This document shows positions 1 through 64,000 of a DNA stretch of 64,000 bases, piece by piece (the stretch's first letter is position 1; each line of letters opens with the position of its first letter). The notes beneath the pieces are model-generated. The model saw nothing but the letters and a program-made list of their open reading frames with translations. It made no database searches and was not told where the DNA came from. The DNA is from the human T2T-CHM13v2.0 reference genome, Homo sapiens: NCBI RefSeq assembly GCF_009914755.1, contig NC_060926.1, one strand, 5' to 3'. A program made the translations under genes and the position numbers.

Positions 1-59
1 AAAATTTGTGGTATGCTGTTAAGCAAAAATTTGAGGAAAATTTACAGAATTAAATGTTA

Positions 60-451
60 ATAATCGAAAAAAAGTTGTCATATCAGCTTCCCCTTTAATA
101 AAATAGAAAAAGAGGAGCAATGTAAACCTATAATAAGCAGAATAAAAGAAATTAACACCAGGAGAAATCAATGAAATAGAAATTTGAAAAAATAGTAGAA
201 AAGATCAACGACTCAAAAGAGGTTTATTGAAACCAATACAGTAGACTCCCCTTATCCATAATTTTGCTTTCTGTGGGTTCAGTTACCCACAGTATATAGT
301 ACAATAAAATGCAAAACTGATAAACCCCTAGCCACTCTGATCAGGGAATAAATGAAGACACAAATTGCCAATTTCAGAAATGAAAGAAGGGGTATCACTG
401 CAAAGTCTGCAAATATTAAAAGAAAAATAAGAAAATATTGTAAACAGTATT
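60..451 (+). mobile_element. Old L1 (L1M-type) ORF2 fragment, the integration target of the HERV-H provirus
   Basis: L1 ORF2-like tracts gaaatcaatgaaatagaa...aaaagatcaac and gataaacccctagcca...aagacacaaattgccaatttcagaaatgaaagaaggggtatcactgca. Confidence 0.8.
239..300 (+). mobile_element. Short Tigger-derived (MER44-like) DNA transposon end inside the L1
   Basis: TA followed by cagtagactccccttatccataattttgctttctgtgggttcagttaccc resembles the MER44/Tigger7 terminus. Confidence 0.55.
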
Positions 452-775
452 TGTCATGCCTCTGAGCCCAAGCCTGCACATATACATCCAGATGGCCTGA
501 AACAACTGAAGAATCACAAAAGAAGTGAAAATGGTCAATTCTTGCCTTAACTGATGACATTACCTTGTGAAATTCCTTCTCCTGGCTCAGAAGGTCCCCC
601 ACTGAGCACCTTGTGACCCCCGCCCCTGCCCACCAGAGAACAACCCCTGCCCCACCCCTAACTCCCTTTGCTGACTCTCTTTTCCGACTCAGCCTGCCTG
701 CACCCAGGTAATTAAAAAGCTTTATTGCTCACACAAAGCCTGTTTGGTGACCTCTTCACATGGATGTGCGTGACA
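452..775 (+). mobile_element. 5' LTR7 (324 bp, TATA region deleted)
   Basis: tgtcatgcctctgagcccaagcc...gcgtgaca; aligns to 6775-7140 except a ~43-bp gap; attaaa poly(A) signal at 711-716. Confidence 0.95.
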
Positions 776-777
776 TT

Positions 778-795
778 TGGTGCCATGACTTGGAT
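778..795 (+). promoter_or_regulatory. Primer binding site complementary to tRNA-His
   Basis: tggtgccatgacttggat versus TGGTGCCGTGACTCGGAT (two CpG transitions), 2 nt after the LTR end. Confidence 0.93.
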
Positions 796-918
796 CAGGG
801 GACATCCCTTGGGATATCAATCCCCTGTCCTCCTGCTCTTTGCTCCATGAGAAAGAGCCACCTACAACCTCTGGTCCTCAGACCAATCAGCCCAAGGAAC
901 ATCTCACCAATTTTAAAT

Positions 919-927
919 CAGGTAAGC
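919..927 (+). promoter_or_regulatory. HERV-H major splice donor
   Basis: cag|gtaagc about 145 nt downstream of the 5' LTR, the usual HERV-H leader donor position. Confidence 0.7.
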
Positions 928-1307
928 GGCCTCTTTCTATTCTCTTCTCTAACCTCTCTCACTATCCCTCAACCTCTTTCTCCTTTCAATTTTGGTGCTA
1001 CCCTTCAATCTCTCCCTTCCCTTAATTTCAGTTCCTTTCACTTTCTGGTAGAGACAGAGGAGATGTGTTTTATCCGTGAACCCAAAACTCCAGCACCGGT
1101 CACGGACTCAGGAAGACAGTCTTCCCTTAGTGTTTAATCACTGCAGGGATGCCTGCCTGATTATTCACCCACATTTCAGCGGTGTCTGATTACCATGGGG
1201 ATGCCTGCCTTGATCCTTCACCTTGGTGGCAAGCACCACCTCCCAAGGGGGCAAGTACCCCCCCACCTCTTCTCTCTTTGTCTCTACCCTCTCTTTGCTC
1301 CTTCACT

Positions 1308-2548
1308 ATGGGCAATCTTCCACCTTCCATTCCTCCTTCTTCTCCCTTAGCCTGTGTTCTCAAGAACTTAAAACCTCTTCAACTCACACCTGACCTAAAA
1401 CCTAAGTGCCTTATTTTTTTCTGCAATAACACTTGACCCCAATACAAACTCAACAATGGTTCCAAATAGCCAGAAAATGGCACTTTCAATTTCTCCATCC
1501 TACAAAATCTAGATAATTCTTATGGAAAAATGGGCAAATGGTCTGAGGTGCCTGACGTCCAGGTATTCTTTTACACATCAGTCCTTCCCTAATCTCTGCT
1601 CCCAATGCAACTCATCCCAAATCTTTCTTCTTTCTCTTCTGTCTGTTCCTTCAGTCTCCACCCCAAGCTCTGAGTCCTTTGAATTCTCCTTTTCTATGGA
1701 CTCATCTGACCTCTCCCCTCCTCCCCAGGCTGCTCCTTGCCAGACTGAGCCAGGTCCCAATTCCTCCTTGGCCTCCACCCTATAATCCTTCTATCACCTC
1801 CCTTCCTAACACCTGGTCCAACTTACAGTTTCATTCTGCAACTAGCCCTCCCCAACCTGCCCAACAATTTCCTCTTAAAGAAGTGGCTGCATCTAAAGGC
1901 ATAGTCAAGGTTAATGCTCCTTTTTTTTTATCTGACCTCTCCCTATCCGACCTCTCCCAAATCAGTTAGCGTTTAGGCTTTTCTTCATCAAATATAAAAG
2001 CTCAGCCCAGTCCATGGCTTGTTTGGCAACAACCCTTAGATGCTTTACAGCCTTGGACCCAGAGAGGCCAGAAGGGGCCATCTTATTCTCAATATGCATT
2101 TTATTACCCAATCCACTCCCGACATTAAAAAAAGCTCCAAAAATTAAATTCCAGTCCTCAAACCCCACAGCAAGACTTAATTAACCTTGCCTTCAAGGTG
2201 TGCAATAATAGAGAAGAGTTGCAATTACTTGCTTCCACTGTGAGAAAAATCCCAGCCACAACTCCAGCACACAAGAACTTCAAAATGCCTGAACTGCAGT
2301 GGCCAAGGGTTCCTCCAGGACCTCCTCCCCCAGGATCTTGCTTCAAGTGCCAAAAATCTGGCCACTGGGTCAAGAAATGCCCGCAGCCCGGGATTCCTCC
2401 TAAGCCATGTCCCATCGGTGTGGGACCCCACTGGAAATCGGCCTGTCCAACTCACCTGGCAGCCACTCCCAGAGCCCCTAGAGCTCTGGCCCAAGGCTTT
2501 CTGACTGACTCCTTCCCAGATCTGCTCAGCTTAGCGGCTGAAGACTGA
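1308..2548 (+). pseudogene. gag: Disrupted HERV-H gag
   Basis: MGNLPPSIPPSSPLACVLKNLKPLQL N-terminus; CFKCQKSGHWVKKC CCHC knuckle; ends LAAED-stop; several stops and frameshifts. Confidence 0.9.
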
Positions 2549-5500
2549 TGCTGCCTGATCTCCTTGGAGGCCCCCTGGACCATCACGGACGCTGAGCTTC
2601 GGGTAACTCTCACAGAGGACAGTAAGTCCATCCCCTTCTTCATCAATACGGAGGCTATCCACTCCACATTACCTTCTTTTCAAGGGCCTGTTTCCCTTGC
2701 CTCCATAACTGTTGTGGGTGTTGACGGCCAGACTTCTAAACCTCTTAAAACTCCCCAACTCTGGTGCCAACTCGGACAACATTCTTTTGTGCACTCCTTT
2801 TAAGTTATCCCCACCTGCCCAGTTCCCTTATTAGATCGAGGCATTTTAACTAAATTATCTGCTTCCCTGACTATTCCTAGGCTACAGCCACACCTCATTA
2901 CCGCCCTTTTCCCCAGTTCAAAGCCTCCTTCGCATCCTCCCCTTGTATCTCCCCACCTTAACCCACAAGTATAGGACATCTCTACTCCCTCCTTGGCGAC
3001 CGATCATGCACCCCCTACCATCCCATTAAAACCTAATCAACCTTACCCCACTCAATGCCAATATCCCATCCCACAGTACGCTTTAAAAGGATTAAAGCCC
3101 GTTATCACTCGCCTTTACAGGATGGCCTTTTAAAGCCTATGAACTCTCCTTACAATTCCCCATTTTACCTGTCCAAAAACTGGACAAGTCTCACAAGTTA
3201 GTTCAGGATCTGCGCCTTATCAACCAAATTGTTTTGCCTATCCACCCCATGGTGCCAAACCTATGTACCCTTCTATCCTCAATACCTCCCTTCACAACCC
3301 ATTATTCTGTTCTGGATCTCAAACATGCTTTCTTTACTATCCCTTTGCGCCCTTCACCCCAGCCTATCTTCACTTTTACTTGGACTGACCCTGACACCCA
3401 TCAGGCTCAGCAAATTACCTGGGCTGTACTGCCACAAAGCTTCATGGACAGCCCCCATTACTTCAGTCAAGCCCAAATTTCTTCCTCATCCATTACCTAT
3501 CTCGGCATAATTCTTCATGAAAACACACATGCTGTCCCTGCTGATCATGTCTGGCTAATCTCCCAAACCCCAACCCCTTCTACAAAACAACAACTCCTTT
3601 CCTTCCTAGGCATGGTTAGGTACTTCTACCTTTGGATACCTAGTTTTACCATCCTGACTAAACCATTATATAAACTCACAAAACAAAAAACAAACAAACA
3701 AACAAACACAAAACCTAGCTGACCCCATAAATCCTAAATACTTTCCCCATTTCCCTTTCCATTCCTTAAAAAACAGCCCGAAAAGCTGCTCCCAAACTAG
3801 TTCTCCCTAATTCATCCCAACCCTTTTTCATTACACACAGCCGAAGTGCAGGGTTATGCAGTTGGAATTCTTACACAAGAGCCGGGATCACGCCCTGTAG
3901 CCTTTCTGTCCAAACAACTTGACCTTACTGTTTTAGGCTGGCTGCCACATTATTCCTGATACCACACCTGACCCCCATGACTGTGTCTCTCTGATCCACC
4001 TGGCATTCACTTGATTTCCCCATATTTCCTTCTTTCCTGTTCTCACCCTGATCACACTTGGTTTATCAATGGCAGTTCCACCAGGCCTAATTGCCACTCA
4101 CCAGCAGAGGCAGGCTATGCTGTAGCAGTATCTTCCACATCTATCCTTGAGGCTACCACTCTGCCCCCCTCCACTATCTCTCAGCAAGCTGAACTCATTG
4201 TCTTAACTCGAGCTCTAACTCATGCAAAGGGACTACACGTCAATATTTATACTGACTCTAAATATGCCTTCCATATCCTGCACCACCATGCTGTTCTATG
4301 GGCTGAAAGAGGTTTTCTCACTATCCAAGTGTCCTCCATCATTAATGCCTCTTTAATAAAAATTCTTCTCAAGGCCCCTTTACTTCCAAAGGAAGTTGGA
4401 GTCATTCACTGCAAGGGTCATCAAAAGGCATCAGATCCTACTGCTCAGAGCAACAGTTATGCTGATAAGGTAGCTAAGGAAGCAGCTAGCATTCCAACTT
4501 CTGTCCCTCACGGCCAGTTTTTCTCTTCATCGGTCACTCCCACCTACCCTCCCACTGAAACTTCCACCTAACAATCTCTTCCCACACAAGGCAAACGATT
4601 CTTGGACCAAGGAAAATATCTCCTTCCAGCCTCACAGGCCCATTCTATTCTGTCATCATTTCATAACCTCTTCCATGTAGGTTATAAGCTGCTAGCCTGC
4701 CTCTTAGAACCTCTCATTTCCTTTCCATCGTGGAAATCTATCCTCAAGGAAATCACTTCTCAATGTTCCATCTGCTGTTCTACTACTCCTCAGGGATTGT
4801 TCAGGCCACCTCCCTTCCCTACACATCAAGCTCGAGAATTTGCCCCTGCCCAGGACTGGCAAATTGACTTTACTCACATGCCCAAGTCAGGAAACTAAAA
4901 AACCTCTTGGGCTGGGTAGACACTTTCACTGGATGGGTAAAGGCTTTCCCACAGGGTCTAAGAAGGCCACCATGGTCATTTCTTTCCTTTTATCAGACAT
5001 AATTCCTCAGTTTGGCCTTCCTACCTCTATACAGTCCAATAACAGACCGGCCTTTATTAGTCAAATCACCCAAGCAGTTTCTCAGGCTCTTAGTATTCAG
5101 TGGAATCTTCATACCCCTTACCATCCTCAATCTTCAGGAAAAGTAAAACAGACTAATGGTCTTTTAAAGACACAACTCACCAAGCTCAGCCTCCAACTTA
5201 AAAAGGACTGGACAGTACTTTTACCTCTTGCCCTTCTCAGAATTAGAGACTGTCCTTGAGATGCTACAGGGTATAGTCCATTTAAACTTTTATATAGACG
5301 CACTTTCTTGCTCTGCCCCAATCTCGTCCCAGACACAAGCCCTCTAGGTGACTACCTTCCAGTCCTCCAGCAGGCTAGACAGAAAATTTGCCAGGCTGCT
5401 AATCTTCTCTTGCCTACTCCAGATTCCCAACTATGTAAAAACACCCTAGCTGGATGATCATTTCTTGATAAAAATCTGACCCCTCAAACACTACAATCCG

Positions 5501-5720
5501 GATGAACCAGACCCTACTTAATCATCTATAGTACCCCAAATGCCATCTGCCTGCAGGATCCTCCCCACTGGGTTCACCATTCCAGAATAAAGCTGCATCC
5601 GTTTGACAGCCAGCTTAGGCAGCCTAATCTCTCCTCTTCCTCCTGGAAGTCGCAAGTACTCTCCCCTACTTGCCTTAAACTCACTTGCATTTCTGAAGAA
5701 CAGTAATAACCTTCATGAGC
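2549..5720 (+). pseudogene. pol: Disrupted, internally deleted HERV-H pro-pol (PR, RT, RNase H, IN)
   Basis: ORF pieces LDLKHAFF and WAVLPQSFMDSP (RT), NIYTDSKYAF and HCKGHQ (RNase H), WQIDFTHMP and HTPYHPQSSGKV (IN); the YxDD segment is absent. Confidence 0.93.
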
Positions 5721-6043
5721 CTAATACATCCCTTCATTCTATTAGGTCTATTCGTCCTTACCCCACTTTTTGTAACAGGGCTTTACCCAGGCACCACCAC
5801 TACTTGGACTGTGCCCCCAAAAACTTGTCATCCCTACTATCTTCTGTCTAGTCATATGCCTATTCACCGTTCTCAACTACTCATAAATGCCCTGCTCTTG
5901 TTTACACTGCCGATTTACACTGTTTCTCCAAGCCATCACAGCTGATATCTCCTGGTGCTATCCCCAAACTGCCACTCTTAACTCCCTCTTAAAATAAATA
6001 AATAATCTTTACTGGCAGGGCACCCTCCAATACTTTCACCCTG

Positions 6044-6660
6044 ATGAAGTCCTATTATTTACTTTTATACTCACTCTTATTCTCGTTCCCGTTCTTATGC
6101 CACCCTCTACCTCTCCCCAGCTATCTCCACCACACTATCAATCTCACTCACTTTATCCTAGCTATTTCTAATCCTTCTTTAAAAAACAATTGCTGGCTTT
6201 GCATTTCTCTTTCCTCCAAAATCGCCCAGGCCTTGACTTACTCACTGCTAAAAAGAAAGGGGGGACTTTGTGTATTTTTAAATGAAGAGTGTTGTTTTTA
6301 CCTAAATCAATCTGGCCTGGTGTATGACAACATAAAAAAACTCAAGGATAGAGCCCAAAAACTTGCCAACCAAGCAAGTAATTACACTGAACCCCCTTGA
6401 GCACTCTCTAATTGGATGTCCTGGGTCCTCCCAATTCTTAGTCCTTTAATACCTGTTTTTCTCCTTCTCTTATTTGGACCTTGTGTCTTCTGTTTAGTTT
6501 CTCAATTCATACAAAACCACATCCAGGCCATCACCAATCATTCTATATGACAAATGCTCCTTCTAACAACCCCACAAAATCACCCCTTACCACAAAATCT
6601 TCCTTCAGCTTAATCTCTCCCACTCTAGGTTCCCACGCTGCCCCTAATCCCGCTCAAAGC
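6044..6660 (+). pseudogene. env: Deleted HERV-H env remnant (short SU stub joined to TM)
   Basis: CWLC motif joined directly to an immunosuppressive-domain remnant and GGLCVFLNEECCFYLNQSG (CX6CC). Confidence 0.9.
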
Positions 6661-6761
6661 AGCCCTGAGAAACATCACCCATTATCTCTCCATACTACCC
6701 CCAAAAATTTTCACCGCCACAACACTTCAATACTATTTTGTTTTATTTTTCTTATTAATGT

Positions 6762-6774
6762 AAGAAGACAGGAA
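6762..6774 (+). promoter_or_regulatory. Polypurine tract
   Basis: aagaagacaggaa immediately before the 3' LTR. Confidence 0.85.
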
Positions 6775-7140
6775 TGCCAGGCCTCTCAGCCCAAGCCTGC
6801 ATATATACATCCAGATGGCCTGAAGCAACTGAAGAATCACAAAAGAAGTGAAAATGGCCAGTTCCTGCCTTAACTGATGACATTATCTTGTGAAATTCCT
6901 TCTCCTGGCTCAGAAGCTCCCCCACTGAGCACCTTGTGACCCCTGCCCCTGCCCGCCAGAGAACAACCTCCTTTGACTGTAATTTTCCACTACCCACCCA
7001 AATCCTATAAAACTGCCCCACCCCCATCTCCCTTATTGACTCTCTTTTCGGACTCAGCCTGCCTGCACCCAGGTGATTAAAAAGCTTTATTGCTCACACA
7101 AAGCCTGTTTGGTGGTCTCTTCACATGGACGTGCATGACA
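6775..7140 (+). mobile_element. 3' LTR7 (366 bp, TATA intact)
   Basis: tgccaggcctctcagcccaagcc...gcatgaca; TATAAAA at 7006-7012; attaaa at 7076-7081. Confidence 0.96.
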
Positions 7141-7262
7141 ATATTCACAATATTCAAAACTGGGCTACTGCACAGTTGTCTTTAACATCATCGTGAGATG
7201 ATGTTAAACGTTAAGAATTCTCTTTAACGTCATCCTGAGGATTACCTCTTTCCTTCTTTTAT

Positions 7263-9974
7263 GCCCAGTTCATGGTCTGCTTAGCAACAACCCTTAGATG
7301 CTTTACTGCCCTAGACCCAGAGGGCCAGAAGGCCGCCTTATTCTTAATATGCATTTTATCACCCAGTCAGCTCCTGACATTAGAAAAATCTTCAAAATTG
7401 GAATCGGGCCCTCAAACCCCACAACAGGAATTAATCAACCTCCCCTTCAAGGTGTACAATAATAGAGAGGAGGTAGCCACACAATAATGCATTTCTGAGT
7501 TACAGCTACTTGCCTCTGCTGTAAGTCAATCCACAACCACGTCTCCAGCATACAAAAACTTCAGAACATCCAAGCCACAGCTCCCAGGGACTCCTTCAAA
7601 ACATCCTCGTGGACCTTGCTTCAAATGCCAAAGCCTGGCCACTGGGCCTCAGAATGCCCGCAGCCTGGGATTCCTCCTAAGCCGTGCCCTGTCTGTGCAG
7701 GCACCCACTGGAAATCGGACTGACTCACATTGCCGCTGCTCCTAAAGCCCCTGGAGCCCAAACCCAACGTTCCTTGGCTGACTCCTTCCCAGATCTCCTC
7801 AGCTTAGCAGCTGAAGACTGATGCTGCCTGATCGCCTCGGAAGCCCCCGGACCATCATGGATGCCAAGCCTTGGGTAACTCTTACAGTGGAGGGTAAGTC
7901 CGTCCCCTGTTTAATCAATATGGGGGCTACCCATTCCACATTACCTTCTTTTCAAAGGCCTGTTTCCCTTGCCCCCATAACTGTTACGGGTATTGACAGC
8001 CAAGCTTCAAAACCCCTTAAAACTCCCCCACTCTGGTGCCAACTTGGACAACATTCTTTTATGCACTCTTTTTTAGTTATCCCCACCTGCCCAGTTCCCT
8101 TATTAGGCCGAGACATTTTAACCAAATTATCTGCTTCCCTGATTATTCCTGGACTACAGCCACATCTCATTGCCACCCTTCTTCCCAACCCAAAGCCTCC
8201 TTCACGTCTTCCTCTAGTATCCCCCACCTTAACCCACAAGTATGGGACACCTCCACTCCCTCCCTGGCAACCGATCACATGCCCATTACTATCCCATTAA
8301 AACCTAATCACCCTTACCCAGCTCAACACCAGTATCCCTTCCCACAGCAGGCTTTAAAAGGATTAAAGCCTGTTATCACTCGCCTGTTACAGCATGGGCT
8401 TCTAAAACCTATGAACTCTCCTTACAACTCTCCCATTTTACCTGTTCAAAAACCAGACAAGTCCTACAGGTTAGTTCAGGATCTGTGCCTTATCAACCAA
8501 ATTATTTTGCCTATCCACCCTGTGGTGCCCAACCCGTACACTCTTTTGTCCTCAATACCTTCCTCCACAACTTACTATTCCATTCTTGATCTTAAAGATG
8601 CTTTTTTCACTATTCCCCTACACCCCTCATCCCAGCCTCTCTTTGCTTTTACCTGGACTGACCCTCACACCCATCAGTCCCAGCAACTTACCTGGGCTGT
8701 ACTGCCACAAGGCTTCAGGGACAGCCCTCATTACTTCAGCCAACCTCTTTCTCAAGATTTACTTTCTTTCCACCCCTCCGCTTCTCACCTTATTCAATAT
8801 ATTGATTACCTTCTACTTTGTAGCCCCTCCTTTGAATCTTCTCAAAAAGACAACCTCCTGCTCCTTCAACATTTATTCTCTAAGAGATATTGGGTATCCC
8901 CCTCCAAAGCTCAAATTTCTTCTCCATCCTTTACCTACCTTGGCGTAATTCTTCATAAAAACACACATGCTCTCCCTGCTGATCATGTCTGACTGATCTC
9001 TCAAACCCCAACCCCTTCTACAAAACAACTCCTTTCCTTCCTGGGCATGGTTGGATACTTTCGCCTTTGGATACCTGGTTTTGCCATCCTAACAAAACCA
9101 TTATATAAACTCACAAAAGGAAACCTAGCTGACCCCATAGATCCTAAATCCTCTCCCCACTCCCCTTTCTGTTCCTTGAAGATAGCTTTAGAGACTGCTC
9201 CCACACTAGCTCTCCCTGACTCATCCCAACCCTTTTCATTACACACAGCCCAAGTGCAGGGCTGTGCAGTCAGAATTCTTACACAAGGACTGGGACCGCA
9301 CCCTGTAGCCTTTTTGTCCAAACAACTTGACCTTACTGTTTTAGGCTGGCCATCATGTCTCCATGCGGTGGCCGCCACTGCCCTAACACTTTTAGAGGCC
9401 CTCAAAATCACAAACTATGCTCAACTCACTCTCTACAGTTCTCACAACTTCCAAAATCTATTTTCTTCCTCACACCTGACACATATATTTTCTGTTCTCC
9501 AATTCCTTCAGCTGTACTCACTCTTTGTTGAGTCTCCCACAATTACCATTGTTCCTGGCCCAGACTTCAATCTGGCCTCTCACATTATTCCTGATACCAC
9601 ACCTGACCCCCATGACTGTATCTCTCTGATACACCTGGCATTGACTCCATTTCCCCATATTTCCTTCTTTCCTGTTCCTCACCCTGATCATACCTGGTTT
9701 ATTGATGGCAGTTCCAGCAGGCATAATCGCCATACACCAGCAAAGGCAGGCTATGCTATAGTATCTTCCACATCTATCATTGAGGCTACCACTCTGCCCC
9801 TCTCCACTACCTCTCAGCAAGCCAAACTCATTGCCTTAACTCGAGCCCTCATTCTTGCAAAGGAATTGTGTCAATATTTATATTGACTCTAAATATGCCT
9901 TCCATATCCTTCACCACCATGCTGTTACATAGGGAGAAAGAGGTTTCCTCACTACACAAGGGTCCTCCATCATT
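7263..9974 (+). mobile_element. Second, LTR-less HERV-H internal segment (gag 3' half, pro, RT, RNase H) with undeleted pol
   Basis: Collinear with ~2005-4344 of the provirus but divergent and carrying two extra pol blocks; no PBS, PPT or LTR of its own. Confidence 0.93.
7821..9886 (+). pseudogene. pol: pro-pol pseudogene: PR, then RT-connection-RNase H in one frame with a single internal stop
   Basis: ORFs 8036-8992 and 9047-9886 share a frame, separated by TGA 8990-8992; motifs LDLKDAFF, LPQGFRDSP, YIDY (defective YIDD), WFIDGSS. Confidence 0.9.
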
Positions 9975-10266
9975 CTCAGCAAACTGACACAGGAACAGAA
10001 AACCAAACACCACACATTCTCACTCATAAGTGGGAGTTGAACAGTGAGAACGCAGACACAGGGAGGGGAACATCACACACCGAGGCCTGCTGGCGGGTGG
10101 GAGACAAGGGGAGGGATAGCATTAGGAGAAATACCTAACGCATGTGGAGTTTAAAACCTAGATGATGGGTTGATAGGTGCAGCAAACCACCATGTCACAT
10201 ATATACCTATGTAACAAACCTTCACATTCTGCACATGTATCCCAGAACTTAAAGTATAATAAAAAA
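9967..10266 (+). mobile_element. 5'-truncated primate L1 3' end (L1PA7/L1PA8-like) with short A tail
   Basis: ccatcattctcagcaaactgacacaggaacagaaaaccaaacac...ttaaaacctagatgatgggttgataggtgcagcaaaccacc...cagaacttaaagtataataaaaaa. Confidence 0.93.
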
Positions 10267-10349
10267 GGAAAGAAATATGGTTTTCTTTTTAATTGCTGTG
10301 GTTTGAATTGGATTTCAATTACTTGATGAAAACGTTACCAGACACCTCT

Positions 10350-10878
10350 CATACACCACTTTAAATTTTCTCATCCAACCCCTTACTCTAGCCAGGGTTG
10401 CAGCAACCAGCCCTACTTCCCTTTGAATAGCTCCATGCTGATGTCATCTGACAGCATCTCACTTGAGGCTGCCCTGAGTACCTCTCACTCCTGCCCCTGG
10501 GATTCTCTCATGCTGCAGCATGGAGCATCCATGAAAATCCACTTGATGTCCATGCATGTGCAATCTGCAAGTACAGATAAATTCTCACCCTTGAGGTTAC
10601 CCTTGACTAATTGGAGACAGAACCAGTGAATAAATGCTTCCTAAATAGATGGCTCCGATGCTCATTTCATGAAGTTCCTCAGGCGATCCTGCAGAATCAA
10701 GCACAGTCACGCACAGTGAAGCCAGCTTAAGAGCACGTCCATGTTTTGGCTTTCCCTAGTTTCCTGCTAAATGGCTCTTATTCTTCACTCTGGAACCCTG
10801 AGATCACTTTCCAAATAAACTTCTTTCATGACATGCTTTCACTCAGGCTCTGCTTGGAGAGAAATTCTGGCTAATCAC
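10350..10878 (+). mobile_element. Old ERVL solo LTR (LTR16-like)
   Basis: 3' end tccaaataaact...ctcaggctctgcttggagagaaattctggctaa resembles the LTR16 terminus; boundaries approximate. Confidence 0.6.
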
Positions 10879-10949
10879 TTTAATTTTACCAATTTTTTAA
10901 ATTCCACAATTTAAAAAAAGCCTTGTCCATAAACTATGTGAAAACCCTC

Positions 10950-11058
10950 TATTGGCTATAATAGCAAAATATGAATTATTGGCTATAATAGCAAAATATG
11001 AATTATTGGCTATAATACCAAAATATGATTATTGGCTATAATACCAAAACATGAATTA
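10950..11058. repeat. Minisatellite, 4 x 27 bp (tattggctataatagcaaaatatgaat)
   Basis: Four near-identical consecutive units read directly. Confidence 0.95.
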
Positions 11059-11718
11059 AGGTTTTCATTTTCCCTAAAATTTTTGAAAATTATTTCCTTA
11101 ATCTCTAATTTATTTGTTAATGGACTAGACTAGGAGGTGTTGAGCAAATGCCAGTTGTTCTGTTCAGAAAATGCTATTTGTTGTGTATTCTTTAAATACT
11201 TGGCATGGGCTTATAATTTGGTGACTGATTTGCTTTTTTAGCAATAACAGCAGTAACTCATTAAGGCAGTTATGCATAATGTTACTACATTTTAATATTA
11301 TTATTAAGATAACCAACTTAGTACTTGAATACCAAGGAATGGTAATGCCCATTTTATTACCTATGAATAGAAGGGGTGGGTGAAAAAAATAAATCAGCAA
11401 TTAACATCAGAAAACATCATGGGACTTTCATTTATTATTTACTTACAAATTGCATTGAAATCTTCTTTAAGAACCTTGTGAGGTTAGTTCTGTAAATTGC
11501 ACATTGGCATACCAGCCGGTAAGGAAGAACTTACTTCCTTACTGGAGAAGTTGGAGAAATTTAATATTTTGCTTATAACCCTTAGTCATGTTATTTCAAA
11601 GATGTGATCCAAGGTTACAGTCATGTGGTAACCATATTATTTTTTAAGAGACCCTAAAATTAAGCAGAATGTTACTTCCCAATTACCCAACAATTATCTC
11701 AAATGAATGGTAGCAGGC

Positions 11719-11721
<3 letters not shown>

Positions 11722-11760
<39 letters not shown>
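11722..11760. repeat. (CA)n microsatellite, about 19 units
   Basis: Uninterrupted AC run. Confidence 0.98.
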
Positions 11761-11763
<3 letters not shown>

Positions 11764-12249
11764 GCAAACTCAAACTACCTTTGATGCCCCAAACCCAAGA
11801 TAAGCCCATTCAGCATGTTGAAGCTAAGCCCAAACCACTTCCTTATGAAATTGGAGCCTTCCTTAAGCTACCAAGACCAGTTCAGAACCACCACAATTTT
11901 GCTAAGACCAAACTAATGGTAAGTTTTGTGTTATATTTAAAGGTGCCAGTAGAATATATCACTGATAACTCACCATTATAACTAGAAATAAAATAACTAG
12001 TTTGATCATTTTAAATTGAAGGGCAGTAATTAAGTTGACACCAAGAATTGCGGTCTGTTTTCCAAGTAATAACTATAATCTTACAACTGGTATAATCTTA
12101 CAACTCGTATACCTACAATAGGTATAATCTTGCAGCTGACTGAAAACTTAGCACTAGGAAATGTTCTTTCAAAATGGACTCAAAAGCTTAATGTCTTGAA
12201 ATGGTTTGAATTTACAACTGAAAGTACACAGAAAGATATCTTTTGGTAA

Positions 12250-15200
12250 ATGTTAGTATTGAAACATAGATACACTAAAGAGCACTGTATATACAATAAA
12301 GAACACAGCTCAACAAATTTTTATAAATTTGAATGCACCCAGGTCACCACCATCTACATCAAGATAGAGAGCATTATTAGAATATTAGAATCCCAGAAGC
12401 CTCCTATCCTCTCTCAATCATCCTCAATCATTATTCCTCCAAAGGTAACCAATATTCTGACTTCTATCACCATAGTTTTAGCTTTGGTTGTTGTTGAAGT
12501 TTATATGAATGGAATCATACATTATCACATACTCTTGTGTCTAGTTTTTTGAAACCTTTTTTCAATTGATATATAATAGTTGTACAAATTTTGGAGGTAC
12601 ATGTGATTTTTGATACACATACATAATGTGTAATGATAAACTCAGAATAATTGGAATATCCACCACTTCATACATTTATATTTTCTTTGTCTTGAGAACC
12701 TTCTAATATTTCCTTTCTAGCTATTTTAAAATATGTAATAAGTAAACTATAATCTCCTGACTCTCCTATCGAATAATAGGATTTATTCTATCTATCTAAC
12801 TGTAGTTTTATACCCATTTATCAACTTCTCTTTGCCTCCTTCTACCCTTCCCAGCCTCTGTCTGGCTTTTTTGACCAATATCTTATCTATAAGATTTATC
12901 CATATTTTTACTTGTAGCCATGGTTTGATATTTTTTAGTGCTGTATAATATCCCATTATTAAATTTATCACAATTCATTTGTATTTTCTACTTCTGATGG
13001 ACATTTGGGTATTTCCAGTTTGAGAATCTTACAAATAATGCTAATATAAACATTTTTATGTATTCTGATGAATATATAAATTTCTGTTGTGTATATATCT
13101 AATATTAGAATTTCTGTATCATAAGGTATGTTTATGTTTAGCTTTGGTAGGTTTTCAAATAGTTTTTTTAAAGTAGTTGTACTAATTTACATCCTCCCTG
13201 CCCCTAGCAGTGTAGTAAAGTGTTGTTTATACCCTTACCAATAATTGTCCACTTTTTATTTTTTTTTAATTTCAGTCATTCCAGTGGGTAGGTAGCGCTA
13301 TGTCATTGTGGATGTAACATGCATTTTTCTGTTAATGATGTTGAATGTCTTTTCATATGCTAATTATCATTTGCATATATTCCTAAGTACCTATTCAAGT
13401 TTTCTTTTGTTCATGTTAATTGGGTCACTGTCATATTTCTTAATTTTTTAATTTAAGCTATTTGTTAGATATATGCATTTCAAATATATTCACTCTTCTA
13501 TGGCTTACGTTTTAACTCTATTGTATGTTTTAATGAACAGAAGTTCTTAATTTTTAATAAGGTACAATTTATCAATTTTTTCCTTTATGGTTAGTGCTTT
13601 TGTTTCCTTTTTAGAAATCTTTGCTCATCCCTAGATCATGGAGATCTTGTTCTATGTTAACCTTTAGAAGTTTTATTTTTTTCATTTTTCACACTTAGGC
13701 ATATTACCTTTAAGTATCCACATATAGTTAAGTACATGGAACCCATCTGACATTAATTTTTGTATATAGTACGAGGTAGGGGTCAAGGTTCATCTTTTTG
13801 TCATGTGGATATTGAACTAATCCAGTTCAATTTACTTTTTAAAATTCTTTCCTCAAAATGCATTTAATTTACACCCATGTTGAAAGTGACTATATATGCA
13901 GACATCTGTTCCTGGACTCACTAGTCTTTTCAATGAGCTACCTGTTCATCTTTGTGCCAACATCATACTGCTTTAATTATGGAGCTTTATGATAAGTGTT
14001 GATATTCAGTGGCATTAAGTGTCCTAACTTACATCTTCTTCAAGAGTGGCTTGATTATTCTAGATCCTTTGCTTTTTCATAAAAATTTTAGGATCTGTTT
14101 ATCAATTTTCATTTCAAGAAATGCTGATGGAATTTTAATTGGGCTTGCATTAAATCCATAAATCAATTTAGGGGAGATTATCTATTCTAGGAAGTGATAC
14201 ATCTCTTCTTTTATGTGGGTCCTCTTTCACTTACCTCAATATTTTGTAGTTTTCTGTTTTAGGTTTTCAATGTTTGATAGACTGATTTCTATGTATTTAT
14301 TGCTTTTGATGCCATTGGAAAGAGCATCATTTTTAATCAATTCATCTGCAGGCTTATTGCCTTATTTAGGAAAATAATGGAGTTTCTGTGTATTTACCTT
14401 GTATTCAGTGACTTTACTCATTCACTTGTCAAACCTGGTTGTTTGTAGATTCTTTTTGATTTTCTATGTACAAAATCCACATTATCTCCAAATAATTACT
14501 TTTTTAAAATTCATAATTTTTATGACTTTGGTTTTTTTGTTTATTCTATTGCACTAACCGTGTGTTCCTGTACAGCATTAAGTGGAAGTGGTGGTACTGA
14601 ACACTGTTGTGTTATTTCAGACTTTAGGGGAGAAGCCATTCACTATTTCCCCCATTAAGTAAGTAGCTGTAAGTTTTTTAAAGATGGTCATTAATAGTTT
14701 GATTTTTTAAAATTTCTAGTTCCTAAGAGATTTTAGCATGAATGAGTGTTGAATTTTTTCAAATGCTTTCTCTGCATCTACTGAGATAATCACATTGTTT
14801 TCTTATATTATTTTTACTTTGGTATCTTATGAAGATTAAAATTTTAATATTAAATCAATCACACATTCCTAGAATAGATTCAATTTGGTCATGATGTATT
14901 TGATGTGTGAATATTTTATTTAAGATTTTTGGGTCTATGTTTATATAAGAAATTGGCTTTTAGGTTTTGCTTTTTGTAATATCCTTGCTAGGTTTTAATT
15001 TCAAGATTACGCTGTCCTCATAAAATGAGTTCCCTCATTTTTTTATCCTTTGTCTTTTCTCCTTGGGCATAACATTTTAAGGAGTTTCAAATGAATCTGG
15101 AGTGTTTATGAAGGCCCCTCCTTGGCAAGTCTGAATTCTAGTTTTTCCTCAGTACTAATAGATTGCCAAAATACCTGCAGCTCAGTTTCTTAGCCTCTTA

Positions 15201-15670
15201 GCAACTGTAATCTGCTGGCTTTCTCTGTGTCTCCTTCTGTGCACCCACAGCTTAGAAGTCATCAAATGGCACAAGGGAAACTGCATACAAAATGCTGGGT
15301 TTAATTCTCTACAGCTTTCTTTTCTCAGCACAGGGTGATTTCAAGTCCTATTCGTCTTAGTAGCTCTAAATTCCAATTTTTATACCCCTTTCCCAGTGAA
15401 GCTGCCAGAGCTCTAGGATGCTGCTTTCCTTCCAGCCTGTGTCCCATGTTCTCAGGAGTAAAAGCAGTAGTAAATGTAGGACTCACCTTAATATTCTTTT
15501 ATTCACTACAAGATCCCAGCCCTTCAAATCCTGGCTTTCTAGATTACTCTCCAATGACTTAAGATGGTTGTTTTAGTTTGTTTTGCTTTGCATTTTATCC
15601 AGCCTTTATAGTTAATATAGCAGAAACACACTAGGCTGATAAGAGCTACTCCATCATAGCTAGAGTCAGA
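12250..15670 (-). mobile_element. Ancient L1 (L1ME/L1MC-type): 3' UTR and ORF2 end, plus a 5' remnant at ~15050-15670
   Basis: Antisense L1 hallmarks gatggacatttgggt, ctttaattatggagctttatgataag, aaatgctttctctgcatctactgagataatcac. Confidence 0.85.
12556..12860 (-). mobile_element. L1MA-type 3' end nested in the older L1
   Basis: attgatatataatagttgtacaaattttggaggtacatgtgat...cccttcccagcctctg; flanked by degenerate TSD tgtctagtttttt / tgtctggcttttt. Confidence 0.8.
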
Positions 15671-16844
15671 ACCCCTTAATAGAGCTCTGCAATAGATGCT
15701 CATGAGGCATCACCACTCACTCTATCATTTCACATCTGGAACAGGCTGTTCTTTTGCTGAGGTTAGGAGTTTGTGCCCAGTTAGGGGCAGGATGAAAGAC
15801 TTTGTCTCACTCTCCGGAGCCCTGTAATTGTTCACTGAATGGGAGTCATCTTCATGGTCCATTGGTGTTGCCTCCAGACAGCAGATTTTTTTAATAGTGA
15901 TATTTATGGGGCTATTTATTGGGGCATAATTTTATCCAAACTGGATTTCTCAATTCTGCCCAATTGACACTAAAACAGGAGATACTATATGGCATAATAA
16001 GTTTGCTTATTTGTTTTTCTGTTCAAACAGCTACCATTTTCTCCTATATAGAGGAAAGATAAATATTACCTCATAAATCAGAAATATGAATCTACCACCT
16101 GAGCAATAATAACATATATACCTGTGATTGATTCATTACCTGCAACTTCAGCAGCCACAATATTTCAAAAGATGTTTATAGCATAAATTTCTTCCACATG
16201 GGCCCCAACCCATGTCCTATTAATGCTAACCATATACAGTCAGAAATTCATAACAAAGTCAAGAGGAATCCTCTGAACAATCTATTTCCTGATTTTTTTC
16301 TGGAAGACTCCTACAAAACAGTAGCTTATATTGAATTTTAAAAGGGATAAATACCTATCAATTGAAATGTTATTCTGTCACTATGTATCTAAGAGTGGCA
16401 TGGAGACAAATTTGCCTAATCTATAATAAAAATATTTTTTAATTTAAAAAATTTCTCTGAGTTTCTAGTTTTCTAAATCCTATGACAGAAAAACATTAAC
16501 AGTGCATATTGGTAACTGGAAAGTTTATTGGCATTAATTTCTGAATAGCCATGAAAAGTGATAAAAATGAGGGGTGGAAAGAATTGGGGGGAAATCTGAT
16601 TGTTGTTTACAAAGACGAATGGTCCCTGGTTCTAGGCCATTTTCATCTTATTGCTAAACCTATCTCCTTGGAGCCTCTCTTTTCTCTTTACATCTTCGAT
16701 ATGGCAGGGCTTATTGTTCGCACTTTGTAACACTAAAGTCTACTGATGCGAATTGCTTTGCTAGAGTGGTTCACTTATGCAGATCTAGCCTTAAATGGCT
16801 CAGATTATGTGTGAATCAGCCCCAACAGAGAGATATCGTCCTTC

Positions 16845-17293
16845 TGTTGGGGTTCAGGACATCTATCCCGAAATATGGCAGCTTGGAAATTGAGAAAACA
16901 ACAGAGGCAGAAAGGTCACTCTGATCTTCTCTCTTAGAGACCCTCATGTGTCAAGTGCTCTGCCCTACACCCAGAGGAAAGGAATGAAGACACCAAAATG
17001 CCAAAAAGAATCTGAATAACTCGGCCTTGCTAAGTTCTCCCAGTTTATTACTATTAGAGCACACCCCCTTTTGTCCAATCATACTTCTACATGACTGTCC
17101 ACTCTTCATCAAATCTGCATAAAAACACAGTTTTCCCCATGCCTTTGGGACTACATTTCTGAAGGCTCCTATCTCATGTAAAATTTTGGTTAAATAAGTT
17201 TGTCATGTTTTTCTCTTGTTAATCTGTCTTTTGTTATAGGGGTGTCAGCCATGAGCCTTGCAATGGGTAAGGAAAACATTATTTTTCCCCTGC
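16845..17293 (+). mobile_element. ERV1-class solo LTR (MER34/MER39 group)
   Basis: tgttggggttcaggacat...aaatatggca...gaatctgaataac...ttttcccctgca; homologous to 23503-24027. Confidence 0.75.
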
Positions 17294-17963
17294 ATTTCAC
17301 ATATACCAACAGTGAACAGCAACGTCTGGGACCACCCTCATCTTCAGTTCCTTATTGAAGACATGACCAAAATATCACCAGCCTTCAGAGTAGGTGACAA
17401 AATGAAAACATGTAGTCACACTTCTGCTTTAAGACAGGGGATGAATTAATGACAAACTGAAATGATCTTTCTTTCTAAACGCCTCTAATTAGTTAATGCC
17501 ACATTAACTTATAAGATAATTGTTATGTCACCTATTTATGGACTGTGCTACAGTATGAGAAAAACCAAGTATTTTCTTAACGAACTTCTGAGACACTGGG
17601 CAATAGGAGAAAACAATTCACAAAGAGGAGAAAGTAGTTTCTCCAAAACCTTAAATGTCAATCAACAAATGTATACTAAAAGTCGTAGGGGATACAAAGA
17701 CTTTAATTCCTGTTTTTAGGGAATCTGGGGACTAATTAGGAAACAAAATGGTGGCTGTAGAATAACGATAATAAATAACACACTTCATAAGAGCTGGGGG
17801 CTTTCTCCCAAGTCTGACAGCACTCATTGGCAATGCATAATTTTTAATTTGAATTTCTCTCTACCCAAATATATTATAGGCTTCTTGAGGACAGAAACTA
17901 TGTTTTCTTCATAAAACCTGAAACAATACTCTATAAATATTTGTTGATTGGAAAGGTTTTTCC

Positions 17964-18284
<321 letters not shown>

Positions 18285-18398
18285 TAGTCAGGGCAACTCC
18301 ATGCAAATTCCCTTTCAGAGCAAATTCATTGTTTCAAGTGTGTGTGCACACACACTAAGCAGTATTTCTGACCCCTTGGAGTGTAGCAGAATGTAATA

Positions 18399-21293
18399 CA
18401 GGCATACCTCAGATACACTGCAGGTTCACTTTCAAACCATCACAATAAAGTGAGTATCACTATAAATCAAGTCACACAAATTTTTGGTTTCACAGTGTGT
18501 ATAAAAGTTATACTTAAACTATACCGTAGTCTATTAAGTGTACAATACCACTATGTATTAAAAAACAATGTGCATGCCTTAACTTAAAAATGCTTTATTG
18601 CTAAAAATACTAACAACTATCTGAGCCTCACAAGTCGTAATTTTTTTTTGCTGGTGGAGGGTCCTGCCTTGATGTTGATGGTTGCTGATCGATCAGGGTG
18701 ACGGTTGCTGAAAATTAAGGTGGCTGTGGCAATTACTTAAAATTAGACAATAATAAAGTTTGCCACATTGATTGACTCTTCCTTTCATGAAAGATTTCTC
18801 TGTAACATGTAATGCTGTTTGATAGCATTTTACCCACAGTAAAACTTCTTTCAAAACTGGAGCTGATCCTCAAAGCCCTGCCACTGCTTTATCAACTGTC
18901 TATAATATTCTAAATTTTTTGTTGTCATTTCAACAATGTTCACCACATCTTCACCAGGCATATATTCCATCTTAAGAAACCACTTTGTTTGCTCATTCAT
19001 TAGAAGTAACTCCTCATCTGTTAAAGTTTCATCATGACGTTGCAGCAATCCAGTCACATCTTCGGGCTCCACTTCTAATTCCAGTTATCTTGCTTTTTCC
19101 ACCACATCTACAGTTACTTTCTCCATTGAAACCCCTCAAAGTCGTCCATGAAGCTTGGAATTAACTTCTTCCAAACTCCTGTTAATGTTGATATTTTGGC
19201 CACCTCCTGTGAATGAAGTGCTGATGAATCCTTTCCAGAAGATATTCAATTGATTTTGCTCAGATCCAGCAGAGGAATCACTATCTACAGCAGCTATTGC
19301 TTTACAAAATATGTTTCTTAAATATGAAAATTTGAAAGTCGAAATTCTTCCTTGATCTATGGGCTGCATAATAGATGTTGTGTTAGCAGGCATGAAAACA
19401 ACATTCATCTTGTTGCACATTTCCACTGGATCTCTTGGGTAACCAGCTGCATTGGCAATAAGCAGTAATATTTTGAAAGGAATCTTCTTTTGTGAGCAGC
19501 AGGTCTCAACAGTGGGCTTGAAATATTTAGTAAACCACGTTGTAAACAAATGTGCTATCATGTAGTCTTTGTTATTCCATTTAGAGAGCACAGGCAGAAT
19601 GGAAAGCGAACAATGGCTTCAACTTGAAGTCACCAGCTGCATTAGTTCCTAACAAGAGAGTCAGCCTGTCCTGTGAAGCTTTGAAGCCAGGCACTGAGTT
19701 CTACTCTCTAGGTATAAAAGTTCTAAATGGCATCTTCATCCACTGTAAGGCTGTTTTGTCTACACTGATACACTGTTGTTTAGTGTAGTCACCATCAGCA
19801 ATGATCTTAGCTAGATCTCCTGGATAACTTGCTGGAGCTTCTCCATCAACACTTGCTGCCTAACCTTGCACTTTTATGTTATAGAGATGGCTTCTTTTCT
19901 TCAACCTATAAGCCAACCTCCACTAGCTTCAAATTTCTCTTCTGCAACTTCCTCATCTCTTTCCGCTTTTGTAGAAATGAAGAAAGTTAGGAACTTACTC
20001 TGGATTAGGCCTTGGCCTAAGGGAACATTGGGGCTGGTTTGATCTTCTATCCAGACCACTAAAGTTTTCTCCATATCAGCAATAAGGCTTCTTTTGCTTT
20101 CTTACCATTCACGTGCTTATTAGTCATTAAAACTGGAGTAGCAGTTTTAATTTCCTTCAAGAACTTTTCCTTTGCAATCACAACTTGGCTAACTTTTTGG
20201 CACAAGAGACCTAACCTTTAGCCTATCTCGGCTTTCAACACACCTTTCTCACTAAGCTTAATTATTTCTTGCTTTAAAGTGAGAGATGGGTGACTCATTT
20301 TTTCACTTGAACACTTCGAGGCCATTATAGGGTTATTAATTGGCCTAAAGTCAATATCTCTGTGTCTCAGGGAAGAGGGAGGCCCAGGGAGAGGAAGAGA
20401 GATGAGGGAACAGCCAGTCAGTGCAGTAGTTAGAAGACACATAACATTTATCAATTAAGTTTGCTGTCTTATATGGGTTCAGTTTGTGATACCCCAAAAC
20501 AGTTACAATACTATTATAGGAAAGGGGTCCCAACCCAGACCCCAAGAGGATCTTGGATATCGTGCAAAAAAGAATTTAGGGCGAGTCCATAAAGTGAAAG
20601 CAAGTTTATTAAGAAAGTAGAGGAGTAAAAGAATGGCTACTCCATAGACAGAGCAGCCCCAAGGGCTGCTGGTGGCCCATTTTTATGGTTATTTCTTCAT
20701 GATGTGCTAAACAAGGGGTGGATTGTTCATGCCTCCCTTTTTTAGACCATAAAGGGTAACTTCCTGATGTTGCCATGGCATCTGCAAACTTTTATGGCAC
20801 TGGTGGCAGTGTAGCAGTGAGGACGACCAGAGGTCACTCTCGTTGCCATCTTGGTTTTGGTGGGATTTGGCAGGCTTCTTTACTGCAAACTGTTTTATCA
20901 GCAAGGTCTTTATGACCTGTATCTTGTGCTGACCTCCTATCTTATCCTGTGATTTAGAATGCCTTAACTGTCTGGGAATGCAGCCCAGTAAGTCTCAGCC
21001 TCATTTTACCCAGCTCCTATTCAAGATAGAATTGCTCTGGTTCATACACCTCTGACAATACTAACATCAGAGATCACTGACCTCAGGTCACCATAACTGA
21101 CATAATGAAAAAGTTTGAAAAACTGCAGGAATTCCCAAAATGTGCCACAGAGACACAAACTGAACACCAAGCTATTGGAAGAATGGTGCCAACAGACTTC
21201 TTGATGCAGGATTGCCAGAAACCTTTAATTTGTAAAAAATGCAGTACCTGCAAAGCACAATAAAGCAAAGTGCAATAAAACAAGTTGTGCCTG
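18399..21293 (-). mobile_element. Near full-length Tigger1 (pogo family) DNA transposon, transposase disrupted
   Basis: Termini ta|caggcatacctc and caagttgtgcctg; minus-strand ORFs [30 protein letters not shown] and MASKCSSEKMSHPSLTLKQ. Confidence 0.95.
20512..21057 (-). mobile_element. MER41A solo LTR nested in Tigger1
   Basis: Minus strand begins tgtcagaggtgtatgaaccagagcaattctatcttgaatagg; 4-bp TSD atac at 20508-20511 and 21058-21061. Confidence 0.9.
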
Positions 21294-21427
21294 TTCTGTT
21301 TTTGTGGGAGTCCTATTAACATCGGGAAGGATACAACTGCCATTCAACCCACATATTTCTTCCAAAAAGATTCTTCTCTAAATGATTCAGAAATTATCTG
21401 TGAATTATTAATAAAAAGTTATTAAAG

Positions 21428-21485
21428 TTATGTGGATTTAGTTAGTGTAGTGCTAACTAGTGCAGTACTAACTAAATCCACATAA
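21428..21485. repeat. Perfect 19-bp inverted repeat with a 20-nt spacer
   Basis: ttatgtggatttagttagt (21428-21446) / actaactaaatccacataa (21467-21485). Confidence 0.95.
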
Positions 21486-22182
21486 GCACTTGAATTTATA
21501 CTTTTGGAGTTGACAGTCAACTACCCTCAAGCTTCCCAACCTGACTTGTATAATGAGGGTAGATATTCCTTTTAACTTCAGCATATGTGTAATTTTCCAA
21601 GGCAAGACATATGCAAAAAAAATCGTATATGTAAAAGAAGATAATAGTTGCTACATTCAGTGGGAAGTTCCCAACAGTGCTCAAGAAAGAGTATCCTTTA
21701 TGTAGATAACCGAAGTGTTTTAAAATACATTTTGCTATACTTTTCATTTTCAAATCACCTGAGGCTTAAGAGGTTATGTGTTTTATTTTGTTTTCCTTTT
21801 ATGATGTAATTCTCTCTTGGGGAAATGCTTTTATTGTGTAATCAAGACTAAGATAAAACTGTTAGGGCCAGAGTAAATAGCAACTTTCCTTATGGATCGT
21901 TTGAATTGGTTGACTTTCAGAAGCATTCCACTCTGCTATGGAAGACTGGTTTTTCTAAACTTTAGATAATTCTAAGACAATGCCTGCCATATAAAAGTGG
22001 CTCAATTAATATCAATTGAGATTAGCTACTTCTGCAATTATCAATAATTAAAATATATTAATAAAAAAGCAGGAACACAGAGAAGAGTTATTAGAAAAAA
22101 ACAGAAATCTCTTATTGAGAGAAGCAAAATATATAACAATAATGAATACAAGAAAGGTTCATTATTCTCATGACTTTGGTTG

Positions 22183-22659
22183 TGTCAAATAAAATTGATG
22201 AGAGGCCATTGATTTGGACTTAGCTCCTAAGTCCGCAACAGACCAACCCAAAATGGTAGCACCAAACTGAAATCTAAGTTGTTCTTACTTGTAAGATCTG
22301 AGTTTCTGAGAAATCAGGAGCAAGATGATAGTCAAATCCCCAAGGAGTTTTCTAAAAAAAACAAATAGGAGATTCACAGCAACCAATCAAAAAGGCCCCT
22401 GCCTACCTAAACTGGCATGGTAAGAAAGTCTCCCCACAAGAAAAGTAACCTGAAATAACCTAACATTAACCAATCTGCTTTCTGCACTACGCTATCTCCT
22501 TTTCCCTGCTCAAGCTGTCTTAACAAAAACTGGCTGTTCAGTCACTCCTGACAGAGCTTCTGTCTATTTAGTATACTGGATGCTGCCTGGTTCATGAATC
22601 CCTAATAGAAGTCAATTAGATCTTTAAAACTCAATTTGTTGAAACTTTGTTCTTTGACA
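22183..22659 (+). mobile_element. ERV1-class solo LTR (MER67-like)
   Basis: tgtcaaat...gaggccattgatttggacttagctcc...caattagatctttaaaactcaatttgttgaaactttgttctttgaca; TG...CA ends. Confidence 0.65.
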
Positions 22660-23502
22660 GTTCCCAGCACACATATTAGATACATCATACTAGTTCTGTG
22701 AAACTAAAACCCTGATTAAAAGCTAAGATCTTTTGTCAGTAAGAAAATATTTGCATGTAAGGATCTTGTATGAATTGCTTGAAGTAGCATCATCAAAGAC
22801 TATTCCTATATCTGTTACAAGCATATTTAGATATGTGCATGGATTCTGCACATGCATATATTAGTAGATAAATGGTAATAAGCACATTTTAAAAAATATT
22901 CAGAGGAGCTGAGATTTTGTGACTGGGAAAAAAACATTTCACATTCTACTTGTTAAATAAGATAGGAAAAGGATTAAAGAAATGATGCAAGAAAAAGCTT
23001 TGAAAAATACGGCACATTTGAAAACAATATTTCAAAATAAAGCATTTTATCTTCTTTTTACTGTAATGGGAGAGGCTTTGGTTTGCTTTCCCTAGGGGAA
23101 TTTCAATTATAGTAAACCACCATTAGACTCTAATGCTCAAAACTGAGGTGATATATGGCATACTAGGTGTAAAAGTCAGAGGCCTTCACATCTGTTTTAT
23201 TGCCCCTAATTCTTGCTGAAGGGCTTCCAGTAAAGATGTCCAAATGACAGGTCTTGATCTTCTCATGAAGACCAGGAGCTACTCAAAGTAAACACTTAAC
23301 TCATAAAACTGTAGCATTTCCAGATTGGAAGTTTCACAAGCAGCAAACCCAGTGGTTTTTCCAAGTAGAAATTTCCTGAATAACAGGCCTCTATTTAATT
23401 GCTGCTAGTGACAAGAGGCTCACTACTTGGGTGCAGGGTGTTCATCACTAAGTCACTCCAGCTGAGCTAGAGCCTGCATTTTATATTTCTACTCATTGTT
23501 TT

Positions 23503-24027
23503 TGTTGGGGGGTATATGACACACTACCCCAAAATATGGCACCTTGGCATTTGATAAAACAGCAGAAGCAAAAACGTTCCTCTGACCTTCTCCCGCCCTT
23601 TTCCCTTGAGGCAGGTCATAAAAAAATTCTCTGACCTTCCTCTGAAGTAGGTCATAAAACCTTCATTCCAGAGGTGCTCAACCTATACCTGGAAGAAAAG
23701 AAATGTCCTTATCCTCAGAGACACAGAGATACCAAGAAGAATCTGAACAAACAGTCCTTACAAAGTTCCCCCACAACTTGTTACCATTAGCACCAGACTA
23801 TTTTATCCTCCAATCATATTTACCCATGACTGCCCATTCTTCATCAAACTTAAACATAAAAATACACAAGTTTACCTATTTATTTGGGTCTTTATTTCCA
23901 AAGGCTTCCATGTCATGGAAAACTTACATTAAATAAATTGTATGATTTTCTCTTATGAATTCTCTTTTGTGATGGGGACCTCAGCCGTGAACCTGAGATG
24001 GAAAAAAAAAAATTTCCTTTCCCTACA
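23503..24027 (+). mobile_element. ERV1-class solo LTR (MER34/MER39 group)
   Basis: tgttggggg...ctaccccaaaatatggcaccttggcatttg...tttccctaca. Confidence 0.75.
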
Positions 24028-24114
24028 CTCCTACTTTTTCCATTTGAAAACATAGATAATAAACTGAATCATCTGACTGAATTAAATCCTTCAAGTGTTA
24101 GAAGAAAGCCTCCT

Positions 24115-24290
24115 ATCCCCACTGTGCCATTTACTTCACTTTATTGTAATTGTTGTATCTTTACCACTAGATATTAAGCTATTTGGGCAGAAGTGTATCA
24201 GTTTTATTCATACTAGCATCTCTCAGCACAGTACTATCACACTATTATGATAGTAAGTACTCATAATATTTCTTAGATGCATAAATAAAT
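24115..24290 (+). mobile_element. L2 3' end fragment
   Basis: ccactagatattaagct...tagtaagtactcataatatttcttagatgcataaataaat. Confidence 0.55.
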
Positions 24291-25384
24291 TTCATTTATA
24301 GAATTGAGGCAAGAAAGTAGGCGTCAAGCTAGTTTCATTCATTCTTCTTTTTCATTCTTCTTTCCATTACCCTTTAGTCTCATTTCCCAGATGAACATAA
24401 CATTATAACAGATTTACACATGTACTGGTGAATGAGGCAGGTTGAATGGTCTAAATCAATTTGACCACTCCAAAATATTAAGCCAATAAGTCAATTTGGT
24501 ATTTACATTCCCAGAGTTCCTGATTTATAAAAAGTGTGGAAATATACATTAAAACTACCAGATGACTTTAAACCAAAAAGGATAAGCAATAGTTGTTTAT
24601 CCTTGTGGTCCAGAGAGTCTCGATGTTGCTTTCTCGAAAATAGAACTAAGCCTTTGTTGCTTCAGGTGACATCTTTGAACAAGGCTGCTGACTCAGTGAC
24701 CTACAACATTAGCCCTTAACAATTCATCCACTGCATGTGACCTCAGGAGAAAATTCCCGCCCTGTGTGTGGCCTTTGAGGTGAGTGATGACCCCATCTCA
24801 GTTTTTCTGGAAGATGAGACATTTCATTTTGGATGAAAGTAACTTTTGTAAACAAAAATCAGAAGGTGCAAACTCTCACCACAGATTCTGGCAGCAAATG
24901 AACCTGAAATACTTCAAAATTGAGCTCAGGGATTAGTCAAGAAAAGAGCCAAAGGTTGAGAAGCTATGTCTAAGTCATCTAGGCCTTGAGTACTTAAAAG
25001 TGAAACAGTCATGGGGTCAATTACTTGAAAAAGGAAAAACAACAAGGACTAAACTATGAATAGATATCAAGAAAGGCAAATAAAACATCGCTATTTTGAC
25101 TTCAAGAGACCAATTCTCTCTCCAAATCACAAGTGCTACTTTTTACTCAATTGATTTACTGTATTTGCTAATAGAATGCAGCACCAACTAGGGTGGACGG
25201 GGAAATGTACATTTTCTGCATAGATTCTGGGGAAAACAGAGTGACTCAGAGGCGAATGTTGCTATTTTGCCATCCTTGATCACAATTGAACATGTTGCTT
25301 ATATTTCAAGTCATTGGATCAATAATAGAAAATAAAGCTGAATATAGATTTGTCAACATATGTAACATAGAACTGAGATTTCAG

Positions 25385-25558
25385 AGTTTTACTGCCTGAG
25401 TTTGTATCCCAATTCCTTCACTTACCTGTTAGGTGACTTGGGGGAAGTAACTTCACTTTGTCTCGGTTTCCTCTTCTGTGAAATGGAGAAATAATAGCAC
25501 TTGAATCAAAAATATTTTGGTTAGAGTTTCAAAGAGATGTGTGTGAAGTTCTTAGTAA
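25385..25558 (+). mobile_element. MIR
   Basis: Core gtgacttgggggaagtaacttcactttgtctcggtttcctcttctgtgaaatggagaaataatagcac. Confidence 0.85.
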
Positions 25559-25559
25559 A

Positions 25560-26051
25560 TATACTGCATGGTAGACGCACCTGACAGCAATAACTTGACT
25601 TAAGCACACTGAGAATGACCCTGCGTGGCTGACGCACCTGAATGTGTTCCCAGTCCTGAGCTAAGGAATCTGGGAGGGGCCAACCAGGAGATCCATTCCT
25701 TACCTATGAGGAACATCTGAGCCCCAGGCCCCTGCCCTAACCGTGGAATGTAGGCCATACTGGGGATCCAGGCCCTTTGTTTTGGGTTAAATGAAGGTTG
25801 CCAGGTGGAGGTTGTTTGAGGGACGGTGTTAAGTGAAAATGCTATATAAACTATATGCTTTTTACAAGGGGTTGCTGTTCTTCTGCCCAGCCCAGTGCCA
25901 CTGGACTCTCTCCTCTGTCTGTAAGATCCCCCCCATAGACTCTCTCCCCTGTATGTAAGATCCCCCTAGTAAAACCTTGTGTCTCCTTCACTGGCTCCCC
26001 CATTGAACCTATTGCCACCCCCACTGGAGTCCATAGAGATTTAGCACAACG
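25560..26051 (+). mobile_element. Solo LTR (LTR32-like), with an internal ~34-bp tandem duplication at ~25903-25967
   Basis: gacgcacctgacagcaataactt...gagctaaggaatc...gctatataaact; duplicated gactctctcc(t/c)ctgt(c/a)tgtaagatccccc. Confidence 0.65.
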
Positions 26052-26959
26052 TACGCCAAAATGTTATTATTTTTGTAATGCTAATGTTTTTATTATTATA
26101 GAAACTATTTTATTTAATACAATTATTAATCATATTATTTACATTTATAATTTATATAACAAATATTTGTGATTATAACTAATATGATTACTATTATCAA
26201 CATTATTTCTATACCAAGCATTATTGAATCTAAAGCACCCAGATATTTCCTCTGTTTTTTACTCTGACTTCAGAGCAGCATCTGGGGATACAGCCAGATG
26301 CCTAGGGCTGAGGAAGGCAAGTCTTTTGTTACTAATAGAGAGACAGCCAGGCTGGAGCACAGAAACCTCCAGAACGCCAGTTTCCTCAGGCGCAATCATC
26401 GCCCCTCTCCCACACCCCTCACCACATGTATGGCATTCTTCTAATCTCCAAAGGCTGCTGCAGGCCCCAGCTCCTGGGGTTTATTTTGATAAATGTTTCA
26501 AGCTACAGAGTGCCAAGAAACTTGATGCCTTTGCTTTTCAAATACCAGGCCTCTACCTGAAAAAGGAATGCTTAGATCAGAGCAGAGAGATGAAAAGTTC
26601 TCAGTTAAACATGCACTGCTCTCCTTAAGCTATTGTCTGCTCTATTCCCCAACTTCGAAAAGTTGGAAGAAAAATATCTACAGATAAAGACTGCTGTAAA
26701 TCACTAGTGAAAGGTTAAATATGATTTAGCAAATGTTCATTTTATCTTGCAAAGCAGGGTTGTGATGGAACTGCCTTTGTATCTAAAGCCAATAATATTC
26801 TTGAAGAAATTTTATGTATTTTAACAAAATCATTCTGCTAAGTAACATAGCTCAAATTATTTAGTGTAGTTCTAAAGTCTTTGTACCTAACAGTCAAAAT
26901 AAGTTACACCTGGTAATTGTGAGTGTGCAAGATGTTTTTCTCCTTTGGATAGAGGAACT

Positions 26960-27165
26960 GTTTCTTGAGTACCTTCTAAGTGTCATGCATTTTACTTATA
27001 TTCTACTATAGTATTTAATACAGCAAACCTGCATTATTTTCCAGACCAGGAAACTGAGACTCAGAGAAGTTAAAAACAAAAAAAACTACTTGCCTTAAGT
27101 CATAGTGCTAACAAACAGAGGAAGCAGGGTTCAGATGCAAGTATGAGTGGTTTCAAAGCTAAACT
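26960..27165 (-). mobile_element. MIR
   Basis: aggaaactgagactcagagaagttaa...acttgccttaagtcatagtgcta. Confidence 0.8.
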
Positions 27166-27394
27166 CATTAATAAAAACTGCAAAAATGCTGACATTATTT
27201 CAATTATGGTATTATAGAAAGCTTTCATCTCACCCTATTTAACAGACCACATCTACAGCAACTTACCTATAATTTTCAACACTTTGTGCCTCTAATAGAA
27301 TTATGTATGTATGTACTTTATGTACAAAAATAGAGAGATAAAGGAATATATTTTTGAAATTTGAGAAATTATGTACTGTTCACATTGAATAATA

Positions 27395-27562
27395 AATTCT
27401 TGCTTATTTGCTTATGTATTTATTATCTTCCCCTACTATATTGGCTGCATGGGAACCAGGCCTTGTCCAACTTGGTCATTTCTATATCCTTGTTGCCTAT
27501 GATAATTCCTGCCACAGAGAAAAGGCTCAATAAATATTTCTGATTAAAGGAATGAATAAATA
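27395..27562 (+). mobile_element. L2 3' end fragment
   Basis: cctgccacagagaaaaggctcaataaatatttctgattaaaggaatgaataaat. Confidence 0.6.
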
Positions 27563-27952
27563 GTACACTTCAGATATGCCCAGGTTGACAAATTATTAGA
27601 AAATCAATTCTCGCTTTCCCTCTGGAAGTGACTGATGTGGGCAGTAGTTCCAGTACGTTGTGACATTTTTTCATTGTGGCATATGTGATAGAAAATAAAT
27701 CTCTCCTTCTGTTTTGAAAGTACCAGCAGCTATTTCACTAAGTCCAGAGAGTATTACCATTCTCTGTGATTTTGACATGACATCAAATCTATGCTGTTGA
27801 ATTCTGACCAATTCTTTGACTTGGTCAGATATCTCAGAAACTTCTGAGGAGGTTTTCCCCAAAAGTGCTTGGGTTAACAGTAACAATGGAAGCAGTGATG
27901 CTGGCATGATGTAGCACCATGTATTGCTATAGACCTGACATCAGGTTTCTCC

Positions 27953-28080
27953 TTTATTAGCTCAGTTGGTTTGAGTTTACTATAATGAGACCTAGGTCAT
28001 GGGTTCAAACCCCTGGTAGAACAATTAGCTTACATTTGTTCCTTGGACGTAGGATTAACTCTGAGCTCCAGTTAGTTCCC
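27953..28080 (+). mobile_element. tRNA-Ile(AAT)-derived relic (MamSINE1-like head)
   Basis: ttagctcagttggtttgag...taatgagacctaggtcatgggttcaaacccc aligns to tRNA-Ile; A box 27958-27969, B box 28002-28012. Confidence 0.6.
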
Positions 28081-28659
28081 TTTACTTTGGTTCTGTGCTT
28101 CAGAAAGACCAGGAGAAATCTTCACACAAAGCAAAATGGATGCCTACTAAGAGAACAGCAGGAGAATCATCTCTCTATGAAATCTCCCTAGCTCACATTC
28201 ACACTCTACAAAGAGTTATATTACTGATTCACACTTTGTGGACAATTGGTTTAACACATTTCCTAATTAGGACTATAAACAGCAAAACAATCCATAAATA
28301 AGCTTAGAAATAACCAGTTGGTTTACATAAAATTCAATATGAAAAAAATTAAGATTTCCAATGTCCAGAAGTAATCCTTGAGAATAAAACTTCTGTAAAG
28401 TATCAGCTAAGAGTTTGCCTTAATGAGAAAATAGCCATTCAAGTTAGTCTACAGATGAATACACACTTAACATAAATTTTATATATAGACTCCCAGGAAA
28501 GTATTAGTAACTTTATATGCAATAACAAGAAGACATCTCACTAAATGAGAATGTTTCAGTCCTGGAAGAGATCCATTCCAGGAGACACACAGCTGAGCAG
28601 TCTACTTTTAATTAGGATTTAATTCAATGTAAGTAAGAGCTAAAAAAGAAATTGGACCT

Positions 28660-28727
28660 GGGTCTGGTCCACAGAAAGACAGCTCCTTCTGCAGGGTCTG
28701 GTCCTCAGAAAGACAGCTCCTTCTCCA
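28660..28727. repeat. 34-bp tandem duplication
   Basis: gggtctggtcc(a/t)cagaaagacagctccttct(g/c)ca twice, 2 differences. Confidence 0.93.
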
Positions 28728-31146
28728 GAGAAAAAGTGAGGTCTTTAAAATGACTCCAGGTCACATTAGGTTGCTGAACCAAATGCCAAGTGTTCATTTA
28801 AATATAATTAGTTTTTCTTACTTTACCCTCTGGTGAATGAATGACTCCACAATTCATCAAGCAAAAAAAAAAAAAAAAAAAAAACAGAGAGAGAATGAGA
28901 ATGTTTCCTCTGGAAACCAATGTGGCCCTTCAATTTGGCCAAGCTACCTACCATCTAAGCACTGAGGGCACCCCTGCATAAATGAATATTTGGGTTGGTT
29001 TTGTTGCCAAATAAAATATCAGCTAATACTTTGGCACAGATACCGATCGAGATGGCAGGCCATGTTCTGAAAACCTAAGATGACCTTTAATATGGTACCT
29101 TTAACACAAGTTGTTCTCTTTCTTGTCATTGTTCCTTTTTTAAGGGAAACGCCTTGGTTCTCTCTTCTTCTTTCCTAGATAGTTCTACATCTTCAGTTAC
29201 AGACAGACAGGGCCAGTGCTCAGTTAAATTGTGAAGCACTCTATGTTTGTATTTGGTTCCCCCAACTTCCTCTTCTCATGCATCGGGGCCTTCCTCTATG
29301 GTCTCCCTCTCCCATTCTCTCCCCATCTTCCCTCTTACCTCCCCTTTCCCCCCTTCATTCAAATCTGCTTGCAGAAACATGTCTATATCAACTGTTTGCA
29401 CTTGAATGCAATTTCTATTTAGTTTTACCTTGCCAAAGTATTTTTAAACTTTAAGTTAAAAAGATATCTATTAAAAGATATCTACAGCAGATCAGAAAGA
29501 AGGTTTGGTTTGGATCAATTTTTGTTTTGATATGTTTTGTTTCCTAGAAGAAGCAGAAAGGTAATTTTTAAAAAGCAGAGGCTAAGTGGTGTCTCAGACC
29601 TAAGTTTGAACCCTCTCAAAGGCTTTTTATCTTCTTGAAAGGAGGGAATAATAAGTCTATGTTAAGGTGATGTTAATATTAATGAGATCATTTGTGAGAA
29701 GAGCAAAAGCACTACCTTGTGTATAAGAGGTGCAATACATATGACATGTTGTTATTATCTGAGCAGTGAGTCTCTGTTTTCTGTGAAGTAGGAAGCATGA
29801 TCATCCATTAAGAGTGAAGTACATGTAGTGAAGTAATAAAATTAAATAATTTTGAAGAATTAGAATAGCTGCTGTGGGAAATGCAAAAGGCAGATGAACA
29901 ATAACAAGTAAAATGATGCCAATGTGAAGGTCATGGCTGGGTTAGAGATCATATATTGTTAGGGACATTATTATGCAGCAGTCAGACAGCCTGGCATGGG
30001 GTCAAAGAGAGCAGGCTCTTAGCTTAGCCCAGAGTCTGAGCTGTTCCTTTTTGAAAGCCATTTGAGAGCAATTCTTGTCCACAACAGCATGGACTTAGCC
30101 CTCCACCAGGGCTAAAGAAAAACCAGCTCTGGAGTCTGGTCTATGTTGAAAGTACGCTAAATGTTCATTAAGCATGTTCCTGTCTGGGGGAGCCCAGATT
30201 CCTGACTCAGCGCCTGCTTTCTAAACAGGAAACAAAGAAACCTGGTTTGGTTATGACTGTGGAAGATTTACTTCTGAGCTCTGGAGCCCTGCTCAAGCAT
30301 TCTTTTTCCTTTCTTTCTCTTTTAGCTTAAACAAAATGGATATGATGCAGAGCATGGGACCAAGGTCATGGGTGGCTGTTTATCCTGGATCTCCTGGTCA
30401 TCTCCATCTCCATTTCTGTCATGTTACCACATTTGGCCAGAGCCTGGTTATCTTTTTCTGGAATTTAGATAGATAAGAAAGGTAGTTTCTCTGTTTATGA
30501 GGTGACCTACAGACACCAAAGCAAGCTATTCTGAAAAAAATCTCAGGACGGTTCAGTTAAACATTTTCTTTAAATGTGCTGCTGCCTTCCTTGCTCCAAT
30601 CACTGGTCCATGCAAAACCTCCTTGCTCCTTTCCCACTACCCAATGTGAGCAGATACTGCAGCTTTTCCCCAGAAGCCATCAACAGACTTCAGTAAGTAA
30701 GATGCTTCCATTTTTCACTAGTTTGAACATTAGTATAGGATATGGAGTATGATGGGGTGTTGTTTGGGGGTTTTCTTTGTATTTTTACTGCTTGGTTTAC
30801 TCTGAGCTTCTTGCATCTATTTGTAAATTTGAGAAATTCTTGGCCATTGTTTCTTTGAAAATCTCTGCTGGCTTGTTCTCTGTCTCTCTCTAAGACATGT
30901 TATCCCACATGTCTGAGATGCAATAGGGTGTTTTGTTTTGGTTTTATTTTCATTTGTTTTGTCTCGCTTTTTTTTACTTTTTTATTTCTTTTTGGGTTTC
31001 AATTTAGGTAATTTTTATTGACCTATCTTCAAGTTGACTTCAAGTTCACTGATTCTTTCCTTAGCTTGTCATATCTACTGATGAGTCTATCAAAGGTATT
31101 CTTCATCTCTGTTATTATATATTTTTTTCATTTCTATAATTTCTAG

Positions 31147-31355
31147 ATATAGATGGGCAGATCCAGGTCTTGTGGGCAACATCCAGCCAGTGGCCTGTTT
31201 TCGTAAGACTTATGCACTTAGAAGGGTTTTTACATTTTTTAGAAGTTTAAAAACACTTTAAAAAATAATAATAATATGTAACAGTTCATATGTGGCCCAC
31301 AAAGCCTAAATATTTACTGTCTGGCCCTTTAGAGAAAAAAGTTTGTCAATCTCTG
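31147..31355 (+). mobile_element. MER58 (hAT-Charlie) MITE
   Basis: tatgtggcccacaaagcctaaatatttactgtctggccctttagagaaaaaagtttgtcaatctctg. Confidence 0.85.
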
Positions 31356-32514
31356 CCATTGAGCCTTTGACATACTAATCATTGTTATTTTAAATACCCT
31401 TTTAGAGAACTACAGCATCTGTGTCAAATCTGAGTATGGTCCTGATGATTGCTTTGTCTCTTGGCAATGGGTTGTTTTTGTTTACCTTTTTCTTTCAAGA
31501 AAAACCTCTACTTTTTTTTTTGGAGAGTCTAAGTGAGACATCTTACTGAAGAGAATAGGGCTATGGTATATGCTTTTTGTGAGTAGAAATGGACATGTCT
31601 TTACTTTTCCTAAGCCTTTAGTGCAGGAGGTTGAATTAATCTGGTCAGAAATTATGCTTCAGTTTGTTGTTGCTATGGTTACCCGCAGTGCACCACAAGC
31701 CTCAAATTTCTCTGATGATACTCTGGGTTTGAGGTGCAAGCTGGCATGCCAGAGGATTTTTCCCAATGTTTGCTTCACTCAGCTCTAGGTCCTTCTTTTG
31801 CACTGTGCCTCACAGTGGGTGTGTCTCATGCTTTTGAAACTCTCCCAGGTACATTCTACTGTTTCTTATTACTCTGTGCTTGTTGGCTTGATGGTTGGAG
31901 ACAGTGGTTTGTGAAGTCTCAGTCTTAGGCAGAAACTAAGTATCTGGGCTTCAGGGTGTGGCTTTCTCAGTGCTTGTGCTCTTACCCAAGTTGTATTTCT
32001 TGGCCTGGTACATGTGCCTTTCCCCTGCCAGGGATAGGTGACTTTTTTCTGTTCCCATCCCCCAGCTATGATGGGTTTTTACCAAGGCAATAGTGTTTGT
32101 TGACTTCCTCTCCCTCTGCCTCAAGGTTTTGTTCTCTACAAGAAATCATGAAGACAGGTACTGGTAGAGTTTCATGTCTGTCTTCAAGAGGCAGCTCTAC
32201 CTATCTCTGAGGACTGCACCTTGAGGGACATTTCTCAAGACTCTTACAAATATTTCTTCTAAGCACCTGGCGAGATACATAGAGAAAAAGCCCGCAATGG
32301 AGTGTGAACTTCCACATATTTGCAGCCTCCTGGGGCTCTACACTTTCCTGTAATTCCACATTCAGCCTCCACCAGTTTATTAAATATTACAGCTAAATTC
32401 CTATCAGCTTCTGACTGTATTTACCCCAGGCGACCAAGTGCTTGCATCCCATCTCACCCAACAGGAGCAAGTCTATGTTTAGATTTCATAATACTCAGTT
32501 GCTCTGAAACCTCA

Positions 32515-32890
<376 letters not shown>

Positions 32891-35800
32891 AAAGAGTAGG
32901 AATGATACTCAACCTAGCTCTCTACATCCCTGAGTGGAAACCAAAAGTTCAAATGCCTCACTTGTTGAGATTGCATCTTTGGACAATGTCACAAGTTGAC
33001 AAAGATCAGAGAAGTGCTAGGGTCTTGAGGGGCATAGGCAAAGGCTATGTTGCATGTTGGGCAGAAGAGCCCTGTCTTACTTGGTCCTATAAGTGAGTAA
33101 GATTCTCTGATGGGAGGGGCCTGATCATTCCATGGGGTCAGGGACTGACCACAGGAAAATTACAGGATGAACACAGAGAAGGAGCCAAAGAAGTTGAAAC
33201 TGCTGTTAAGGGTGATGCTGGGTAATAGATAATGGGATCCTAAGTAAATGAGTATATGAAACCAAAGATGGTTCATAGGTTGAGAGAAAAATGAAAGGAT
33301 CATAACCTTAGGGGTTCAGTAAAGTCAAGAAGCAGGTTCACTGGAACTAAAAAATGAGAGAGAAATGATGTCAGCAAGATGGCTGACTAGAATCCCCTAG
33401 TACTCATCCCCCCCAACAAAGACAGCAAAACGGTGAATAAACAACTAAAGTTTAATAAAAATAACTAAAGGAAAATGTCAAAGCACATTTAAAAAAAGTA
33501 ACAGAGACTCCGATGAGCACAGAAACTCAGGATAGACACATAGAGAACAGAAGGAAACACCTGGCCTCCACTACTCCATCCCTCTGCCAGGATCAGCTAA
33601 GAACCAGAAGAAACTTCTCCTTATGAGGAAAAGGTAGGCAAGACAATCCCAGCATCCCCCAGCAACACCTTGGGCACCTACTGTCCTCACCCCTAGGGTC
33701 CCCTACAGTCCTCACAGGCACTAAGCCTGACTGAGAGAACTGCCTGGAGTCCACACAACTGTGTTCCCCTCAGAGAAGGAGCTGACACTATACCCTGCCC
33801 CCTGTAGCCTGTACAACTACTGCTCTGAAATTACTGCTGCAGCGTGTCTTTCCAGGGGGAGAAGGTAATAGCCATGACACCCCTTCATGCCAGAGGCTAA
33901 GCCACTGCTGAACCACTCCTGCCCAGTAGCCAACATCCCCAAGCTGAGCTGCTAACTGTTATGCCTTTTCCTATGTGGCCAAGCAGCAGTGGAGTCACTC
34001 CACCTATGCCTTCCCAAACTCCTCAGACTGGAGCTGAAGATATGAACTCCTTTCCAGGCTAACAGTGCTTTCACAGAACAGCTTATCTACCACTCCCAGT
34101 GGCTGCTCTGCCCTGCCCCTAGGGACCTAAGCTGAAGTACTGCCTCCCAAGGAAACTGCCTTGGCACAGAGCTGCCACATCTACTCTCCTAGTTGCTGCT
34201 ATGTCCTGCCCCTTGGAGCTTGAGCTAAAGCTGCACACTCCAACCTGAGGAAACAGTATTTTGGCAAAACCACTCCATCTACATTTCCCAGTCCAGCTGT
34301 CCCCTGCCCCCTATGCTGCATCCCACCCCCTTCAGCTGAAGCTGAAGCAGTACATTCCCTCCTGGGGAAACAGTGCGGTGGCCACCTAGGGCAGGCACTC
34401 TTGCCCAGTGCCTAAGTTAAAGCAGCAACCTACCTCCCAGAAAAAGGTTCTTTGGCCACCCAGAGTGGTCATGTACCATAGTACTAAAGCTGAAGTAGCT
34501 TCCTATATCCCAGGGCTGAGCTAATGTAGTAGCCGACATCACAGAGAAACACAGCAGTGGCTGAGCTGAGACACCCCACCCTATAGGCCAAACAATTCTA
34601 GTACCCTGCTTTCCTGTGGTTGGACTAGCCCCCTAGAGTCTCACCTGCTGAGACAATACTCTCCACAGAGAGTTGAGTCATAGTTGTGCTGCTCCCTGCC
34701 CCCACCCCAGGGCCCAAACAACTGTGCTCCACCATTCTAATTGCTGCTGTTCCACCTGGACTCACAGAGTCTGGAATAGTGCCACGCCACATCATCTCAG
34801 GGTCTAGAGCCACCACTACATGATGCCTTTTCCCTTGGGACCTGAGTTGTCACTGAGCCCCATTGGCTCAGGTTTCCAAATTGCAGCCATGCACTGTTCC
34901 TTGGGCTCAAACCTCCAGATCAACCCTTCCTCCCTAGCATCACGCCAGTGCTATGCTCTGTCTCCCAATAATAGAGTCAGAGCTGCAACTCAGCCCTGGG
35001 ACTGAGCTGCTAATGGGTATCTTAGAGTCACAGATCCTGGCCCTGTGGGCAACCTACACCAAACCCAGCTACAGAGAGCAAATATGCCCCAAGACCCAGG
35101 TGTCACAATAAGTTTGTTGAGACTCTGAGCCTAGAACCCTGGCCCCACAGCCTTTCCAAGCACCCTGTACCTGGAAACCAGCACCACTGCAGCTACTTGT
35201 AGGCTGTGTCACACCTGACACCAAGAAGGATCCCTTTGGGTAAGTCTATTTATTGTGGAAAAAACAAGAAGAGGAGGACCCCAAAATACTTTACCACCTA
35301 GGACATCAACAGCCAGTGCCACTGCCACTGCCACTGCCACAAACTTCTATGGCCTAGGCCCCTGAGACATCCACAATTATTGCTGACATTGAACACAGCT
35401 GAAGATATGGCACAGAGATTATACCACTGCAACTACCCCAAAACAGAGTCACCAGACCCTTCCCAACTGGCACACTAAGACCTAACTGCAAGTGAAAGTC
35501 TTTCTCTGCAAAAGCCACTCTAGAAAGTTTGGAAGAGGAGATTATTCCACCAGATGCATAGGCCTCAATGCAGGGACACAAGAAACATGAAAAACCAAGG
35601 CAATATGACACGAACAAAGGAATGTAATAACTCTCTAATAACAGACCCGCATAAAATGGAAATCAATGAATTGTCAGAAAAGAAATTCAAAATAACAATC
35701 TTGAGAAAACTCAACAATATACAAGAAAATACAGATAGACAATTCTATAGAATCAGAAAAACATTTTATGATATGAATAAAAAAATCAACAAAGAGATAT

Positions 35801-35955
35801 ATATAAAAAAGAATCAAACAAAAATTTTGCAGCTGAAGAATTCAGTGAACAAAATAAAAAATACAACAGAGAGCTTCAATGGCAGATTTGATTGCAGAAA
35901 AAAAGAGTCTCTGAGTTTGAAGACAGGTCATTTGAAATTACCCAGTCAGAGCTTA

Positions 35956-36300
<345 letters not shown>

Positions 36301-39300
36301 AAAGAAAAGAATTAACAAAATGATAGGAGTAAGTCCTCACCAATCAATAATAACCATCAGTGTAAACTGATTAAATATCTCACTTAAAAAAAATTAGACT
36401 GGCTGAATGAATTAAAAAACATGACCTAACTGTATGCTGCCTATAAGAAGCTCACCTTGCTTCTAAAGACACATATAGACTAAAAGTGAAAGAATGGCAA
36501 AAGATATTCCATTAAAACAGAAATCAAAGGCAAGAAGGAGTAGCTAGCTATACTTACATCAGGTAAAACAGACTTTAAGTCAAAAACTTTAAAAGGAGAC
36601 CAAAAAAAGTTCATTATCTAATGATAAAAGGATCAATTCAACAAGAGAATATCATAATGATAAAGATATATGCACCAGAGCACTCAGATATGTAAAGTAA
36701 ATATTAGATTTAAAGGGGGAGATAGGCCCTAATACAATAATAGTTGTGTTCTTTAATGTGCAACTGTCAGCATTGAACAGACCATCTAGAGAGAAAGCCA
36801 ACAAAGAAACATTGGATTTAAACTGTACTTTCAACCAAATGGTCCAAACAGATATTTACAGAATATTTAATCCAATAGCTATAAAATATACGTGTTTTAA
36901 TCAGCACATGAAATGGCGTCCAGAATAGATTACATGGTAGGCCACAAAACAAGTATCAGCAAATTTAACAGAATTTAAATCATATCAAGTATCTTTTCTG
37001 ATGACAATGAAATAAAACTAGAAATCAATAACAAAAGGAGCTTTCAAAACTGTACAAATATATAGAAGTTAAACAACATGCTTCTAAACTACCAATGGCA
37101 AATGAATAAATTTAAAAGAAAATTTAAATTTTTAAAAAAACAAATGAAAATGGGAACACAGTATATCCAAACCTATGGGATACAGCAAAAACAGTGTTAA
37201 GAGGGAAGTTTATAGCAATAAAAGCCTCCATCAAAAAACCAGAGAAGCGTCAAATAAGCCACCAAACAGCGCATCTGAAGGAACTGGAAAGTAAGAACAA
37301 AACAAATCCAAAATCATGAAAGAAAAGAAATCATGAATATCAGAGCAGAAATAAATGAAATTGAGATTTTAAAATATGTAAAAGATCAATGAAACAAAAT
37401 GGTCGATTTTTTTGAAAAGATAAACAAAATCAACAAATTTTTAGCTATACTAACCAAGAAAAGAAAGATGAGACCTAAGTAAATAAAATCAGAAATGAAA
37501 AAGGAGGCATTGCAACTGATACCACAGAAATATGAAGGATTATTAGAGACTACTATGAACAACTACATACCAACAAATTAGAGAACCTCACAAAAGTGAA
37601 TAAATTTCTGGACACATACAACCTACTAAGATTGAACAAAAAAAATTTAGAAAACCTAACCAGATCAATTATTATTTATGAGATTAAACCAGTAATTAAA
37701 AGTCTCCCATCAAAGGCCAATCCAGGAACTGAAGTTTTCACTGCTGAATTCGACCAAACATTTAAAGAAGAACTAAAACCAATTATTCTTAAATTCTTCC
37801 AAAAAACTGAAGAAAAAGGAGATCTTCCAAACTCATTTTATGAGGTCAGCATTACCTTGATACTAAAACCAGACAAAGAAAAAACAACCAAAAAGAAAAC
37901 TATGGGCCAATATCTCCAATGAACACAGATGCAAAAATCTTCACCAAAATACTAACAAACCAAATCCAGCACATTAAAAAGATCATGCATCATAATCAAG
38001 TAGAATTTATCATAGGAATGAAAGGATGGTTCAACATACAAAAATAAATAAATGTGATATATCAACAGAATCAAGGGAAAAAATATATGGTCATGTTAAT
38101 AGATACAAAAAAAATTGGTAAAATTCAGCATCCCTTCGTGATAAAAGCACTCAACAAACTAGGTATAGAAGGACCATACCTCAACACAATAAAGACCACA
38201 TATGACAAAACCACAGTAAACATCACACTAAGTGTGGAAAGCTAAAAGCCTTTTCCCTAAGAACTGAAGCAAGACAAAGATGCTTACCCTCACTACTTTT
38301 ATTCAACACAGAACTGGAAGTCCTAACCCAAGCAATTAGGCAAGAAAAAGAAATAAAGAGCATCCAAGTTGAAAAGGAGAAAGTCAAATTGTTTCTGTTT
38401 GCAGACAACATGTGTATAGACATAGAAAACCCTAAAAGCTCCACCAAAAACTCTTAGAACTGATAAATAAATTTAGTAATGTTACAGGATACAAAATCAA
38501 CATACAAAAATCAGCAGTGTTTCTAGACACCAACAACAGACTAATAGAAATAGAATCAAGAAAGCAATCCTATTGATAATAACTATAAAAAGAATACAAG
38601 AATAAATATAACCAAGGAGGGAAAACATCTCTACAAGGAAAACTAGAAAACACTAATAAAGAAATTGAAAAAAATCAAAAAAATAGACATACCATGTTCA
38701 TGGAGTAAAATAATTAATATTGTGAAAATGCCCATCCTACAAAAAGTGATCTACAGATCCAGTGCAATCCCTATCAAGTACCACTAACATTCTTCACAGA
38801 AATAGAAAAAAATCCTAAAATTCATAGAGTACCACAAAAGACCTCAAATAACCCAAAGAAAAAATCTGAAGGTATCACACTACCTGACTTAAAATATAGT
38901 ATAAAGCTAGATTAATCAAAATAGCATGGTACTGGCATAAAAACAGAAAGACCAATGGAACAGAATAGAGAACCCAGAAATAAATCCACCTATTTGCAGC
39001 CAACTGACTTTCTACAAAGACTCTGTGAATGCTCATTAGGGGAAAGGACAGTCTTTTCAATAAATGATGCTGGGAAAGCTGGATATCCATAAGCAGAAAA
39101 ATGAAACTAGGCCTCTATCTCCCACCATATACAAAAGTCAACTCAAAATGCATTAAAGACTTAAATGTAACACTCAAAACCATGAAGCTACTAGAAGAAA
39201 ACAACAGGAGAAATGCTTTAGGACATTGATCTGGGCAAAGATTTTATGAAGACCTCAAAGCACAGGCAATAAAAGCAAAAATAGACTGATGAGATTATAC

Positions 39301-40280
39301 CAAACTAAAAAGCTTCTTAACTGCAAAGGAAAAATTAAGAGAATGAAGAGACAACCTTCAGCACAAGGGAAAACATTTGAAAACTATTCATCCCACAAGG
39401 GATGAATATTCAGAATATACAAGAAACTCAAATAACTCAACAACAACAACAAATATATATATATATAGGTTAAAAAGTGGGCCATGGGCTGAACAGATAT
39501 CTCTCAAAAGAAGATATACAAATAGCCAACAGGTATATTAAAAAATGCTGAATACCACTAATCATCAGAGAAATGGAAATCAAAACCACAATGAGACAGC
39601 ATTTCACCCCAGTTAGAATAGCTATTATCAAAAAGACCAAAAAAAAAAAATGCTTGTGAGGATACAGAGAAAAGGGAACTCATACACTGTTGGGAGGGAT
39701 GTACATTAGTACAGCCATTATGGAAAACGGTATGGAGTTTCCTCAAAAAGCTTAAAATAGAACTACTATATGATCCAGCCACCCCAATACTGGGCATTAA
39801 TCCAAAGAAGAGGAAATCAGTATGTTGAAGAGATATCTTTATTGCAGTACTATTTTGCATATATGTTTATTGGAGCACAATTCACAATAGCCAAGATATG
39901 GAATAACCTAAGTGTCCATCAACAGATGAATGAATAAAGAGAATATGTACTATGGTGTACATGCCCAATGGAATACTACTTAGTGATAGAAAAAAAGAAC
40001 AATTCTGTCATTCACTGCAACATAAATGAGCTTGGAAGAATTTATTTTAAGTGAAATAAGCCAAGCACATGTTCTCACTTACATGAGAAAGCTAAAAAAA
40101 AAAAAAAGTTAATTTCCTACAAGTAAAGAGTAGAATAGTGGCTACTGTAGGCTAGGAAGGGTAGTGGGAAGAGGAGGATAGACACGGATGGTTAACAAAT
40201 CTAGTACAGCTAGATAGAGGGAATAAATTCTAGTGTTCTATAGCACTGTAGAGTGACTACAATAAACAAGAATTTATTGT

Positions 40281-40572
40281 GGCTGGGCACAGTGGCTCAT
40301 GCCTGTAATCCCAGCACTTTGGGAGGCTGAGGCAGGCAGATCACGAGGTCAAGAGATCGAGACCATCCTGGCCAACATGGTGAAACCCCATCTCTACTAA
40401 AAATACAAAAATTAGCTGGGCACGGTGGCAGGCGCTTATAGTCCCAGCTACTCGGGAGGGTGAGGCAGGAGAATTGCTTGAACCCAGGGGGGCGGAGGTT
40501 GCAGTGAGCAGAGATCACGCCACTGTACTCCAGCCTGGGTGACAGAGTGAGTCTCTGTCTCAAAAAAAAAAA
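40281..40572 (+). mobile_element. AluSc inside the L1 3' UTR
   Basis: gatcacgaggtcaagagatcgagaccatcctggccaacatgg; degenerate TSD aagaatttattgt / aataatttcttgc. Confidence 0.92.
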
Positions 40573-42915
40573 TAATAATTTCTTGCATATTTTCAAATAG
40601 CTACAAGAGTGGATTTTGAATGTTCTCAACACAAAGAAATGATAAATGTCTGAGGTGATGAATATGCTAATTACCATGATTCAATCAGTACACATTATAT
40701 ATATGTACTGAAATATCATATTGGGTCCCACAAATATATGCAATTATGTGTCATTTAAAAATAATAAATAATAATAATTTTTTAAAAGAAAAGAATGAGA
40801 AAGCCAGAGGAGGAGATGGATGTGATAAAGGAAGGACTCAGCTAGTTGAAAATCAACTCTGAAGTTGAACAATTCAAGGTACTGGCAATCTATAATGTAG
40901 AGTTTCCATGACATGAGACAGTCAAGTAGATATGGTCATCTGGAATGGCAAAAAGGCAGTCCTTCAGGGATGTTGTAGAGGGTGATTCTGTATTAAGAGA
41001 GTTAACACTCCCTCTGGGGCGATGAAAATCTCTTTCAATTTTAGGTAACCAGAATTTCAGAGAAAAGGAAATGTTCCAATGATGAAGGCGATCCGAAGCC
41101 AAGGAGGAACATCCATCTTAATGAATCCCCCAAATTGAAATGAGTAAAAATAAGTATTTAAAGCTGGAGAACAGAGCCAGGAATGTGAGATAAGGTGAAG
41201 CAGAATCCTCATGTTAGCTAGATGGAAGGTTCCACATTGAAGAAGCATCCTACCACATGCCCAGCATTGGTGAATGCCATCCTTGAACCACCTAACCTAA
41301 CCTATTTTGCCCCTCATTTTTTATCCTGTTGTCACCATTCCCTTGTTTCTTACCTTTCTCCACCCCACCACCCTCTACCATTAACTCTTCCTTCCAGCTT
41401 TAGACAAATCCCTGTTTCTACTAACTTTAGATCATTGTTCTCCACCTGATTACATTTTCATCTCTTTTCCTTTGCTTTGCATATCCACAGACAGTCTTCA
41501 GGAAGACTCGGCTTCATAATCTGGCCCATAAGGAAAGAATTCCCCAAGTCTGCCCTAATCTTCTGTGTAGGACCTAGGTATGATGTCCTTTAAGTTCCCT
41601 TCTAACTCCATGATTCTATAAACTCAGCCCAGCTTTCCGATTTTAGCAGAGGTAAGTAAATACAACCTGAAAGCTATCTTCTTTATTAATTTCATGCTAT
41701 CTTAAGTGGAAAATGTTCTCAGTGTCTAGCCTGGCTTTGTTGCCCTTCTAGTTTCAAAGTACATAAGTTTATTATCAAAGTCAAGTCAAAATTCCAGAGT
41801 TTGTCATAAATGGTTTTACAGCTGTGGCCACCTAAAACATGACCAGAAAAGCTTGTGTTGGTTTTAAGATGATTGGTTTGAAAGCAGGTTTGACTGGCAG
41901 TTGATTTTCCATGGCTCTGAAGTCAAGATCCACGTGGATAAAAAATATATATATGTATAATCCAAATATTGTATGCCAATGTAACCAATAAGGGAATAAA
42001 ACCTCCAGATAAAATTCCTATGCCTGTCCCAGTTAACTCTTTAATGGATATTAATAAGCAGTGAAATGAGCAGAAGAATCACAAGTGGGAAAATGTCTGG
42101 GTAACCCAGGACCCTAGCAAATCTATAAGCTTGGATAACAGAGTTGCCTAAGAATAGCACAATGAGAAACCCAGATTCACTGTGATTATTCACAATGTTA
42201 CCGTTGAGAAAATTCTCTTCCCTATTAACACAACTCAGGTCCAGAATGGCTTTCGTCACTCAACTCAGCTATAGTATTTTCTTCTGGCATTAGATTAGTC
42301 TCATGGGGTTATAGTGTTTTGTAACAAGGATTACTCAACTCTACACACACAAACTCTGTATAAACACAGATGAAAAAGTACACTTGTTCTCACATAAATA
42401 CTAAAAGCAAATGTGCCAATCCTTTGCTGTCTTTACAGTGATCCATCACGGAACTTTTGCCAAACAGACTGGAGTAAAGTCAATGTTACTTTTTTAAAAG
42501 TAAAAAATGCTCTAGGCATAAAAGTGTGCCAGTTTTCTAACTGAAAATCTGATAGACAAATATGTCTGTAAATTCACTTTTTTTTAATGGAAACCACTGG
42601 TTTCCAAGTTTTTAAAATACTCCCACCAATAAAAAAAAAAATTGGAGGATGTGTCCCCAATGAGTATTGCTTATATAAATATTAATTTATGTATTATGTG
42701 ATATAAATCTACTCTACAATGTTATAGATGCAATAATTTTAAAAAGCATTCATGAGATTATAAACATAAATAATGTTAATATTTTAAAAATGTTATTATC
42801 TCCATACTATCATTGACTAATATCCTAACACACAATACATACTTAGAGTTTGATACATTGTTAAGTGTAGTAGAGATATGTCCATTTAAAAAAATCATTG
42901 CATTGAGATTTGTGA

Positions 42916-42984
42916 TTTTTTTAGAGGTGGGGTCTTGCTGTGTTGGCCAGGCTGAAGAGCAGTAGCTATTCCCAGGCATGATTC
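42916..42984 (-). mobile_element. 7SL/FAM-derived 3' fragment
   Basis: ttttttagaggtggggtcttgctgtgttggccaggctgaagagcagtagctattcccaggcatgat matches the antisense 7SL 3' end. Confidence 0.7.
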
Positions 42985-43333
42985 TGACTCTTTGTCAGAT
43001 CCTTTTAATGTGGCTGTCAAAAAAACTCCTAGTAGTAGTAGAAGTCTCAACTCTGCCATGCTCTTATTATTACTTCCAGCTTGCATTATTAGTTTTATCT
43101 TGCCTTTGACTTTTCTTTGTAAAATATTTCATGAGTGATTTGTTTCATAATTGTAAATGTTAATTTGGTAAATATATGAGTAAAAATATACAATAAAAAA
43201 TATGTGATTTAAAAACTTACATAAAGGAACACTTGAATCACAATGCATTGCAACAAACTAGGGTAATCAGTTACATGAAAACACCAATGTCAACCTTCCA
43301 TGATGTGGAACACCTGCTTTTCCTACAAGATAC

Positions 43334-43562
43334 CTTCTACACCAGCTACAAATGGATATGTGGTAAGTATACATCACTGTTAATGAATATTAGTTGTACA
43401 AGTAAAAAAGAAAAATGGATAAATTGGGCTTTATCAAAATTTAAAGCTTCTACACCAGCTACAAATGGACATGTGGTAAGTATACATCACTGTTAATGAA
43501 TACTAGTTGTACAAGTAAAAAAGAAAAATGGAAAAATTGGGCTTTATCAAAATTTAAAGCTT
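43334..43562. repeat. 113-bp tandem duplication across an L1 5' junction
   Basis: Units 43334-43446 and 43447-43559 differ at 3 positions; ctt microhomology. Confidence 0.95.
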
Positions 43563-44542
43563 TTGCACATCAAAAGACACTATCAACAGAGTGAAAAGGC
43601 AACTGATAGAATGGAAGGAAATATTTGTAAATTATATATCTGATAAGAGATTAATACTCAGAATATATAAAACTGATCAATGAAAAAACAGTCCAATTTA
43701 AAAATGGGCAAAGGACTTGAATAGGCATTTCTCCAAAGAAGATATATAAACAGCCAATAAGCACATAAAAAGGTATTAAACACCACTAGACATTAGAAAA
43801 ATGCAAATCAAAACCAAAATAAGATACCACTTTACCAGCATTAGGCTGGCTATTATTAAAAAAAAAAAGAAAAGAACTAGTGTTGGTGCAGATGTGTAGA
43901 AATTGAAAGACTTGGGCATTGTTGGTGGGAATGTGTAATGATATACCCACAGTGGAAATAGTTTGGTGATTCCTCAGAAAGTTAAACTAGAATTACTATA
44001 TGACCCAACAATTTCACTTCTAGGTATATACCCCCAAAACTTGAAAACACCAAGGATACTTGAACAGCAATGTTCATAACAGCACTATTCATTCATAACA
44101 CCTAAAAGATAGGAACAACCTAAATGTCCATCATCAGATAAATGGGTAAACAAATGTTGTATATACATACAATGGAAGCTAATTCATCTCTAAAAAGAAA
44201 TGAAATCTTGATACATGCTACAACATGGATAAACATTGAAAACATTAAGCTAAGTGAAATAAACCAGACCAAAAAGGATAAATATTGTCTGATTCCACCT
44301 ATATGAGTTACCTAGGATAGACAAAGTCATGGAGACTAAAAGAATAGAAGTTACTGTGGCCTAGGGGAAGTGGGAAATGGGAAGGTTTTGTTTAATGGTA
44401 CAGAGTTTCTGTTTGCAATGATGAAAAACTTCAGGAAGTGGATAGTGGTGGTGGTTTCATAACATTATGAATCTACTTAATGCCAGTGAATTGTAGCCCG
44501 GTAAATTTTATGTCATATATATTTTATTACAGTAAAAATAAA
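43512..44542 (+). mobile_element. 5'-truncated L1MB-type element
   Basis: caaaagacactatcaacagagtgaaaaggcaac...gtggatagtggtggtggtttcataacattatgaatctacttaatgcca. Confidence 0.88.
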
Positions 44543-44628
44543 GGCCAAAACATTAGTGAAGCTTTATTTTTTAAAGGTTAATGTAAATTAAATGTTTATT
44601 ACATTTTTTAATGTCCTTGTAAACCTTT

Positions 44629-44936
<308 letters not shown>

Positions 44937-46894
44937 AAAAAGTATAAGTTCTTTTAATGATTATTTCTTAAAAATTCTTTTCTCATGAAATTCTTCTATA
45001 CTTAACATTTCCCCAGATAGCACCAAATTAAGGTGAGGGGAAAAATAAAAGCATTCTGGGAAAAAAGTTGTTTGTTTTTTCCATTTAATAGGAATTTTCA
45101 TTCTCTCTCACCCCCTCTCCCTCTCCTGATTACAATCTTCCTGAATGAAACCCAATGGGCTGTAAGCTAAGCAACTTGAATAAACACTAGCCAAATTAAA
45201 ACAAAATGTTATAGGGAACAATGAGAAGGGCTTGATTTTCCTGAAGAAATTTGAAGTAAGAGTCTTCACCACTGGGTAGGATTGTTTCTTGGCAGCTGAA
45301 ACCAAAGCTACCCTTAACCAATCAAGGGCCATGCCTTCCTATGCTACCTCCCGAACACATGGATTCATTTTGTGTGCTCGCTCAAGAAGTTGCGCACAGA
45401 GCTGAGAAGGTCTTCCAGAGGTCATCTTTTCCTAGCGCCTCTAGGCAGTTTTCCCCTAAACTATTCCAGATTTTTTTATTCCTCAATTATTTAAGTTGCA
45501 TTGAGCAGTTGATAACTAAATCTCTGCTGTCTAGGAAAATAATATTATAGTCCATGGTCTTAATTTTATTCTTAGATAAATCTGTTTAAGGCAAGGATGC
45601 CCTTTAAAGTCAAATTCATTTTGGCTTTCTTTCTTCTTGCATAGTGATAACACTTTGGGAAGCTGGTATTAATGGGAGGTCAGATCACAGACTAAAAGAA
45701 TTATGTCCATTTTGAACAGAGACTGTTAGACAACAAAATGATCATTTAGCGTCAATATTAGATTCCTTTCTGAATTTAGCCTTTAGGCAATTGGTTTATT
45801 AAAGGATTCTAAAAGCTTTTGGCCTTTATGTGAATGAGAGTAAGCACTACAGAGTTTCTAGCTGTAATGAAATCAGAAGGGTCATTCACCCCTGTTCTGT
45901 AGACATTAATTCATGACCAGCCTATCCCTCAACAGAGTAAAGTGCTGGGACAGCAGGTGTGTTTGGGGGAGGTATACAACTGCCTGGGAAGCAGCTGGGC
46001 TTGGCAGTCTGGGGCCCAGGAACAGAGAGATAGCAAATCTCTTGCACAGGAGCAGTTTGTCCATTACTTTGACCCCACGTGCCTTAACTGGGCTCCTTTG
46101 TTTCTTATAAATTTCACATCTACATGTAGAAAAACACATTTTTTCTATCTTTTAAAGTAAACAGCTTTGCTTCCCACTCTGTCCCCTCCTCCATGCCTGG
46201 ACTGGACATTATTTGTCTTGTGGCAGAAGAGAGAGCAACAGAACACGCGATCGTATTTAATGGTCTCCAAAATTACTTCTGTGAAATATCCACCTACTTG
46301 CCACAGCTTGATTTACTGCATCGCCTGGAAATAACAAATGTAATTACATTGGAATCAGCATAATATAAGGCCAGATTGCCGTAACATTCCTATTGCTTGA
46401 GAGGAAGTTAATATGAATGAGAACCAGCTGTCTGTCTGTCATCATGCACATTTGGTCAGCTCCCATAACTGATGACAGATATGGCTCTTTTGGAAAATAC
46501 TTTAAAGTCACATAATTGTAATGGCCGTTTTTTCCTCTGACATCTTTAATATCTATAATGAATCATGTAAAGCGCATCCATATTACCTGAAACCAGGAGA
46601 TAATTTTGTGATCTCCAAGTGGTTATCTCCCCAGAATAGTATCCAGCCTAATATTTTGGATTTATTTAATAAAAGGGGTAGTATATTCTTATCCAACAAT
46701 AAAAAACAAATGAACTTGTGACTTCATAGCTAAAGAAATGCCTTGGTGTAACCTGGGCCTTTGGATGGCAAGAAAGGTCTTATATATACGTGGGTATGTG
46801 TGTGTATATATATTATATATATATAGTATATATAATTGAATCAGACAATTTTAGAGAAACAAAATATTTTAAAGGAACTAGACTTTTGGGGATC

Positions 46895-47100
46895 TCTGCT
46901 TTGTGCTAGGCTGTCTACATTCACTTTCTTATTTAACTTCCACAACAACCCCACCTCGTGAGTTAGATGTTATGACCTTTTTAAATCTTTAAAAAGCTTT
47001 AAAGAGAACACTGAAGTTTAGTGACACTAGTAACTTTCCTAAGATCATACAACTAGTTAGTAATAAGGTTGAGAGTAAGATCTAGGCCTCTTCGACACAA
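46895..47100 (-). mobile_element. MIR
   Basis: ttatttaacttccacaacaacccc...actttcctaagatcatacaactagttagt. Confidence 0.7.
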
Positions 47101-47109
47101 GTCAATAAT

Positions 47110-48450
47110 AAAACCATTAATGAAAGAGTTCAGCAAGATTGGCAAATTCAAGATCATCATAGTAAAACTGGTAACTGTCTATGTGGCAGTAATAACTAAT
47201 TAGACAGCGGAATACAAAAAGCTGATTCCATTTATAATTCAGAGTAATGAGAGTGTGATGGTAACTCAAAGGTAGACAGATCAGTGGAACTGGAGCATGA
47301 CCACATGTACTGATATCTGATATATGACAGAAGTGTAATAAATTAATGGAGAAAGGATGGGCCAATAAGTCACTGGTACCTGGAAAATAAGATACCCATA
47401 TAAAAATGTTTGACTCCCTATTGTATACTATATACACATTAAAAATATTCCAAGAAAACTAACCTAAATATCAAAGGCAAAACTTTACATACTTTAAAAG
47501 AAAGTACAGGAAACTAAACAATGTGGCACTATGGAAGGAATCCTTAAATAAAACCCAAAATCACAAATGACACATGAAAGATTCATAAATTCACTAAATT
47601 AAAATGAAGGCTTTTATGCAACCAAACACAGCACAAATTAAAAAAACAAGTCACAGACTGGGATAAAACATTTGCAATACATATAGCTAACAAAAAATTG
47701 GCATTCAGAACATATAAAGTATGCATAGAAAACTATTATTTGATAGAAAAAAAATGAACAATTCACAGAACAGGAAATCTGTTGGTTACTTAATATGTGA
47801 AAAGATTTTTTAACCTTACTAGTAAAAAAGGAAACAAATTAAAACAATGTGATATGATCTCACATTTATCAAAGTGACAAGTTTTAAAAGTCTGAAAATA
47901 CCTAGTGTTGGCCAGATGTGATGCAACAGGAATGCTCATTTATTGCTGATGGAATTGGAACAACTACTTTGGAGCACAACTTGACAAGGTCTAGTAAAGC
48001 TGAAGATGTACATACCTAACACCTTATAATTCCAGTCCTATGTGCGTGGCTTAGAGAAACCCTCTGACACGCATGCAAGGAGAAATAAGAAGTGTTAATG
48101 GTAGCATTGTTTATAAAAACAAAACGATGGGAAGCCAAATATACTTAAATAAAAGAAAGGATACATTTTTATATCGTATGCATAAAATGAAACATGGAAC
48201 AGCCGTTTAAATGAGAAAACTATATCTACTTGTAGCAACAGGGATAAATTTCAAAAACATAATGTTGACAAAAAAAGAAAGTTGCAAAAACATTAGTACA
48301 CTATGATATATATATCTAATTCAAAAACATTTAAAAATATGACATGTTTATAGAAACAATATGGAAATTTATGTTTTACTGAACAATGAAACATTTAGTT
48401 TGTATATATATATGTATAAAATCATGCATATAAAAAACAGCAAAATCTTG
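47110..48450 (+). mobile_element. Ancient L1ME-type ORF2 end and 3' UTR
   Basis: acaagtcacagactgggataaaacatttgcaatacatat; ttggaacaactactttggagcacaacttgaca. Confidence 0.75.
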
Positions 48451-48689
48451 TTTGCTTCTCTTCAAAGAGGGACAGATAAGAATGAAATCATGGAGAGTTC
48501 TGTTAGAGAAAGCCCTTAAACATTTTTCTTAAAAGAAATAATCAGAAACAAATATGGTATTAGCGGGTGATGAAAAAAAGAGAAGATGAAGAGCATAGGA
48601 GGGAGAGAGAAAAGAAGGAAGACAAGAAGGAAAGAAAAATATTTAAAGAGTCTAAAACTCTAGATCAAATCATTGGTATTTTAACTTTC

Positions 48690-49130
48690 TATACAGTCAT
48701 TTAATTTAAAAATATATCAATATTAACAATCTATTCAGTCATTATAATTTATGTGTAAGTAAAATGAATGACAGAAATGTTATAAAGGATTAAAGGGAAG
48801 AACTGGGAATACTCTGTTACAGGATACTTGAACTACCTGTGAAGCAGTATAGCATCAAAGAATTTGAAAGTGGACTTGAAAGAATTGTAAATGTATATTG
48901 CAAACTCTAGGGCAACCACTAAAAAAGTTAAACGAAGTGTAATTTATATGCAAAGACAGGAGAGAAAAAAGAACAATATTAAATACTCATTTAAAACTAG
49001 AGAGGGGAGAAGAAGAGAAGAAAATGAAGTAAAGAACAAGGGCTATGAATAGAAAACAGTTCCAAGTATGGTAAATATTAATCCAACTATATGAATAATT
49101 ACTTAAATGTGAACAGTCTAAATACGCCAA
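48690..49130 (+). mobile_element. L1M inter-ORF / ORF2 start fragment
   Basis: gtatattgcaaactctagggcaaccactaaaaaa; atggtaaatattaatccaactatatgaataattacttaaatgtgaacagtctaaatacgccaa. Confidence 0.75.
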
Positions 49131-50334
49131 AAATTGTATTGTGTTTTTAATCTATCAGTAATAAAATGTCCAGATCCTCCCTTCAAAAACAAAACAAACA
49201 AAACAGATTAAAGGAGAAATTTTCAGACTTTTTGAAATCCTTATATTATGAACAAGTGGGGCTGGATTTGATATGATTTTTTAAAATTCACTATTAATTG
49301 GAATGAGGTAAATTTGAGTAAATTAAACAAATCCAGAAATTTTAATAACTTGAAAGCGTGCAATTGTAAAATACTCTGTATCTACAGCTGTTTACATTCA
49401 TATGTGTGGCAGGTTTATATCTTGAACTATGAAGCGGGCTGGTCTCTGTGTAAGGGCCAATTAGATAGAGCCATTTTCTCTCCACTCATCTAGAAACAAA
49501 AATTCAAAAAAATCTATGAGCTAAGTACCAGACTTAATAAAAATAAATTATATTAAGACAAAATACAAAAAATGTATGAATATATTTTTCTTTCATATTA
49601 GACTATACATACTCTTTTAAAATATTTTACTAAACAGAGAAGCATGGTTTGCATTTTTTACCTAAATGAGATCACATTCTGCATATTCTTTTATAACTGA
49701 CATGTTGTAATTGTACATATTTATACATATTCTTTTGAAAGCTACTTTTTGCAATTCATGTATACCAATTTTATTTCAGAAAATGTTCATCTCACCTAAT
49801 ATTAGAACTTAGATTCTCCCCTATGGATTCTAATACCTCCTTTAAAACTCATTGGCACAAATCATAGCCAATCCAAGAACACACACATTGCATCCAGCTC
49901 CCTTATCCCTTATGTCTCTTCTCATCTAGAACAGACCATTTATCATGACTTTGAACAATTTTACAAGATGTGCCACCTTCTGATTTTGTCTGGTGGCTTC
50001 CTTGTGGTGAATTTTAACTTATTCTTTACTTTGTAAACTGAGAGTTATATCTAAAGGCTCTATGGATTCAAGTTAAGCATATTTGGCAAGATAATATTTC
50101 ATGTGATATTGTCAACTTCATGTTGCATCACTTAAGAAAAGACATATTACCTGGTTGACCTGCCATTAATGATACTAAATTAACCACTAGATTCCTCTAT
50201 TTAATAGTAGTGTTTCTCCCTTTGCAACCAGAAAGTCATCTATGTAATACTACTTTGGTATTATACTAATATCCCATTCACTAAATAATTTTAATGGCCA
50301 TTGATCATCATGAATTTGTAATTTCTTTATAGCA

Positions 50335-51215
50335 CTGATATATAGCAAGGAACAAAACAAACAAATATCCTTGCTCCCATGGAGTTTACCAGCTAGTGAG
50401 AAAGAGAGATAATAGACTTAAAAATTAGAAAAATACTGTATAAAGGTGGGGCGCAGTGGCTCACACCTGTAATCCCAGCACTTTGGGAGGTGGAGGTGGA
50501 TAGATCACTTGAGCTCAGGAGTTTGAGACCAGCCTGGGCAACCTTGTGAAACCCTGTCTCTACAAAAAATACAAAAATTAGCCGGGTGTGGTGGCCTGTG
50601 CCTGTACTCCCAGCCACTTGGAGGGCTGGGGCGGGAGGATCACTTGAGCCCGGGATAGACGAGGTTGCAGTGAGCCAAGATCATACTACTGCACTCCAGC
50701 CTGGGCAACAGAGTGAGACCCTGTCCCAAAAACAGACAAACGAAAAAGAAAAGAAAAGAAAAATACTGCATGAAGTAGGTCATGTGGTGAAAAGTGCTAT
50801 GGAAACAAATAAAGATGAGAAAGGGTGAGAAAATGAGGGGATGGGAGTGAACTGTGGAGTTGTTGTTTTAAACAGGGGTGGTTAGGGAAGGCCTCACTAG
50901 GTATCTGTGACTTTTGTGCAGAGACAATTGGACATGTGGACAAGAATTGTTCTAGGTAAGTGCAAAGGCCTTGTGGTAGATGCTTGCCAGTGTATTTAAG
51001 GAACATCCAGGAAGCCAATGTGACTGGATCAGAGAAAGTGGAGGGAGAGTAAGAGCAGAAGAGGCCAATAAGTAGAACAGAGAGTGGGCTGATTGAGGAG
51101 GCCTTGTGCGCCAATAGAAGGGCTTTGGCTTTTACTCCAAAATAGGCTGTAAGCAGAAGAGCAACATGATCTGTCTTGTATATTACAGGAATTTCTCAGG
51201 CTGTTGTGTCCAAAA
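50335..51215 (-). mobile_element. L2 fragment interrupted by an Alu
   Basis: gctcccatggagtttaccagctagt; gtgcaaaggccttgtggtag...ggaagccaatgtgactgga; ctttggcttttactcc. Confidence 0.8.
50445..50757 (+). mobile_element. AluJ
   Basis: gggaggatcacttgagccc; TSD agaaaaatactg(t/c)at(a/g)aa. Confidence 0.92.
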
Positions 51216-51224
51216 TAGGCTATA

Positions 51225-51750
51225 AGGAGACTTTTGATTCAGCGCTAACATGTAAAGCTTGAAAGTCATCACTCCCATCCCTAAAACAAGAAAACAGTAG
51301 AACAAACTGAAAATCAACAACTGTTCTTGAACTGTTCAGAGAACTGAGGTCCCAGGGCAAAGGACCACCCTGAAATCTGGAGACCCAGGAGAATATAGAG
51401 ATCACAGCCGAGATCTGCTTATCTGAAGTGGAAGCTGTTGGAGCCAGAAACTGGCAGGAACACCTGCGCGGTAATTTTGACAAATGGCTGGAAATGTTAG
51501 TGTGGACTAGGATGACAGTGAGAAACTCCTGGGGGATTAAGAAGACCTTCATGCTTTCTTAGGTCAATCTCCACAAGCCCTACCAGGGGAAATATACACA
51601 GGAAAGAGCCAACAAATATCTCCTCATAGCTCTGGCAAGGGGAGGAGAAAAGTAATTATTTTGAATACACCATGAGCATTCTCCATCAGAAAGGCCTACT
51701 CTCCAAGAGAAAGGACTTCACCAGAGCCTTACTCCACCTAGGCCAGAAAC
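51225..51750 (+). mobile_element. Old L1 5' UTR fragment (L1MC/L1MD-like)
   Basis: aaagcttgaaagtcatcactccc...gaacaaactgaaaatcaacaact...cagagaactgaggtc. Confidence 0.6.
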
Positions 51751-53255
51751 TCAGACCTACACAAAACAGACTGGGGAGCAGGTGGGAGTGGAAGTTGATA
51801 GTTATTGCAACATTCATAAAAAGCAAAACTACAGGTTGTTTTTTCCCATGAAGAATCTAGAAAAGATAGGGCCTAGAGGAAGTAGAAAAAGCAAGCCAAG
51901 TAGCAACTTTGTTAGAAAAGGACAGTTTAAGGTCATGGACAGGGAAGGAAATAGTGAACCATCTCCCCAGAGAGCAGAATGAAGGTGCTATCTCTGAGCC
52001 ATGGCTGTCCTGGAGAGAAATGAGCCCTCCTCTTCCACAGCAGACTCATTTGAGTCTGGACATCAAATGAGTGGATACAGTGCTTTCCAGGTATGCTGGA
52101 CACTTGAAAGCTCCCTGGACAGAGGGTAAGAGATTCAGTTACCTTGGGTGGAGACAAGGGCATCGAGGGAGACCTTTGCTATCTGACCTAGGTAGACCTA
52201 AAGAAAACCCATGGAGAATTTGTTCTTGTACCAACACTTCATCACAGGTTGCAAACTTCCCTTCACCAATGGGGTGTATGTTTCTGGAAACTGGAGCAAT
52301 GTTAGCAATTTTCAACATTGCTGTACGCTCCTAAGGTCACAGGATCACCTGAAAACACATTCACACTGGAAGTCAGCATTCTCTTCCTTACAAATCCCCC
52401 CAGATCATGGCAAATTTCTAGGCTTTTTATTTTTTAATGACTATCCCTCATGTAGTTGTGGATCAGAGCCCACAGGTTGCACAGATGCTGATGATGTTCA
52501 TCCTAACATTATAGAATTCCCCAATTCCTGGTTGTCTGTCAGTCTTTACCCTGTAGCTCCTCAAGCATTTCCTAGAAAGAACCTGAAACTACTATAAAAC
52601 TTATATTTTAATATTCAGGAAGTACCCTTGTTTTTGTTTTCCAGCAGATCCAGCCCAACCACTTGCATTTTCTCAGTCATTTTAGTTAAAACTATTTGTC
52701 AGGGTACAGCCTAAATGGCAGACAGGCCACATCACAGTACACAGGACCCTGTCAGAAAGGTTATCTTTGATGAGGTAACTCTGGTTTCACTGCCATTTCT
52801 GTGGCAGCACCTGGACATTCATGGGATACTGGAACTTGAGGTAGCCCCCAAAGTCCAAGAAATGAGACACAAGAGGATTCTCACTTTCAGTAATCTCCAT
52901 GCTGGTTTATTTCTATGTCTTTGTGACTGTTTACAATCTGAACATCACAGACTGCATTAGTGAAATTTAGTTGTTTACTATGAGTGAATGAATGAATGGC
53001 TGAATAAAAACATATCAGAAAGCAATGTTAAATACATACTTAAACTCTCTTTCTAAAGGGAGCTCTCTAACTGCCGCCCTCTGGAGAAAAGGCATCTTAA
53101 TTTTCCACTTCCTATATTTATGGTAGAAAAATATAGGAAGTATGTGGAGGTGAGACACCCAAATGGGAGGATGGCTTCACAAGTAAATATTGGCCCTCAG
53201 AACTGATGAGGTCCCTGGCCTGGTGTACTGAACTCAGAATAAAGCACTGGAGTGA

Positions 53256-53776
53256 GCAGTTGGACTCATTTCCCAGGCTGCTGTAGCAAGTTCTCACAAA
53301 CTTGGGAACTTAAAGCAACAGAAATGTATTTTCTCACAGTTCTGGAGGCCACAAGTCAAAAATCAAAGTGTTGTCAGGGTTGGGGAGACTCTGAGGGAGA
53401 ATACCTTCCATGCCTCTCTCATGGTTCCTGGGTGGCTGTTGGCAATCTTTGCCATTCCTTGGTTTGTAGACACGTTGCTGCAATTTCTACCTCCATCATC
53501 ATGTGGCCTTCCCCTGTGTTTCTCTGAGTCTCAAATCTTTCTCTCATTTCTCTTACAAGAAAACCAGACACTGGATTTTGGGCCCACCCAAAAACCAGAC
53601 ACTGGATTTTGGGCCCACCCGAAAGCCAGACACTGGATTTTGGGCCCACCCTAAAACCAGGGTGATCTCATCTTAAGATTCTTAATAACATCTGCACAGA
53701 GCTTATTTCCAAATAAGGTCACATTCACAGGTACCAGGAATACCTTGTCTTATTGGGACCACTATATAACCTACCA
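53256..53776 (-). mobile_element. MaLR LTR (MLT1B/C-like)
   Basis: cacaaacttgggaacttaaagcaacagaaatgtattttctcacagttctggaggc; tttccaaataaggtcacattcacaggtacc. Confidence 0.88.
53560..53660. repeat. 31-bp tandem repeat, ~3.25 copies, inside the MLT1
   Basis: aaaaccagacactggattttgggcccacccN three times plus aaaaccag. Confidence 0.95.
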
Positions 53777-54109
53777 AAGAGGTGACAGTACCTTAGCTAT
53801 AGTCAGTGCACCAAGAGACCATATCACAGGCCTTAGCTCTAGTTCTCAGTGGCTCCAAGGATGAGGGAAAATCAACATAATAACAGCATACTGGATTGTC
53901 TACACACACACATACACACACACCCATTGTAGTGGTTTTTGGAAATTATTTCAGGGACAAGTAGTGTTATAGAGATCAGTGCTTCCCAAGGTGAAATTAA
54001 AATAAATATGTATGTGATAGTCTCACCATCTTAATAAAAAAGGTAGCTGTTTAGTGGCAGCACTAGCAAAGTAACTTGTTAAAGCTCTTCAAAAGAATTT
54101 GCCCTTGAA

Positions 54110-54241
54110 GCTGGGTGCAGTGGCATGCACTTGTGGTCCCTCCTACTTGGGAGGTTGAGGTGGGAGGATTGCTTGAGCCCAAGAGTTTGGGCCCAGCCTG
54201 GGCAACATAGACTCTGTCTCTAAAACAAACGAAAAAAAAAA
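54110..54241 (+). mobile_element. FLAM (free left Alu monomer)
   Basis: gctgggtgcagtggcatgcac...gggaggattgcttgagcccaagagtttg...gggcaacatagactctgtctct plus A tail. Confidence 0.85.
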
Positions 54242-55459
54242 TATTCTTTTAAATGATTAAATCGCCTACTTCTTCCAACTTGTTTACTTGATGACTTTAA
54301 TAAACCAAATTTTTTAACCTGATCAGATGGTACTTCTTATGAAATGTGAATAAATTAAGTGTGAGTTGATGACGTGCCCTGATGCTGAATTTACCCATCA
54401 GTATGTGTCTGAACAAGATGTAATGCCACTTTTCCAGCCTTAGAAGTCAATGTTTGATTATGCAGCTGATTCCAATGACTTCTAAATAAAAGATGGAAAC
54501 AAACTTCATCAGTTAAAAATTAGAGTAGTATTACTGAGATGCTTACCACATATTCTTGTGTATAAAGCACTGAAAAAGGTACAAGTGGGAGGATGACTTT
54601 TTATAAATTTTTAATAGTTGATGTCATAGTCATTGAACTTTATATTTTGACCATGATATTATTTTATTTAAAAAATAGATTAGGTAAACTATGCATAAAG
54701 CTAGAAATGAAAAGGGAATCTGTAAACCCCAAGGTCTTATGAAAAGGAGTCATAACTCTCAGCAAATGTGTAAGTTAATATATATACATGTATAGGCTGC
54801 AATTACCCAAGCATTACAAAGAATCCAGGCAAAAGTTAACTCTACCCTGTTGAATGTATGCCAAAAGCCATAATATTTTATTTTAATACAACAAAGACTA
54901 TATCAAACATCCTGGAATCTGGATCAAAGTACCTAAGAATTGAATTATTTTGACAAAATACAGGTTGGACACTCATATCCTTTTCGTAAGGAAATGAAAA
55001 TTCCTTACAAAAAGGAAAAGTGAAAATTCCTTTTTCATATCATCCACTCTGGTATAATGCAAAGTGCCTTTACACTAATACAAATATATAACATCTTGGC
55101 TTTGCCACTTATCGGTCATAAGGCTAGGGAAAAAAAAAAATCTCCCAAACAATGTGAACTATGAATTCCATAACTAAAAAGTGGAAGCGTAATACCCTTC
55201 TTGCAAGGTCTTTGTGAAGGTTATAAATAATAAGGATAAAGTGTCTGATTTTGAGTGTCTACTGCTATTCCTAGGCTGTGGTCTTTCATTAGGTGAGTCT
55301 AAGAGACCATAGTTAGGTGGGTTTGGCTACTTCATGTAGCTCTGTGTCGAGGGAAAAAAGGACAGATTTCAATGTTAATTTGTAGATTGCATTTCCATAT
55401 AAAAATCTGGCTCTTTTACATTTCTTTAATTACGACTAAGGAGCAGTGTGGTATTCATA

Positions 55460-55937
55460 ATGTGACAGACACAAAGATGTGCCACTCACATCCTCCTTCA
55501 AGAAAGCACTCGCTGCCCAGCTGTGAGGAGTGTGGTTTGCCCCTGGCCTCCAGCTGTTAGTCCTTCAGGGTCTGCTTCAGCTTTCCGGTACATTTCACAC
55601 ATGAGCACTGCTAGTTGTGCGGTGGACCCTAGCCAATGACTGAGTCGGGCAGTGGTAGCCAAGAGCCTGTTCTCGCAGCAGCCTCCTGCCAATGACTGAA
55701 CAGGGAGTGAGGCAAGGCCCAGCCACTTCCACCCAACGCAGATTCCTCTCATGGGCAGGTGTGCTCCCAAGCTTCCCACTGGGCTGGCAGAGGCTTGGTC
55801 AGGTTGGCATCATGACTGACAGCACCCCTGCCCAGTCCTGCTCCCTTCCTTTTCTGTTCCCAGGCGTACTCCCCAATAAATAGTTTGCACTCCTAACAGC
55901 CACAATGTCTGCTTCCAGAGAACCCAAATTGTAACAC
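55460..55937 (+). mobile_element. ERVL solo LTR (LTR16 group)
   Basis: tgtgacagac...cagctgttagtccttcaggg...gccaatgactga...caataaa...gtctgcttccagagaacccaaattgtaaca. Confidence 0.7.
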
Positions 55938-57165
55938 ATAAAAAAATGTTTCAGAGATGTATCTTACTAAGCCACAATAACAACAACAACAACAAATCCT
56001 GGTAGAAGAACTAATGGAAATGCAGAGGTTCTTCATTACTTTGCCTAAAACCTCCCAGACCAGGTATCTACTCTATCCTAAATGAACAATTCATAGCTTC
56101 AGTCTGTTCCTGTTAGTGTTAAGCCAATATTAGTATTTTTCTGTTTGGTCCAGTGGGAATTTGCTTGCTTTGAGTTGAGCCTGCTTCGTCATGTATTCTC
56201 TGTGTCTCTGTGAAGATGAAGAAAAAAGCAGCTACACTGTGATTCAAGACACTGAAGCCATTCTTTTATATTGATTAAAATTCTCAACTTCTTTAAATAT
56301 CCCTCTGAGGTCTTATTTTCCAAGCTATTCATCATTTTTATTGCTTTTCTCTGGAAATTATCCAAACTCTGCACCCTGCATCTGTCTTCAGATGCAGTTT
56401 CAAACTCCTTGCAGGTCTCTAGTAACAACCTGGCTATTGCAGAATAAGACAGAGAAGCTCAATGGCCGTAACTACTGACAAGAACTCACTATAAAAACTA
56501 GGGATACAAGTTTTCTAGATACGTTCACCTTTATCATTCAGTAATCGCATAATATTTAATATTTTACTTGTTTTTACCCCCTTACTCAAGAGATTTTTGA
56601 TAGTATTATTTAAAATGTACCAAGAATCAGTAATATACAAAGAATGACTCCAGCAGAAACACAAAACATGGTTTTCTATCAATTCTGTAAATAAACATTT
56701 TATAAATCTTCCTATTAAAATAATACTACTGGCACTTATACCCACACATGTCCCTGAAAGTGATGGCAAATGACACAATAGAATGAAAAGGCCCAATGCT
56801 TTTGTCTTCTATTAATGTTTATTCTTTTAAAATAAATGCAAAGATTGCCATTGACTCTGTTTGCAGTCCATTTTCTTTATTAGCCAGCTTTCCTGGCCTC
56901 CACAATCTGGTATATGATCTGCCTTTCTAGCACATTCTCCAAGAATCCCTTCACTCACTTTAAATTCCACCAAACTGAACTGTACACCATTTCTCTGCAA
57001 ACAGTGCTGCTTTCCTTAGCTCTCTGCCTTACTTAGCATTTCATACATCCTCAAATGCATTTCCTCCCCCATTCAAATAGTTTGTCATCCAAAACCCAAT
57101 CTGAAAACCTCCTTTGCCTTGAAGCCCTTTCTAATGCCCACAGTTGTACTTCCTCCCTTCTCTGA

Positions 57166-57611
<446 letters not shown>

Positions 57612-58143
57612 TGGCTTGTTTTTTCTGTGTACTCCCTCCACCTTTCTGCCAAATATTCATCCAATAAGTTACTGGATTGGTCACAAATATGTGCCAGGCA
57701 CTCAAGTAAGTACTGGAAATATAACTACAAGCAAAGTTGTCTTGGAACCTATCCACAGGGAACTTAACAGGAAGAACTACTGAAAATGCAATGACCGCAG
57801 TCCACAGTGAGCCTAGGGCTCTTGGGCCACTGTAGGAGACATAGGTAAGGCTCCTAATCCAGACTTTAAGATCAGAGAACTCTAACAAAGACTAAACTGC
57901 AAGCATTTAGCCAGGAGAATAAGCAAGGTGGCAATGATAGTTACAGGTAGAGAAATAGCTCTGAAAATGACAGGAGTGAGACAGCACTGTAGTGTCAAAG
58001 CATGGCGGGGAGCATGAGAATGGTGGGGCCAGAACTGAAAGTGAGAGGTGAGGCTCAGATGTGAGCAGAAGCTGATCAGGACAGGCCTTTTAAGACAGTG
58101 AGGGAGATCACCTATTAGCCCAAGGAAAATGGCAAGTAACTGA

Positions 58144-58499
<356 letters not shown>

Positions 58500-59281
58500 A
58501 GAATTTACATTTTCAAATGATCCTTCCTAACTGAAAGGGTCATTTGGTTGCAAGAGACAGGGAACTGGGAGATTACTTAGTAGCGTTAGTAGTCCCTTAA
58601 GTCTTAGTAGCGTTAGTAACTAAGTTGCTAACTTAGTAGGGTAAGTAAATAACTTATTAGCATTGCCAATAATCCAGGCAAGTTTCAATAGGTGGTGTGA
58701 TATGAGACATATACCCATATATTGCAAACAAATATAATATGCCAAGTTCCAAGTCAAATGCATATCTGCCAGCTTTCACCCTCTCCATGAATAAAATTTA
58801 AGTGAAAATAAACAACTACTCCATATCAGTGGGGGCCTCCGACTGTCCTGTGCCAGACTGCCTCATCTAACATGTGCATTTTTAACACACCTGGTGCCAT
58901 TTTAGCATTTCAGCTGTGACTATCACAGAGAAATTCACTGAGTTTCCAAGTGTTGCTGCAGTTCATGATTCATGTGGTTAATCAATCAATACTGCAAGCA
59001 TTTTTATTTTTGTAACAGATATAATTACTATACTTAATTGATAAGCACTGAGGACAAACATTTAAAAAACATATCCAAGAAAGCCCACTAAAAAGGAATG
59101 ATATCGTATTTTCTTCCCCAAATTCCTTTGACGACAGGCAAAATCAGCAGGCACTTTTGCTACTGCCTTTGTTTAAAACTGATTGGTAGATGAGAAGTAG
59201 TTTAGATGTTACTTCATTGGGAGTTTACATTTTTGGTCGGGAAATAGCACAGATCTCCCTGTGTAATATAAAACTATTTTT

Positions 59282-59688
<407 letters not shown>

Positions 59689-59718
59689 TCAGCGTTCTCT
59701 TCCCAGCAGATCACGTGG

Positions 59719-60057
59719 TGTGTCTTAGTTCAGGCTGCTATCACAAAGTACTATAGACTGAGTGGCTTATAAATAATACACGTTTATTTCTCACAGTTCT
59801 AGAGGCTGAAAGTCTGAGATCAGAGTGCCAGCATGGTCAGGTTCTGGTAAGGGGCCTCTTCCTTGCAGACAGCCAACTTTTTATATCCTCACATGGTAGA
59901 AAGAGAATAAAGGAGCTCTCTGGGATCCCTTTTATAAAGGCACCAATTCCATTCATAAAGGCTCTCCCCTCATGACCTAATTACCTCCCAAAGGTCCCAC
60001 CTTCTGATACCATTTCACATACAAATTTGGCGGGGGATAGACATTTAGTCCATTTCA
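59719..60057 (-). mobile_element. MaLR LTR (MLT1A-like)
   Basis: tgtcttagttcaggctgctatcacaaagtactatagactgagtggctta...ctcatgacctaattacctcccaaagg. Confidence 0.88.
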
Positions 60058-61199
60058 TAGTGTTATGGTGAGAAACTGGGAATTGTCTTAATAGCTACCA
60101 TAGCAACTATCTAGTTCACACCAAAAAGAAGGACCCTACATAAACCATTTTGAAACAGGCCATCCTTTTTGGTGAATGTCCTCTATCATCTAATTGACTC
60201 AAAAATTAAATAGTTAACTTGTTCAGTTACCTAAGCACATATTTATTTTAAACCAGATATACAATCATTTTAACTTGAAGTATGTACCAAGAAATTATAT
60301 TGCTCACGACAGTGTTCTATGGACTCTTAATAGAGCTGTTTTTATTATTTGGCTCTGTTTGGTCTTACAGATGAGATGAGTATTTGGTTGTACCTATTGT
60401 AAAAAACAAAGCAAAACATAAACGCCTAGGCTGTGGCTCTGTTATATGCATATTCAAGCCTGATTTGTCCACATATATACGAGCTAAAATGGTTCAAAAC
60501 TTGAAGTTTGTGGATTTTCTTGGCCAGGCTTTGCCCAGAACCTTCAGCTGGGCATGCCTCCTTGTCAGGCTTCTAACTTTCATAAAGAAGTGACAGTTGT
60601 CCCTATCATCACAGATCTTGCTCAGCTAACTGATAGAAAATAAATCTATACACAGTAGCAGAAAAGATTAATTGCAAAGCCCAACAACCTGTCACAGAAA
60701 AGGACCTTGAATTCTTTGTTCCTCAGTAGAAGACTGAAGAATATGCAATCCATGTATTCCTTTAGCTGTTCAAAAATCTTCACTGGATCAAGCCTTATAA
60801 ACGAATTATGTAATTGGATGGCACCTTTTGTTTTCCTAGTTAAATCACTTTTTTCTCAATGTGCTTCAACAGTCTCTCATCAGCATATTTTGTGAGATAA
60901 TATGAAAAGAGAATCCTATAATACTCAGAATCTATTTATTTTACTCTAAGGGTATCATCAACTATATTGTTTCTTGTGTTACCTGCTGACCTCTTTAAGA
61001 GAACTCCTAGGATAAATTTCTTGAAGGTCTTAGTGCCAGAAAGAGCTGGGATTCCCCCAAGGCAATTGGACTCACTTTTATTTTTTATGGATGCAGTGAA
61101 TCAGAGACCTGGTTATGTTCCTGTCTTTGTGTTGCCTGCTAGAAATCTTACAGCCAAATCAGTGGCTCACGGATTCACATTAAATTACTCTATGCATTT

Positions 61200-61770
61200 T
61201 TTCTTATTACAAAAAGATAACATAATTATTAAAGAAAGATGTAAAATTCTGACAAGAAAAAAGAACATAAAAATTACTTGTATTCTCACTATTCCAAGAT
61301 GATCACTGTTGTTTTGTTAATTTTTTAGAGCTTTATTCCTATGTATATGTCCTTTTAGTCTTTTCTAAAAATAGAATCATATTACGTATCTCTATTACTT
61401 GCTCTTTTCATTCGATAGTTTACTGTGAAAATAAATTACATATTATTAAATATCCTGCTGCAACATTTTTAATGACTGTTGAGAATAAACATTCCATAGA
61501 TGTACCAACATCCATTCAACTATTCCCTTATAATTATTTATGTTCTTTCCATGTTTGTGTTATGAATATTTTCTGATGAATATCTTTATTACAGTATCTT
61601 TATAATAATCTTTTATGAAAATCTTTTATTTCTTTAAGAACACATTTGTAGAAGTAAAGTGATTAGGTCAAAATGTGTGTAAAATTATAAGGTTACTGTT
61701 AGAAATTAAGAAATTGCTCTTTAAAAGGCTGTATACGTTTTTCGTCCAACCAGCGGTTTTATTAAATCTC
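61200..61770 (-). mobile_element. Ancient L1ME 3' UTR fragment
   Basis: aaaaatagaatcatattac; ttttaatgactg...attccatagatgtacc; agaagtaaagtgattaggtcaaa. Confidence 0.65.
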
Positions 61771-62254
61771 AAACATTAGTTACAGAAGGCTGTTTGTATT
61801 ATTTGACACTTCACACACATGAGCATGTAGGCACACACACACACATTCACAGAAACACTGAGCACGGGTGCTGCTGCTGGGCTAGTTTAATAGATATGGA
61901 TATGGCGGCCACCAGCTTACCCTCTGGGCCTGGCCCCACAGGGAATAGATGGGCCCCAACATCACATCTCTGCTCCATGATTCTGACTAAAACAAGCGAA
62001 GAGTAGACAGTTGGTCTAAGTTAGATCATTTTACACTTTCTCTTGAATTTTCACAAAGGAAAGAAGAGACACAGAAACTGGAAATGGTTGGACTTACCAT
62101 TTCCAAGGAATAGAAGGCCCCCTGCCCCCATGAGAATATTCACAAATTCCTGCTGCTGAAATCCTAAAAACTATTATAAGCCTCTCCTCTCTGAGACATC
62201 GTTTTCATCAATACCAAGCCATGCTGACCTAGCCAACAAACAATGATTGAAACA

Positions 62255-62490
62255 GTAATAAAACTAACATTTATTGGACATTCATGATGAAACAGGCGAT
62301 GTTCTTAGAGCTTCATCTATATTGTTTCACTCAGTCTTTATAACGAGCTTATGAGGTAGGTAACATAAAGACCTTGATTTTAGAGATGAGGAAGCTGAAA
62401 CACAGACAGGTTAACTGATTTGCCCACTTACCTAAGGTCACATGGCTCATAAGCAGCAGGGTGAAGATTTGAATCAACAAAGGCCATATT
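62255..62490 (-). mobile_element. MIR
   Basis: ttttagagatgaggaagctgaaacacagacaggttaa...cctaaggtcacatggct. Confidence 0.8.
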
Positions 62491-62977
62491 CCTAATTATT
62501 ACACTGGAGTGGCCTCTACCCTTCAGGAAGTCGTAGAAACCCGATCTCAACACAACCCAAAGGAGCCATGTTGTAGCCACCACTGACATGGGCAGTGCAC
62601 CAATAGCTTCCGCTAATCCAGTGCTCACTGTGGCCCCAGAGAACAGCAAACTGGACTTGGGATGGCTGCAGATTCAGCAGATGGTCACCTGAGGAACATC
62701 CACCAGGGACAGGAGGGTGCGTCCTGCTCCAACACACAAATCATATTCTCCCTCTACTGTGGCTAGAGAGGTTGGATGTGGTTGTTTACCTGTCACCCTA
62801 GGATACATTTACCCTTACTGATCCAGGAAGAGATGTAATTTAGACCCTAAGGTTGGGAACTTTTTCAGTTTTTAAATTATATCAGGAGATCCATGCAGGC
62901 TTCACCTGGAAAGCAAGCACTGGGAAACAAGCCAGAGAGACATCAGCATGCCAAGAGGCAGGAAATAGATTATCCTA

Positions 62978-63346
<369 letters not shown>

Positions 63347-64000
63347 TCAGATTGTTGGTTTTACTTGTATAAATTGTAATATAAGTATTTTAATTATTGA
63401 AGACTTTGGAGGTATATGAATTTTCAGTAGCCAACATGCCATTCTGAATTGAGAATATGAAGGGATACAGAATGGATGGTGACGATGATTTATTTCGTAA
63501 TGACTTTGGGTCCTACAGTAGGTCTACACCACCTTAATTTTAAAAATAGCATCACACTAAGAGTCAGAAAACCAGTATTTCTCAATTTTACCAGCTCTCC
63601 CTAATTTTAGTCTCTAATTGCCCTTAAATCCCTTCTAAATCATTCTGAGTAGCCAGGCACTGATTTTGCTTCTCTATGGCACAGGCCATTTTCTCTACTC
63701 TTTTCCAGCCCTCTGTGGCCATTCCCTCCATGTCCGCTGTCCTACTGATGTCCCTGATGGCACCACTGCTGCTATAGAAACCAACTATAGGGGCCTATGT
63801 CACTGTAACTTTCACCAGATCTCTGCAGAGGCCTTCAGTGCCTGCTCTTCCAGCATTAAGGCCTCTGAGGAGATGCCATTTCCTGTCCCTGCAGGAGGTG
63901 CCAGCACCAGAGTGTCTGCCTCTGGCACACTCTCTGGTCCTCAAAGAGCACAGGCACACAGCCTCCTGGAGTCATCACTTTCCACATTGCAGCCACTTCA

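What the first reader, a model, noticed from the sequence alone, without database searches (positions are those of the whole stretch)
7263..10266. HERV-H/L1 chimeric retro-insertion joined by an 8-nt microhomology
Seen: an LTR-less HERV-H gag-pro-pol segment runs without a spacer into the last ~300 nt of an L1PA7/8-type element and its A tail, in the same orientation. The junction ccatcatt (9967-9974) belongs to both parents. HERV-H continues cctCCATCATTaatgcc in the neighbouring provirus (~4335-4350), and the L1 consensus as I recall it reads gaaaCCATCATTctcagc. Known: L1 ORF2p can switch templates during target-primed reverse transcription, as in U6/L1 chimeras, giving a 5' foreign RNA plus a 3' L1 tail. 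Inference: L1 RT switched onto a co-expressed HERV-H genomic RNA and copied 2.7 kb of it. The alternative is a microhomology-mediated genomic deletion that fused a second provirus to an existing L1. I found no convincing TSD; aagaaaatattgt (429-441) versus aagaaatatggt (10270-10281) is only a weak A-rich candidate.
Basis: partly seen in the sequence, partly recalled or inferred. Interest (0 to 1): 0.8.

Follow-up and report, generated by a model that had tools for sequence, protein, structure and literature searches.

The report
HERV-H fragment fused to L1 tail
A 2.7-kb piece of an ancient human endogenous retrovirus (HERV-H) runs straight into the last 300 bases of an L1 element through 8 shared bases; this may be a rare L1-made hybrid copy or the scar of old deletions, and the sequence alone cannot tell which.

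Summary
An LTR-less HERV-H gag(C-end)-protease-RT-RNase H segment (7263-9974) joins the last 300 nt of an L1PA-type element (9967-10266) in the same orientation. CCATCATT (9967-9974) belongs to both parents: 15 of 18 genomic HERV-H rows and 28 of 42 L1 rows carry it at that place. No other locus among those scored carries the whole junction.

The mechanism stays open. No direct TSD flanks the unit, so a defining mark of L1 template-switch chimeras is not met.

Three points favour one aberrant L1 event:
- The 16 nt flush against the HERV-H 5' end are the reverse complement (15/16) of the L1 end plus 3' flank. This is weak evidence, because a similar match lies inside HERV-H.
- The unique 122-nt spacer upstream has snap-back-like repeats.
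- The old L1 that the neighbouring provirus interrupts never resumes, so target DNA was lost here.

My odds:
- about 0.4: one L1 event with a template switch
- about 0.3: later deletions trimming a second provirus against a resident L1
- about 0.15: an L1 insertion-mediated deletion
- about 0.08: a retrocopy of an already fused transcript

Orthologous primate loci would decide. This would be a new member of a known kind, of moderate interest.

The parts
1..451 (+). Old L1 (ORF2-like) fragment. It continues at least 815 bp to the left of the window, is interrupted at 451 by the neighbouring provirus, and never resumes.
   Evidence: 70-80% identity to other old L1 copies. Positions 1-140 of a profile built from 17 copies match 313-451 at E 3.9e-33. 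The profile finds nothing in 7141-7262 or 10267-10700 at E<=100. Anchored alignment is no better than random window pieces.
452..7140 (+). Neighbouring full-length HERV-H provirus (context, not part of the junction). LTR7-like LTRs lie at 452-775 and 6775-7140. TSD-like GTATT (447-451) and ATATT (7141-7145) flank it.
   Evidence: LTR-to-LTR alignment has 23 mismatches and 2 gaps in 367 columns, and the 5' LTR is 42 nt shorter. Sequence read.
7141..7262 (+). 122-nt spacer, unique in the genome, rich in hairpins and local repeats. It may be repair filler or original flank.
   Evidence: Only a self-match in the whole genome. DNA fold -22.8 kcal/mol, z -8.05, 0 of 200 shuffles as stable. No Rfam family near its threshold.
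7179..7239 (+). Snap-back-like block. It has a direct repeat 7179-7197 / 7221-7239 (17 of 19), a perfect 12-bp hairpin 7181-7192 / 7197-7208, and a second stem 7208-7216 / 7221-7230.
   Evidence: (I4). There are 2 copies in the window against 0.08 expected.
7247..7262 (+). Pyrimidine run TCTTTCCTTCTTTTAT, flush against the HERV-H 5' end. It is the reverse complement (15 of 16, one gap) of 10259-10273.
   Evidence: 5 of 2000 shuffles and 20 of 18238 window 30-mers score as high. One search lists it as I6. Caveat: I2 shows that the same 3' flank also pairs 14 of 16 with 9655-9670.
7263..9974 (+). LTR-less HERV-H internal fragment: gag C-end, protease, RT and part of RNase H. All frames are broken.
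9967..9974 (+). CCATCATT, the 8-nt stretch shared by the HERV-H and L1 parents at the join.
9967..10266 (+). The last 300 nt of an L1PA-type element, with its AATAAA and a 6-A tail.
10259..10280 (+). L1 end plus A/G-rich 3' flank (ATAAAAAAGGAAAGAAATATGG). It is the partner of the inverted match to 7247-7262.
   Evidence: The 3' flank 10267-11000 is otherwise unique in the genome.

Best explanation
One aberrant L1 retrotransposition event made the whole unit 7263-10266.

Inferred steps:
1. L1 endonuclease nicked the bottom strand at the A-rich site now at about 10261-10267.
2. ORF2p copied the last 300 nt of an L1 RNA.
3. The nascent cDNA end, complementary to CCATCATT, re-annealed to the same 8 nt inside the RNase H region of a co-expressed HERV-H genomic RNA.
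4. ORF2p went on for 2.7 kb and stopped in gag.
5. The cDNA end was not joined to its own reciprocal end. It was joined to an upstream DNA end by alternative end-joining. That lost target DNA (hence no TSD, and the missing 3' part of the old L1) and left filler, including an inverted copy of the integration-site sequence, at 7179-7262.

Shown: the anatomy, the shared 8 nt, the absence of a TSD, the inverted match, the filler-like repeats, and the non-resuming old L1.

Inferred: that all of these come from one event, and that the HERV-H template was RNA.
For: - Same orientation and a seamless join through 8 nt present in both parents. Chance of such an overlap is about 1e-4.
- The L1 part is only 300 nt. 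Law and Burns report that L1 parts of chimeras are more truncated than genomic L1 in general (section read).
- The HERV-H part has no LTR and a sharp 5' end in gag, as a 5'-truncated cDNA would.
- The 16 nt flush with that 5' end are the reverse complement of the L1 end plus 3' flank (5 of 2000 shuffles; 20 of 18238 window 30-mers). This ties the far end of the HERV-H part to the L1 integration site.
- Mendez-Dorantes et al. (PMC11702581, passages) describe nine L1-driven insertions made from two RNA transcripts; same-orientation ones are read as template switching. They also describe three insertions with inverted genomic DNA at the reciprocal end, three with DNA templated from near the integration site, and target-site deletions at 5'-truncated insertions.
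- The spacer's snap-back repeats and the missing remainder of the old L1 fit a deletion with filler at this 5' junction.
- No source locus with the same junction exists among the 40 scored of 2258 candidates.
Against: - No direct TSD. The best match is 7 nt, not adjacent to the poly(A), and 51 of 500 shuffles reach it. No direct 9-mer is shared with the next 3.7 kb.
- The inverted flank match lies in low-complexity sequence. The same A/G-rich flank pairs 14 of 16 with 9655-9670 inside HERV-H (I2). I found the match after several other repeat searches, so its weight is small.
- Template jumps described for chimeras such as U6/L1 need little or no homology (recalled, not checked here), so an internal 8-nt guided switch is not the textbook form.
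- The catalogue of Law and Burns names no ERV or HERV partner in its main text or in the 6 supplementary files held.
- The unit sits 122 nt from another HERV-H provirus. This model leaves that as coincidence.
- The deletion and filler could belong to a separate event.
Confidence: 0.4

Rival explanations
1. Two or more ordinary genomic deletions. A second HERV-H provirus once lay downstream of the first, and a 5'-truncated L1 lay further downstream in the same orientation. One deletion, repaired with templated filler, removed the rest of the old L1, the DNA in between, and the 5' LTR and leader of the second provirus. Another deletion, repaired by microhomology-mediated end joining at CCATCATT, removed its integrase, env and 3' LTR together with the 5' part of the L1.
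For: - A deletion or rearrangement junction must exist at or just right of the first provirus, because the old L1 stops flush at 451 and never resumes.
- The HERV-H 5' boundary lies within 122 nt of that point.
- The spacer has the direct-plus-inverted local repeats typical of templated repair filler.
- The absence of a TSD is expected.
- 8 nt is a comfortable length for microhomology-mediated repair (general knowledge, not checked here).
- It explains why two HERV-H elements of different lineages (81-88% identity) are now neighbours.
Against: - It needs at least two independent deletions that bracket the same 2.7-kb fragment, plus a resident L1 in the right orientation.
- The match between the HERV-H 5' flank and the L1 3' end would be pure chance.
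- No remnant of a second provirus's LTR or env survives anywhere in the 64-kb window.
Confidence: 0.3
2. L1 insertion-mediated deletion at the HERV-H/L1 junction. A 5'-truncated L1 inserted downstream of an existing HERV-H element. Its cDNA end annealed through CCATCATT to a resected upstream DNA end inside the provirus, and the DNA between was lost. The 5' truncation of the HERV-H element was a separate event.
For: - A 5'-truncated L1 with a poly(A) signal and A tail, no TSD, and microhomology at the L1 5' junction.
- This is the published signature. In 90 somatic L1-mediated deletions no TSD was found, and 47 of 63 resolved 5' junctions had microhomology (PMC7058536, passages).
- 5'-truncated insertions show target-site deletions and microhomology of 2 bp or more (PMC11702581).
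Against: - The reported microhomologies were 1-5 bp with a median of 3, so 8 nt is beyond that range.
- Orientation would be a coin toss.
- It needs a pre-existing HERV-H element already lacking, or later losing, its 5' LTR.
- The inverted flank match would be chance.
Confidence: 0.15
3. Retrocopy of an already fused transcript. Elsewhere in the genome an L1 tail had inserted into the pol region of a HERV-H provirus. LTR7-driven transcription was polyadenylated at the L1 AATAAA, and that RNA was retrotransposed in trans by L1 and 5'-truncated in gag.
For: It gives the same final structure: HERV-H sense, L1 tail, short A tail. HERV RNA can be mobilised by L1, as HERV-W processed pseudogenes show (PMC5537654, abstract and passages).
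Against: No other locus carries the junction among the 40 scored of 2258 candidates; a full-length match would have ranked first. It also lacks a TSD.
Confidence: 0.08

Closest known systems
Chimeric LINE-1 insertions (U6/L1, U3/L1, 5S/L1, Alu/L1, mRNA/L1; Buzdin-type chimeric retrogenes; the catalogue of Law and Burns 2025/2026)
   Same: A foreign sequence sits 5' of a heavily 5'-truncated L1 3' end, in the same orientation, fused directly, and ends in the L1 poly(A) signal and A tail (paper sections).
   Different: No TSD flanks the unit. The partner is a 2.7-kb internal piece of a retroviral genomic RNA, not a small RNA or mRNA end. The join uses 8 shared bases. No ERV partner is named in that paper's main text or in the 6 supplements held.
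L1 insertion-mediated deletions (Gilbert 2002 and Symer 2002, both recalled; Han 2005, seen only as a citation in PMC1920257; PCAWG PMC7058536)
   Same: A 5'-truncated L1 with an A tail, no TSD, and microhomology at the L1 5' junction.
   Different: The microhomology here is 8 nt, against 1-5 nt reported. Loss of target DNA cannot be shown without an ancestral allele.
HERV-W processed pseudogenes (L1-mobilised retroviral RNA)
   Same: Retroviral RNA copied by the L1 machinery. PMC5537654 calls HERV-W the sole HERV group specifically mobilised by L1.
   Different: Those copies run R-U5 ... U3-R with their own poly(A) and a TSD. This fragment has no LTR part and borrows the L1 3' end.
L1 insertions with a 5' inverted poly(A) tail (twin or dual priming variants; Meyer et al. 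2010, PMC2837659)
   Same: A T-rich run that is the inverse of the tail sits directly 5' of a sense-oriented insertion. 22 of their 39 loci also carried 4-2263 bp of extra non-L1 sequence.
   Different: Their runs are 14-39 nt of nearly pure T and lie inside 7-20 bp TSDs. Here the run is 16 nt of mixed T/C and no TSD is seen.
SVA composite retrotransposon
   Same: An L1-mobilised composite that contains a piece derived from an endogenous retrovirus LTR (mentioned in Law and Burns).
   Different: SVA is a propagating family. This is a single dead copy.

Membership tests
L1 template-switch chimeric retrocopy | The 3' part is a 5'-truncated L1 3' end with a poly(A) signal and A tail | tested here: met
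   9967-10266 matches L1 3' ends at 88-92%. The tail is only 6 A, followed by A/G-rich sequence.
L1 template-switch chimeric retrocopy | The 5' part is a copy of another RNA, fused directly and in the same orientation | tested here: met
   HERV-H sense strand 7263-9974, with no spacer and an 8-nt overlap. That the template was RNA is inferred.
L1 template-switch chimeric retrocopy | A direct TSD of about 7-20 bp flanks the whole unit | tested here: not met
   The best direct match is 7 nt, is not adjacent to the tail, and is reached by 51 of 500 shuffles. No shared direct 9-mer.
L1 template-switch chimeric retrocopy | An L1 endonuclease motif (TT/AAAA) at the 3' junction | tested here: inconclusive
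   The 3' flank is A-rich, and if 7262 was once joined to about 10261 the site would read TTTTAT/AAAA. The pre-insertion site is not known.
L1 template-switch chimeric retrocopy | Both parts arrive together against an empty site in outgroups | not testable with these tools
   Only this human genome is searchable. Both flanks are unique, with no paralogous empty site.
L1 insertion-mediated deletion | A 5'-truncated L1 with an A tail, no TSD, and microhomology or filler at the 5' junction | tested here: met
   The 8 nt exceed the 1-5 nt reported in PMC7058536.
L1 insertion-mediated deletion | Target DNA is missing relative to the ancestral allele | not testable with these tools
   Only indirect evidence: the HERV-H lacks integrase, env and LTR, and the old L1 lacks its 3' part.
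Integrated HERV-H provirus | LTR7 at both ends with a short TSD | tested here: not met
   No LTR7 other than those of the neighbouring provirus exists in the 64-kb window. The 5' boundary is in gag.
Integrated HERV-H provirus | gag-pro-pol homology to HERV-H | tested here: met
   81-88% identity to the neighbouring provirus and 88-95% to other copies. Pfam finds RVP, RVT_1 and RNase H.
HERV processed pseudogene (HERV-W type) | R-U5 ... U3-R structure with its own poly(A) and a TSD | tested here: not met
   No LTR-derived part. The only A tail is the L1's. No TSD.
5' inverted poly(A) tail insertion (Meyer et al. 2010) | [quoted passage not shown] | tested here: inconclusive
   A 16-nt T/C run that is 15 of 16 complementary to the tail region. 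It is not pure T, there is no TSD, and a similar chance match lies at 9655-9670.

The most novel reading that the evidence does not exclude
L1 ORF2p made a homology-guided internal template switch from L1 RNA onto HERV-H genomic RNA and copied 2.7 kb of it. This would be the first described HERV-H sequence mobilised by L1; a 2017 review calls HERV-W the sole HERV group so mobilised. The event would have been resolved by a complex 5' junction (target deletion, snap-back filler, inverted copy of the integration site) of the kind recently seen in cell-culture L1 experiments, here fixed in the germ line some tens of millions of years ago.
Probability: 0.4. Interest if true: 0.5.

Novelty: new member of a known kind. 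Interest (0 to 1): 0.35.

Why it matters
If this is a single event, it shows two things:
- L1 reverse transcriptase can jump, guided by a few shared bases, onto the abundant HERV-H RNA of early embryonic or germ-line cells. This would add a retroviral partner to the list of L1 chimeras and a second HERV group to those moved by L1.
- The messy junctions seen in engineered L1 systems (deletion, filler, inverted target copies) also occur and become fixed in primate evolution.

If it is the product of deletions, it is an ordinary scar. Its only use is as a warning that seamless repeat-to-repeat junctions with microhomology are not proof of RNA recombination.

No gene or annotated functional element lies in the window, according to the annotation supplied with the finding.

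Tried and rejected
1. None exceeded chance. My coordinates for the provirus-1 test were off by 6. The 4-of-5 GTATT/ATATT match was read by eye.
2. A 3' transduction ending in a later A run with a TSD. There is no A run of 8 or more within 10267-16000 and no shared direct 9-mer.
3. Using the old L1 as a ruler for the pre-insertion site. It does not continue in 7141-7262 or after 10267, so no empty site could be inferred this way.
4. An inversion joining the old L1 (+) at 1-451 to the L1 (-) at 12867-15055. The profile coordinates are nearly continuous. I rejected this because the minus piece is only about 60% identical to the same copies that match 313-451 at about 73%, and no inverted HERV-H partner exists.
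5. The spacer as an RNA gene. The best Rfam hit scores 19.7 bits against a threshold of 176.
6. Tracing templates for the spacer elsewhere in the window. Only chance-level 10-12-mers turned up.
7. A source locus or second copy of the junction. None among the 40 scored of 2258 candidates.
9. Han 2005, Zingler 2005 and Buzdin 2003 are not held. What I say of them is recalled or taken from citations in PMC1920257 and PMC2912911.
10. Searches for a HERV-H/L1 chimera in print found none. This covers only the held open-access library.
Full report
LAYOUT. The window is human chr2 (T2T). Reading left to right:
- an old L1 ORF2-like fragment on the + strand, which ends at 451
- a full-length HERV-H provirus at 452-7140, with LTRs at 452-775 and 6775-7140
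- a 122-nt spacer at 7141-7262
- an LTR-less HERV-H internal fragment at 7263-9974
- the last 300 nt of an L1 at 9967-10266
- unique DNA

The spacer matches only itself in the whole genome. The 3' flank 10267-11000 is also unique apart from one weak 69-nt hit.

The HERV-H fragment aligns to the neighbouring provirus in three blocks: 7263-8743 to 2005-3470 at 80.9%, 8907-9350 to 3469-3942 at 81.9%, and 9581-9974 to 3946-4343 at 88.2%. It keeps two stretches that the neighbour lacks. The two are therefore different HERV-H lineages, not a local duplication.

All 39 other HERV-H matches to a probe across the 5' boundary start at 7263 or 7264. Broken frames hit retroviral protease, RT and RNase H in Pfam. 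The L1 part matches L1 3' ends at 88-92% and differs at 20 of 300 positions from the majority of its 29 nearest copies. That is consistent with an insertion tens of millions of years old. I could not test the subfamily name.

With a 181-nt probe across the join, HERV-H copies cover probe 1-95 and L1 copies cover 88-181. Only the locus itself covers all of it, among 40 scored of 2258 candidates. CCATCATT is exact at that place in 15 of 18 HERV-H rows and 28 of 42 L1 rows. A blunt random join gives 8 or more ambiguous bases with probability about 1e-4, so the join was made by base pairing.

NO TSD. For the unit 7263-10266 the best direct match between the 40 nt on each side is TTCTTTT. It is not adjacent to the tail, and 51 of 500 shuffles reach it. 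No later A run or shared direct 9-mer suggests a 3' transduction. The papers I read treat a flanking TSD as the molecular evidence that a compound insertion arose in one target-primed event (Law and Burns). That membership feature is therefore tested and not met.

A LINK BETWEEN THE TWO ENDS. The 16 nt flush against the HERV-H 5' end (7247-7262, TCTTTCCTTCTTTTAT) are the reverse complement, 15 of 16 with one gap, of 10259-10273, the L1 end plus 3' flank. 5 of 2000 shuffles and 20 of 18238 window 30-mers score as high.

Three readings would make this real:
- The target was a pyrimidine-run/purine-run site (TTTTAT/AAAA) and the unit went in with no duplication.
- The flap of the reciprocal end was inverted, or sequence was templated from the integration site. 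PMC11702581 reports three cases of each.
- It is an inverted tail copy of the kind described in PMC2837659.

Any of these would tie the far end of the HERV-H part to the L1 integration site and favour one event. I give it little weight. The sequence is low in complexity, I found the match after other searches, and the same A/G-rich flank pairs 14 of 16 with 9655-9670 inside HERV-H (I2).

DNA WAS LOST OR REARRANGED HERE IN ANY CASE. The old L1 runs from at least 815 bp left of the window to 451, flush with the provirus. A profile of 17 related copies matches 313-451 at E 3.9e-33 but finds nothing in 7141-7262 or 10267-10700, even at E<=100. An anchored alignment of 7146-7178 to the expected continuation is matched by 134 of 400 random pieces. 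Yet the provirus has a 4-of-5 TSD-like pair, GTATT and ATATT.

The spacer folds far better than shuffles (z -8.05). It holds a perfect 12-bp hairpin, a second stem, and a 17-of-19 direct repeat found nowhere else in the window. This pattern looks like snap-back templated filler at a repair junction; that reading is an inference. It is not a known RNA family.

An L1 piece at 12867-15055 on the minus strand has nearly continuous profile coordinates. It is much more diverged from the same copies (about 60% against about 73%), so I do not read it as an inversion partner.

WEIGHING THE MODELS.

One aberrant L1 event (template switch at CCATCATT, then joining to an upstream end with deletion and filler) accounts for the following with a single event after the first provirus:
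- the orientation
- the short L1 part
- the LTR-less, 5'-truncated HERV-H part
- the missing TSD
- the lost old-L1 DNA
- the filler
- the inverted match

Its cost is that a template switch onto a long polyadenylated RNA is rare, and an 8-nt guided internal switch is not the usual form.

The deletion model uses only common processes, and it explains why two unrelated HERV-H elements are neighbours. It needs two or more deletions bracketing one fragment, plus a resident L1 in the right orientation.

An L1 insertion-mediated deletion at the HERV-H/L1 join fits the published signature of no TSD and junction microhomology (PMC7058536). Reported overlaps are 1-5 nt, however, and this model leaves the 5' truncation unexplained.

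A retrocopy of a transcript fused elsewhere has no surviving source.

My odds are about 0.4, 0.3, 0.15 and 0.08. These rest on rough rates, not on a test.

WHAT IS KNOWN. L1 chimeras with U6, U3, 5S, tRNA, 7SL, Alu and mRNA pieces are catalogued. Neither the main text nor the 6 held supplements of Law and Burns name an ERV partner. A 2017 review calls HERV-W the sole HERV group specifically mobilised by L1. Four full-text searches found no HERV-H/L1 chimera in the held library; subscription journals are mostly absent from it.

If the single-event reading is right, this is a new member of a known kind. If not, it is an ordinary deletion scar.

VERDICT. The mechanism is undecided, with a modest lean to a single complex L1 event. 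Interest is moderate (0.35). The orthologous locus in other primates would settle it.

Noticed in passing
window 1-451 and 7141-7262: The old L1 that the full-length provirus interrupts stops flush at the 5' LTR and does not resume after the 3' LTR, although GTATT/ATATT looks like a 4-of-5 TSD. Either a deletion began right beside the provirus, or the provirus is a recombinant of two elements.
   Followed up: partly
window 452-775 vs 6775-7140: The two LTRs of the full-length provirus differ by 23 mismatches, and the 5' LTR is 42 nt shorter (324 against 366 nt). That is a lot for one integration event, and it fits the idea of an NAHR hybrid provirus or a U3 deletion.
   Followed up: partly
window 7179-7239: A perfect 12-bp hairpin with a 4-nt loop, a second adjacent stem and a 17-of-19 direct repeat lie in a stretch found nowhere else in the genome (fold z -8.05). 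No Rfam family matches. It looks like templated repair filler.
   Followed up: partly
window 236-307: A different, younger repeat (88-90% identity to copies on other chromosomes) sits inside the old L1 fragment.
   Followed up: no
window 12867-15055: An older L1 ORF2-like fragment on the minus strand. Its 5' end at about 15055 falls about 240 profile positions after the point where the plus-strand L1 stops at 451. I judged it a separate element because it is more diverged.
   Followed up: partly
window 10960-11050 and 11720-11762: A short tandem duplication of a roughly 25-nt unit (TTGGCTATAATA...) and a (CA)n microsatellite lie in the unique DNA downstream of the L1 tail.
   Followed up: no
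window 3660-3720: The full-length provirus carries an A/C-rich simple repeat (AAAACAAAAAACAAACAAAC...) in pol. The second fragment has ordinary sequence at that place.
   Followed up: no
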